A stretch of DNA of 64,000 nucleotides from Mobula hypostoma. Taxonomy: Eukaryota. This document shows, piece after piece, positions 1 to 64,000 of the stretch. The stretch is taken from assembly GCF_963921235.1 (NCBI RefSeq), contig NC_086106.1, positions 24,924,001 to 24,988,000 on the forward strand. The letters are read 5' to 3'. The translations under genes were made by a program, and so were the position numbers. Each line of letters opens with the position of its first letter. Position 1 is the stretch's first letter. The notes beneath the pieces are model-generated. The model was not told the DNA's origin. It saw only the letters and a list, made by a program, of their open reading frames with translations, and ran no database searches.

Positions 1-208
1 ACGGGATGGTGCTGGAGGATTGGCGTATTTGTCATGTTGTTCCATTGTTTAAACACGGTTCTAAGTGTAAACCTAGCAATTATCGGCCTGTGAGTTTGAC
101 GTCAGTGGTAGGTAAATTAATGGAAAGTATTCTTAGAGATGGTATATATAATTATCTGTATAGACAGGGCCTGATTAGGAACAGTCAACATGGATTTGTG
201 CGTGAGAC
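1..208 (+). mobile_element. CR1 LINE RT fragment
   Basis: EDWRI..VVPLFK.G.K.KPSNYRPVSLTSVVGKLMESILRD..QHGF, typical CR1 ORF2. Confidence 0.9.
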
Positions 209-1610
209 TCTCATGCTCAGGTCTGTGAAGTCCGTATTCCGGTTCACGGATTGGTCCATCGACCCTTGCTCCAGGTTTTTCTGTCTATCCTGTTTCTGTT
301 CTTGTTGAGCTAACTAAGTCAGCTGATGTTCATTGGGGCTGGCTGCATGCATACCTTCAGACAAGGGCGTGGCTGCTGTATTGTTCTCGTCCTTACTCAA
401 TGTATCCCTTCCTCTACCTTTTGTTTCCTTGCCTGAAGCCCTGCTTTGTCTTGCCGGTAACTCTCGCAACGCTTGAAGTTCTCTTCTCGCCTTGCATTGC
501 CTGAGGCCGTGCCTTGTCTGTCTGGTAACACTCGCCTCGTCTCGCCTGCAGTTTTGCCCTGGAACCACCCTGTACCTAGTCCCTTCCTGTTCCTTGTCTC
601 CGTCAGGTAAGCCAGGCCGTCTCGCCGTTGCCTGCGGTTGGTTCTGTCCCTTCCTGTCCCATGCCTTCGTCGGGTGGTGAACCGCGCTCTGCCCAGGAGT
701 ACCGCGCCCTGACCAGTAGTACCGAGCCCTGACCAGCAGTACCGCGCTCTGCCCAGGTGAACGGCGCCCTGCCCCGGAGGACCCTACCTAGCTTCAAGCC
801 TGAAGACTGCAGCCTCCTTCCTAGCCTCAAGCCCGAGGATTCCAGCCTCGCCTGAAGTCTCCGGCCTAGCCTCAAGCCTGAGGACTGCAGCCTCATGCCT
901 AGCCTCAAGACTCCAGCCTCCAGCCTCGCCTCAAGTCTCCTGCTTCCAACTTTGCCTCGCCTCAAAACTCACGCCTGCAGCCTTCAGCCTCAACTCTCTT
1001 GCCTCCAGCCTCCAGACTCGCCTCGCCTCGTCTCTAGCCTCCTGCAAGCCTCGCCTCAAGTCTCTAGCCTCCTGCAAGCCTCGCCTCAAGTCTGTAGCCT
1101 CCTGCCGAGCCTCGCCTCAAATATCTAGCCTCCTGCCAAGCCTCGCGTTGTCTCTAGCCTCCTGCCAAGCCTTGCCTCAAGTCTCTCTCTTCCTATCAAG
1201 CCTCGGCACGTCTCCTGCTCCTGTCAAGCCTCGCCTCGTCTCCTGCCTCCTGATAAGCCTCGCTTCATGTCTCCTGCCTCCCCCAAGCCTCGCCTCAAGT
1301 CTCTTGCCTCCTGCCAAACCTCACCTAAAGCCTCTCGCCTCCAGCCAAGCCTCCCGTCAAGTTTCTAGACTCCAGCCTCGTCCTGCCTGCCAGTCAAGCC
1401 TCGCGCCGGCCTCGTTCTTTGGTCCGAGCCAGAGGCAAGACCCAGGTACTGGATCCTTGTCCAGTCTCTGGCTCGGAGTCCAAGCCCGGGCTCCTAGCTC
1501 TTCTGTCCAGTCCTGTTCCGGTTTCCCGGTTTTCCTATCTATGTCCTTGCCATCGCCCTGTATCCTAGTCCTGTACCTAGTACTTCAGTGTCTGTGTTTT
1601 GCACTTCGGT
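209..1610 (+). mobile_element. Solo LTR with an internal imperfect tandem array, inserted in CR1
   Basis: Paralog of 42,756-43,765; interrupts the CR1 QHGF region; degenerate array of AGCCTCGCCTCAAGTCTCT-like units at about 780-1,400. Confidence 0.75.
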
Positions 1611-2155
1611 CTTGGAGTATTGTGTACAGTTTTGGTCACCGAATTATAGGAAAGATGTCAACAAAATTAAGAGAGTAGAGGGAATGTTTACCAGAATGTT
1701 ACGTGGCTTTCATCTCCTAAGTTAGAGAGCAAGATTGAACAAGTTGGGTCTTAACTCTTTGGAACATAGAACGTTAAGGGAGAACTTGATAGAGGTATTT
1801 AAAATCATGAGTGGTTAAGATAGAGTTGACGTGGATAGTTTTTTTTTCGATTGAGTGTGGGGGAGATTCAAACAAGAGGATATGAGTTGAGAGTTAAAGG
1901 GCAAAATATTAAGAGTAACATGAGGGGTAACGTCTTTACTCAGAGACTAGAAAGAGCTTTCAGCAGAAGTGGCTGGGGCAGATTCTATGTTGTCATTTAA
2001 AGTTAAATTGAATAGCGATATAGATAGGAAATGACTGGAGGGTGATTGTGTGAGTGCAGGTCGGTGGGACTAGGTGAAAGTAAGAGTTCGGTACGGACTA
2101 GAAGATCCGAGATGGCCTGTTTCCGTGCTGTAATTGTTAAATGGTTATATGGCTA
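1611..2155 (+). mobile_element. CR1 LINE 3-prime end
   Basis: LEYCVQFWSP..RKD-like coding relic and the typical CR1 3-prime tail. Confidence 0.85.
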
Positions 2156-2169
2156 ATAACTAGCTGACA

Positions 2170-3300
2170 TGTACAAATTCACAAGTACAATTGCTGTATC
2201 TACCGCGAGGCCCAGTCATTGATTCTGACACCCCAATTGAAAAATGGAGATAACAGATCCGATAAGTTTAAAGCAAATGTATTATCAAATTGCGGACGTC
2301 TCACATTTATCCTTGAGATTCTGATGTCTAATTTCGTTATTTGAGTCATCAGTGTATTACAATGTATAACAATTATGATGCATTGCAATAAAAAGTGTAT
2401 ATATAATGAACAAAAAAATAGCACTGTAAAAAGCGAGGGGGGAGATATTAAGGGACTGTATTGGGCTCATGGTCTACACGGAAATCTGACGGCAGCGGGG
2501 AAACAACTCTTCCTGACAAGTTAAATGTGAGGACATATACTCAGTGATGGTGATTGGGGTGGAGCCTTCTGTGATTCATGCGGTCCTTTCGAAGTATCGC
2601 CTTTTGAAGGTACCTTGGATGCCTGGGAGTGTTGTGTCAGTGATGAAGTTTGCTTTGTTTAAAATGTTCTGCCGTTTGTTCCTGTGCAGCTGCCCCATCA
2701 TCCCAGACACAGATGCAACCAGTTGTAATGCTGCCCACTGTTTATCTCTGGAAATTACTGCGAGTATTTGATGCAAACCAGTTTTCAAGTTCCATGTGAC
2801 ATTCCGCCCCTGTAATCCCTTCTTTGTAATTGTACCCAGTATAAATCCACAGTCCGGTCAAGAGTGGCGCTTTTGAAATTGCTCATCGTTTCACTTCTTT
2901 CCCCGATAACGTTTGGTTTGCCTTCCATCCGCTTCCATTCCTGGCGTTCAAAATGAATTTTGGTCTTACTAAGACTACAGTCAAGTAGCTATCTCTATAT
3001 CTACCATACGCCTCTTCGTCACTATCTGAAATTATGCAAACAATGTTTTTTTTTGTCCTAAAATTTATCGATTGCGTTAGAGTTGAGCCAAGCCACAGCA
3101 TCGTGCTTGCAGAAAGGGTCGATGATTGGGTATGGTTGTTTCCAATGTTATTTCCAATGCGTACACCAGGTTGTCGCCCATTTAGGAGATCTAGTCCAGT
3201 TGCGCGGGGAGGTATTGACTCCCAGGTTTTGAGCGTGTTCATTAAAGCTGAGTTCTGCTGATGGCTGAGCAGAAAGTCATCCCAAACCTGATTTTTCTTT
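2170..3300 (-). mobile_element. Degraded Rex1/Babar-like LINE RT
   Basis: Minus-strand LDLLNGRQPGVRIGNN..ISDSDEEAY..SKTK..LPGIQG relics. Confidence 0.7.
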
Positions 3301-4144
3301 TTTTAATACAAAATTAAATGTCGAAAGGAAGTCTTAAGTACCGGATGAAATGTTGACACAACTGATTGTTATTATTCCCTAGACATTTTGTCTTATTTTC
3401 ACTTGCCACAGAGTTGTGGTGACAATCATGAAACTATCAGGAAATATTTCTCCATTTTCCTAATTTAGAGACATTTGACAATGTTGCAGTTAAGGAATGC
3501 ATCAGCTGAATTTTACGATTGAAATTTCAGTACAGATATAACTGTGTATCAGCAGAACTCATATCTTGAATGTGTTGATACCTGGATTTTTGTATTAGGT
3601 TTTCAGTAACTCTAGCCGTGGATATTGACATCTACCGTGAAGAAACATAAATACCTGCTGCGGCTCTTCTATTTCCGCCTTTGCATCATAGTCGAATTGG
3701 GTAATATATTTACGCAAAAAAAAAAAAAGCAGAACGCTGTATAACAGCAGAGCTCGAGCTCGTTTAGCGGGCTCTTCTACATCTTCGCGTGCAGGTTCAA
3801 TCTAGCAGACATCAGAGAAGAAGATAGAAAATATGAATTATCCCGTATTCCGTGGTTTCTAAGATAACATGACGCACTGGGAAAGCCCGTCCCATGGATT
3901 GCCCAGTAAGCAGAGTCTACAAACACTCGGTGGCACTGGAAGCAACTGCACAAAATACACTCTGGGCTTTCTTCATGTTTCAAAGACGACTACACAAATA
4001 ATAAACGCAATCATCTTCTCAATAAATTCTTAAGTTATTCAGAGAAAAGCTAAATTCGCAGAAACCAATGGGAGACGAAGAATTATTGTGTGCCAGAAGT
4101 TTTAGCTCGTGTCTGATCTCTCTTATGTTCTGGATGATATCGAC

Positions 4145-5050
4145 CAAAGATGATTACTGACTGACATTATCTCCTTTGTCGCATAGTTACTTCGTAACAC
4201 TGCCTTTCATATTTCTGGCATCGTCTGACTCAATGTGAAAGAGCAGTTTGATGACAGTTTTCTCCAAGACGCCCTCCAGCTTCATCACCTTCGGTCACCG
4301 CCAAGCGTTACTTTGCAGATAAGGTTGACATACCAATAATTTGATCCACTTTTTACATACCTTAACCGGTTGGGAGCTGACCTTTCGAATCCTGCACGAC
4401 GTTTGAGAGCCTTTCTTTTCCGTATGTCACGGTTTTGATACTAGTGGATGTCTCTTGTGGTTAGTTGCTTCAGACAGAGTTTGTTGTAGTTTTAATGAGA
4501 CAGTCCCTTTCCATTGTATGATTACAGAATTACAGAGCCGGGGAACGTTACTGTGAAGGTTAATTTCTCCTCGGTAACTTGTTTTTCACTGTGATAACCG
4601 ACACGAATCAAAAACGCTACTTTGAAACCGGAAGCTAGTCTAGAATTGTACTGCAATATTCGAACACACTCCGGCAACCCTGCAACGACGCTTATTAAAT
4701 TTAAGGTTGCAGTTTGTTCGAGCTGTTGATTGTGATTTCTTATTCATTTAAATGTTACACTGGGGTCATCAAAACGCTGTGGTACAGTTGCTTTGTAAAA
4801 CAACCTTCCAAATAAAAAAAAAGAACAATGTTTTCAATGTAACTTATCAAGGAGGTCGTGTTCATCCAGATATGTTCCGGAACAGACAACAACGACAAAA
4901 AATGTTGCGGATTCCAACAGAGAATGTAAATCTCAAAGCGACGGATCAGACCAATGGTACGACATAACAGCAACATATACATAACCATCCTTAGACTGAT
5001 AATGTATCACAATATATTTTGCACTGAACAAGAAAAGCGCTCTCCAGATT
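4145..5050 (+). pseudogene. Decayed NAR-TCR leader-V-D-J relic (relic A, 5-prime part)
   Basis: Ordered matches to the intact cassette: agcttcatcacct (4,278) vs agcttcatctcct (28,481); donor region acctttc; intron gtttgaga and tgtggtt; FR3 relic S-L-S-I-x-D-Y-R-I-T-E-(P/S)-G..YC (Cys 4,552); CACTGTG at 4,587 and TCAAAAACG at 4,608; D relic cgctgtg-gtacagttg (4,775); weak J relic at about 4,997-5,050. FR1-FR2 deleted. Confidence 0.6.
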
Positions 5051-5449
5051 CCACGACCTCGATAGAGGGCGAACTCATCAAAATACATATTGCTGGCAAC
5101 GCACTGTGAAAATAAACCCTAACGAATGTCTGAAGGCTTAAAAGAATGATTTTTAAATATCGAGTGTTCAGCACACACGCAATGGCATTTTCTTATATAT
5201 TTTATTTATCTTTTTGCTTTTTGGTCTTTTTTGACTATGCTCACACCAAAATTTGATTACAGGACTTCTGTGCTGTTTAACATCACGGAACATTCCGCCT
5301 CAAACATTACGTTACCACAGTGGTCAATACCAAATGATGAAATTTTGAAGGGGGTGACTGAATATTGGCGAAAGACGTGTTCATATTATGATCAGACAAA
5401 ACTTCCCATCAATATCAGAAAGATGCCACCGTAGCGTGATCTGACACAG

Positions 5450-5900
5450 CAACCATAATGTCGCTGGGGATTTCAGTTACCGACTTGTAAACACACTTCT
5501 GATATATTTATTAAACATAATGACTCTCACATCGATCTTTACTATACCTCTTTCCGCACATTCACTGGTAAAAATTGTCACCCTTTCTCATTGGTTTGCA
5601 GTCTCCTCCGTGTTCCATTCTCAGTCTGATGCTTTCACTAAAAGCGAAAGAACATCTGAGATGTCATCATTCTGTAAAGTACAGCGGTTCACTTTCTCAG
5701 AAATCGATACTTCCCTCGCACTCCTCTACTCCATTTTGCATCGACTCATCGCCCTGAGAGGGATAAATTTTCCATTGTACTTACGAAACACAACCAGCAC
5801 ATCACTCCACCGAATTTCTTCTATCGTCCACAAATATATTTATAAGCACAACTTTCTCTCAACCTTTGCAATTTTTTTTTCTGCTTTCGACAGTGATCAC
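5450..5900 (+). mobile_element. Degraded Penelope-like element fragment
   Basis: SQSDAF..RTSEMSSF relic, matching the younger Penelope-like copies in this window. Confidence 0.6.
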
Positions 5901-6179
5901 CCTCTCTGTGACTCTATTGTCATGCGCATCTGCATACTGGTCTTCATGCAGTCACTTAGCTCTACCAATGGAATATCTGATGAAATAGCCCATACACCTC
6001 CTCGCTTACCACAAATCATGGTCATGGAACAGTCTTCCCAGATGATTCAGTAGTTTATCTACCTGTTTTTCGCGGGAACCATTTTTTTTCTGACGCTCCA
6101 GGCGCGGCCTAGTTTGATGCAATGAAATCCAGCTGGGTTGGTAAGCTTCGTCGTGCATCTTCGCTCTGTCCCCTAAAAC

Positions 6180-7385
6180 AAGTTCAAAGTTCAAAGAAAA
6201 TTTACGAGTAACGTATAAACATGTCACCATAATATACTGTCAGATCATTTTCTTGAGCGCATACTGTGGAAATTCATCAACTGAAATAAAGTCACTGAAA
6301 TATGGCACCCAATAGTGAAGATAANNNNNNNNNNNNNNNNNNNNNNNNNNNNNNNNNNNNNNNNNNNNNNNNNNNNNNNNNNNNNNNNNNNNNNNNNNNN
6401 NNNNNNNNNNNNNNNNNNNNNNNNNNNNNNNNNNNNNNNNNNNNNNNNNNNNNNNNNNNNNNNNNNNNNNNNNNNNNNNNNCAGAAGGAGAACAGGAAGT
6501 AGAAGTAGTAGAAGAAGAGGAAGCTGATGATGAAGGAGAAAGCGGAGAATTACGTATCGAGAACATGAAATCAATAAATCCTTGAAAGTGAGTCGATAGC
6601 TTGGAGGAACAGCTAAGTGATGTCCAAGTTATACCTCTCTGACTTAGCAGCCTGATGATTGAGAGGCAAGATGGATGCTGCTGTCCTGCGACAACGATAT
6701 GTCTATCTATGCTCAATGATGTCGAATGCTTTACTGAAGATGGACTTAGGTCTTTGAAGTACCGTTTGTAAGATGTTCCGTTTAAAAACTTTTGTGGTTT
6801 CCATATAATTCTCTGATGAAGCCTGTCAACATTACCTTAAGCAGAAGGTTGTTCATGTCAGATCCTATCTGCTCAAACTGAAGGAAGTAGAGGCGCTGCT
6901 TCCGAGGGGCAAGAAATTTAAAGTTGCTGATACTCTCTATGTCTGACTCACCTGATACGTTCTGGTACACGTCCCTCTGTTTTTCTCCACCTGAAATCAA
7001 TATTCAGCTCCTTGATCTTATTCGCAATGAATAACGTAGTATTGTCTTGACGCTATTCAGATTTCAATCTCCCTCCGTTCTACGTATTCGTTAAACTCTT
7101 GATTCGACTAAAGATATCGTCAGCAAATGTAAATATAGCAGTTGAAATAACATTAGTCATATAGTCAGAAGTGTACAGTGACTACAGTAGGGGGGCAAAG
7201 CACACAGACATGTAGTGCAACTATGCTGATGGAGATTGTGGGTGAGGTATTACTGCTAATCGGAACTGACTGGGTCTGCATGTGTGGAAATCGAGAAACC
7301 AATTACACAAGGAAGAACTGAGGTCTTGAAACGTTTTGATTAGTTCTGAGGAGATAATAATATTGAATCCCGGCATATGCTTAAA
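6180..7385 (-). mobile_element. Degraded Rex1/Babar-like LINE
   Basis: SISNFKFL..KQRLYFL..LTGFIRELYGN relic; ttcaaagttcaaag tail. Confidence 0.65.
6325..6481. other. N run (157 nt)
   Basis: Directly visible; a matching N run occurs at the paralogous site 48,849-48,997. Confidence 0.99.
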
Positions 7386-7389
7386 AGGA

Positions 7390-8760
7390 ATTATATTAAT
7401 GACTTTTAACTTAACTAATTGGTTAGCAAAGAAAAATCAACAAGAAAGGGCACACTTTAGTTAAACTGTCAAATGTTTACAGGCCGGAACTCAGCGTTTC
7501 TCCATATTCAGCAATCCTCAATCGATCATCGCTCCTGACATCACCGAATCACGGTCCCGCACCGTGTGGAATCATACGACCTGTTCTCTCCAGAGTCTTC
7601 TCTCTTCATCTCCCGGCGAAACAAAGCCCCAGGCCCAATGTTAGTGACCCTCTCTAGATAAACTTCCTCTCAGTTCTATCATCCTAACTGGATGCAACAG
7701 ATTCCTTTTCCTCCTTTGTCATCACCAATAACTCAAACATGCTGAAAACAGAAGAGATTGCTCTTACCACGGCAACATGCTATCACCCCCTCCAAAAAAA
7801 AAGTCATGTCTTCATAACTTGGAAATAATTTGTCATGGCAGCATTAATAACACAGTTTCCAAAGGAATTTTGAAAATGGTCAAAATCTCGAACCCATTTT
7901 TAATGTACTGACTTATCTCTCTGGAAGGATAGTTGTAACACTCAGCCCGGGGCTACAAAAGTCAGACTATATGGGGGTCTTCTGACAGTTTTAGAGGTCC
8001 TTATTCCATCATCTACTCTTCAGTTTCTGAAATTCTTGGGGGCACTACGAGTCCACATGGCGAGGCTTCCCCCGATCAATTACTTGCGCCTTCTGGCAAA
8101 TCCGACCGCTCAGCCACTTCGTTGAACTCAGCTTCAGTTCCGGTTACGTCAGAGCCCAGCTCGACTGCATGGTGCAGCTGCAGACCTGACTGACCGCTTT
8201 TGATGCACATGATTTCAACTGCCTAGGCGTGTGAAGTGTTGGAACTCTCTTCCTCATTTATTGGCGAGTTATAAGAAGGCAGCATGTACTACACCGTCAT
8301 TTCCTCATCCTGCGAGTCCACATCGCATTTTGAAGGGTGTGGAGAGGGCGATTGTAATCCTTTTGCTGCTGGGTCTTCAGTCTCCCGACGTCGCCACAGA
8401 GCCCATTTACTAGCTGAAAGGTCCAAGTCAGGCTTTGGGTCGACACGGATCTCTTGTCTTACCTCTTCACATTTCACATCACATCTCACTCGAAAAGGCT
8501 CCGAAGTGCTAAAATAATATTTGCCACTTTTCTTTTTGTCATACTAACTTTTATCTCCGGGGGAGGGTGACCACACAGAAGCTGATTTGTAGGGTGAGTC
8601 ACTGTAGTATAGTTCTTCAGCAACATCCGATAGTACCGCAGAGTCCAAGAAACGAGGCCTGGGCGCTCACAGTCTGGGTCCTTGGCTAGATTGTTGCAAC
8701 CCCTATCTTAGATGGATCCATATCTACTCCATGCCAGGGACTAAGTGCCCACTGAATTGG
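7390..8760 (-). mobile_element. Gypsy-like LTR retrotransposon remnant (pol C-terminal tail and probable LTR)
   Basis: Acidic tail EIRVDPKPDLD..RRRETEDPAAK..DVDSQDEE resembling post-integrase regions of fish Gypsy elements (from recall). Confidence 0.5.
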
Positions 8761-9216
8761 CAGACTTAACACGTAAACGTTGAGAACTGCCAATTCAAGT
8801 GAACAATCCATTAGTATGAAATTATTAATATCAAGGTTCTGCAGCTAGGTGGGAAATGATGAGTTTTAACTGGATAGATGGCATAGCATGATATGCTAAT
8901 ACTACAGTTAGAGGAATCACAGAATACGTTCCCCAGCAAATAGTCCTTGTTTATCATGTAAGTTTCCCTGTTATACTCACAGAGTAGTCAAACAAAACTG
9001 TCGAAATACTTTTGGTTTACTGTTGGCAGACGGGGGTGTTAGTGTGAAGAAGATGCAAACTGCAGACCTGAGCTGGTCAGTTACTCAGAGCTAGTTGAGA
9101 ATGCCTGAAGTGATCGTATTCACTTTCAACGACTGTCAGATTTGTAAATACTTACCAGGACTGAAAATGAGATTCAGTTTTCTGCTTATTTCATGACCTT
9201 ATTTGGAATGTAGCAG

Positions 9217-9537
9217 CTCCATAATATGGGGCAATTATTCACTCAAACGAATGTTTCTCAGTACACAGACAATGAGGCTGAAATGTCAACTGTTATGTCA
9301 AGGAACCTGAGAACGGAATACAACTGGAAATCACGGAAACTGCTTCATTCTTAAAGATTATCGAGTTTCCTGTCCTGTTCCGCTCAATCTATCTAACTTC
9401 ATAAGTACTGATTTATATTTATCAATTTACACAACATGAGTACACAATTTAAACGCCAGGACCTGATTACAATCTAATGATTTAAAGGTCCATACTGTGC
9501 ACAAGGGTTGGTGCAGAAACTGAGCGTTTCAAGAAAA
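9217..9537 (+). pseudogene. Decayed TCR V relic, probably the supporting V of relic A
   Basis: TGT at 9,291, N-G-I-(H)-W with Trp at 9,325 (intact V: N-T-I-H-W), LQSND-LKVH-YC relic with Cys at 9,496; RSS relic CACAAGG - 22 nt - TCAAGAAAA (9,500-9,537); multiple stops and frameshifts. Confidence 0.5.
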
Positions 9538-9699
9538 TGTTTGCAGGAGTTGAAATAAAACAAATTATTTTCAATGAACTGGTTGCTTGTTAATTCCACG
9601 TTAAAAAAAAATCGATAATGATCAGCCGCAACTGAAGAAACTGCACCGCAAAGACACCAGTAACTGAAATGTATTTTATTTCTTTCTTCGGGATAACGT

Positions 9700-10070
9700 T
9701 GCGACAGGTTTTCTATTTCAAATTTCCTTTTAGAATTTTTTTTTATTTTTGTACGACTTGAAAGTTGAGCATCGATTTCATACTATGAACAGAGAGATGC
9801 AATGAGCACATTGCCTTCTGAAGCATCCACATTAAAAATCTCAGTAAAGGACCTCAAAATACCAGATACACGATATTATTCAGTGGGAGTTTGCTGCCTC
9901 AGAGGGTACAAGTCTTGAAATGTACAGCTCGCCTGATTGGAAGTGAGAGTAACTGCCTAATTAAGAAACGCCTTGGTATGTTCCTGTATCGTCTCACCCT
10001 CCAGGGGTAGTTTACTCATTTTTGCAGTGACATTATTAGACGCAGTATCCACTGAATTGTTTTGATAGAA
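9700..10070 (+). repeat. Old dispersed homology block (paralogs at 33,060-33,410 and about 52,215-52,590)
   Basis: Shared motifs atttcaaatttcctt, taccagat.cacgatattattc, gctcgcctga.tggaagtg and ctgaattgtttt; roughly 70-75 percent identity by eye. Confidence 0.8.
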
Positions 10071-10875
10071 TGCTGAAGTGGGCTGAGAAGTGGCAGATGG
10101 AGATCAACCCGGGGAAGTGTGAGGTGGTACACTTTGGAAGGACAAACTCCAGGGAAGAGTACAAAGTAAAAGCCAGAATACTTGGTAGAGTGGAGAAGCA
10201 GAGGGGTGTAGGGGTATAAGTTCATAGATCCCTGAAAGTTGCCTCACAGGTAGATAGGGCAGATAAGTAAGCTTATGGGGTGTTAGTTTTCATAAGTCAA
10301 GGGATAGAGTTTAAAAGTCGCATTAGAGTCGCATTAATGCAGATCTATAAATTTCTGGTTAGGCCACACTTGGAGTACTGTGTCCAGTTCTGTTCACTTC
10401 ACTGCAGGAAGGATGTGGAAGTATTGAAAATGGTACGGAGGAGATTACCAGGATGCTGCCTGGTTTAGAGAGTGTGCATTAAGTTCAGAAAATAATGAAG
10501 CTAGGGTATTATTCTTTGTTGAAAAGGAGGATGAGAGGAGACAGGATAGAGGCATGCAGATATTAAGAGAATTGAATAGAGTGGACAACCAGCGCCTCTT
10601 TCCCGGAGCACCACTGTAGAGAAGAAGAAGATATGCTTTAAGGTAAGGGGTGGGAAGTTCAAGGGGTATAGTAGAGGAAGGTTTTTTACTCAGAGAGTGA
10701 TGGGTGCGTGGAATGCACTTCCTGAGTCAGTTGTGGAGGGCAAATACACCAGTGAAATTTAAGAGGCTGCCGTTCTGGTATATAGAGGAATCTAAGGTGG
10801 GAGGTAGGGTTTAAGGGTCGGCAGAACATTGTGGGCCGACGGGCTGTCGTATGCTGTACCATTTTATGGTCTATT
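10066..10875 (+). mobile_element. CR1 LINE 3-prime fragment
   Basis: WAEKWQMEINP.KCEVVHFGRTN..LVRPHLEYCVQF. Confidence 0.9.
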
Positions 10876-10879
10876 TTCT

Positions 10880-12330
10880 ATGTTCCAAACATGACCTCGG
10901 AGCTCTTAAACTCCATCCTTTGATTTCCGAATCGCAGCGAAACAGTTGCTCCGTCAACAATTCTTTGGAGCTGCTAAATATCGTCTTAAATTCTCTATAC
11001 TGAGCCGGCAGAGAACCAGCTGAGAGCTGAGAGCTCCTCTGTAGGGTAGAAAAATCACTGTATTGATCACAAATTCTGGTTCGCTGAAAAATCGGTGCTT
11101 CGTTGTCGACTGAAGAAGTCGGAATTATCTGGCAACCATGCAGGAAAAACTCTCTGCAACAATATCGAAAAGCCAATCGTCAGAGCCGGCTAACTTCAGT
11201 CATCTCTCGCTTCCAAATGGTGTGGCTCTTCAACAAAGACTGTCAGCGACGTGTCGATAACAGACTCTGACACCTTTTTTTCCGGGCAGGCAGCTGCGAT
11301 AAATTCCTGAACTTAACCCAGTATATTGACAATGACTCTGAAATGCGACAAGTTACAGGAGCAGGATCCGTTGACATAACAGCAGCATGCGACATTGTGA
11401 ATTACAGAGGCCTTCTACAGACTTTATTTAAAATGTTAAAGAACGAAACCATAGTCAAAATAATAAGAAGCCTCCTAGAAAATCGTAGATTTTATGTAGA
11501 AATGAATGGAATTGAGAGTATGTGGCGTCCACGAAAGAACGGACTACCACAGGGCTCAGTCCTGGCACCTCTACTATTTACTGTCTGCACAAATGATCAG
11601 CAAACCTATCCTAACACTGGCAGGTTTATCTATGCAGACGACGTTTGCATCGCAACACATCCAAACTCCTTCCAAGAAGTTGAAGCACGACTTACAGCAG
11701 CCCTCGAAGCAATGAAGCAGTATTATGAAAAAAAAAGTCTCTGAACCCAAATCCATCAGAAACTCAAGTGTCTGCATTCCACCTGAGGAATCCAGAAGCA
11801 GCTCGGAAACACAAGATCTTCTGGTGTGGGAAGGAGCTTGATCACCATCCGACTCAAATTTACCTGGGCGTGACACTGAGCAGGACGCTGTCATTTTCCA
11901 CCGATATCCAAAACCACCGAGGGAAAGTTGCCGCTCGCAATTCACTTTTGAATAATTAGCAGCACGAAATGGGGAGCTAATGCTCACACACTTTGATCAA
12001 CTGCCCTAGCGCTCTGCTATGCACCTGCAGAATACTGCGCACCTGCGTGGGGCAGATCAGCCCATGCGAAGAAAATAGACCCGTTGACTAAAGAAGACGG
12101 CCGAATAATCACGGGCATACTGTACCCACACCCACTAACAATATTTACAGACTTGCAGGCATTGCTCCCTCAGAGATCCGAAGACACACTACAACAAAAA
12201 CTTGAAGAGGTAAACAGAACTCGGATCCATTGCACCCAACTACAGCTTCAGGAACTTGTTCATACGCTTTCAGTATATACTGCTTCACGATATCATAATC
12301 AAGTGCTTGCTCAAAAAACTGATGCGCTCT
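10880..12330 (+). mobile_element. Degraded I-group (Ingi/Vingi-like) non-LTR retrotransposon RT
   Basis: VD(I/L)TAACDIV..GLPQGSVLAPLLF..FIYADD..YLGVTL.RTL..ALCYAPAEYCAPAW; frameshifted. Confidence 0.65.
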
Positions 12331-12602
12331 CCAAGAAGGGTCAGAGCCATCTCTATTTTCTGAGGAGACTGAGGTCCTTTAACATCTGTCGGACGATGCT
12401 GAGGATGTTCTGCAAGTCTGTGTTGACCAGTGCTATCATATTTGCTGTTGTGTGCTGGGGCAGCAGGCCTGAGGGTAGCAGACTCCAACAGAATCAACAA
12501 ACCCATTAGTAAGGCCAGTGATGTTGTGGAGATGGAACTGGACTCTCTGACAGTGGTGTCGGAAAAGAGGATGCTGTCCAAGTTGAATGCCATCTTGAAC
12601 AA
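12330..12602 (+). mobile_element. Rex1/Babar-like LINE 3-prime fragment
   Basis: KKGQSHLYFLRRLRSFNICRTMLRMF..VVCWGS. Confidence 0.8.
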
Positions 12603-13617
12603 TGACCCTGGTTCCTCTGGTCCTCACCTACCACCCCACCAGCCTCCGGGTCCAACATATTATTCTCCGTAACTTCCGCCACCTCCAACGGGATCCCACC
12701 ACTAAGCACATCTTTCCCTCTCCCCCTCTCTCTGCATTCCGCAGGGATCGCTCCCTACACAACTCCTTTGTCCATTCGTCACCCCCATCCCTCCCCACTG
12801 ATCTCCCTCCTGGCACTTATCTGTGTAAGCGGAACAAGTGCTACACATGCCCTTACACTTCCTCCCTTACCACCATTCAGGGCCCCAAACAGTCCTTCCA
12901 GGTGAGGCATCACTTCACCTGTGAGTCGACTGGGGTGATATACTGCGTCCGGTGCTCCCGATGTGGCCTTTTATATATTGGTGAGACCCGACGCAGACTG
13001 GGAGACCGCTTTGCTGAACATCTACGCTCTGTCCGCCAGAGAAAGCAGGATCTCCCAGTGGCCACACATTTTAATTCCACATCCCATTCCCATTCTGACA
13101 TGTATATCCACGGCCTCCTCTACTGTAAAGATGAAGCCACACTCAGGTTGGAGGAACAACACCTTATATTCCGTCTGGATAGCCTCCAACCTGATGGCAT
13201 GAACATTGACTTCTCTAACTTCCGCTAGGCCCCACCTCCCCCTCGTACCCCAGCTGTTACTCCTTTTTATGCACACATTCTTTCTCTCACTCTCCTTTTT
13301 CTCCCTCTGTCCCTCTGAATATACCTCTTGCCCATCCTCTGGGTCACCCCCCCCCGTCTTTCTCCCTAGGCCTCCTGTCCCATGATCCTCTCGTATCCCC
13401 TTTTGCCTATCACCTGTCCAGCTCTCGGCTCTATCCCTCCCCCTCCTGTCTTCTCCTATCATTTTGCATCTCCCCCTCCCCCTCCAGCTTTCAAATCCCT
13501 TACTCACTCTTCCTTCAGTTAGTCCTGACGAAGGGTCTCGGCCTGAAACGTCGACTGCGCCTCTTCCTATAGATGCTGCTTGGCCTGCTGCGTTCACCAG
13601 CAACTTTGATGTATGCA
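12603..13617 (+). mobile_element. Young Penelope-like element (GIY-YIG endonuclease end)
   Basis: Open 208-aa frame with VIYCVRCSRCGLLYIGETRRRLGDRFAEH; absent from the paralogous site at about 55,125. Confidence 0.9.
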
Positions 13618-14450
13618 GTGAAGAAATATGTGGTTATATTAACCCGTTCTTGTATACGAGTTCTTTACATTTAGGCGATATCTTCTTTGGATACAAATTA
13701 TTTTGTTAGCTTTATAGCAAGACAAATACAAGTTAGGGAACCACTCTCGGATAATACTGCAGACGTTAGTGAACCTGACAAGTGAGGTAGGCCGGACCAT
13801 TGAAAACTGGAGCCATTCCGAGCTCATTGATGTCCTCCTACAGAAGGGAATTAAGTGGATTTCGAGCCGCACCCACAGGTGGTTCATATCATGGTGGAAA
13901 CTTCAGATATTAATTAGGTCTGAGTGAACGTATATTAGTTCCAACATGAAGGTATACAATCTGGACGTAGAGGTTTTTCCACGCAGTCCTTTGCAAAGAA
14001 GTGGCTATTATCAATGTGGTGCAATCACTAATGCATGCCCTGACCACACTGCTTTGGAAGAATAAACATTAAACCATCTGTTGGTTCTGAAGAGCACACA
14101 ATTCCCTTCAGGGGAGTTCCTAAAAGCAGGCATATTTACTCGTCGTAAATGGAAGCAACTAGAATATATGACGAAAATGACTCGGAAATAGTCGGCCAAT
14201 GAGTACTTACCATTGTTACCGGATCGTCATAAAATATCAAGTGTAGCGCACATTTTCATCGCAGGAGATATTATGATTATAGTTTAAACGCAGCGCCTCA
14301 GAACACATTGAAAATTCAAGTTTTTTCAAGGAAGAAGATGATTTCCGCAGTAGGTGTGCATCAAATCTCTCTGCCGGGCACGTTTTTAACAAGATTAGTC
14401 TTTCACTTGAGCCACTGGTTTGAGTAACTACAGTCCTAGAGCTGCTGGTT
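13618..14450 (+). mobile_element. BEL/Pao LTR retrotransposon integrase remnant
   Basis: IDVLLQKGIKWI..PNHLLVLK..RRKWKQLEY..NEYLPLL; the paralog adds TPFTRVGVDCLGHFKVK. Confidence 0.75.
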
Positions 14451-14619
14451 GATTGTCCTGAGGATTTTGACTGAGTTACTGCCTTGACAACTCCATTATG
14501 TTATGGTATCCTCTGGCCTAGGACATTTGCATATATGTTAAGATGTTTATGGATGAAAATATAATCTCTGCTATTTCAGTTGACTGTAGTAATTATGATA
14601 TTGCAATAACTGATGGCGG

Positions 14620-15031
14620 AGATGTAGTAGCCCTGTATCTGTTTTCTGTCTGTCTGTATTGTATATTACGTCGTTAGATTTATTGTTACGATGATTTATC
14701 ATTTGACGTTGGAATTGTTGAAGGAAAATTATATAGTCACATATTCAGCCTTTGTGCCGTAGATTTAGCATAGCTTTGATTTATTTTGTGCTTATTTCAC
14801 TATTGCGCTTATTTTGCTAACTGTGCTTTTTACGCAGAACGCCTCAATATCGATAATTTTTATCACCTGTCTTTTCTTGTTTCGTTATAAATTATCGAGC
14901 ATCCTTTGTCGACCTGATAATCACTTATTTTGAGGCACATAATACACTGTTAATTCGCTTCTTCATCATCTCTGAGGATTTGTATTATATATTTTTTTTT
15001 CAACCTGCTGCTACGAGTGGCGACGAGGTAC
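14620..15031 (+). mobile_element. Possible LTR followed by a PBS-like TGGCGACGAGG
   Basis: TG-starting AT-rich block ending just before tggcgacgagg (about 15,018-15,028). Confidence 0.3.
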
Positions 15032-15339
15032 TTTCATACCAGCCTGAGACAATTCATCATTATCATCATCAGCTGCCATGCCCAGTTTGAACTTTGACTG
15101 CCATGGTCCATACACTCCTCTTTCGGGTCAAGGGAATCAATTCATTGCTATTCATTTCTAGTTCTTTGGCTGCCATCATCATTTGTATGTGCCTTCCTTT
15201 TGCTTTCCTCCCTTCAATCGTTCCCATAATTATCGTGCATTAAAACTCCTCTTTCCTAATCACATATCCAGTGACGTTACAATGACCTACTCAATGCACA
15301 GCACTTTTTTTTTTCTTCAGAATGGTCATCGAGACGTTC

Positions 15340-15722
15340 CGGTTAAAAACAAAAGAAAAAGGAACACGTGCTTCCGGGACATTGGTTGTTCCCCTGTTCG
15401 TAAACAGACAGTACGACTAATAATAATAGAAAGTAATCATAAACTGGACAATATATAAAGAAGGATTTAGCATGTGTGTTTTTTTTTTATTTCAATGCGG
15501 AATCAAATCTGACGTACCTGAATAGAGCAAATTAACAGAACACTGACAATTTGTTGATGCTCTTTGTGAACACTGATTGGTCGTTCAGTTTAGAACGTGG
15601 AAATTTACGACAGAAGATATAGAAACACTTGCTGGTTACACAGCTCATATTTAAAAGAACAATTAACATAAATGTATCAATGAAAACCGCAGCAGAGACG
15701 CAATTCAGTTGCGGTCAGGAAT
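15340..15722 (+). pseudogene. Decayed NAR-TCR D-J spacer and J relic (relic B)
   Basis: tgtgtgtttttt..cggaatc (15,473-15,504) resembles 29,579-29,604; agaaca..tgtatcaatg (15,673) ..cggtcagg (15,712) resembles the J RSS and J coding sequence. Confidence 0.4.
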
Positions 15723-16149
15723 GAAATTCCGCGTGAAAAACTTACAACGTCTGAGCAGATACGTTCCTGCTGACGAAACTGTCTTTCTTTTCTTGTAGGG
15801 GCTCCGACACATCATAACAATGCAATTTTAAAGGTGAAAGTTGCAGAGATATGCAACAAGGTAAGACATGCCGGGCAAACAGGAATAAACGGACTGCACA
15901 AGTAAGAGCAAGAGAAAAAAAAAGTCAAGGGTCAGTTTCCAAAGAGCACCGATCAGCCTGACTTTGACGATAAATTCTGATAAAGAAAAGCGTCAACGGA
16001 CGTGTAGCCTTGAGATTTACAATCTGTAAATTAACAAGAGACAATCAGTAAGGGATAAACAGAATAGAACGGTAAAATAATAGACACTCTCTCGGCTGCG
16101 ACAGTCAGTCTTTCCAATGAGCGTGAAAAAGAAGCTGGCAGATAATCAA

Positions 16150-16950
16150 CCTATTGTGGAAAACAGATAACTACTGTATGAATGACATTAGAAATGGAAA
16201 TGCAAAAGTCAATAAGACCAGCAATGTGGGTCGCTTTTGGCTGAGAAGACTACAACTTGATTGGAGATGCATCCAGCGTTTGCTTGCAAATCCCTGCAAA
16301 ATCAACTGAAGGTGAAGTAATAAAGGTACTGGATAATGCCACAGCAGTGTTGAGTATATTTCAGAATTTTTCCAGCGGATCAAGAGTAAAATAGTATCAA
16401 CTGAATATTTCACACACTAGTTATACATTGCATTTCCGTTCCTTGCACCATCCCTAGTTTGGAGTGTTAAACCTTTTAACCAGCACAGGGTTGGGAACCA
16501 GATTACCTTCATTAATGATCATCAATCACTTATGTCTATTCTAGATCCAGATAAGCATGTTTCACTGTGGGTAACGGTACGAATACAGAGACAAACGGCT
16601 GAGACAAACTGAAAACTTCTCAAACAAGGAGAACAAAGTTTCAGTTTGAGACAAATAGTTCTGGCGAGGAAATAAGTTGGTGATCAAAAGCGAGTGCTTG
16701 AAAAGTTTAAGGACCGAACTGGATCACTGCCCTGGACAGTAGAGATTATGTTCTATATCCTCCGGAGACAACACATTGAACAGTTGGGGAAATTAGAATC
16801 AATCGATGAGAAGAAAGAACTCCAGAGAAGTCAGAAAAGCCTTCTGGATTCCCAGACTCAATTCCTGCTACCCCAAAGTTGGCAGCCCCCAGTCTGATAT
16901 TGGTTTATTGCAACAAATTTCACCTGTCAGGTAGAATTATACTCCCACTG
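16150..16950 (+). mobile_element. Ancient CR1 RT relic
   Basis: EVIKVLDNATAV relic of E.VTK.ID.G..VD; degenerate LF.I.IND-like region. Confidence 0.45.
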
Positions 16951-17302
16951 CCCTTGAAAAGAAAGAAGATATCCCACAGGTAAAAGAGAATTATCCAGAG
17001 ACAGTGAACCTACGAGTCTGAATGAGGCAATTCAAACTTCACGGCACTGTGGATGTTAATAGTTTAAATATATTGTTTGATAAAGCATTAATTGGATGGT
17101 GACGTAACTCATTACATGTTTCATAAACTTAAGTGCATGAGCGGCAAAAGTAATTACGCCGCGCCATGAAAAAAAAACGCTAAGTAGAAACGCTTTCTAT
17201 GCTCCCGTCTGTTTTCTTAGATTATTTTGACTAAATAACAGTGAAGTCGGATGTGAATCACCGAGTGTTCCTTGAAGCCAGATGGTTCCTTGAAGCCAGA
17301 TG

Positions 17303-18555
17303 GACTATTACTCTTCTCAGCCTGTCTCTTGCAAAAACACCATCCCCTTCTTGCAATTCCTCCGTCTCCGCCGCATCTCCTCTCAGGATGAGGCTTTTCA
17401 TTCTAGGAAGAGGGAGATGTCTTCCTTTTTTAAAGAAAGGGGCTTCCCTTCCTCCACTATCAACTCTGCTTTTAAACGTATCTCCCCCATTTCACGTACA
17501 CATGCTCTCACTCCATCCTCCCGCCACCCCACTAGGAATAGGGTTCCCCTGGTCCTCACCTACCACCCCACCAGCCTCCAGATCCAACATATTATTTTCC
17601 GTAACTTCCGCCACCTCCAACGGGACCCCACCACTAAGCACATCTTTCCCTCCCCCCATCCCACTGCATTCCGCAAGGATCGCTCCCTACGCAACTCTCT
17701 TGTCCATTCGTCCCCCCCATCCCTCCCTACTGATCTCCCTCCTGGCACTTATCCGTGTAAGCGGAACAAGTGCTACACATGCTCTTACACTTCCTCACTT
17801 ACCACCATTCAGGGCCCCAAACAGTCCTTCCAGGTGAGGCAACACTTCATCTGTGAGTCGACTGGGGTGATATATTGCGTCCGGTGCTCCCGATGTGGCC
17901 TTTTATATATTGGCGAGACCCGACGCAGACTGGGAGACTGCTTTGCTGAACATATACGCTCTGTCCGCCAGAGAAAGCAGGATCTCCCAGTGGCCACACA
18001 TTTTAATTCCACATCCCATTCCGATTCTGACATGTCTATCCACGGCCTCCTCTACTGTAAAGATGAAGCCACACTGAGGTTAGAGGAACAACACCTTATA
18101 TTCCGTCTGGGTAGCCTCCAACCTGATGGCATGAACATCGACTTCTCTAACTTCCGTTTAATGCCCCACCTCCCCCTCGTACCCCATCTGTTACTTATTT
18201 TTATGCGCACATTCTTTCTCTCACTCTCCTTTTTCTCCCTCTGTCCCTCTGAATATACCCCTTGCCCAATCTCTGGGTCCACCCCCCCCACCCCTTGTCT
18301 TTCTTCCCGGACCTCCTGTCCCATGATCCTCTCGTATCCCTTTTGCCTATCACCTGTCCAGCTCTTGGCTCCATCACTCCCCCTCCTGTCTTCTCCTATT
18401 ATTTTGGATCTCTCCCTCCCCCTGCAACTTTCAAATCCCTTACTCACTCTTCCTTCAGTTAGTCCTGTCGAAGGATCTTGGCCTGAAACGTCGACTGCAC
18501 CTCTTCCTAGAGATGCTGCCTGGCCTGCTGCGTTCACCAGCAACTTCTATGTGTG
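17303..18555 (+). mobile_element. Penelope-like element (5-prime truncated)
   Basis: SCKNTIPFLQFLRLRRISSQDEAFH..LLYIGETRRRLGD; paralog at about 59,419-60,680. Confidence 0.9.
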
Positions 18556-20420
18556 TTGCTGGTGTTATGAACGCCGTCTTCCACTCATCTTCATAGCGGT
18601 CTATAGAACCAGTTTGGTGAAGCTCCAGTTTGAGAGTGTTTTAATGCACTATCCATTGAGTGGAGCGTTTGGCATTCTATATATTTATTTTGTAAAGTCT
18701 ACAGTAGTGAATGCATGGATGAACACCACAATTTATTCTCTTTTCTTACACATAATGACTCTACACTGGCGCTGAGGACTGGGATTTTTGAATGGGGGCA
18801 TTCCGTAGCGCATCGGAGATATACTCATTCAAGGCTCTGGCCTCAGGATGAGCGAAGTATAACAGACGAATCGGGCAGGGGAGATTCCCAGGAGTTATGG
18901 TCCTCCTGCTGCTGTGAGGCAGCAGAATGCAGGTTTCCATTTTACTAAAGGCAATGGCTAAGTAAGTGTATTCCTGGGGGAATTTGGTAAGGTCGTGAGA
19001 TTTACCGGGTGAAGTCAATTGAAGTTGCAGGCAGATGACTTCCCCAGCTCATCACTGAGCCTGATGACTTGGCGAAATGAGGGTGGTAACTCAATACGAT
19101 ATGAGTTTTGGGTGAGTCGGTAAGTACGAATTTGTGGACACGACCTATTTATTCGACGATGTTCAATTTAACAGGTCCTCTGGGCGTTCTGACCATTTTA
19201 ATCCCAATGGGAAGTCCATCACGTTCCGTTTATGCAGAGGTGGTAGAGATCAGCTGGATGGGCGGTCGGACTTGCACACAGAGAGCCATTTCCAGAAGGT
19301 TGCATCCTGCACTGAGTAGATTATGGACTTCTATCCACGTAGAGCTGTCGAGGCGTGGAGGAAGACAGAGTGAGAGAATAAGGCTTTGTTACAGAAAGGA
19401 CCAAGAAGGAATTCGTCTCCACCTGCTTGTGCCGTTTCTTGGGCGAAGTGGAAAAAGGATGTGTGGGTGATCGGAAGCTGCGTAGTAAGGGCAAATTATG
19501 TCACTGCACTAGTCCTTCATACTGTTGGGGCTGGGAGCTGTAAGGGTCTGGGCAATAAGTATCTCCTGCTGCCATCACTGGTTCTGTGCGCCTTGATGAT
19601 GAGGATCCTGCAGCCTGAACTATTTCTGGGAACGAAATAAGCTTCCTGCATGTTATTTTAGGGGGTCGTCCCATCAGCAAGTTCTGAATTATGATGGCTA
19701 GAAGGTTAGAAGTATTTGTTTTCGTTGGGCCTCTCACCGGTGTACAACCCGCACAGGCGCCCTGATATACTCTGATGCTCATAGGCGAATAGCGCTTTCA
19801 AAATCCAGTCCTGAAATTGATGATGTTAACGAGAACCGAGCATGAAACACAAAACGCGAAGTATCTGATATGCTAATCACTATCCACTTCCTTGATGGTC
19901 GAATAGCGGAAGCAACTAAACAACGTATTAGTAATAATTATTACAAATAACGGTTTTATTTTCCCAAATCCAGGTGGCCCCGACAGAGTCCCAATTTAGG
20001 AGAGAGATTAGGAGGGCTATCTTGGCTCTGTACATGGAATATAGAGATAGCAGGAGCTCGAAGTGTAAGATACCACTAGTCCAGGAAGTTGGAACATCTT
20101 GTTGCAAATCTGTTGAAGCGTTCGTGTACTGCAATGTTGGACTCAGAGCTAGGAGGTAGAATGGCGTTCTATTGCTTGTGCGATATGAAAGGTTGTTTGA
20201 AATTGGCGACCGTGTGATCAATAGCTTCCTGCTCCTATGGGATCCTGTGCTTCTGTCGACAGTTGATTTCCTTTGCAAGACCATATTTTGTTGGGTCAAT
20301 AACTGTATCACCCATGCTGTAAAAAAATGTAGAACAGGCTTCACTTAAAAACCAGAGCAGCGGATCCGACTTACAAGTAAACGCGCACGCCAATCTGAAG
20401 TTAACACATCCAAATATTCA
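18556..20420 (-). mobile_element. Sushi-like Ty3/Gypsy remnant (gag, protease, start of RT)
   Basis: RAKIALLISLL..ATWIWEN gag relic; EYTYLAIAFSK..LLPH..RLLY..PEARALNEYISDAL relic of the RT N-terminus. Confidence 0.75.
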
Positions 20421-20729
20421 ACTGACGATGGATATGGAGAAGAATTGTTGACTCCCAAACGTGGACATTCTAATAAAACTGACACCGGATGCTAGTGTTC
20501 GATGCCAGATAACACGGATTTATACATCAAAATAATAGTCGCCATCACGCCTCACAATGTAGAGCGGTGTTTTCAATGTGGATTAACATTGGGAAAGCTA
20601 TTTCGGAGCAGGAGACAATTGATCACGACTTTTCTACAGAATGGTTACCAAGGGAATGAAATTTATCGGGGCCTTAAAAAGGAAGATGGGAAAAAAAACA
20701 AAAAAAAAGGGGGAACCTCAGATCGCGGA

Positions 20730-21910
20730 AGAAGCTACCAACTGTCTTCCCTATTTCGCCGTTGGTTATGAAAAGTCTCCAGAATCCTGAAGAAGTGACG
20801 AATTAATGCCTCCCACAAACAGGAACGGGAGCTCACATTTCAGGTTTTGTGGTTCAATGCTGACCCGGGACTACGTGCGGCTAGATTCCCTATTGCATAT
20901 AAAGCAGCGAGTTTTGCCCAGACGGGACAAGCCGTGGAAAATTGAAGTGGGGAGAGGAGCTGTGTGCACTTGGTTTACTTGGAGAAGTGTACGGCCGCAG
21001 AAGATGGCATAGGCAATCCCTACACGAGTGCAGTCGACGACGCAAAGGTACTGTCCTGCGCCGATGGCTTTTGGACCAGCTGGTAAAGAAAACGTTGAAA
21101 TAAGACCAGAGAATTAGAAAGTCATCAAAGAGAAAGTTGAGACTATAAGTTAGAACTGGAAGAGAAGTTTACACACAATAGGAAAAAGGAAACGTATTCG
21201 TTCAGGACTAGCCAATCAAGAAGGACTGATTTGGGAATTGAGTATGTATGTCACTGGACTTGACATGTCTACACTTATTCCTCATGCAAATGACAGAGTT
21301 TGGCACCGAAGCGTAGATTATGATCGACACTTTGACAGTTCGAACCGGCAGTAAGTCGAGGGGAGTATATGTGGCATCAAGTATCGCACATACTCTTATG
21401 TGAAATTTCTATATACCGAAAAAGAAAGCTTTCCTGAACACATTTTACAAGCACCACCTCATCAAGTCCTTTTACCGCATGGGAGTTCCAGACAATATGT
21501 GGGAAGTTATTGTCACCTATTTAACAACCCTGTGTTTCTTGCATTGCTCTGCGAAGTCTCTACAAATTTCTTCCTTTCAGACCCCGATTACTGAGTGATC
21601 TGTAATATAGACCGATTGATGTGGAAATGCCTTTCGCAATTCCCAGCTCATACATAACGCCTCACTTAGTTGAGTTATTTACGTTGTACTGACTGAGCAT
21701 TGTCATGAATTTTCACTAACTCGTAACACAATCGTTTCTCATTTGAATGCTGCTCTTCTCTCGCGTCCTAAGCAATGGAACCGCGGGATAATGAGTTGTT
21801 ATTCCTATCAATTCTGCACCAAGTCTCACAACTGGCTACAATATATAATTTCCTGCGTCCATCTATGCCCTGAGCTGAACTGACTTTGTGAAGATTCCTC
21901 TAGTAGTGAA
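20730..21910 (+). pseudogene. Decayed L-V-D-J-supporting V cassette (relic C)
   Basis: gttg..ATG..agtct (20,768); acceptor at 20,843; tggaaaatt (20,935) identical to the TGKF codons; aaggtactgt (21,045); tggaagaga..aatag (21,157); J-like D-T-L-T-V-R followed by GTAAGT (21,351); strong acceptor ending at 21,580; D-P-I-T-E start; TTG TAC TGA CTG (WYRQ relic, 21,684); IYALS*TD FR3 relic. Confidence 0.45.
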
Positions 21911-22379
21911 ATAAACGCAAGTCAGGACATCCGGCACAACATTCTCAAATTTTTGATTGTTGATATTGTCTGAAATGTTAACAACGTCTGTCTTTCAACT
22001 ATCTGCTCTTACGCTCTACGGCCCAACACTACCAAATCTTCAGAGTAGTACATTGTCCCTCCTCTAATTTAATTGTAACCGTCTGTTCTGTAGAGAACGC
22101 ACTTTCCCTGGAAGACCGCTGAATAATCCAAAAATCTCACGTGCTCCCTCATAGACCAACTCTTTATTTAACTGTATCATTTACCAACTTCTGGCCTCAC
22201 GAGGGCTTCGCACAGGGAACAATGCTGAGATCACAGCTCTGGAGATCCTATCCTCTAGCGTAGATTCCAAATCATTCAGATCACTGCAGAACCTGGTCAG
22301 TCTTACTATTAATGTCACTGCTACTTACGTGGGCCACGACATCTGGTTGTTCGAACACCCATCTAAAATTCTGAAAACT

Positions 22380-23110
22380 CGATTCGGGAGGTCCAGGACA
22401 CTGGCACTGTGGATTAACAGTTCCGTGAGAGCAGCACTTACTGGGCAACTCAAAGCTTGTGTTGCCGGTATTCAGCAGCAGTACAAGATACGCAGCCATG
22501 ATCCGCGCAACATAAATATGGCAGCAAAACAACACTACAGGAACAACATCGAGCCACAACTTTTACCAACTACCACCTCAACTTACGACAAGGTCTGTAC
22601 ACCATCGCAGACTCAGAGCTAAAGGCAGTGGATTTTCCAACATCGCTGCCTCTCTCCCAGACGAGCTAAATCTTTGTACGCTTGATTCCCTGTTGCCAAT
22701 ACTGAGCCCCTGAGGAGAGCTGCAAATAATGTGACCGGCACCCTGGTTATTTCTGAGGCTGAAATGCGCAGGTGTTTCCAACGAGTGGACATTCACCAGA
22801 CTGTGGGACCGGACGGCATCCCAGTGCGGGTACTCATGAAGTGCGCGGCACCACAGGCAGATTGGGTAACAGACATTCATAATCTATCCGCCTCCCAATG
22901 TAGAGTGCCATCCTGCATCAAAACATCGGTCATCGGTTATTGTTCCTGTATCTGAAATGACCAAGGTAACATGTCCGGACGCCTGATGTACTGTTAGACT
23001 CTCCTCGGTAACAAGCAAATGCTTTAAGTGGCAGTTAGGGACTATATCTGAGGCATGCTACAACCATACTGAACCCCCTACAATTCAGCTGTCAACATAA
23101 CCGTACAGTA
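22380..23110 (+). mobile_element. Degraded Rex1/Babar-like LINE
   Basis: LWINSSVRAAL..AAKQHYRNNIE..GPDGIPVRVL. Confidence 0.7.
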
Positions 23111-23129
23111 GATGACTCAATAGCCCCAT

Positions 23130-24600
23130 TAATGCATGCCTCTTCGTCGGTTATGTGCCGCAACTATGCCTGTCTCTTCGTTGGTCATCTGGAACAGTCT
23201 ATGCTCCAAATCTATACTGATATTGTTCCCCAACTTTTCCTTCTCTGCATTGACGACTACATTGGTGCTGCTTCCTGCACAAGTGCAGAGTTCGTCAATT
23301 TTATCGACTTTACTTCAAATTTCCACCCAGCCCTTTAAATCACTTGGCCCATCTCGGACACTTCTCTCCCCTTTCTTGATCACGCGGTCTCCATCTCTGG
23401 AGATAGACTGTCCACTGAAACCTTCTATAAGCCCACTGATTCTCATAACTCCCTGGCCTATACCTCCTCCCACCCAGCCACATGCAAAAATGCCATTCCC
23501 TTTTTCCAGTCTCAGCAGCATCTGCTCCCAAGATGAGGCTTTCCGTTCCAGGACATCTCAAATATCCTCTTTCTGAAGGGGCTTGGTTTCCCTTCTGCCG
23601 TCATCTCTGATGCCCTCACCCGCATCTCCTCCATTTCCCGCACTTCGGCCCTCACCCCATCCTCCCGTCACCACAACAGGGACAGAATTCCCCTTGCCCT
23701 CACATACCACCCCACCAGCATCCGGATCCAGCAGATTACCCTCCGCAACTTCAGCTACCTTCAACAAGTCACCACCAATATGCACATTGTTCCTCTCCAG
23801 CCCTATCCGCCTTCTGCAGTGATCGTTAGATCCGCCACACCCTGGTCCACACGCCCCTTCGCACGGATCTCCCGCCCGGGACTTATCCCTGTAAGCATAA
23901 GTGCTACACCTATCCCTACACCTCTCTTGCCACCATTCAGGGCCCCAACTAGTCCTTCCAGGTGAAACAACACCTCGCTTGTGAGTCTGTTGGGGTTACC
24001 TTTTGCATCGCTGCTCCCGGTGCGGCATCCTCTACATCGGTGAAACCCGAGGCAGATTGGGGGACAGCTTCCTCGAGCACATCCGCTCCGTCTGCCACAA
24101 CAGACAGGATCTCCCGGTTGCCACCCACATCAAGTCTGCTTCGCATTACCAGTCGGATATGTCCATGCATGGCCTCCTATGCTGCCATGATGAGGCTAAA
24201 CTCAGCTTGGAGGAGCAACACCAAATATACCGTCTGGGTAGTCTCCAGCCTCTTGGTATGCAAATTGAATTCTCCAGCTTCCGGTAGTTTCCTTCTCCCT
24301 CTTCACCCATCCCAGTTTTATTCTGCCCCCTCCCCCAGCTGCCTATCACCTCCCTTAGGGTTCCGCCTCCATCTACTACCCGTTCTGCTTTCCCCTATTT
24401 CTTCTTCACCTTTTCTGTCTATCCCTTCCTGCTTCCCCTTCCATACCCCTTTATCTTTTCAATTTCTGTTTTTTATTTTTCACCTGGCTCCGAGCAGCCT
24501 CTCCTTCCCATCCTCCCCCAACCTTCTCTATAGGGCCTCTGCCCCTTCCCTCTTCAGTCCTGATGAATGCTTCCGGCCCAAAATGTTGACTGATCATTTC
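23130..24600 (+). mobile_element. Degraded Penelope-like element (RT plus GIY-YIG)
   Basis: NYACLFVGHLEQ..IDDYIG..LYIGETRGRLGDSFLEH. Confidence 0.85.
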
Positions 24601-24689
24601 TCCTCCAGCGTGTTGTGTGTGTACCTCTGTTGTATGTATTAATGCTGTTGTTGTGTGTGTACCTCTGTTGTATGTATTAATGTTGTTCT

Positions 24690-25800
24690 TGGACTACCGT
24701 TCATCATTCAAAACTGTAATTCCCTCCAGGCTCAAAAAGAAGTTCAGAGACATCGGTCTTCACTCTGACTTCTGTAGCTGGATCCTGGACTTTCTGTCAG
24801 TTCGCCGCAGGTGGTAAGAAAGGGCCCCCTCACCACTGCCCCTCTGACTCTGAACACATGCGGCCCAGATCTGTGTACAAAGCCTCCTCCTTTACTCTTC
24901 GCTTAACAGTTACTGTATCCCTACACAGAGCTCCAATCTGGTAATTAAAATTGCTGCGAACAGTACATGATTGACCTAAACTCAACCAATAATGAGCGAG
25001 ACTAGAAAAAAAAACTTCACTACCCTGACAGAGTGGTATCAAGAAAACAACTTCTCTCCTAATGTCGCCGAACAAAAAAAAAACAAAGAAACAAACAAAG
25101 AAGTTGGTTGCTGACTGCAGACAGAATGGAGACAGGCTAACCACGATTGACATCAATGGATCTTTCAACCTCAATTCTTCGGCATACAAATCACTGAGGA
25201 TGTGACTTGGTCAGTACATACCGGTTGTGTGGTAAAAAAGGCAAAAAGAAAACGCCTCTATCACCTCAGAAGGTTGAAGAAGTTTGGTATTGAAGTCCAA
25301 ATACGAAGAACGCTCTATTTGGGCACAACTCAGAGCATCCTGACTGGCTGCCTCACTGCGTGGTGTTAGAACTGTATTTCCCTCAATCGCTGAACTCCGC
25401 TGACAGTTGTGCGGACAACGCATCTGTAGATGCGACCTGCCCTCTATTCACGACATTTACAAAGAGATGTGTGTAAAAAGGGCACGAAGGATCGTTAGAG
25501 ACCCCAAACACCCCGAGTATAAAGACATCCAGCTGCTACTGTCCGGGATACGGGACTGCAGGATAAAATCCAGGACCATCAGGCTCCGGAACAGCTTCCT
25601 CCACCAAGCCATCAGACGTATTAACTCATGCTGATACAATTGTATTTCAAGTTATTTTCACTTCCCTGTTGTACATCGTATTTATTATATTTGTTTTTAT
25701 AAATTGCACATTGCATATTTAAAAGGAAATGTAACGTGAAGATATGTACTCATTTAAATGAAGGATGTATGTAATAAAGTCAATTCTATTCAATTCAATT
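24690..25800 (+). mobile_element. Degraded Rex1/Babar-like LINE 3-prime half
   Basis: SWILDFL..LPSIHDIY..RIVRDPKHP..RLRNSF; ttcaa-repeat tail at about 25,785-25,802. Confidence 0.8.
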
Positions 25801-25819
25801 CATATTGCTTCTCTCTCAC

Positions 25820-26830
25820 AGAAAGAGACTCGATCCCGGAGTGTACACCGCTGTGATGTTTCTCTGCTACCTCATGCCCCCAAAATTATCTATAGTAGCG
25901 TATCTGTTGTTGAGGGAGATTTCCACAGAGCTCTCTGCACTGGCTTTTTAAGTCCTTTGTCTTTCTTGTCACCCATTCCCCTGCCTCCTGTAACTCTGGG
26001 GCACCCACGATCTTTGTGCCCGATCTATCATGCCATCAGCATTTCGAAAATTCCAGCGTTCATTCATTTCCAGCTTCCGCTCCATAAAACGGTGTGTAAG
26101 AATCTGAAATTGCATGGATTTCATTCAGGAGTAGTTGTCAGTGATACTGGAGAATTCCGAGTTTTCTCTTCCAATATCCGATAAGGAGTATATGCAAATA
26201 TTACGGTCTCGATTATGATTCCGTCCAGACACGCCGAATGCTTACTTCTTCCCATACATATTGCGTGGTCGTTGAGTTAGTACTGCATTTTCTGTGTATT
26301 CCGTTCAAATTTTCTGCCTGGCATATTACAGCTCATGCTGAGCAAATATAAAGAATGAAAGAAAATAACAATAAACAAACTACGGGGAACAATGCCTGCT
26401 ACATTTCGAATTCTCTTAACCACGCCTAATCTCGCTGTAACATCGAGGAAGCAAGTCCTCAAGTTCACTTTGCAACAGTGTCCACTCCACCGACTACCGC
26501 ACCGCTTTCCCCTATCTTTTTCGAATATTTTCGTGTTGATCAGCCCATATCAGTTTTCAAGACACGAAAATGCCCCGAATTGGTGGTTTATGCATTCGAA
26601 TCGGCGAACGCCAGAGACCTCTGTCTTATCATCTTTGCGATCTCCAATTGGCAGCAGTTTGAAACACCAAACCACCGCGAGCAGATGCCTTATTTTCTCA
26701 ATCGGCGAACCTGTCAGAGCTATGTTTTCTCACGCTTTGTATCTCCGATAAGCTCTGGTTAAAAGATCAAACAGCCGCCAGTTGATGCCGTGTGTACTCA
26801 ATAGGCAAACTTGAGAAAGCTCCGTCCCAA
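25820..26830 (+). pseudogene. Decayed, internally deleted NAR-TCR cassette (relic D)
   Basis: gtgtaca..CGCTGTG plus a spacer 12/22 identical to the V RSS spacer (25,841-25,886); D-flank relics cagca-tttc..aaattc (26,037) and gtgtaaga-atctgaa (26,094); J RSS relic gtagttgt..atactggaga..ccgag (26,131); ACG GTC (26,203); intron cagacac (26,226); V relic PEL..C..W..EQMPYFL..IS(D)KLWLKD..tgatgccg (26,562-26,790). Confidence 0.55.
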
Positions 26831-27715
26831 CACGGCTCGGATCTCCGACTGCCGGCATTTCAAATACATATTTCATTAATTTCCATTTCCAACAGTTCAC
26901 ATACGCGATTGTTCATCGCACATCGTAGCCGAGATTTCACTTACATCATTTTCAATTCATTTATTTCTGTATTCATTTAATCAATCATTCATTAATTCAT
27001 CTGTTGATTAAGTAACTGCATAATTAAATTATTTATTGTTTGTCTATTTATTTTTCTAAAATTTCAGTACAGTTGGTGCCTTAATATTCAAGATTATGAA
27101 AGACAAATCGGTAACTATGGAGGTATAAGGAAATTAAAGCTCTACAGACTATTTTTGCTGAGATCACACCGAACCCCAGTGTAATCACAAAACCCGAGAC
27201 AAATCCACGTTCAATACTAAAACAGTGCATTCGTCTTCCTATTCGACTGTGGCACTCTGCATTTCCACTCTTCCCTCAACCATGAGCTTTTTCCAGCCTC
27301 ACCAGCATTAAATACATATTTATTTTTTTCTATTGTAGGTCTGCAGAGCAGTGCCTCACATTCAATGTAATTTGTTGCATTTGCCTTGCGGATGCGCTGA
27401 GCTTCTCTTTGTTTCCTTCTGGCCTCTTTAACCCGAGGTGCCTTCAGATAGAACAGAGAAAATAGTGCAGTACAGTATAACATTGAGCCTTCGGAATACG
27501 GTGCGGTGGAGACCGATATAAATCAATTCATGATCCCTCTAACATTTCGCCACACCCTGCACCTACCTTTGTCCTCCATTTGTCCAATATCGATATGGAA
27601 GCGATTCTCTCTAATATCAGTTTATCAGCCTCTACCTGCAGCAGTTGCTGCGGAGTCTAGAATTTTACAGGAGGATTGCATTGGAATTCTCCAGGAATGA
27701 AAATAATAACAGTAA

Positions 27716-27716
27716 C

Positions 27717-27748
<32 letters not shown>
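27716..27748 (+). repeat. (AAT)n microsatellite
   Basis: Directly visible. Confidence 0.95.
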
Positions 27749-27750
<2 letters not shown>

Positions 27751-27789
27751 TATCAATAACAATACTATGTAACCATTGACGTCTGACTA

Positions 27790-28140
27790 AAACTGTCTTC
27801 CACTCAACTTACTGCAAACCGACTGTCTTTTTCGCTGTCTTTTGCGGCAGTGGATATCAACTTCATTTTATCCAAAACAGACTTCCAGATTTTCAAAACC
27901 CCTGGACACAAACGACAAGACTGACATCGAAGGTGAATAGAAGGGAAAAAAGGGTTGCCTGTTTTAAGCCTTTGGTCAAGCACACTCAAATTGAATCTGC
28001 TTGGTGACAGATTTCCTCTCATCTATACTTTCTGTGGAAGAAAAGCAGCCAGACGGATTGGTGCATCCAAAGGCTGAATGTGACATCACACGCTTCCTAG
28101 GCTGAGGGAGAGCTTGTCAGCCCATCCGGCGTACATGCCG
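27790..28140 (-). mobile_element. LINE 5-prime / endonuclease-start relic
   Basis: QRLK..NPFFPSIHL..KSVLDKM relic of the RLK..PPLPSILL.N..SL.NK motif. Confidence 0.55.
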
Positions 28141-28299
28141 TCAAGATCAGAGGATAGACTTATTTCCGTCACAAAATATAAAAACTGAAACATATTTGAA
28201 AACTTGGGGCACTGGTTGCAACATCAAGTAAGAACAAATAACCATTTTTTTTCTCTCTCTCTGAAGAAAAGTGTCTGTTTCAAGGCAAATGATTCAGAC

Positions 28300-28522
28300 T
28301 CATCAATTTATAGGCCATCTCCGTCACACAGGTTGAACAATAGGAAGTCTTGGGCGGGGCTTCCTCACGGTTCAAAGACACGAAACAGAATCAAAACCAA
28401 CAGCTGTCCCTCAATAACCTGTTGTGAACAGTTTACTGTCCAGCTTTGCAGTGCATTCTACCATAACTCTGCAGGGTCTGAGCTTCATCTCCTCGACACT
28501 TCAGCAATATTCCTTGTTGACG
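28300..28522 (+). promoter_or_regulatory. Putative NAR-TCR V promoter / 5-prime UTR
   Basis: Position upstream of the leader ATG; GC box next to an ETS-like site (ggcggggcttcct, about 28,353-28,365); E-box CAGCTG at 28,401; parts resemble sequence upstream of the relic at about 4,145-4,330. Confidence 0.4.
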
Positions 28523-28565
28523 ATGGGAGTCTTCTTTGTTTTCACACTCTGGCTCTGCTTACGGA
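28523..28565 (+). CDS. NTCR: NAR-TCR V leader exon (MGVFFVFTLWLCLR + 1 nt)
   Basis: ATG in strong Kozak context (acgATGG); 14 hydrophobic codons plus 1 nt; donor a|GTGAGT at 28,566. Phase-1 splicing to 28,703 gives MGVFFVFTLWLCLRSSLS-QSVTQ. Confidence 0.92.
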
Positions 28566-28702
28566 GTGAGTACCTTTCACACATCCACATTACAGTAACT
28601 TTAAATCTGTTTGAGACCTCTGAGCTTCAACCGGCTTAAATTATTCATGTGGTTCGTCTGTGACTGCAATTCACATTTCTCCGTATTTTTTTTTATTCTT
28701 AG

Positions 28703-28993
28703 GTTCATTGAGTCAGTCGGTGACTCAGGACCCGGCCATTGTAAACTTGAATGAGTGTCAGACTGCCACTATCACCTGCAGTTTCAAGCCTGGCTCTGGT
28801 GAATATCGCTTTCTCACTGGAAAATTCTTCAGGCAGACCAACTCAACGGCCGAACGCAAAGAAGTCACCCGCGGGGGCAGATTTTTTACTTTGATTAAGA
28901 AAACTAACATGCAGTTTACTTTGGCAATTCGGGACCTGCAGGTGGAAGACAGCGGCACCTATTACTGTCAAGCTGTGTACAGATGGCGTGAAG
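28703..28993 (+). CDS. NTCR: NAR-TCR variable exon (IgNAR-like V domain with CDR2 deletion)
   Basis: Acceptor ttttattcttAG ending at 28,702. Open frame SLSQSVTQDPAIVNLNECQTATITCSFKPGSGEYRFLTGKFFRQTNSTAERKEVTRGGRFFTLIKKTNMQFTLAIRDLQVEDSGTYYCQAVYRWRE. Canonical Cys at 28,777 and 28,966 only 63 codons apart; GGRF and DLQVEDSGTYYC motifs resemble VNAR; extra Cys at 28,756; followed directly by an RSS. Confidence 0.93.
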
Positions 28994-29031
28994 CACAATG
29001 ATGGGCTTCTGCTTCGCGCTGTACAAAAACA
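28994..29031 (+). other. V recombination signal sequence (23-class, 22-nt spacer)
   Basis: CACAATG - 22 nt (atgggcttctgcttcgcgctgt) - ACAAAAACA. Confidence 0.93.
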
Positions 29032-29353
29032 TTCGCTGTAGCTTATTTCTGATTCAGACGGAGCAGAATGGATCTGCGGGTAAACTCATCTTCCTGTCTC
29101 GCTGTGGATAGTCCTGCAGTCCAGCAAACTGTCAGTTGTTTTATTTTTTTCTGTAGAGTCTTTATGTTCCCACCTCGCGTGTGAGCAGATATTGTTGCCG
29201 ACCTGAGGTATGTGTCAATAAATGTCGACAGATGTTGAAAAATACACATTCTTGACACCGACGGGAGACAGAATCATTCCTGAACACTTGGAACCAGTAA
29301 ACGCCAGCGCTGCGAAATTAATTCCTGCTCGACTGTGTCATTGACTCGCCAGC

Positions 29354-29381
29354 AGATTTCAAATTCACGTAAGGTACTGTG
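29354..29381 (-). other. D 5-prime 12-RSS (weak nonamer)
   Basis: AGATTTCAA - 12 nt - TACTGTG directly before the D; heptamer 6/7, nonamer only 4/9 of consensus. Confidence 0.7.
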
Positions 29382-29396
29382 TACAGTTGGAACGAA
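29382..29396 (+). CDS. NTCR: NAR-TCR D segment (15 nt, TACAGTTGGAACGAA)
   Basis: Flanked by TACTGTG and CACAGTG heptamers; lies between the V and the J. Confidence 0.9.
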
Positions 29397-29424
29397 CACA
29401 GTGGAAGAGATCTGAACAAAAATA
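29397..29424 (+). other. D 3-prime 12-RSS
   Basis: CACAGTG - 12 nt (gaagagatctga) - ACAAAAATA. Confidence 0.93.
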
Positions 29425-29772
29425 GAAAATAATAAATATATAAATAACTCATTGTTTAAACGAGTTATTCTCCATATCGCATACAAAAAAATACAAACCT
29501 AGCGTTGTTCACGTTCTAATCTGTTTAGATTATTTTTAATTTCCATATTGCATATGTATTTTTGATTGACACGTATGCTGTGTGTTTTTTTCCTTCTCGG
29601 AATCGGTGTGCGGTGCGTGTTCCGATTTTATTCTAATTTGGTTTTGCTTTCTCACAAAGAACATATCGACCTGCCGGCAAATGGGGAATATTCTTGCTAT
29701 GTGTTGCATTAACAACTCTGGAAACATTGGGAATCCTATTGTAGCGTTACCTAAGCGGATTCACGTGAGTGT

Positions 29773-29811
29773 AGTTGTTGTATAGTGGAGACCGAGAACA
29801 GGATCATTGTG
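29773..29811 (-). other. J 23-RSS
   Basis: AGTTGTTGT - 23 nt - CATTGTG directly before the J coding sequence. Confidence 0.88.
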
Positions 29812-29869
29812 TATCAATGGGAGACTCATACTCTAGATGGAACAGGGACAAAGGTCACGGTCAGGCCCG
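29812..29869 (+). CDS. NTCR: NAR-TCR J segment (YQWETHTLDGTGTKVTVRP)
   Basis: Open frame with an IgNAR-type DGxGTxVTV motif; phase-1 donor G|GTAAGT at 29,870. Confidence 0.92.
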
Positions 29870-30894
29870 GTAAGTATCCACAGACACCGACGATTCCTCA
29901 AATATCTCACCCATTTTCACTATCGTTTGATAGATGATCGATTGATTTAAAATCTTGTGTGGTGTGATTCTGTAAACTGAATCTACACTCACTGCGACGA
30001 AAGGGAAGGTGGTAAACTGAATTAACAGAGTGAGATGGAGAGGGGAATGTCTGCTATACGTAAAGATGAAATGCTGGTGTAATCGTCGCAGAATAAATCC
30101 AACCGACTGATGTCAGACTGTGGGAAATACTGTAGGCAGCTTAAGGCATAAACCGCAAGCAGATAAGATATATATGTATATATGAAAATGTCACCGACAC
30201 GCAAGAAATAATGAATCTTGTTTTCTCCAATTTATTTTCAAATAGTACAGTGAGATGGAGAACCAATTGATGAAAAATAAGAAAAGAGAAGGGAAGATAA
30301 CATTTATATAGCCGCGTGCTAAACTCCAATTGAAAATAATATTCGTCTTCAGTTGCTCAGAAAATTATCCGACCAATGTGTCCCATTCAGTCTCATTACT
30401 GTGAAGAACATGTTACAATGCAAGAGGTTGTAACTTATCGGGGATATGTTATTTAAAAAAAAACAAGAAGCAATTCTGGATGGAGGCTCTATCAATTCGA
30501 AAAATAAAACAGGCAAATCCATCATTATTCCGCATGAAACTGGCGTTTAAAATAAACACCGCAGAACTTATATATAAAATAAGGCGTTCGGCCCATTTTA
30601 TGATTGTAGGCCCTCTGCAATTATTCCATGAAATTAGTTCTTCCTTCCACATAGATGTCCAAAATATGAAACATGTTTTGATAATAGAAAGATATCGCTA
30701 TTTAGCATGAGTCCCTGATTTTATTTCACTGCAGCAATTCAGATAATAATTGACAACGACAATAAATATTGTTTACTCACATTTCAAATGAAACAAGATT
30801 GCGTGAAAGCAAACTCTCCTTAACGTATTTGGGACGTGTTATTTTCCGACAGTTGTCGGTAAATCAGCAATAATTTTCCTTTGCATTCATACAG

Positions 30895-31197
30895 AATCTA
30901 TTGCTCCACCGTCTCAGAGTCCGGAACTACAAACTACACTTGCCGATACTGCCATTTTAACCTGTGGATATGACGTGAATTGTCGCAACACAATACACTG
31001 GTATGTCCAGCTTCCAGGGCAGGCACCCATATTCCTGCTCCAGGGTCAAACTTCCGGAGTACAAGATAAGACAAAAAATGCCGGGGAACGAATTACTGGT
31101 TTTGTCGATCCTGGTAAGAAAATCAGCCAACTGACGATCTCCAAAGTGCAACTGGGTGACGCTGCTGTGTATTACTGTGCAATGAGTCGGTTTGCAG
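30895..31197 (+). CDS. TRDV: Leaderless supporting TCR-delta V exon
   Basis: Acceptor ttttcctttgcattcatacAG ending at 30,894, phase-compatible with the J. Translation ESIAPPSQSPELQTTLADTAILTCGYDVNCRNTIHWYVQLPGQAPIFLLQGQTSGVQDKTKNAGERITGFVDPGKKISQLTISKVQLGDAAVYYCAMSRFA. Cys 30,963, Trp 30,999, Cys 31,176, extra CDR1 Cys 30,981. No leader exon seen in the 1,025-nt intron. Confidence 0.92.
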
Positions 31198-31236
31198 CAC
31201 TGTGATGCCGCGCATGGACAGCGCTGTTCAAGAACT
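31198..31236 (+). other. Supporting V 23-RSS
   Basis: CACTGTG - 23 nt - TCAAGAACT. Confidence 0.88.
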
Positions 31237-31258
31237 AGAGTGATTCTGGTTACAAGCA

Positions 31259-31297
31259 CACAGTGCTAGGAAGCAGCGAGAGAACAATACAAAAACT
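31259..31297 (+). other. Orphan near-consensus 23-RSS
   Basis: CACAGTG - 23 nt (ctaggaagcagcgagagaacaat) - ACAAAAACT, starting 22 nt after the supporting V nonamer. Confidence 0.85.
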
Positions 31298-31899
31298 CAT
31301 TTGGTTTTATCATATAAATACACCACAGCCGAGCACGGAGACAACGGCAAGAAACCGCAGTGTGGTGGGATTTTAGCAGAATGATAACAGAGAAAATAGA
31401 AGTACCACAAACAACACCCAAAATATGCTGGGAGAAATCATTATGTCCTGATGGAAGTTCTTGGTTCGAAACATCATTTTCATGGAAGTGACCGGATCTA
31501 CCGATTCCTCAAATTTCCACTTATTGAAGACACACACATTTCAAGAATATATTCCTGGAGCAGAGAGGCATGATTGCCTTAAGGAAATTCGCATTTTAGA
31601 TCAGAAGTGCGTCAGGCATAGCAACAGAAGTGGGCAAATCAGCCTATCCATTGTGGCCCGCCATTCCATTATTATTGTTTCCGGTTCCCAGTACATTCTC
31701 CAGTATATCCATGTGGGACATGCAATCTACCAGCCATTTTGAGTGAAGGAACATCGCAAATCCGTTTGCGCCGCGTGAACGTCGGCAGAAAAGCAACGGA
31801 CATTGAAATGTTACAAATTCCAAACAATAAATGCGTAATCTATTGTTTTGGAATTATACGGTATCACCAACTACAGGTATCATTACAATTCCAGAAACA

Positions 31900-32260
31900 T
31901 ATAAACATAGAAAACCTACAGCACAATACAGGTCCTTCGGCCCACAAAGTTGTGCCGAGGATGTCGCTACCTCAGAAATTACTAGGCTTACCTGTAGCCT
32001 CTAGTTTTCTAATCTCCATGTACCTATACTAAATTCTCTTAAAATATCCTATCGTATCCGCACCCATCAGCGTTTCCGGCAGCCCATTCCACAATATCAC
32101 AACGCTGTTTAAAAAAAAAAAAAAATCTCACCCTTGACATCTTCTATGTACCTACTCCCGAGCACCTCAAACCTGTGCACACCTGTGGCAGCCATTTCAG
32201 AACTCGGAAGAAGCCTCTGACTATCCACACGATCAATGGTTAGTGTTTAATGAGAAGAGG
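31900..32260 (-). mobile_element. CR1 3-prime tail
   Basis: catagaaaacctacagcacaatacagg..ttcggcccacaaagttgtgccga, the reverse complement of a CR1 end. Confidence 0.75.
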
Positions 32261-32299
32261 CCGCAGCAGTTTTGAGAAAAAAATCACTTGCCAATAGTT

Positions 32300-32640
32300 T
32301 CACAAAAACAGTGAGAGATCAAACCATATGATACTGGTTAGTCCGACGTTTTTCTGCAGTTATGACCCGTATTCAATTCGCACAGTTGCTTGGAAAGAGA
32401 TTGCACTTTCTCCCCGGATCACCTGGGATGTATGTCGGATGCTCCGGTTTTCTTCCAACAACCCGAAGTCTGGTAAGATTTGATAGGCTGATTGGTCGTT
32501 CTAAATTATCGCGTGATTAGGTTAGGATAGGATTAAATCCGGTGATTGCCGCGCTGCGTACCTCGATGTGCAGAAAGGGCAAATTCCTCACTCTGGATCC
32601 AAACATAAATAAATAATCAATCAAGAAAACAAACATAAGT
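32300..32640 (+). mobile_element. Degraded V-SINE (HE1-like)
   Basis: tgctccggttttcttcc..gataggctgattggtcgttctaaattatc..gtgattagg core. Confidence 0.65.
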
Positions 32641-33059
32641 AAATAAATAAGAATCGGTTTCCCCTGCAAGTCTTATAGTCGGTACGAAGTCGGCATGAAT
32701 TTGTATTTTTCAGAAATTTATCCAAAGCTAACGAATGACAAATAATTTCAATTCAATGCTAACGCTATTTGTATTTTTGCAGAAGCGATGGAACTGAATA
32801 CAATGCACGCCGGGAGCTCCTTCAAAACTGCATCGATTGGTTAATCCCTCTCTGGTGAAAAGGTGAAACAACTTTTTTCTGCAACAGCATATACTATTAC
32901 ACGTCCCTTATTTTGCCATATTTAAATTAATTTCTGCCCAGTGTTCACAGTGAAGGTGCAGGAGGGTGAGTGTGGTCATGGTGCAATTATTGCGTTACAT
33001 TGGTGACAGTCCAAGTCATCCATCGTAAATCTGTTGATTGCAGGAAACGGTTGAGTTTG

Positions 33060-33410
33060 CGACAGGCTTTCGATTTCAAATTTCCTTCTTGATCTTACCT
33101 TTGTGTACGTCTTGAATGTTGAGCGCCGATTACATAATTGTCTTCTGAAATACCATTTTGAAAATTTCAGTAATAAAACGAGAAAGTACCAGATCCACGA
33201 TATTATTCGGAAGGAATGTGATATTCTAGAGAGTACAGGTGAGCAAGCAGTTAAGCTCGCCTGACTGGAAGTGCGAGTGACGGTCGATTTAAAAATCGCC
33301 TTGGAATGTTCCTGAATAGTCTCATCCTCCTAGGGTAGTTGAGTCATTTTAGCAGTAGCAGAATGAGACGTAGTATCTGCTGAATTGTTTTAAACGCCAT
33401 TACTTAGTTA
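33060..33410 (+). repeat. Old homology block paralogous to 9,700-10,070
   Basis: Same shared motifs as listed for 9,700-10,070. Confidence 0.8.
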
Positions 33411-34007
33411 TTTGTTTGCTTGCTTGGTTACTTATCTTTTTCTCTTTATTTACGGAACTATCAGTCTGTTCGTCTGTGCCATAATTTGTTACTTTTTTTT
33501 ATCTTTCTATTTATGTATTTAACATTCGTTTATGTGTTTATATATTTATCTATTTATGTTATTAATTTAGTAAGTGTGTTTCTTATTTGTTAATTATCCG
33601 ATAATTATTTATTTATGTATAATTTATTCCAAAGAGGAGGTAGTGTTTGAGTATAAAACCATACCATGTTGACCACAAAATTATAATTCATACACGCTCC
33701 CTTTTGGGTGTCCGGGGAACAGAAAAATTCTACTTGGTAGATCAAAGCCGCAAGTCGCCTTAACTGTTTACTCAGAATTAACTTGAAGGCATTTTCCAGC
33801 TGACCGACACATTTTTCAAATAGAAAAAAAAAACACAGCAGAGGAAGCAATGTAAGCTTGCAGCATTTTGATTAAAATTAAATAATTCATTCTAAATCGA
33901 GGGAAATTATTCAGTACCAGACCGAGTTCAATTCACATTTTGATACCTTATTTCATTGGGTCGCTGTCATTTACTGATCCAAATATTTTGCACGCTTGTT
34001 CGTTGCC

Positions 34008-35872
34008 GTAGATTAGATTAGATTAAACTATATTGTTATTATGCCGAGTACAGATACAAAGCCAATGAAATGCAGTTAGCATCTGACCAGAAATGCAAAG
34101 AATAGTGTTACTTAGAAATTAACTGCGAATAAAAAGTAAGTGCTACAGCACACAAATATAAAAGTATTGAGACAGTACAATATGGGTACATTACTGCTTA
34201 GAGCTGTAATGTGAAGTTCAGCAGGGTCACAGCCTCAGGGAAGGAGCTCTTCCTGTGCCTCCCGGTGCGGGAGCGGAGGGTCCTGTAGCGCCTACCGGAT
34301 GGGAGGAGTGTAAAAAGTGCATGGTTAGGGTGAGATGCTTCCAGGATAATGCATTTTGCCCTGCCCAGACATGTGTTTATGGTTAATATGCTCACTGGTG
34401 GGCAATTGGGTGCTGATAATCCGCTGGGCAGTTTTCAGCACACGCAGGCGTGCTTTGTGGTCCGATATCAGACAATTGCCATACCACACAGAAATGTTAT
34501 GGGTGAGTATGTTCTTAATGGTACAGGGGTAAAAGTCCGTCAGTATCCGGGGGCAGAGTTGAGCTTCCTTGATGCTCCACAGGAAATAAGGCGCTGTTGT
34601 GCCTTTTTGATCAGGATGGCGGAGTTCAGGGACCAGCTGAGATCCTCGGAAATGTGGAAACCAGGGAATTTGAAGCTTGATACACGCTCCACTACAGATC
34701 CGATAGGGAGGTGAGAGTGGCTCCTAGCATGCCTGAAATCCACAACAATCTCCTTAGTCTTCTGGGTGTTGAGGGCCAGGTTGTTGTCGGCACACTACGC
34801 AGCCAGGTGCCGGACCTCGTCCCTGTAGGCCGTCTCGTCATCCTCTCTGATGAGGGGAAACACCGTGGCGTCTTCCGCGAAGTAGATTATGGAGTTAGGA
34901 CCATGTACAGGAACGCAGTCATTGGTGAAAAGGGAGTACAGAAGAGGGCTCAGCACATATCCTTGAAGCACGCCAGTGTTAAAGGTGAGAGTGGAGGAGG
35001 AGTGGTTGTCTAACTTAACTGATTGGGGTCTGTTAGTCAGAAAGTCCATGGTCCAGTTACAGAGGGATGAGCTGATACGAAGCTGGCGAAGTTTTGCGAT
35101 CAGCTTGGAGGGGATCACAGTATTGAATGCAGAACTAACGTCAATGAAGAGCATTCTGACGTAGGAGTCGTGGTTTTCCAGGTGCGTCAGGACAGAGTGA
35201 AATGGATTGGAAATGGCATCCTCTGTAGACCTATTGGTGCGATAGGCAAATTGATGGGGGTCCAAGGTAGCGGGCAGACAGGATTTCAGATGTGATAAAA
35301 CCAGTCTTTCAAGTCACTATTCAATGATGGTGGTGAGTGCAACCGGACGGAAGTCATTCAGGCCCGTGGCAGTGGAATGCTTTAGGCACTGACACGATCG
35401 TGACGTTCTTGAAGCTTGTAGGGACAACTGTCTGGGCCAGGAACAGATTAAAATGTCAGTGAAGACCTCTGCCAGCTGCTCTGCACAGACTCTGAACACA
35501 GGGCCAGGTATTTCATCCGGATCATTTGCCTTCCGTACATTCAGCCTGCTCAGTGTGGCGCAAACTTTGAAGTTGGAAAGTGAGAGAGGCAGTTCATCCG
35601 GTGGGAGATCCGCGTTGAAGGTGACCTTCTTCCTTTCTCGGTCAAAGCGTAGAAGTAATTGAGCTCAGCAGGGAGGGAAGCAGAGCTGGAAGGGGTCTCA
35701 GTACCAGGTGGTTTGAAGTCTCTAATGATCTGTATGCCATGCCACATGCGCCGGGGGTCCGAGGAGTTGAAATATTCCTCGATTCTCTGCTTATATATGT
35801 GTTTAGCCTCAGAGATTCTCCTCCTCAGGTTGGCCCTGGCTGAGCTGTAACCCTCCCGGTCTCCAGACCTGC
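34008..35872 (-). mobile_element. Rex1/Babar-like LINE (RT and 3-prime end)
   Basis: [61 protein letters not shown]; tagat-repeat tail. Confidence 0.9.
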
Positions 35873-36259
35873 AGGCTGAATCTGATAGTAATAGATGAAG
35901 GAATACTGACTTGCTCTAACTTTATCCACATATTAAACATGTTTTCCTGTTTTTGAGAGTTCTTAGGATAGAATGCTTCCGCAAAACAGAAAATGAAACA
36001 GTTACGAGGCGCACTTTAGAGGTCCCTTACTTTTCATTTTCCAGATCTGCCTGAATTTATTCCTTACGTGAAAAGGATACATGCTATCTGTGTATTAAAG
36101 TTGCGCCATCATCATCCATTGGAGTCATTATAGGAGAGAAAGCAACAAATATTTCTGCGAAAACATTCTCGTATGCCCGATTAATATTAGATTAATTTCA
36201 TTGTATTAGCTAATCCACTGTTTATTCTGCAGAGTTCCTTAACAATTATTTTTTTTTTC

Positions 36260-37200
36260 ATTCTCGCGTGTCCGTTGCACTCTGGCACTCGCTCTGCATA
36301 GTACAATGGTCTGTAATAGATTGGAACATATTATCGGGAATATGATGAAGAGCATGAACTATTCTTCGCACAGCACAGATGCTGTCTGACCTTGCGGATG
36401 TTTGTTTCAACTTCACTTTCCTTTCTGATACTGAGGACACGGTATGTTGTTTTTTGCAAGAGGTTTACATTGAAGTCTACAACGCCACTAACTTTGAACG
36501 CGTTGTCGTACACGTCGCAATGCGGTGCCCTTGAACGGGATCCTATTTAGAGATGTACAAAGAATCAAACACGTAGAATTACTAGAATTCATAATAAAGA
36601 ATGTCCCTCAGAACGTACCGTTTGTCACTTTACAGGCACAGATTGACCCCAGTCCGTTCGACGTCTGTTCATCTTTGACATCATATGCACAGTATAAAGA
36701 TCGGTGTTTTTTTCCATAAATGATTTCATATTCAGTTGAGAAAGTTTTTGCATCAGAGTATGATGATATGTGAGATATTGCAGCTCCAGGCGTGGTGGAG
36801 TGCACTTTGCAAGTCCATGTTATCGAAAGCGTCACCGTTTGAAAACATCACCTGTTTAGGTGCTTGCTGATAGTCAAACCATGGAGGATTGGCTTCAGTA
36901 GAATTGATTTGCATTTATCCACTATGCCTCTCTGAATGTGGATTTTCTTTACTTCCGATACGCCAATATTTTATGATAATTTTAAAAAAGGCTGTAATCT
37001 TGCCGATTATGAACGACACACACAATAGCCCAAGGCCAAGACGTTGCATTCCACTGTTCCTAAAATGCGAGATTTGCTTTCTAATGTCTGCGGTTTGAGT
37101 GTCATTAATCAAAACATGTGGGAAACATCCCCTGGGAGGGAACGACATCCTACCCTGCTGAACAGTCGCAAGGTACAAGATTTCGTTCTGTTTTTATCTG
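36260..37200 (-). mobile_element. Ancient L1/Tx1-like RT relic
   Basis: Ordered fragments DAFDN (KAFD), SF..DLYT, HRIA..VYDN (YADD) and SGVVDFNVN spread across frames. Confidence 0.4.
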
Positions 37201-38719
37201 TTTATTTCTGAGTCTCGACCTCAGAAAATACTGCGTGACAACATGATTTTAATTAGGCGGGAAATTTGCTGCTTAATCTCAACATTCTGGGCAAAGAGAT
37301 ATTGATTTATATCCCGACATTTCTCTCCACTAATATCCATCGATCCTTTATATTGATCAGCTTGATCATCGGGAGTTTGCAGACCAGGTTTACGAGAGAA
37401 AAGTACTTCATTAATTACGAGATTTGTGATTTGTGTTTGCAATGAACAGTCCGGGTGAGCAAATTAATTAAACTTTGCTGCCATCTTGTGCAATATGTTT
37501 TCTCTGTTCCTGGCGATGCTACATGAAAGTAATGTCTCCCTCAGTGCATATACGCAAACAATCGCCACTTCCATCCGCCTAAGTAATTGTTAATTTATTC
37601 AGAGAAACGCTACGTTCATAGGCAGCATGTGAATACGTCAGAATACAATTCGCCGTGCTGAGTGCTTTTGAAATGTTTGCCACAATCTTCCATTCGGGAG
37701 AGGCCTCCTCCTCCAAACCAGTAATTACTGACTTGGGTTTTGTAATCCACGCCCTTAATTAAGGTCACAAAACGGCGCAGATTTGACCGTTACACCGTTG
37801 CGCTCATATCTCACCTATGCTGCAGCTCGGCTAATGATTGTTAAAGCGTTAATATCTAGTGTGGCTATATGTGATTCTTCCACGCAACAGGATCCAGGGA
37901 GGTGAAAGGGGACATGCATTCTTGGCATTTCTCTTGCATCAGAGGATTAATCCGATTGGTGGCAAAGATAACCCCCACGAAATGACTGTTTTCGTCTATC
38001 AAAGTATATTCCTCTAAAGTCGACAAGAATTTAATTTACAGAATAGTTCCGGACCTCCCTTGAAATGGCGCAGTTCTGTCTGTTCAGTATATTTGGGTTC
38101 AGTATGGTTCAAGGCACGGAGGTATACGACAGTATCGTGGTCTTTAGAACGTTAAACTCCACGCTCTCACAAACACAAATACAATGCAAAGCAGATTGAG
38201 TTGTTAGCGCCGCTACTCCTTTGAACACTCTTGCTCTAATTCAATGCAGATATTCAGGGGAACGGATCATACCGTGGACATATGGGTATATAATGATTGG
38301 TTATAATCAGACGCCACTATTATAATCACTGCATTTCAGAGGTAGTGGAGTATAAGAGAGGGATAAGTAGCAGAATGATATACTCCCAATCGTATCAATA
38401 GTGGGTTGATGGCAGTTTTTCACTACCAGTTCAAAAGTGGACATCTCATTGCGACACCACTAGGTAGTGATCAGAATTGTCTGATCTTCTTCAACCCATG
38501 ATATTCTCATACTCGTGGATTGCTTTTCCGGTGCCTACTAGATGATCAGGGTAAATGTACTAAATATGTCGTCGCCATGGGCATTCAACTCTTATTTTGG
38601 ATGAGCAGACACGAAAAAAAAAAGATAAATGGACCCTGAAGGAAATTTCACTCATCCATTCCTACTGGATTCTCAGCAATAGTGCAATTCATGAGTTTCC
38701 ACTTTCCTCGGATATTAAC

Positions 38720-38765
38720 CAACAACAAAAACAACAACAACAACAACAGCGACGACGACGACGCC
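38720..38765 (+). repeat. Compound (CAA)n(CGA)n microsatellite
   Basis: Directly visible. Confidence 0.9.
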
Positions 38766-40613
38766 AAAACGATGAAGTTTTTTTAGGAGATACAGATTAC
38801 AATTTTAATGCTGACGACGTGGGGAGAGGTTAGTCGACAGTTGTGAAGGAAAGCACCGGCATAAAATGTTCTACGATGTGTTGTTTTTGTGCACAGTGTA
38901 AAGCTTATTAACCCTGATGCAATTTGTTACAAAGAATCTGCTCCAATATTTTACGGAATTAGAGACACTGAAACAGGTCGATAGTTCATAAACTTTAAAG
39001 TGAACAGTGTTATAAGGAAAATAATCAATAAACGCTCGGCCTAATTGGGTTGTTATCTAAAACTCACTAATGGGAAACGAGGCCTACACTGCGGCTGAAA
39101 AGGAAATCTAAACATTATCAGCATTCCGCTTGTCGTCAGAGCCAGTTGACTCGAAAGTCCGATTTCTCACAGAACAGCGAAAGCAAATAGGCAGCGAAGC
39201 TTTGCTGTAGTCTGTCCAAGTCTCGGTAAGCAGTAGGACTGCAAGTATGGAGTTAAGTACTATCACGTTTAAATTCTAATCTGGAATACCCCAGTGGCTG
39301 TGCCGCTTGACAATAAGTACTCCTGTCTGAGTACTGTTGGTGGGGGGCGGGTGGCGGGAAACAGCTTACCTAAGGGAACCAACAATGGCCGTGCCTCCGG
39401 CACAGTGTCTGGCCCTGTAGCTCAGAAGGGTAGGGAAAGGAACACCAGGACAGTAGTACTGGGGACAAGATATTTAATGGGTCAGATAGGCGATTCTGTG
39501 GAAGCAATCAGGACTCCCGGAAATTAGTTTGCTTCGCTGGTGCCAGGGTCCGGGATGTTTCTAATCGCGTCCAAGATATCATGAAGTGGGAGGGTGAGGA
39601 GCCAGAGATCGTGGTAGTTATAGATGCCAATTACATAGGTACGAAAATGGAAGAGGTCATGAAAGGACAATGTATGGAATTAGGATGGGAGTTGAGAAGA
39701 AGGACCGCAAAGGTAGTAATCTCAGGATTTCTGCCTGTGACACGCGACAGTGAGATTAGGAATGGAATGTGGTGGAGGACAAATGCGTGGCTTACAGATT
39801 GGAGCAGGGGTCATGGATTCAAGTTTCTGGATCATTGGGACCTCTTTTGGCGCAGGTGTGACCTGTACAAAAAGGACCGGTTGCACTTGAATCCTGGCGG
39901 GACAAATATCCTGGCAGGGAGATTTGCGAAGGCTACTGGGGAGACTTGAAACTAGAATGCTTGGGGGGTGGGAATCAAATTGAAGAGACGAGAAGAGAGG
40001 AGGTTAGTTCATAAATAGGGGAAGCTAGTAGACTGTGTGTGAACGAGGATAGGCAGGGGACAGAGAACGAGGGCACTCAGACCGAAAATGTAGTCGAGAA
40101 GGTAGAAGAAGATAACAAAGTTGTTGGCACCATTAGGGATAAACAGAGTGTAAGAGGTGGAGACTTTCTTAAATGCATCTGTTTTAAAGCTAGGGGCATT
40201 GTAAGAAAGGTGGATGAGCTGAGGGCATGGGTTGATACCTGGAAATATGATGTTGTAGCTGTTAGTGAAACATGGTTGCAGGAGGGGTGTGATTGGCATC
40301 TAAATATTCCTGGATTTCGTTGCTTCAGGATTGATAGAATCCGAAGGAGCATGAGGGGCATGTATTGCATCGCTTGTCAAAGAAAATATTACCGCGGTGC
40401 TTTGGCAGGAAGGATTACAGGACACGTCTAGGGAGCCTATTTGGGTGGAATTGAGGAATTGGAAAAGTGTAATAACGCTTGTACGGGTGTATTACAGACC
40501 ACCTAATGGCGTGCGAGAATGGGAGGAGCAAATTTGTAAGAAGATAGCATATATTTGTAGTAAGCACAAGGCTGGAATTGTGGAAGATTCTAATTTTCCA
40601 CTCATAGACAAGG

Positions 40614-41569
40614 TGTGGCGTGGTCCTGAATTACCCCTATGAACTGTGCTCGATTACCCCTATGAATTNNNNNNNNNNNNNNNNNNNNNNNNNNNNNNNN
40701 NNNNNNNNNNNNNNNNNNNNNNNNNNNNNNNNNNNNNNNNNNNNNNNNNNNNNNNNNNNNNNNNNNNNNNNNNNNNNNNNNNNNNNNNNNNNNNNNNNNN
40801 NNNNNNNNNNNNNNNCTTGTTTTTAAGAGAGAGAGAGAGAAATGAAGACTGCTCATAGGTTGTTCATAATTTCTTCAAGGGTATTTGCCTGCTTATACAT
40901 TTCTTACACAAGCAAAGGAAGGAGGCGTTTTTTGAGAGACAGTTGATGCTCAGCAAGGGAAGATAAAGAGAAGGTCGGATGACATACCTCAGATACATGC
41001 TTTGGGACACTGAATGAACTTTGTTGTGCCCGCAGAAAAGTGGGTTTTTGGAGGATCGATCAGGCTGATTGATCAATGGCTCTTGCAGTGGAAAGGAAAA
41101 GGCAGTGACCAGTGAGGAGTTGTCCCCGTGTCCACCCTTGCCTGGTTGATAGTTCCACCACAGAAAGCCGGTCCTCTTTGCTGTGGTCACAGTCGGTGAC
41201 TTTTAAAGGATTTCGGTGGAAGACGAGAAGATCGACGGCGTCAGCTCACACGAAAACTCAAATCTCTCTTTCTCTCTCTCTCTCTTCATCAGTAATCCAA
41301 TGAATACCACAAACTAAACTGAACTTCACTCATCATCGTAAGACTGTATTTTTTTTACCCCTAAACATGAAGAAGCTTGATTTACATATATTTCCACACT
41401 TACTGATATACTTACTTATATATAATCATTACTAACATGTTTGGTTTATCTGCATTTATATTACGGTATTGCATAGTTACGAATAAATATTATTAGGTAA
41501 TAGCAATAATGGACTCCAAAGTGTTTTCCATCTAACTGGTTCTTTATTCCCTTCACGGGGTACGTGACA
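40614..41569 (+). mobile_element. Solo LTR in the CR1 endonuclease region
   Basis: TGTGGCGT...ACGTGACA termini (6/8 inverted); flanks caagg and ctggg resemble a decayed 5-bp TSD; splits the CR1 FPLID-WE codons. Confidence 0.7.
40669..40815. other. N run (147 nt)
   Basis: Directly visible; preceded by about two copies of attacccctatgaa. Confidence 0.99.
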
Positions 41570-42755
41570 CTGGGAAACCCATTCTGTGAAAGGGCTGGAT
41601 GTTTTGGAGTTTGTAAAATGTGCGCAAAATAGTTTTTTTGCAGCAATACCTACAGGACAAACTAGAGAAGGGGCAATGGTGGATCTCCTGTTGGGGGATG
41701 AGATAGGTCACGTGACGGGGGTATGTATTGGGGAGCACTTCGTGTCCAGTGAACACAATGCCATTAGTTTCAATATCATTACGGAGAAGGATAGGACTGG
41801 ACCCAGGGCTGAGATTTTGATTGGAGAAAAGCTAACCTTGCGGAGATGCGAATTGATTTAGAAAAGTGGATTGGGACAGCTTGTTTAATGGGAAGGATGT
41901 AATAGAGAAATGGATGTCATTTAAAGGTGAAATGTTGAGGGAACAAAATCTTTATGTTGCTGTTAGGTTGAAAGGAAAGTTTAACAGTTTGAGAGACCCG
42001 TGGTTTTCAAAGGATATTGGAAACTTGGTTCGGGAATATAAAAACAGAGAGATCCACAATAAATATAGGCAGCTTGCAGTAAATGAGGTGCTCGAGGAAT
42101 ATAAAGAATGTAAAAAGAATCTTAAGGAAGAAATTAGAAAAGCTGGAAGAAGATATGAGGTTGCTTTGGTAAGTAATGTGAAAATAAATCCAAAGGGCTT
42201 CTACAGTTATATTACTAGCAAAAGGATAGTGAGGGATAACATTGGACCTTTAGAGATTCAGAGTGGACGGCTATGTGCGGAGTCAAAAGAGCTGAGGGCG
42301 ATTTTGAACAATTTATTTTCTTCGGTTTTTACTAAGGAGAAGGATATTCAATTGTACAAGGTACGGGAAACAAGGAGGGTGGTTATGAAATCTATGACGA
42401 TTAAAGACGAGGAAGCCCTGGCGCTTTTAAGGTATATAAAAGTGGATAAGTCTCCGGCTGCTGACTGGATATTCCCTAGGACCTTGAGGGAAGTTAGTGT
42501 GGAAACAGCAGGGGCTCTGACAGAAATATTTCAAATGTCATTAGCAACGGGGATGGTGCCGGAGGATTGGCGTATTTGTCATGTTGTTCCCATGTTTAAA
42601 AACGGTTGTGAGTGTAAACCTAGCAATTATCGGCCTGTGAGTTTGATGTCAGTGCTGGGAAAATTAATGGAAAGTATTCTTAGAGATGGTATATATAATA
42701 ATCTGGATAGACAAGGTCTGATTAGAAACAATCAACATGGATTTGTGCGTGAAAG

Positions 42756-43765
42756 TGTCATGGTCAGGTCCGTGAAGTCTGTATTCCGGCTCACGGACTG
42801 GTCCATTGACCCTTGCTCCAGGTTTTTCTGTCTACCCTGGAACCACCCTGTACCTAGTTCCTTCCTGTTTCGTGCCTCCGTAGGGTAAGCCAGTCCGTCA
42901 CACTGTTACCTGCGGTTGGTTCTGTTCCTTCCTGTCCCTTGCCTCCGTCGGGTAAGCCAGGCCGTCTCGCCGTTACCTGCGGTTGGTTCTGTCCCTTCCT
43001 GTCCCATGCCTTCGTCGGGTTTTGAACCGCGCCCAGCCCAGGAGTATCGCGCCCTGACCAGGAGTACCGCTCCCTGACAAGCAGTACCGCGCCCTGACTC
43101 GGAGTATCGCGCCCTGCCCAGGTGAACGGCGCCCTGCCTCGGAGGAGCCTACCTAGCTTCAAGCCTGAAGACTCCAGTCTCCTGCCTAGCCTCAAGCCTG
43201 AAGCCTGCAGCCTCGCCTCAAGCCTCCGGCCTAGCCGCAAGCCTGAAGACTCCAGCCTACAGCCTCGTCTCAAGTCTACTGCCTTCAGCCTTGCCTCGCC
43301 TCAAAACTCACGCCTGCAGCCTGCCCCGCCTCAAGTATCCTGCCTCCAGCTTCGCCTCGCCCCAAGTCTCTGTCCTCCTGCTAAGCCTCGCTTCATGTCT
43401 CCTGCCTCCCCCAAGCCTCGCTTCAAGTCTCTTGCCTCCTGCCAAACCTCGCCTGAAGTCTCTCGGCTCAAGCCAAGCCTCCCCTCAAGTTTCTAAGACT
43501 CCAGCCTCGCCCTGCCTGCCAGTCAAGCCTCGTCCCGGCCTCGTTCTTGGGTCCGAGCCAGAGGCAAGACCCAGGTACTGGGTCCTTGTCCAGACTCTGG
43601 CTCGGAGTCGAAGCCCGGGCTCCGAGATCTTTTGTCCAGTCCTGTTCCGGGTTCCCGGTTTTCCTATCTATGTCGTTTCCATCGCCCTGTATCCTAGTCC
43701 TGTACCTAGTACTTCAGTGTCTGTGTCTTGCACTGCGGTCCGTTCCCAGCCACCGCTTCATGACA
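42756..43765 (+). mobile_element. Solo LTR with 5-bp target-site duplication
   Basis: TGTCATG...CATGACA termini; flanks GAAAG (42,751-42,755) and GGAAG (43,766-43,770). Confidence 0.85.
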
Positions 43766-44067
43766 GGAAGAGCATGTTTGACAAATCTTAATGAATTTTT
43801 TGAACAGCTTACTAGAAAAGTTGAAGAGGGTAAAGCGGTGCATTTTATCTATATGGACTTCAGTACGAACTTTGACAAGGTTCCACACGGAAGGTTATTT
43901 AGGAAGGTTCTATCGTTCGGTATTAATCTTGAATTAGCAAAATGGATTCAGCAGTGGCTGGATGGGAGACCCCAGATATTAGTGGTGGATAACTGTTTGT
44001 CACATTGGAGACCGGTGTCTAGTGGTGTCCCTCCCTCAGTGATCTGCACTGTGTCCAGTGTTGTTTG

Positions 44068-44107
<40 letters not shown>
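44068..44107 (+). repeat. (TA)n microsatellite
   Basis: Directly visible. Confidence 0.95.
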
Positions 44108-44110
<3 letters not shown>

Positions 44111-46671
44111 TGATCTTGGAGTATTGTGTACAGTTTTGGTCACTGAATTATAGGAAAAATGTCAACAAAATTGAGAGAGTAGAGGGAAGAATTACCAGAA
44201 TGTTACGTGGCTTTCATCTCCTAAGTTAGAGAGCAAGGTTGAACAAGCTGGGTATTAACACTTTGGAGCATAGAACGTTAAGGGAGGACTTGATAGAGGT
44301 ATTTAAAATCATGAGTGGGTAAGATAGAGTTGACGTGGATAGTTTTTTTTCGAGTGAGTGTGGGGGAGATTCAAACAAGAGGATATGAGTTGAGAGTTAA
44401 AGGGCAAAATATTAAGAGTAACATGAGTGGTAAAGTCTTTACTCAGAGACTGGAAAGAGCTTCCAGCAGAAGTGGTTGGGGCAGATTCGATGTTGTCATT
44501 TAAAGTTAAATTGGATAACGATATAGATAGGAAATGACTGCAGGGTGATGGGGTGAGTGCAGGTCGGTGGGACTAGGTGAAAGTAAGAGTTCGGTACGGA
44601 CTAAAAGATCCGAGATTGCCTGTTTCCGTGCTGTAATTGTTATATGGTTATACAGCTCATAATTAGCTGATACGTACAAATTCACTAGTACAATTGCTGT
44701 ATCTACCGCGCGGGCCAGTCATTGGTTTTGACACCCCAATTGAAAAATGGAGATAACAGATTTGATAAGTTTAAATCAAATGTATTATCAAATTGCGCAC
44801 GTCTCACATTTGTCCTTGACATTCTGATGTCTAATTTCCTTATTTGAGTCATCAGTGCATTGCAATGTATAACAATTATGATGCATTGCAATAAAAAGTG
44901 TATATATAATAAACAAAAAAATAGCTGTATAGAAAGTTAGCGGGGAGATACTAATGGACTGTATTGGGCTCATGGTCAACACGGAAATCTGACGGCAACG
45001 GGGAAACAACTCTTTCTGACAAGTTAAATGTGAGGACATATCCTCTCTGATGGTGGCTGGGGTGGAGTCTTCAGTGATTCATGCGGTCCTTTGGAAGTAT
45101 CGCCTTTTGAAGGTACCCTGGATGCCTGGGAGTGTTGTGTCAATGATGAAGCTTGCTGTGTTTAAAATGTTCTGCCGTTTGCTCCTGTGCAGCTGCCCCA
45201 CTATCCCAGACACAGATGCAACCAGTTATAATGCTGCCCACTGTTTATCTCTGGAAATTACCGTGAGTATTTGATGGAAACCAGTTTTCAAGTTTCATGT
45301 GACATTCCGCCGCTGTAATGCCTTCTTTATAATTGTGCCCAGTATAAATCCACAGTACTGTCAATAGTCACGCATTTGAAATTGCTCATCCTTTCATTTC
45401 TTTCCCCGATAACGTTTGGTTTGTCTTCCATCCGCTTCCATTCCTGAAGTTCAAAATGAATTTTGGTCTTACTAAGAGTACAGTCAAGTAGCTGATCTCT
45501 ATAGCTGCCATATGCCTCTTCGTCACTATCTGAAATTATGGAAACAATATTTTTTGGTCGTGAAATTTATCGATGGTGTTAGAGTTGAGCCAAGCCACAG
45601 CATCGTGCTTGTAGTAAGGGTCGATGATTGGGTATGGTTGAAGTGCGGCAATGTTGCTCGTCATCAAGGATGAGATGTATGTTATTTCCAATGCGTACAC
45701 CTGGTGGTCGCCCATTTAAGAGATCCAGTCCAGTTGCGCGGGGAGGTATTAACTCCCAGGTTTTGAGCGTATTGATTAAAGCTGAGTTCTGCTGATGGCT
45801 GAGCAGAAAGGCATCCCAAACCTGATTTTTTTTAAATACAAAATTAAATGTGAAAAGGAAGTCTTAAGTACCGGATGAAAAGTTGACACAACTGATTGTT
45901 TTATTCCCCAGACATTTTGTCTTATTTTCACTTGCGACAGAGTTGTGGTGACAATCATGAAACTATCAGGAAATATTTTTTTTCATTTTCCTAATTTAGA
46001 GACATTTGAGAATGTTGCAGATAAGGAATGCATCATTTGGATTTTACATGATTGAAACTTCAGTACAGATATAACTGTGTATCAGCAGAACTCATATCTT
46101 GAATGTGTTGATACCTGCATTTTGTACTAGATTTTCAGTAACTCTAGCCGTGGATATTCACATCTACCGTGAAGAAACATAAACACCTGCTGCAGCTCTT
46201 CTATTTCCGCCTTTGCATCATACTTGAATTGGGTAATATTTTTACGCAAAAAAAAGCAGAACGCTGTATAACAGCAGAGCTCGAGCTTGTTTAGCGGGCT
46301 CTTGTACATCTTCGTGTGCAGGTTGAATCTAGCAGACATCTGAGAAGAAGATAGAAAATATAAATTCTCCCATATTCCGTGGTTTACAAGATAACATGAC
46401 GCACTGGGAAAGCCCATCCCATAGATTGCCCAGTAAGCAGTGTCTACAAACACTCGGTGGCACTGGACACAACTGCACAAAATAAACTCTGGGCTTTCTT
46501 CATGTTTCAAAGACGACTACACAAATAATAAACGCAATCATCTTCTCAATAAATTCTTAAGTTATTCAGAGAAAAGCTAAATTCGCAGAAACCAATGGGA
46601 GACGAAAAAATATTGTGTGCCAGAAGTTTTAGCTCGTGTCTGATCTCTCTTATGTTCTGGATGATATCGAT

Positions 46672-47580
46672 CAAAGATGATTACTGACTGAGATTATCTC
46701 CTTTGTCGCATAGTTACTTCGTAACACTGCCTTTCATATTTCTGGCATCGTCTGACTCAATGTGTAAGCGCAGTTTGATGACAGTCTTCTCCAAGACGCC
46801 CTCCAGCTTCATCACCTTCGGTCACCGCCAAGCGTTACTTTGCAGATAAGGTTGACATACCAAGAATTTGATTCACTTTTTACATACCTTAACCGGTTGC
46901 GAGCTGACCTTTCGAATCCTGCACCACGTTTGAGAGCCTTTCTTTTCCGTATGTCACGGTTTTGATACTAGTGGATGTCTCTTGTGGTTGGTTGCTTCAG
47001 ACAGAGTTTGTTGTACTTTTAATCAGACAGTCCCTTTCCATTGTATGATTACAGAATTACAGAGTCGGGGAACGTTACTGTGAAGGTTAATTTCTCCTCG
47101 GTAACTTGTTTTTCACTGTGATAACCGACACTAATCTAAAACACTACTTTGAAACCGGAAGCTAGTCTAGAATTGTACTGCAATATTCGAACACACTCCG
47201 GCTACCTTTAATGACGCTTATTAAATTTAAGGTTGCAGTTTGTTCGAGCTGTTGATTGTGATTTCTTATTTATTTAAATGTTACACTGGGGTCATCAAAA
47301 CGCTGTGGTACAGTTGCTTTGTAAAACAACCTTCCAAATAAAAAAAAAGAACAATGTTTTCAATGTAACTTATCAAGGAGGTCGTGTTCATCCAGATATG
47401 TTCCGGAACAGACAACAACGACAAAAAATGTTGCGGATTCCAACAGAGAATGTAAATCTCAAAGCGACGGATCAGACCAATGGTACGACATAACAGCAAA
47501 ATATACATAACCATCCTTAGACTGACAATGTATCACAATAAATTTTGCACTGAACAAGAAAAGCGCTCTCCAGATTCCAC
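46672..47580 (+). pseudogene. Duplicate of relic A leader-V-D-J
   Basis: Paralog of 4,145-5,050; retains GAG TCG GGG..TAC TGT and CACTGTG at 47,114. Confidence 0.6.
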
Positions 47581-48848
47581 GACCTCGATAGAGGGCGAAC
47601 TCATCAAAATACATATTGCTGTCAACACACTGTGAAAACAAACCCTAACGAATGTCTGAAGGCTTAATTGAATGATTTTTAAATATCGAGTGTTCAGCAC
47701 AAACGCAATGGCATTCTCTTATATATTTTATTTATCTTTTTGCTTTTTGGTCTTTTTTGACTATGCTCACACCAAAATTTGATTACAGGACTTCTGTGCT
47801 GTTTAACATCACGGAACATTCCGCCTCAAACATTACGTTACCACAGTGGTCAATACCAAATGATGAAATTTTGAAGGGGGTGACTGAATATTGGCGAAAG
47901 ACGTGTTCATATTATGATCAGACAAAACTTCCCATCAATATCAGAAAGATGCCACCGTAACGTGATCTGACACAGCAACCATAATGTCGCTGGGGATTTC
48001 AGTTACCGACTTGTAAACACACTTCTGATATATTTATTAAACATAATGACTCTCACATCGATCTTTACTATACCTCTTTCCGCACATTCACTGGTAAAAA
48101 TTGTCACCCTTTCTCATTGGTTTGCAGTCTCCTCCGTGTTCCATTCTCAGTCTGATGCTTTCACTAAAAGCGAAAGAACATCTGAGATGTCATCATTCTG
48201 TAAAGTACAGGGGTTCACTTTCTCAGAAATTGATACTTCCCTCGCACTCCTCTACTCCATTTTGCATCGACTCTTCGCCCTGAGAGGGATACATTTTCCA
48301 TTGTACTTACGAAACACAACCAACACATCACTCCACGGAATTTCTTCTATCGTCCACAAATATATTTATAAGCACAATTTTCTCTCAACCTTTGCAATTT
48401 TTTTCTGCTTTCAACAGTGATCACCCTCTCTGTGACTCTATTCTCATGCGCATCTGCATACTGGTCTTCATGCAGTCACTTAGCTCTACCAATGGAATAT
48501 CTGATGAAATAGCACATTCACCTCCTAGCTTACCACAAATCATGGTCATGGAACAGTCTTTACAGATGATTCAGTAGTTTATCTACCTGTTTTTCGCGGG
48601 AACCATTTTTTTCTGACGCTCCGGGCGCGGCCTAGTCTGATGCAATGAAATCCAGCTGGGTTGGTAAGCTTCGTCGTGCATCTTCGCTCTGTCCTCTAAA
48701 ACAAGTTCAAAGTTCAAAGAAAATTTACGAGTAACGTATAAACATGTCACCATAATATACTGTCAGATCATTTTCTTGCGTGCATACTGTGGAAATTCAT
48801 CAACTGAAATAAAGTCACTGAAATATGGCACCCAATAGTGAAGATAAT

Positions 48849-48997
48849 NNNNNNNNNNNNNNNNNNNNNNNNNNNNNNNNNNNNNNNNNNNNNNNNNNNN
48901 NNNNNNNNNNNNNNNNNNNNNNNNNNNNNNNNNNNNNNNNNNNNNNNNNNNNNNNNNNNNNNNNNNNNNNNNNNNNNNNNNNNNNNNNNNNNNNNNN
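48849..48997. other. N run (149 nt)
   Basis: Directly visible. Confidence 0.99.
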
Positions 48998-51730
48998 CAG
49001 AAGGAGAACAGGAAGACGAAGTAGCAGAAGAAGAGGAAGCTGATGATGAAGGAGATAGCGGAGGAATACGTATCGAGAACATGCAATCAATAAATCCTTG
49101 AAAGTGAGTCGATAGCTTGGAAGAACAGCTAAGTGATGTCCAAGTTATACCTCTCTGACTTAGCAGCCTGATGATTGAGAGGCAAGATGGATGCTGCTGT
49201 TCTGCGACAACGATATGTGTATCTATGCTCAATGATGTTGAATGCTTTACTGAAGATGGACTTAGGCCTTTGAAGTACCGTTTGTAAGACGTTCCGTTTA
49301 AAAACATTTGTGGTTTCCATATAATTCTCTGATGAAGCCTGTCAACATTATCTTAAGCAGAAGGTTGTTCATGTCAGATCCTATCTGCTCAAACTGAAGG
49401 AAGTAGAGGCGCTGCTTCCGAGGGGCAAGAAATTTAAAGTTGCTGATACTCTCTAAGTCTGACTCCCCTGATACGTTCTGGTACACGTACCTCTGTTTTT
49501 CTCCACCTGAAATCAATATTCAGCTCCTTGATCTTATTCGCAATGAATAATGTAGTATTGTCGTGACGCTATTCAGATTTCAATCTCCCTCCGTTCTACG
49601 TATTCGTTAAACTCTTGATTCGACTAAAGATATCGTCAGCAAATGTAAATATAGCAGTTGAAATAACTTTGTCATATAGTCAGAAGTGTACAGTGAGTGA
49701 AGTAGTGGGGCCAAAGCACACAGACATGTGGTGCAACTATGCTGATGGAGATTGTGGGTGAGGTATTGTTGCTAATCCGAACTGACTGGGTCTGCATGTG
49801 TGGAAATCGAGAAACCAATTACACAAGGAAGAACTGACGCCTTGAAACGTTTTGATTAGTTCTGAGGAGATAATAATATTGAATCCCGGCATATGCTTAA
49901 AGGAATTATATTAATGACTTTTAACTTAACTAATTGGTTAGCAAAGAAAAATCAACAAGAAAGGGCACACTTTAGGTAAGGTGTCAAATGTTCACAGGTC
50001 GGAACTCAGCGTTTCTCCATATTCAGCAATCCTCAATCGATCATCGCTCCTGACATCACCGAATCACGGTCCCGCACCGGGTGGAATCATACGACCTGTT
50101 CTCTCCAGAGTCTTCTCTCTTCATCTCCCGGCCAAACAAAGCACCAGGCCCTATGTTAGTGTCCCTCTCTAGATAAACTTCCTCTCAGTTCTATCATCCT
50201 AACTGGATGCAACAGATTCCTTTTCCTACTTTGTCATCACCAAGAACTCAAGCATGCTGAAAGCAGAAGAGATTGCTCTACCACGGCAATCTGCTATCAC
50301 CCCCTCCAAAAAAAGAAGTCATGTCTTCATAACTTGAAATAATTTGTCATGGCAGCATTAATAACACAGTTTCCAAAGGAATTTTGAAAATGGTCAAAAT
50401 CTCCAACCCATTTTTAATGTACTGACTTATCTCTCTGGTAGAATAGTTGTAACACTCTGCCCGGGGCTACAAAGGGCAGACTATATGGGGGTCTTCTGAC
50501 AGTTTTAGAGGTCCTTATTCCATCATCTACTCTTCAGTTTCTGAAATTCTTGGGGGCACTACGAGTCCACATGGCGAGGCTTCCACCGATCAATTACTTG
50601 CGCCTCCTGGCAACTCCGACCGCTCAGCCACTTCGTTGAGCTCAGCTTCAGTTCCGGTTACGTCAGAGCCCAGCTCGACTGCATGGTGCAGCTGCAGACC
50701 TGACTAACCGCTTTTGATGCACATGATTTCAACTGCCTCGGCGTGTGAAGTGTTGGAACTCTCTTCCTCATTTATTGGCGAGTTATAAGAAGGCAGCAGG
50801 TACTACACCGTCATTTCCTCATCCTGCGAGTCCACATCGCATTTTGAAGGGTGTGGAGAGGGCGGTTGTAATCCTTTTGCTGCTGGGTCTTCAGTCTCCC
50901 GACGTCGCCACAGAGCCCATTTACTAGCTGAAAGGTCCAAGTCAGGCTTTGGGTCAACACGGATCTCTTGTCTTACCTCTTCACATTTCACATCACATCT
51001 CACTTGAAAAGGCTCCGAAGTGCTAAAATAATATTTGCCACTTTTCTTTTTGTCATATTAACTTTTATCGCCGAGGGAGGGTGACCGCACAGAAGCTGAT
51101 TTGTAGGGTGAGTCACTGTAGTATAGTTCTTCAGCAACATCCGATAGTACCGCAGAGTCCAAGAAACGAAGCCTGGGCGCTCACAGTCTGGGTCCTTGGC
51201 TAGATTGTTGCAACCTCTATCTTAGATGGATCCATATCTACACCATGCGAGGGACTAAGTGCCCACTGAATTGGCAGACTTAACACGTAAACGTTGAGAA
51301 CTGCCAATTCAAGTGAACAATCCATTAGTATGAAATTATTAATATCAAGGTTCTGCAGCTAGGTGGGAAATGATGAGTTTTCACTGGATAGATGGCATAG
51401 CTTGATCTGCTCATACTACAGTTACAGGAATCACAGAATACGTTCCCCAGCAAATAGTCCTTGTTTATCATGTAAGTTTCCCAGTTATACTCACAGAGTA
51501 GTCAAACAAAGCTATCGAAATAATTTTGGTTTACTGTTGGCAGACGGGGGTGTTAGTGTGAAGAAGATGCAAACTGCAGACCTGAGCTGGTCAGTTACTC
51601 AGAGCTAGTTGAGAAGGCCTGAAGTGATCGTATTCACTTTCAACGACTGTCAGATTTGTAAATACTTACCAGGACTGAAAATGAGCTTCAGTTTTCTGCT
51701 TATTTCATGACCTTATTTGGAATGTAGCAG

Positions 51731-52051
51731 CTCCATAAATTGGGGCAATTATTCACTCAAATGAATGCTTCTCAGTACACAGACAATGAGGCTGAAATGT
51801 CAACTGTTATGTCAAGGAACCTGAGAACAGAATACAACTGGAAATCACGGAAACTGCTTCATTCTTAAATATTATCGAGTTTCCTGTCCTGTTCCGCTCA
51901 ATCTATCTAACTTCATAAGTACTGATTTATATTTATCAATTTACACAACCTGAGTACACAATATAAACGCCAGGACCTGATTACTCTGTAATGATTTAAA
52001 GGTCCATACTGTGCACAGGGGTTGCTGCAGACACTGAGCGTTTCAAGCAAA
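51731..52051 (+). pseudogene. Duplicate of the V relic at 9,217-9,537
   Basis: Cys 51,805, Trp 51,839, YC ending at 52,012; RSS relic CACAGGG - 22 nt - TCAAGCAAA. Confidence 0.5.
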
Positions 52052-55000
52052 TGTTTGCTGGAGTTGAAATAAAACTTAAATTATTTTCAATGAACTGGTT
52101 GCTTGTTAATTCCACGTTAAAAAAAAAAATCGATAATGATCAACCGCAACTGAAGAAACTGCACCGCAAAGACACCAGTAACTGAAATGTATTTTATTTC
52201 TTCCTTCAGGATAAGGTTGCGACAGGTTTTCTATTTCAAATTTCCTTTTAGATTGTTTTTTTTTTATTTTTGAACGACTTGAAAGTTGAGCATCGATTTC
52301 ATAATATGAACAGAGAGATGCAATGAGCACATTGCCTTCTGAAGCATCCACATTAAAAATTTCAGTAAAGGACCTCAAAATACCGGATACACGATATTAT
52401 TCAGTGGGAGTGTGCTGCCTCAGAGGGTACAAGTCTTGAAATGTACAGCTCGCCTGACTGGAAGTGAGAGTAACTGCCTATTTAAGAAACGCCTTGGTAT
52501 GTTCCTGTATCGTCTCACCCTCCAGGGGTAGTTTACTTATTTTTGCAGTGACATTATTAGACGCAGTATCCACTGAATTGTTTTGATAGGATGCAAAAGT
52601 GGGCTGAGAAGTGGCAGATGGAGATCAACCCGGAGAAGTGTGAGGTGGTACACTTTGGAAGGACAAACTCCAGGGAAGAGTACAAAGTAAAAGCCAGAAT
52701 ACTTGGTAGAGTGGAGGAGCAGAGGGGTGTAGGGGTACAAGTTCATAGATCCCTGAAAGTTGCCTCACAGGTAGATAGGACAGATGAGTAAGCTTATGGG
52801 GTGTTAGTTTTCATAAGTCAAGGGATAGAGTTTAAAAGTCGCATTAGAGTCGCATTAATGCAGATCTATAAATATCTGGTTAGGCCACACTTGGAGCACT
52901 GTGTCCAGTTCTGTTCACTTCACTGTAGGAAGGATGTGGAAGTATTGGAAAGAGTACGGAAGAGATTGCCAGGATGCTGCCTGGTTTAGAGAGTGTGCAT
53001 TAAGTTCAGAAAATAATGAAGCTAGGGCATTATTCTTTGTTGAAAAGAAGGATGAGAGGAGACAGGATAGAGGCATACAGATATTAAGAGAATTGAATAG
53101 AGTGGACAGCCAGAGCCTCTTTCCCGGGGCACCACTGTAGAGAAGAAGAAGATATGCTTTAAGGTAAGGGGTGGGAAGTTCAAGGGGTATAGTAGAGGAA
53201 GATTTTTTACTCAGAGAGTGATGGGTGCGTGGAATGCACTTCCTGAGTCAGTTGTGGAGGGCAGATACACCAGTGAAATTTAAGAGGCTGCCGTTCTGGT
53301 ATATGGAGGAATCTAAGGTGGGAGGTAGGGTTTAAGGGTCGGCACAACATTGTGGGCCGACGGGCCTGTCGTGTGCTGTACCATTCTATGGTCTATTTTC
53401 TATGTTCCAAACATGACCTCGGAGCTTTAAACTCCATCCTTTGATTTCCAGATCGCAGCGAAACAGTTGCTCCGTCAACAATTCTTTGGAGCTGCTAAAT
53501 ATCGTCTTATATACTCTATACTGAGCCGGCAGAGAAGCAGCTGAGAGCTGAGAGGTCCTCTGTAGGGTAGATAAATCATTGTATTGATCACAAATTCTGG
53601 TTCGCTGAAAAATCGGTGCTTCGTTGTCGACTGAAGAAGTCGGAATTATCTGGCAACCATGCAGGAAAAACTCTCTGCAACAATATCGAAAAGCCAATCG
53701 TCAGAGCGGCTAACTTCAGTCATCTCTCGCTTCCAAATGGTGTGGCTCTTCAACAAAGACTGTCAGCGACGTGTCGATGACAGACTCTGACACCTTTTTT
53801 TCCGGGCAGGCAGCTGCGATAAATTCCTGAACTTAACCCAGTATATTGACGATGACTTTGAAATGCGACAAGTTACAGGAGCAGTATCCGTTGACTTAAC
53901 AGCAGCATGCGACATTGTGAATTACAGAGGCCTTCTACAGACTTTATCTAAAATGTTAAAGAACGAACCCACAGTTAAAATAATAAGTAGGCTCCTAGAA
54001 AATCGTAGATTTTATGTAGAAATGAATGGAATTGAGAGTATGTGGCGTCTACGAAAGCACGGACTACCACAGGGCTCAGTCCTGGCACCTCTACTATTTA
54101 CTGTCTGCACAAATGATCAGCAAACCTTTCCTAACACTGGCAGGTTTATCTATGCAGACGACGTTTGCATAGCAACACAACCAAACTCCTTCCAAGAAGT
54201 TGAAGTACGACTTACAGCAGCCCTCGAAGCAATGAAGCAGTATTATGAAAAAAAAAGTCTCTGAACCCAAATCCATCAGAAACTCAAGTGTCTGCATTCC
54301 ACCTGAGGAATCCAGAAGCAGCTCGGAAACTCAAGAACTTCTGGTGTGGGAAGGAGTTTCATCACCATCCGACTCAAATATACCTGGGCGTGACACTGAG
54401 CAGGACGCTGGCATTTTCCACCGATATCCTAAACCACCGAGGGAAAGTTGCCGCTCGCAATTCACTTTTGAAAAATTAGCAGCACGAAATGGGGAGCTAA
54501 TGCTCACACACTTTGATCAACTGCCCCAGCGCTCTGCTATGCACCTGCAGAATACTGCGCACCTGCGTGGGGCAGATCAGCCCATGCGAAGAAAATAGAC
54601 CCGTTGATTAACGAAGACGGCCGAATAATCACGGGCATACTATACCCACACCCACAAACAATATTTACAGACTTGCAGGCATTGCTCTCTCAGAGATCGG
54701 AAGACACACTACAACAAAAACTTGAAGAGGTAAACAGAACTCGGATCCACTGCACCCAACTACAGCTTCAGGAACTTGTTCATACGCTTTCAGTATATAC
54801 TGCTTCACAATATCATAATCAAGTGCTTGCTCAAAAAACTGAGGCGCTCTACAAGAAGGGTCAGAGCCATCTCTATTTTCTGAGGAGACTGAGGTCCTTT
54901 AACATCTGTCGGACGATGCTGAGGATGTTCTGCAAGTCTGTGTTGACCAGTGCTATCATATTTGCTGTTGTGTGCTGGGGCAGCAGGCCTGAGGGTAGCA

Positions 55001-55434
55001 GACTCCAACAGAATCAACAAACCCATTCGTAAGGCCAGTGATGTTGTGGAGATGGAACTGGACTCTCTGACAGTGGTGTCGGAAAAGAGGATGCTGTCCA
55101 AGTTGAATGCCATCTTGGACAATGACATCCATCCACTACATAATGTACTGGTTGGCACAGGACTACATTCAGCCAGAGTCTCATTCCAATGAGATGCAAC
55201 CCTGAGCCTCATAGGAAGTCATTCCTACCCGTGGCCGTCAAGCTTTACAACACCTCCCTTCGAGTGTCAGACACTCTGAGCCAATAGGCTGGTCATGGAC
55301 TACTTTCCATCTGGCATAATGTACATGTTGATATTTAATTAATTCTGCTTTTATATTACTATGTTTGTACTCTATTCTTCCTTGGTACACATGTAACGAA
55401 ACCCAATTTCCCTCGGGATCAATAAAGTATGTCT

Positions 55435-55438
55435 ATCC

Positions 55439-55474
<36 letters not shown>

Positions 55475-55475
55475 G
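55435..55475 (+). repeat. (CTAT)n tail of a LINE
   Basis: Directly visible after caataaagtatg. Confidence 0.9.
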
Positions 55476-55479
55476 TCTG

Positions 55480-56500
55480 TCTACTTATCTAAAAGGTGAG
55501 ATATTGTGAAAGGAACTAAACACTGTCTTTAGGTTGCGCCGAAATGGTGGATTCCCGGCGCTGCTGCCCCTGTAAGAAAACTTTTGCAGGTGTGTTCTTT
55601 GCAGACGGTTGCACACAGTTCCAGGATATCAACCCATAGCGTATAAATATATGAACAGTTTGTCTCGAGTTGAAACTCCATTTACACGTGTAGGTGTGGA
55701 CTGTCTTGGGCATTTTAAGGTGAAGGGAAAAATCAGCGCAGTGAAGAAGTATGTGGTTATATTAACCCATTCATGTATACGAGTTCTTTACATTTAGGCG
55801 ATATCTTCTTTGGATACAAATTATTTTGGTAGCTTTATAGCAAGAGAAATACAAGTTAGGGAACCAATCTCGGATAATAATGCAGACGTTAGTGAAACTG
55901 ACAAGTGAGGTAGGCCGGACCATTGAAAACTGGAGCCATTCCGAGCTCATTGATGTCCTCCTACAGAAGGGAATTAAGTGGATTTCGAGCCGCACCCACA
56001 GGTGGTTCATATCATGGTGGAAACTTCAGATATTAATTAGGTCTGAGTGAACGTATATTAGTTCCAACATGAAGGTATACAATCTGGACGAAGTGGTTTT
56101 TCCACGCAGTCCTTTGCAAAGAAGTGGCTATTATCAATGTGGTGAAATCACTAATGCATGCCTTGACCACACTGCTTTGGAAGAATAAACATTAAACCAT
56201 CTGTTGGTTCTGAAGAGCACACAATGCCCTTCAGGGGTGTTCCTAAAAGCGGGCATATTTACTCGTCGTAAATGGAAGCAACTAGAATATACGACGAAAA
56301 TGACTCGGAAATAGTCGGCCAATGAGTACTTACCATTGTTACCGGATCGTCATAAAATATCAAGTATAGCGCACATTTTCTTCGCAGGGGATATTATGAT
56401 TATAGTTTAAACGCAGCGCCTCAGAACACATTGAAAATTCAAGTTTTTTCAAGGAAGAAGATGATTTCCGCAGTAGGTGTGCATCAAATCTCTCTTCCGG
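55480..56500 (+). mobile_element. BEL/Pao integrase remnant (longer paralog)
   Basis: TPFTRVGVDCLGHFKVKGKISAVKKYVVILT. Confidence 0.8.
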
Positions 56501-57469
56501 GCACGTTTTTAACAAGATTAGTCTTTCACTTGAGCCACTGGTTTGAGTAACTACAGTCCTCGAGCTGCTGGTTGATTGTCCTGAGGATTTTGACTGAGTT
56601 ACTGCCTTGACAACTCCATTATGTTATGGTATCCTCTGGCCTACGACATTTGCATGTATGTTAAGATGTTTATGGATGAAAATATAATCTCTGCTATTTC
56701 AGTTGACTGTAGTAATTATGATATTGCAATAACTGATGGCGGAGATGTAGTAGCCCTGTATCTGTTTTCTGTCTGTCTGTATTGTATATTACGTTGTTAG
56801 ATTTATCGTTACGATGATTTATCATTTGACGTTGGGATTGTTGAAGGAAAATTATATAGTCACATATTCAGCCTTTGTGCCGTAGATTTAGCATAGCTTT
56901 GATTTATTTTGTGCTTATTTCACTATTGCGCTTATTTTGCTAACTGTGCTTTTTACGCAGAACGCCTCAATATCGATAATTTTTATCACCTGTCTTTTCT
57001 TGTTTCGTTATAAATTATCGAGCATCCTTTGTCGACCTGATAATCACTTATTTTGAGGCACATAATACACTGTTAATTCGCTTCTTCATCATCTCTGAGG
57101 ATTTGTATTATATATTTTTTTTCAACCTGCTGCTACGAGTGGCGACGAGGTACTTTCATACCAGCCTGAGACAATTCATCATTATCATCATCAGCTGCCA
57201 TGCCCAGTTTGAGCTTTGACTGCCATGGTCCATACACTCCTCTTTCGGGTCAAGGGAATCAATTCATTGCTATTCATTTCTAGTTCTTTGGCTGCCATCA
57301 TCATTTGTCTGTGCCTTCCTTTTGCTTTCCTCCCTTCAATCGTTCCCATAATTATCGTGCATTAAAACTCCTCTTTCCTAATCACATATCCAATGAAGTT
57401 ACAATGACCTACTCAATGCACAGCACTTTTTTTTTTCTTCAGAATGGTCATCGAGACGTTCCGGTTAAA

Positions 57470-57842
57470 AACTAAAGAAAAAGGAACACGTGCTTCCGGG
57501 ACATTGGTTGTTCCCCTGTTCGTAAACAGACAGTACGGCTTATAATAACAGAAGATAATCATAAACTGGACAGTATATAAAGAAGGATTTAGCATGTGTG
57601 TTTTTTTTTATTTCAATGCGGCATCAAATCTGACGTACCTGAATAGAGCAAATTAACAGAACACTGACAATTTGTTGATGCTCTTTGTGAACACTGATTG
57701 GTCGTTCAGTTTAGAACGTGGAAATTTACGACAGAAGATATAGAAACACTTGCTGGTTACACAGCTCATATTTAAAAGAACAATTAACATAAATGTATCA
57801 ATGAAAACCGCAGCAGAGACGCAATTCAGTTGCGGTCAGGAA
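57470..57842 (+). pseudogene. Duplicate of relic B
   Basis: Paralog of 15,340-15,722. Confidence 0.4.
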
Positions 57843-59418
57843 TGAAATTCAGCGTGAAAAACTTACAACGTCTGAGCAGATACGTTCCTTCTGTCTTTCT
57901 TTTCTTGTAGGGGCTCCGACACATCATAACAATGCAATTTTAAAGGTGAAAGTTGCAGAAATATGCAACAAGGTAAGACATGCCGGGCAAACAGGAATAA
58001 ACGGACTGCACAAGTAAGAGCAAGAGAAAAAAAAAAGTCAAGGGTCAGTTTCCAAAGAGCACCAATCAGCCTGACTTTGACGATAAATTCTGATAAAGAA
58101 CAGCGTCAACGGACGTGTAGCCTTGAGATTTACAATCTGTAAATTAACAAGAGACAATCAGTAAGGGATAAACAGAATAGAACGGTAAAATAATAGACAC
58201 TCTCTCGGCTGCGACAGTCAGTCTTTCCAATGAGCGTGAAAAAGAAGCTGGCAGATAATCAACCTATTGTGGAAAACAGATAACTACTGTATGAATGACA
58301 TTAGTAATGGAAAATGCAAAAGTCAATAAGACCAGCAATGTGGGTCGCTTTTGGCTGAGAAGACTACAACTTGATTGGAGATGCATCCAGCGTTTGCTTG
58401 CAAATCCCTGCAAAATCAACTGAAGGTGAAGTAATAAAGGTACTGGATAATGCCACAGCAGTGTTGAGTATATTTCAGAATTTTTCCAGCGGATCAAGAG
58501 TAAAATAGTATCAACTGAATATTTCACACACTAGTTATACATTGCATTTCCGTTCCTTGCACCATCCCTAGTTTGGAGTATTAAACCTTTTAACCAGCAC
58601 AGGGTTGGGAACCAGATTACCTTCATTAATGATCATCAATCACTTATGTCTATTCTAGATCCAGATAAGCATGTTTCACTGTGGGTAACGGTACGAATAC
58701 AGAGACAAACGGCTGAGACAAACTGAAAACTTCTCAAACAAGGAGAACAAAGTTTCAGTTTGGGAGACAAATAGTTCTGGCGAGGAAATAAGTTGGTGAT
58801 CAAAAGCGAATGCATGAAAAGTTTAAGGACAGAACTGGATCACTGCCCTGGACAGTAGAGATTATGTTCTATATCCTCCGGAGACAGCACATTGAACAGT
58901 TGGGGAAATTAGAATCAATCGATGAGAAGAAAGAACTCCAGAGAAGTCAGAAAAGCCTTCTGGATTCCCAGACTCAATTCCTGCTACCCGAAATTTGGCA
59001 GCCCCCAGTCTGATATTGGTTTATTGCAACAAATTTCACCTGTCAGGTAGAATTATACTCCCACTGCCCTTGACAAGAAAGAAGATATCCCACAGGTAAA
59101 AGAGAATTATCCAGAGACAGTGAACCTACGAGTCTGAATGAGGCAATTCAAACTTCACGGTACTGTGGATGTTAATAGTTTAAATATATTGTTTGATAAA
59201 GCATGAATTGGATGGTGACATAACTCATTACATGTTTCATAAACTTAAGTGCATGAGCGGCAAAAGTCATTACGCCGCGCCATGAAAAAAAAACGCTAAG
59301 TAGAAACGCTTTCTATGCTCCCGTCTGTTTCCTTAGATTATTTTGACTAAATAACAGTGAAGTCGGATGTGAATCACCGAGTGTTCCTTGAAGCCAGATG
59401 GTTCCTTGAAGCCAGATG

Positions 59419-60680
59419 GACTATTACTCTCACCCTGTCTCTTGCAAAAACACCACCCCCTTCTTGCAATTCCTCCATCTCCGCCGCATCTGCTCTCAGG
59501 ATGAGGCTTTTCATTCCAGGAAGAGGGAGATGTCTTCCTTTTTTAAAGAAAGGGGCTTCCCTTCCTCCACTATCAACTCTGCTCTTAAACGTATCTCCCC
59601 CATTTCACGTACACATGCTCTCACTCCATCTTCCCGCCACCCCACTAGGAATAGGGTTCCCCTGGTCCTCACCTACCACCCCACCAGCCTCCGGATCCAA
59701 CATATTATTTTTCGTAACTTCCGCCACCTCCAACAGGACCCCACCACTAAGCACATCTTTCCCTCCCCCCACCCCACTGCATTCCGCAAGGATCGCTCCC
59801 TACGCAACTCCCTTGTCCATTCGTCCCCCCCATCCCTCCCTACTGATCTCCCTCCTGGCACTTATCCGTGTAAGCGGAACAAGTGCTACACATGCTCTTA
59901 CACTTCCTCACTTACCACCATTCAGGGCCCCATACAGTCCTTCCAGGTGAGGCAACACTTCATCTGTGAGTCGACTGGGGTGATATATTGCGTCCGGTGC
60001 TCCCGATATGGCCTTTTATATATTGGCGAGACCCGACGCAGACTGGGAGACTGCTTTGCTGAACATCTACGCTCTGTCCGCCAGAGAAAGCAGGATCTCC
60101 CAGTGGCCACACATTTAAATTCCACATCCCATTCCCATTCTGACATGTCTATCCACGGCCTCCTCTACTGTAAAGATGAAGCCACACTGAGGTTAGAGGA
60201 ACAACACCTTATATTCCGTCTGGGTAGCCTCCAACCTGATGGCATGAACATCGACTTCTCTAACTTCCGTTTAATGCCCCACCTCCCCCTGGTACCCCAT
60301 CAGTTACTTATTTTTATGCGCACATTCTTTCTCTCACTCTCATTTTTCTCCCTCTGTCCCTCTGAATATACCCCTTGCCCAGTCTCTGGGTCCACCCCCC
60401 CCCCCCCCCCCCCGCCACCCCTTGTCTTTCTTCCCGGACCTCCTGTCCCATGATCCTCTCGTATCCCTTTTGCCTATCACCTGTCCAGCTCTCGGCTCTA
60501 TCCCTCCCCCTCCTGTCTTCTCCTATCATTTTGGATCTCTCCCTCCCCCTCCAACTTTCAAATCCCTTACTCACTCTTCCTTCAGTAGTCCTGTCGAAGG
60601 ATCTTGGCCTGAAACGTCGACTGCTCCTCTTCCTAGAGATGCTGCCTGGCCTGCTGCGTTCACCAGCAACTTTTATTTGT
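59419..60680 (+). mobile_element. Penelope-like element (paralog of 17,303-18,555)
   Basis: 345-aa frame with the GIY-YIG motif LLYIGETRRRLGD. Confidence 0.9.
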
Positions 60681-62859
60681 GTTGCTGGTGTTATGAACGC
60701 CGTCTTCCACTCATCTTCATAGCGGTCTATAGAACCAGTTTGGTGAAGCTCCTGTTTGAGAGTGTTTTAATGCACTATCCATTGAGTGGAGAGTTTGGCG
60801 TTGTATATATTTATTTTGTAAAGTCTACAGTAGTGAATGCATGGATGAACACCACAATTTATTCTCTTTTCTTACACATAATGACTCTACACTGGCGCTG
60901 AAGACTGGGATTTTTGAATGGGGGCATTCCGTAGCGCATCGGAGATATACTCATTCAAGACTCTGGCCTCAGGATGAGTGAAGTATAACAGACGAATCGG
61001 GCAGGGGAGATTCCCAGGAGTTATGGTCCTCCTGCTGCTGTGAGGCAGCAGAATGCAGGTTTCCATTTTACTAAAGGCAATGGCTAAGTAAGTGTATTCC
61101 TGGGGGAATTTGGTAAGGTCGTGAGATTTACCGGGTGAAGTCAATTGAAGTTGCAGGCAGATGACTTCCCCAGCTCATCACTGAGCCTGATGACTTGGCG
61201 AAATGAGGGTGGTAACTCAATACGATATGAGTTTTGGGTGAGTCGGTAAGTACGAATTTGTGGACACGACCTATTTATTCTCCGATGTTCAATTTAACAG
61301 GTCCTCTGGGCGTTCTGACCATCTTAATCCCAATGGGAGTCCATCACGTTCCGTTTATGCAGAGGTGCTAGAGATCAGCTGGATGGGGGGTCGGACTTGC
61401 ACACAGAGAGCCATTTCCAGAAGGTTGCATTCTGCACCGAGTAGATTATGGACTTCTATCCACGTAGAGCTGTCGAGGCGTGGAGGAAGACAGAGTGAGA
61501 GAATAAGGCTTTGTTACAGGAAGGACCAAGAAGGAATTCATCTCCACCTGCTTGTGCCGTTTCTTGGGCGAAGTGGGAAAAGGATGTGTGGGTGATCGGA
61601 AGCTGCGTAGTAAGGGCAAATTATGTTACTGCACTAGTCCTTCATACTGTTGGGTCTGGGAGCTGTAAGCGTCTGGGCAATAAGCATCTCCTGCTACCAG
61701 CGTTGGTTCTGTGCGCCTTGATGATGAGGATCCTGCAGCCTGAACTATTTCTGGGAACGAAATAAGCTTCCTGGATGTTATTTTATGGGGTCGTCCCATC
61801 AGCAAGTTGTGAATTATGATGGCTAGAAGGTTAGAAGTATTTGTGTTCGTTGGGCCTCTCACCGGTGTACAACCCGCACAGGCGCCCTGATATACTCTGA
61901 TGCTAATAGGCGAATAGCGCTTTCAAAATCCAGTCCTGAAATTGACGATGTTAACGAGAACCGAGCATGAAACACAAAAGGCGAATTATCTGATATGCTA
62001 ATCACTATCCACTTCCTTGATGGTCGAATAGCGGAAGCAACTAAACAACGTATTTGTAATAATTATTACAAATATCCGTTTTATTTTCCCAAATCAAGGT
62101 GGCCGCGACAGAGTCCCAATTTAGGAGAGAGATTAGGAGGGCTATCTTGGCTCTGTGCATGGAATATGGAGATAGCAGGAGCTCGAAGTGTAAGATACCA
62201 CTAGTACAGGAAGTTGGAACATTTTGTTGCAGATCTGTTGAAGCGTTCGTGTACTGCAATGTTGGACTCAGAGCTAGGAGGTAGAATGGCGTTCTATTGC
62301 TTGTGCGATATGAAAGGTTGTTTGAAATTGGCGACCGGCTGATCAATAGCTTCCTGCTCCTATGGGATCCTGTGCTTCTGTCGACAGTTGATTTCCTTTG
62401 CAAGACCATATTTTGTTGGGTCAATAACTGGATCACCCATCCTGTAAAAAATGTAGAACAGGCTTCACTTAAAAACCAGAGCAGCGGATCCGACATACAA
62501 GTAAACGCGCACGCCAATCTGAAGTTAACACATCCAAATATTCAACTGACGATGGATGTGGAGAAGAATTGTTGACTCCCCATCGTGGACATTCTAATAA
62601 AACTGACACCGGATGCTAGTGTTGGATGCCAGATAACACGGATTTATACATCAAAATAATAGCCTCCATCACGCCTCACAATGCAGAGCGGTGTTTTCAA
62701 TGTGGATTAACCATGGGGAGGCTATTTCGGAGCAGGAGACAATTGAGCACGACTTTTATACAGAATGGTTACCATGGGAATGAAATTTATCGGGGCCTTA
62801 AAAAGGAAGATGGGAAGAAAAACAAAGAAAAAAAAAAAACGGGGCACCTCAGATCGCGG

Positions 62860-64000
62860 AAGAAGCTCCCACCTGTCTTCCCTATTTCGCCGTTGGTTAT
62901 GAAAAGTCTCCAGGATCCTGAAGAAGTGACGGATTAATGCCTCCCACAAACAGGAACGGGAGCTCACATTTCAGTTTTTGTGGTTCAATGCTGACCCGGG
63001 ACTCCGTGCGGCTAGATTCCCTATTGCATATAAAGCAACGAGTTTTGCCCAGACGGGACAAGCCGTGGAAACTTGAAGTTGGCAGAGGAGCTGTGTAGCT
63101 GTGTGCACTTGGTTTACTTGGAGAAGTGTACGGCCGCAGAAGATGGCATAGGCAATCCCTACACGAGTGCAGTCGACGACGCCAAGCTACTGTCCTGCGC
63201 CGATGGCTTTTGGACCAGCTGGTAAAGAAAACGTTGAAATAAGACCAGAGAATTAGAAAGTCATCAAAGAGAAAGTTGAGACTATAAGTTAGAACAGGAA
63301 GAGAAGTTTACACACAATAGGAAAAAGGAAACGTATTCGTTCAGGACTAGCCAATCAAGAAGGACTGATTTGGGAATTGAGTATGTATGTCACTGGACTT
63401 GACATGTCTACACTTATTCCTCATGCAAATGACAGAGTTTGGCACCGAAGTGTAGATTATGATCGACACTTTGACAGTTCGAACCGGCAGTAAGTCGAGG
63501 GGAGTATATGTGGCATCAAGTATCGCACATACTCTTACGTGAAATTTCTATATACAGAAAAAGAAAGGTTTCCTGAACACATTTTACAAGCACCACCTCA
63601 TCGAGTCCTTTTACCGCATGGGAGTTCCAGACAATATGTGGGAAGTTATTGTCACCTATTTAACAACCCTGTGTTTCTTGCATTGCTCTGCGAAGTCTCT
63701 ACAAATTTCTTCCTTTCAGACCCCGATTACTGAGTGATCTGTAATATAGACCGATTGATGTGGACATGCCTTTCGCAATTCCCAGCTCATACATAACGCC
63801 TCACTTAGTTGAGTTATTTACGTTGTACTGATTGAGCATTGTCATGAATTTTCAATAACTCGTAACACAATCGTTTCTCATTTGAATCCTGCTCTTCTCT
63901 CGCGTCCTAAGCAAAGGAACCACGGGATAATGAGTTGTTATTCCTATCAATTCTGCACCAAGTCTCACAACTGGCTACAATATATAATTTCCTGCGTCCA
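62860..64000 (+). pseudogene. Duplicate of relic C (cut by the window end)
   Basis: Paralog of 20,730-21,861; donor GTAAGT at 63,490; acceptor ending at 63,719. Confidence 0.45.

What the first reader, a model, noticed from the sequence alone, without database searches (positions are those of the whole stretch)
28523..31236. Intact doubly rearranging NAR-TCR cassette (L-VNAR-like-D-J plus leaderless supporting V-delta)
Seen in sequence: every element needed for two rearrangements is present and in phase, with V(22)-(12)D(12)-(23)J followed by J splicing (phase 1, G+AA = Glu) onto a second V that has its own 23-RSS and no leader. Established knowledge: this architecture defines NAR-TCR, described in nurse shark, in which an antibody-like VNAR domain sits on top of a TCR-delta chain. 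Inference: this is a functional germline cassette, possibly from a ray, a lineage where I am not aware of detailed NAR-TCR genomic descriptions.
Basis: partly seen in the sequence, partly recalled or inferred. Interest (0 to 1): 0.9.

Follow-up and report, generated by a model that had tools for sequence, protein, structure and literature searches.

The report
Intact ray NAR-TCR double-V cassette
This is an apparently intact germline copy of the known shark and ray "NAR-TCR" gene unit, in which an antibody-like V domain with its own D and J is spliced onto a leaderless T-cell-receptor delta V domain; the unit is ordinary for cartilaginous fish, and its one less familiar feature is a repeated recombination signal behind the second V.

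Summary
The elements run in order and in phase on the + strand:
- leader, 28523-28565;
- NAR-type V exon, 28703-28993, with a 22-spacer RSS;
- one 15-nt D, 29382-29396, between 12-spacer RSSs;
- J, 29812-29869, with a 23-spacer RSS and a phase-1 donor;
- a 1,025-nt intron;
- a leaderless V exon, 30895-31197, with a 23-spacer RSS.

The three strongest RSS matches in the 64 kb all lie in or directly behind this unit; 0.1 are expected by chance.

All sequence hallmarks of NAR-TCR that could be tested are met. The same design, including the 22-nt spacer, the single D and the phase-1 J donor, is present in sawfish, thorny skate, catshark, epaulette, horn and whale shark loci. Both V domains group with batoid copies in trees.

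More than 60 RefSeq double-V models exist, including ones from skates, sawfish and a devil ray. A 2025 paper maps NARTCR V in a stingray. This is therefore a new member of a known kind.

The scan has logged about 93 NAR-TCR notes elsewhere in this same genome.

Not shown: transcripts, the link to C-delta, and which RSS is used. The supporting V is followed by tandem ~61-nt RSS units in all eight cassettes examined. I found no description of this in the papers I could read.

The parts
28523..28565 (+). Leader exon (MGVFFVFTLWLCLR + 1 nt), donor GTGAGT at 28566, phase 1
   Evidence: It aligns with the leaders of shark double-V models.
28703..28993 (+). NAR-type V exon, with the a-b loop Cys (NEC), FFRQ instead of WYRK, GGRF and YYCQA
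   Evidence: translation. Pfam V-set E 2e-9. The best single-domain PDB hits are shark VNARs. It is 52-60% identical to sawfish NAR-TCR V.
28994..29031 (+). V RSS CACAATG-22-ACAAAAACA
   Evidence: The 22-nt spacer is found in all seven comparison cassettes as well.
29354..29381 (+). 5' D RSS: AGATTTCAA-12-TACTGTG (weak nonamer)
   Evidence: Homologous weak 5' D RSSs occur in the other species.
29382..29396 (+). Single D segment, 15 nt, open in all three frames
   Evidence: All five comparison cassettes checked for this have one D of 15-16 nt at the same spacing.
29397..29424 (+). 3' D RSS CACAGTG-12-ACAAAAATA
29773..29811 (+). J RSS AGTTGTTGT-23-CATTGTG
29812..29869 (+). J segment (YQWETHTLDGTGTKVTVRP + G), donor GTAAGT at 29870, phase 1
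   Evidence: It aligns with DGSGTVVTVTA of the shark models.
29870..30894 (+). Intron between J and the supporting V; no leader exon inside it
30895..31197 (+). Leaderless supporting TCR-delta-type V exon, with Cys in CDR1 (VNCRNT)
   Evidence: Pfam V-set E 2e-11. It is 56-62% identical to sawfish supporting V and sits in a 100/100 clade with the supporting Vs.
31198..31236 (+). Proximal 23-RSS CACTGTG-23-TCAAGAACT (12/16), at the position homologous to the V RSS of other species
31259..31297 (+). Distal 23-RSS CACAGTG-23-ACAAAAACT (15/16), the second ~61-nt unit of a tandem RSS repeat. Its use would leave the in-frame stop TGA at 31203-31205.

Best explanation
This is an intact germline NAR-TCR cassette inside the TCR alpha/delta region of a batoid (ray-like) genome.

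Shown by the sequence:
- One transcription unit on the + strand holds a leader, a NAR-type V, one D, one J and a leaderless TCR-delta-type V.
- The RSS spacers obey the 12/23 rule: V 22, D 12/12, J 23, second V 23.
- The J donor and the second V acceptor are both phase 1, so the reading frame continues across them.

Inferred from the known family:
1. In thymocytes RAG joins D to J and then V to DJ inside the cassette.
2. Independently, RAG joins the second V to TCR-delta D-J segments elsewhere in the locus.
3. The primary transcript is spliced leader / NAR VDJ / supporting VDJ / C-delta.
4. The result is a three-domain delta chain with an unpaired antibody-like V on top. The top V is probably tied to the supporting V by a disulfide between the a-b loop Cys and the CDR1 Cys.
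For: - Anatomy and phases.
- No leader for the second V.
- Both exons are V-set.
- The first V is closest to VNAR among solved single domains.
- The best relatives in 1.84 billion representatives are elasmobranch proteins carrying both V types 25-35 residues apart; a Mustelus model continues into a TCR C domain and TM.
- 60+ such double-V models exist, including ones from five batoid genera.
- The two extra Cys and FFRQ are near-invariant.
- Germline loci of sawfish (x2), skate, catshark, epaulette, horn and whale shark have the same order, the same 22-nt V spacer and ~400-nt V-D-J spacing. The five of them checked for D and J each have a single 15-16-nt D and a phase-1 J donor.
- The only strong RSSs in 64 kb lie in or directly behind the cassette, 3 against 0.1 expected.
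- Trees put both domains with batoid copies (96/94, 97/93 and 93/84).
- The family criteria come from PMC1845163.
Against: - No transcript evidence for this copy.
- No D-delta, J-delta or C-delta lies in the window. Unchecked scan notes put a TCR-delta D-J block 4.47 Mb away, at lower coordinates, with orientation unknown.
- The supporting V's proximal RSS is only 12/16 (nonamer 6/9). A 15/16 RSS sits 61 nt downstream, and using it would leave an in-frame stop.
- The 5' D nonamer is weak (4/9), though it is weak in most other species too.
- The single IgNAR V available did not separate from the NAR-TCR Vs in the tree.
- The interdomain disulfide is inferred only. The AlphaFold model was moderate and no coordinates could be read.
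Confidence: 0.85

Rival explanations
1. The cassette is structurally intact but recombines poorly or is effectively silent. RAG would prefer the consensus distal 23-RSS (31259), giving joins that keep 61 nt with an in-frame stop, so this copy would seldom yield a productive delta chain.
For: The proximal RSS scores 12/16 and the distal 15/16. The stop TGA at 31203-31205 is in the V frame, by direct reading. One catshark copy has a crippled proximal heptamer, AACAGTG. The genome holds many cassettes, so individual copies may drift.
Against: All coding parts, splice sites and the other RSSs are intact. The proximal heptamer keeps CAC and sits at the position homologous to the functional V RSS of other species. 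Tandem units follow the supporting V in every species examined, including cassettes with gene models, so the arrangement is compatible with use.
Confidence: 0.12
2. It is an IgNAR (antibody) heavy-chain V cluster, or another Ig cluster, rather than a TCR component.
For: The first V resembles VNAR domains. The one IgNAR V included in the tree is not separated from the NAR-TCR Vs.
Against: There is one D, not three. J is followed by a V exon, not C exons. The a-b loop Cys and Phe in place of Trp are the NAR-TCR state, whereas VNAR 2C02 has GES...WYRK. Identity is 29% to VNAR 2C02 by BLASTP, against 45-60% to NAR-TCR Vs. No Ig C exon was noticed anywhere in the window; the eight longest ORFs scanned gave only transposon domains or nothing, and no dedicated C-domain scan was made.
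Confidence: 0.02
3. It is a chance juxtaposition of two Ig-superfamily exons with RSS-like strings.
For: None beyond the general abundance of CAC..TG strings.
Against: Three strong RSSs against 0.1 expected. The layout is the same, element for element, in seven cassettes of six other species.
Confidence: 0.01

Closest known systems
NAR-TCR (NAR-TcR) of nurse shark and other cartilaginous fish (Criscitiello, Saltis and Flajnik 2006, PNAS; summarised in PMC1845163, PMC5931798, PMC12227049)
   Same: L-V-D-J followed by a leaderless supporting delta V with its own RSS. Cys in the a-b loop and no WYRK Trp in the NAR V. Cys in CDR1 of the supporting V. J spliced to the second V.
   Different: It is a batoid copy, only 45-62% identical to any copy in the databases searched, on a long branch. 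The proximal supporting-V RSS is weaker than the second unit behind it.
RefSeq double-V gene models of batoids (Pristis pectinata XP_051882926 and others; Amblyraja radiata, Leucoraja erinacea, Rhinoraja longicauda, Mobula hypostoma)
   Same: The same two domains in the same order with the same J-to-V junction (..TVTA|DSIS.. against ..TVRP|ESIA..). The sawfish and skate loci show the same germline layout.
   Different: The models carry uninformative automatic names ('uncharacterized', 'kappa light chain-like', 'Ig heavy chain Mem5-like'). The best identity is 60% (NAR V) and 62% (supporting V).
IgNAR V (VNAR) of sharks
   Same: The V domain family is the same: GGRF/GGRY, the FSL.I.DL..ED..TY.C motifs, and a single-domain type.
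   Different: From my own knowledge, IgNAR has three Ds and constant exons after J. Its V keeps the Trp and lacks the a-b loop Cys. Here there is one D and a second V after J.
TCR mu of marsupials and monotremes, and VH-delta-using TCR delta of frogs, birds and coelacanth (PMC3457774, PMC7615758)
   Same: An antibody-like V is used on a TCR delta-like chain. TCR mu also has two V domains.
   Different: They belong to other lineages. From my own knowledge, in marsupial TCR mu the second V is pre-joined in the germline; here the second V still rearranges.

Membership tests
NAR-TCR | First V has a split leader; second V has no leader and starts at a splice acceptor | tested here: met
NAR-TCR | First V has its own D and J with 12/23-compatible RSSs inside the cassette | tested here: met
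   V 22, D 12/12, J 23.
NAR-TCR | J ends in a splice donor that is in phase with the second V exon | tested here: met
   both are phase 1, G+AA gives Glu, and the frame stays open.
NAR-TCR | NAR V has a Cys in the a-b loop and lacks the Trp of WYRK (PMC1845163) | tested here: met
   NEC...ITC and KFFRQ. E17/C18 and F41/F42 are invariant or nearly so in alignment A2.
NAR-TCR | Supporting delta V has a Cys in CDR1 (PMC1845163) | tested here: met
   VNCRNT aligns with SGFCQYT.
NAR-TCR | Supporting V carries its own 23-RSS for joining to TCR-delta D | tested here: met
   The proximal RSS scores 12/16 and a second RSS 61 nt downstream scores 15/16.
NAR-TCR | Both V domains are homologous to NAR-TCR V and supporting V of other cartilaginous fish | tested here: met
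NAR-TCR | Linked to TCR-delta D, J and C and expressed as a delta chain | not testable with these tools
   No D-delta, J-delta or C-delta is in the window. The only evidence is unchecked scan notes. A Mustelus homologue model does run into a TCR C domain and TM.
NAR-TCR | Doubly rearranged transcripts L-VDJ-VDJ-C | not testable with these tools
   No RNA data for this genome.
IgNAR heavy-chain cluster | Three D segments, with constant exons after J; V with Trp in WYRK and no a-b loop Cys | tested here: not met
TCR mu | Second V pre-joined in the germline (no RSS); mammalian lineage | tested here: not met
   The second V has RSSs. The trees place the cassette in batoids.

The most novel reading that the evidence does not exclude
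The tandem ~61-nt RSS units behind the supporting V may be a conserved working part of NAR-TCR rather than junk. Each unit is a heptamer, a 23-nt spacer, a nonamer and a ~22-nt linker.

Copy numbers seen: 2 units here, 2-3 in sawfish and skate, 3 in horn shark and whale shark, 4 in epaulette shark, and about 9 in catshark.

A join made at a distal unit keeps the proximal 23-RSSs upstream of the joint. Those could then recombine again with a downstream 12-RSS (another D-delta or a J-delta). A chain that needs two in-frame rearrangements would thereby get repeated tries. Alternatively, the units could serve as a landing pad for RAG.
Probability: 0.2. Interest if true: 0.65.

Novelty: new member of a known kind. 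Interest (0 to 1): 0.35.

Why it matters
The cassette adds a fully resolved germline NAR-TCR unit from a divergent batoid lineage. It shows that the design has been held from sharks to rays: a 22-nt V spacer, a single D, a phase-1 J donor and the paired extra cysteines. Scan notes suggest that the same genome carries many such cassettes over several megabases, which would make NAR-TCR a large share of the delta V repertoire in this ray. The repeated RSS behind the supporting V, seen in all seven species, is a concrete and testable feature of how the second rearrangement is targeted.

Tried and rejected
- The word-index search with the NAR V alone found nothing. The exhaustive representative search and a profile search were needed instead.
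- Thorny skate 'hemicentin-2-like' P0002 scored high but is a true multi-I-set protein with no tblastn match to either V. I dropped it.
- Only one labelled IgNAR V (VNAR 2C02) could be retrieved, so the tree cannot separate IgNAR from NAR-TCR Vs. The call rests on the diagnostic residues and on the linkage to a supporting V.
- The AlphaFold model of the Mustelus two-V part was moderate (pLDDT 74, pTM 0.52). No coordinates were available, so the Cys-Cys distance was not measured.
- The Foldseek PDB search returned only scFv-like two-V chains at TM ~0.35, which is uninformative.
- Criscitiello 2006 and Ott 2021 are not held in the library. I therefore could not check whether they mention the tandem RSSs, and a text search found no such description.
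- The elephant shark locus is not on record, and Mobula DNA was not retrievable.
- No other V relic was found in the window by tblastn with 13 double-V models at E<=0.05 or by blastn.
- The species could not be named.
Full report
**Observation**

- The leader exon runs 28523-28565 (MGVFFVFTLWLCLR plus one base) and ends at a GTGAGT donor.
- After a 137-nt intron with a long pyrimidine tract, the first V exon (28703-28993) is open. It carries both canonical cysteines and ends ...YYCQAVYRWRE.
- Its RSS is CACAATG-22-ACAAAAACA.
- About 400 nt on lies one D of 15 nt (29382-29396), open in all frames. It has a 12-spacer RSS on each side: the 3' one is near consensus, and the 5' nonamer is weak.
- About 400 nt further on lies a J (29812-29869, ...LDGTGTKVTVRP), preceded by AGTTGTTGT-23-CATTGTG and ending in G|GTAAGT, phase 1.
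- After a 1,025-nt intron a second V exon starts directly at a cag acceptor (30895). The G of J plus AA makes Glu, and the frame stays open to ...YYCAMSRFA.
- It is followed by CACTGTG-23-TCAAGAACT (31198-31236).

A search for a hidden leader exon between J and the second V found only three short candidates with poor donors. The same search picks out the true leader of the first V cleanly.

RSS matches of at least 14/16 to consensus occur three times in the 64 kb, against 0.1 in shuffles: the NAR V RSS, the D 3' RSS and the second RSS behind the supporting V. This is the only such cassette in the window by tblastn and blastn.

**What it is**

Both exons are V-set domains. Among solved structures, the best single-domain matches of the first V are shark VNARs; the second V matches V domains in general, including human V-delta-1.

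An exhaustive HMMER search of 1.84 billion representatives, with names, gave elasmobranch predicted proteins as the closest relatives. They come from horn shark, basking shark, sawfish, catshark, smooth-hound, whale shark, epaulette shark and bamboo shark.

In each of these proteins the NAR-type V is followed 25-35 residues later by a domain 45-56% identical to the window's second V. One Mustelus model continues into a TCR constant domain and a transmembrane segment.

A profile search found more than 60 such double-V models of about 230 residues. They include models from the batoids Pristis, Amblyraja, Leucoraja, Rhinoraja and Mobula.

The alignments show the features that PMC1845163, citing Criscitiello et al. 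2006, gives as diagnostic:
- a normal leader on the first V;
- a Cys in the a-b loop (NEC...ITC);
- Phe instead of the Trp of WYRK (KFFRQ);
- no leader on the second V;
- a Cys in CDR1 of the second V (VNCRNT).

The one IgNAR V retrieved (VNAR 2C02) has the opposite states, GES...WYRK.

**Comparative genomics**

I fetched the germline DNA under seven of these models: sawfish L001 and L008, thorny skate L007, catshark L002, epaulette shark L003, horn shark L005 and whale shark L006.
- All seven have the window's order of elements, and the NAR V RSS has a 22-nt spacer in every one.
- V, D and J lie about 400 nt apart in each.
- In the five loci where I read the D and J regions (L001, L002, L003, L005, L006), there is a single D of 15-16 nt, and the J has a 23-spacer RSS and a phase-1 donor.
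- The supporting V RSS sits at the same codon position.

The weak 5' D nonamer is shared by most species, so it is not a sign of decay in this copy.

**Origin**

In a tree of single domains, each window domain is sister to the sawfish domain (96/94 and 97/93), inside 100/100 clades for NAR-type Vs and for supporting Vs. In a tree of the two domains concatenated, the window groups with a set of sawfish cassettes (93/84), among the batoid sequences and outside the 100/100 shark clade.
- Its branch is long, like that of Mobula.
- The best identities are 60% (NAR V) and 62% (supporting V).
- The source is therefore a batoid not closely related to any species with models in the collection. I could not name it.

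**How it most likely works**

Shown: the parts, their 12/23 compatibility, the matching splice phases and the conserved extra cysteines.

Inferred from the family:
1. RAG joins D to J and V to DJ within the cassette.
2. RAG separately joins the supporting V to TCR-delta D-J.
3. Splicing gives leader / NAR VDJ / supporting VDJ / C-delta, a three-domain delta chain with an unpaired NAR V on top.
4. The top V is probably tied to the supporting V by a disulfide between the two extra cysteines.

I could not test the disulfide. The AlphaFold model of the Mustelus two-V part was moderate (pLDDT 74) and no coordinates are exposed. The fold search gave only scFv-like chains.

**Caveats**

- No D-delta, J-delta or C-delta lies in the window.
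- Earlier scan notes, which I did not check, place a TCR-delta D-J block 4.47 Mb away at lower coordinates. They list about 93 NAR-TCR notes spread over several megabases of this genome, with cassettes 15 kb before and 6.7 kb after this window.
- Whether a cassette on this strand reaches the D-J block by deletion or by inversion needs the full assembly.
- There is no expression evidence for this copy.

**The tandem RSS**

Sixty-one nucleotides behind the proximal supporting-V RSS (12/16 to consensus) lies a second 23-RSS, CACAGTG-23-ACAAAAACT (15/16; 31259-31297). A join made there would keep the stop TGA at 31203-31205 in the V frame.

This is not peculiar to this copy. Every cassette examined has tandem units of about 59-63 nt after the supporting V.
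- Each unit is a heptamer, a 23-nt spacer, a nonamer and a ~22-nt linker.
- Catshark has about 9 units (TRF 9.3 copies, 91% matches).
- Epaulette shark has 4, and horn shark and whale shark have 3 each.
- Sawfish and skate have 2-3, with the distal ones partly decayed.
- The units are homologous across species, sharing ...GCACGGAGAGAGCTGT ACAAAAACC TGAACATGGTG...

The NAR V RSSs and the one conventional V in the fetched loci have no second unit: their best score is 7-9/16, against 11-15/16 behind supporting Vs.

I found no description of this in the papers I could search or read. The two most relevant papers are not held in the library.

The array may be a neutral minisatellite kept alive by its first copy. 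It may instead give RAG repeated tries. That second reading is the novel case, at low probability.

**Comparison and novelty**

The cassette meets every sequence-level criterion of NAR-TCR. It fails the criteria for IgNAR (one D, no C exons, the residue states) and for TCR mu (the second V still has RSSs, and the lineage differs).
- NAR-TCR has been known since 2006 in elasmobranchs and since 2007 in a chimaera (PMC1845163).
- PMC12227049 maps NARTCR V in four elasmobranch assemblies, including the Atlantic stingray.
- RefSeq already holds unnamed batoid models.

This is therefore a new member of a known kind. It is well preserved and divergent, and its interest is modest apart from the RSS array.

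**Surroundings**

The rest of the window is transposon-rich, with a Penelope-like GIY-YIG ORF and a reverse-transcriptase fragment. It has three N runs, which I left untouched. No further V-like sequence was detected.

Noticed in passing
window 31198-31319; L002 19817-20380; L003 8080-8384; L005 11131-11319; L006 20532-20714; L001 11502-11623; L007 7803-7925; L008 8444-8566: The supporting V of NAR-TCR cassettes is followed by tandem ~59-63-nt units, each a full 23-RSS plus a linker. There are 2 units in this ray and about 9 in catshark. The units are homologous across sharks and batoids. They are absent behind the NAR Vs and behind one conventional sawfish V.
   Followed up: yes
window 28994-29031 and the NAR V RSS in L001, L002, L003, L005, L006, L007, L008: The NAR V RSS spacer is 22 nt, not 23, in all eight cassettes from seven species.
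   Followed up: yes
L005 3852-4127 and 4977-5252 (horn shark): Two further NAR-type V copies lie between a complete V-D-J set and the supporting V, with no strong RSS next to them. The gene model reads V...DGSGTVVTITA twice. These may be germline-joined NAR VDJ copies.
   Followed up: no
window 4145-9537: An earlier scan note calls this stretch a fossil NAR-TCR cassette split by transposons. Neither tblastn with the two window V domains (E<=10) or 13 double-V models (E<=0.05), nor blastn with the cassette, finds V-like similarity there. An N run lies at 6325-6481.
   Followed up: partly
window 12602-13228 and 43547-44113: One ORF has a weak GIY-YIG match (22.4 bits, just under Pfam's cut-off) and another matches reverse transcriptase. 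These are probably Penelope-like or LINE transposon remains around the cassette.
   Followed up: partly
L002 19816 (catshark): In this catshark cassette the RSS unit directly after the supporting V has the heptamer AACAGTG, while the next units have CACAGTG. This copy may be impaired, or it may depend on a distal unit.
   Followed up: no
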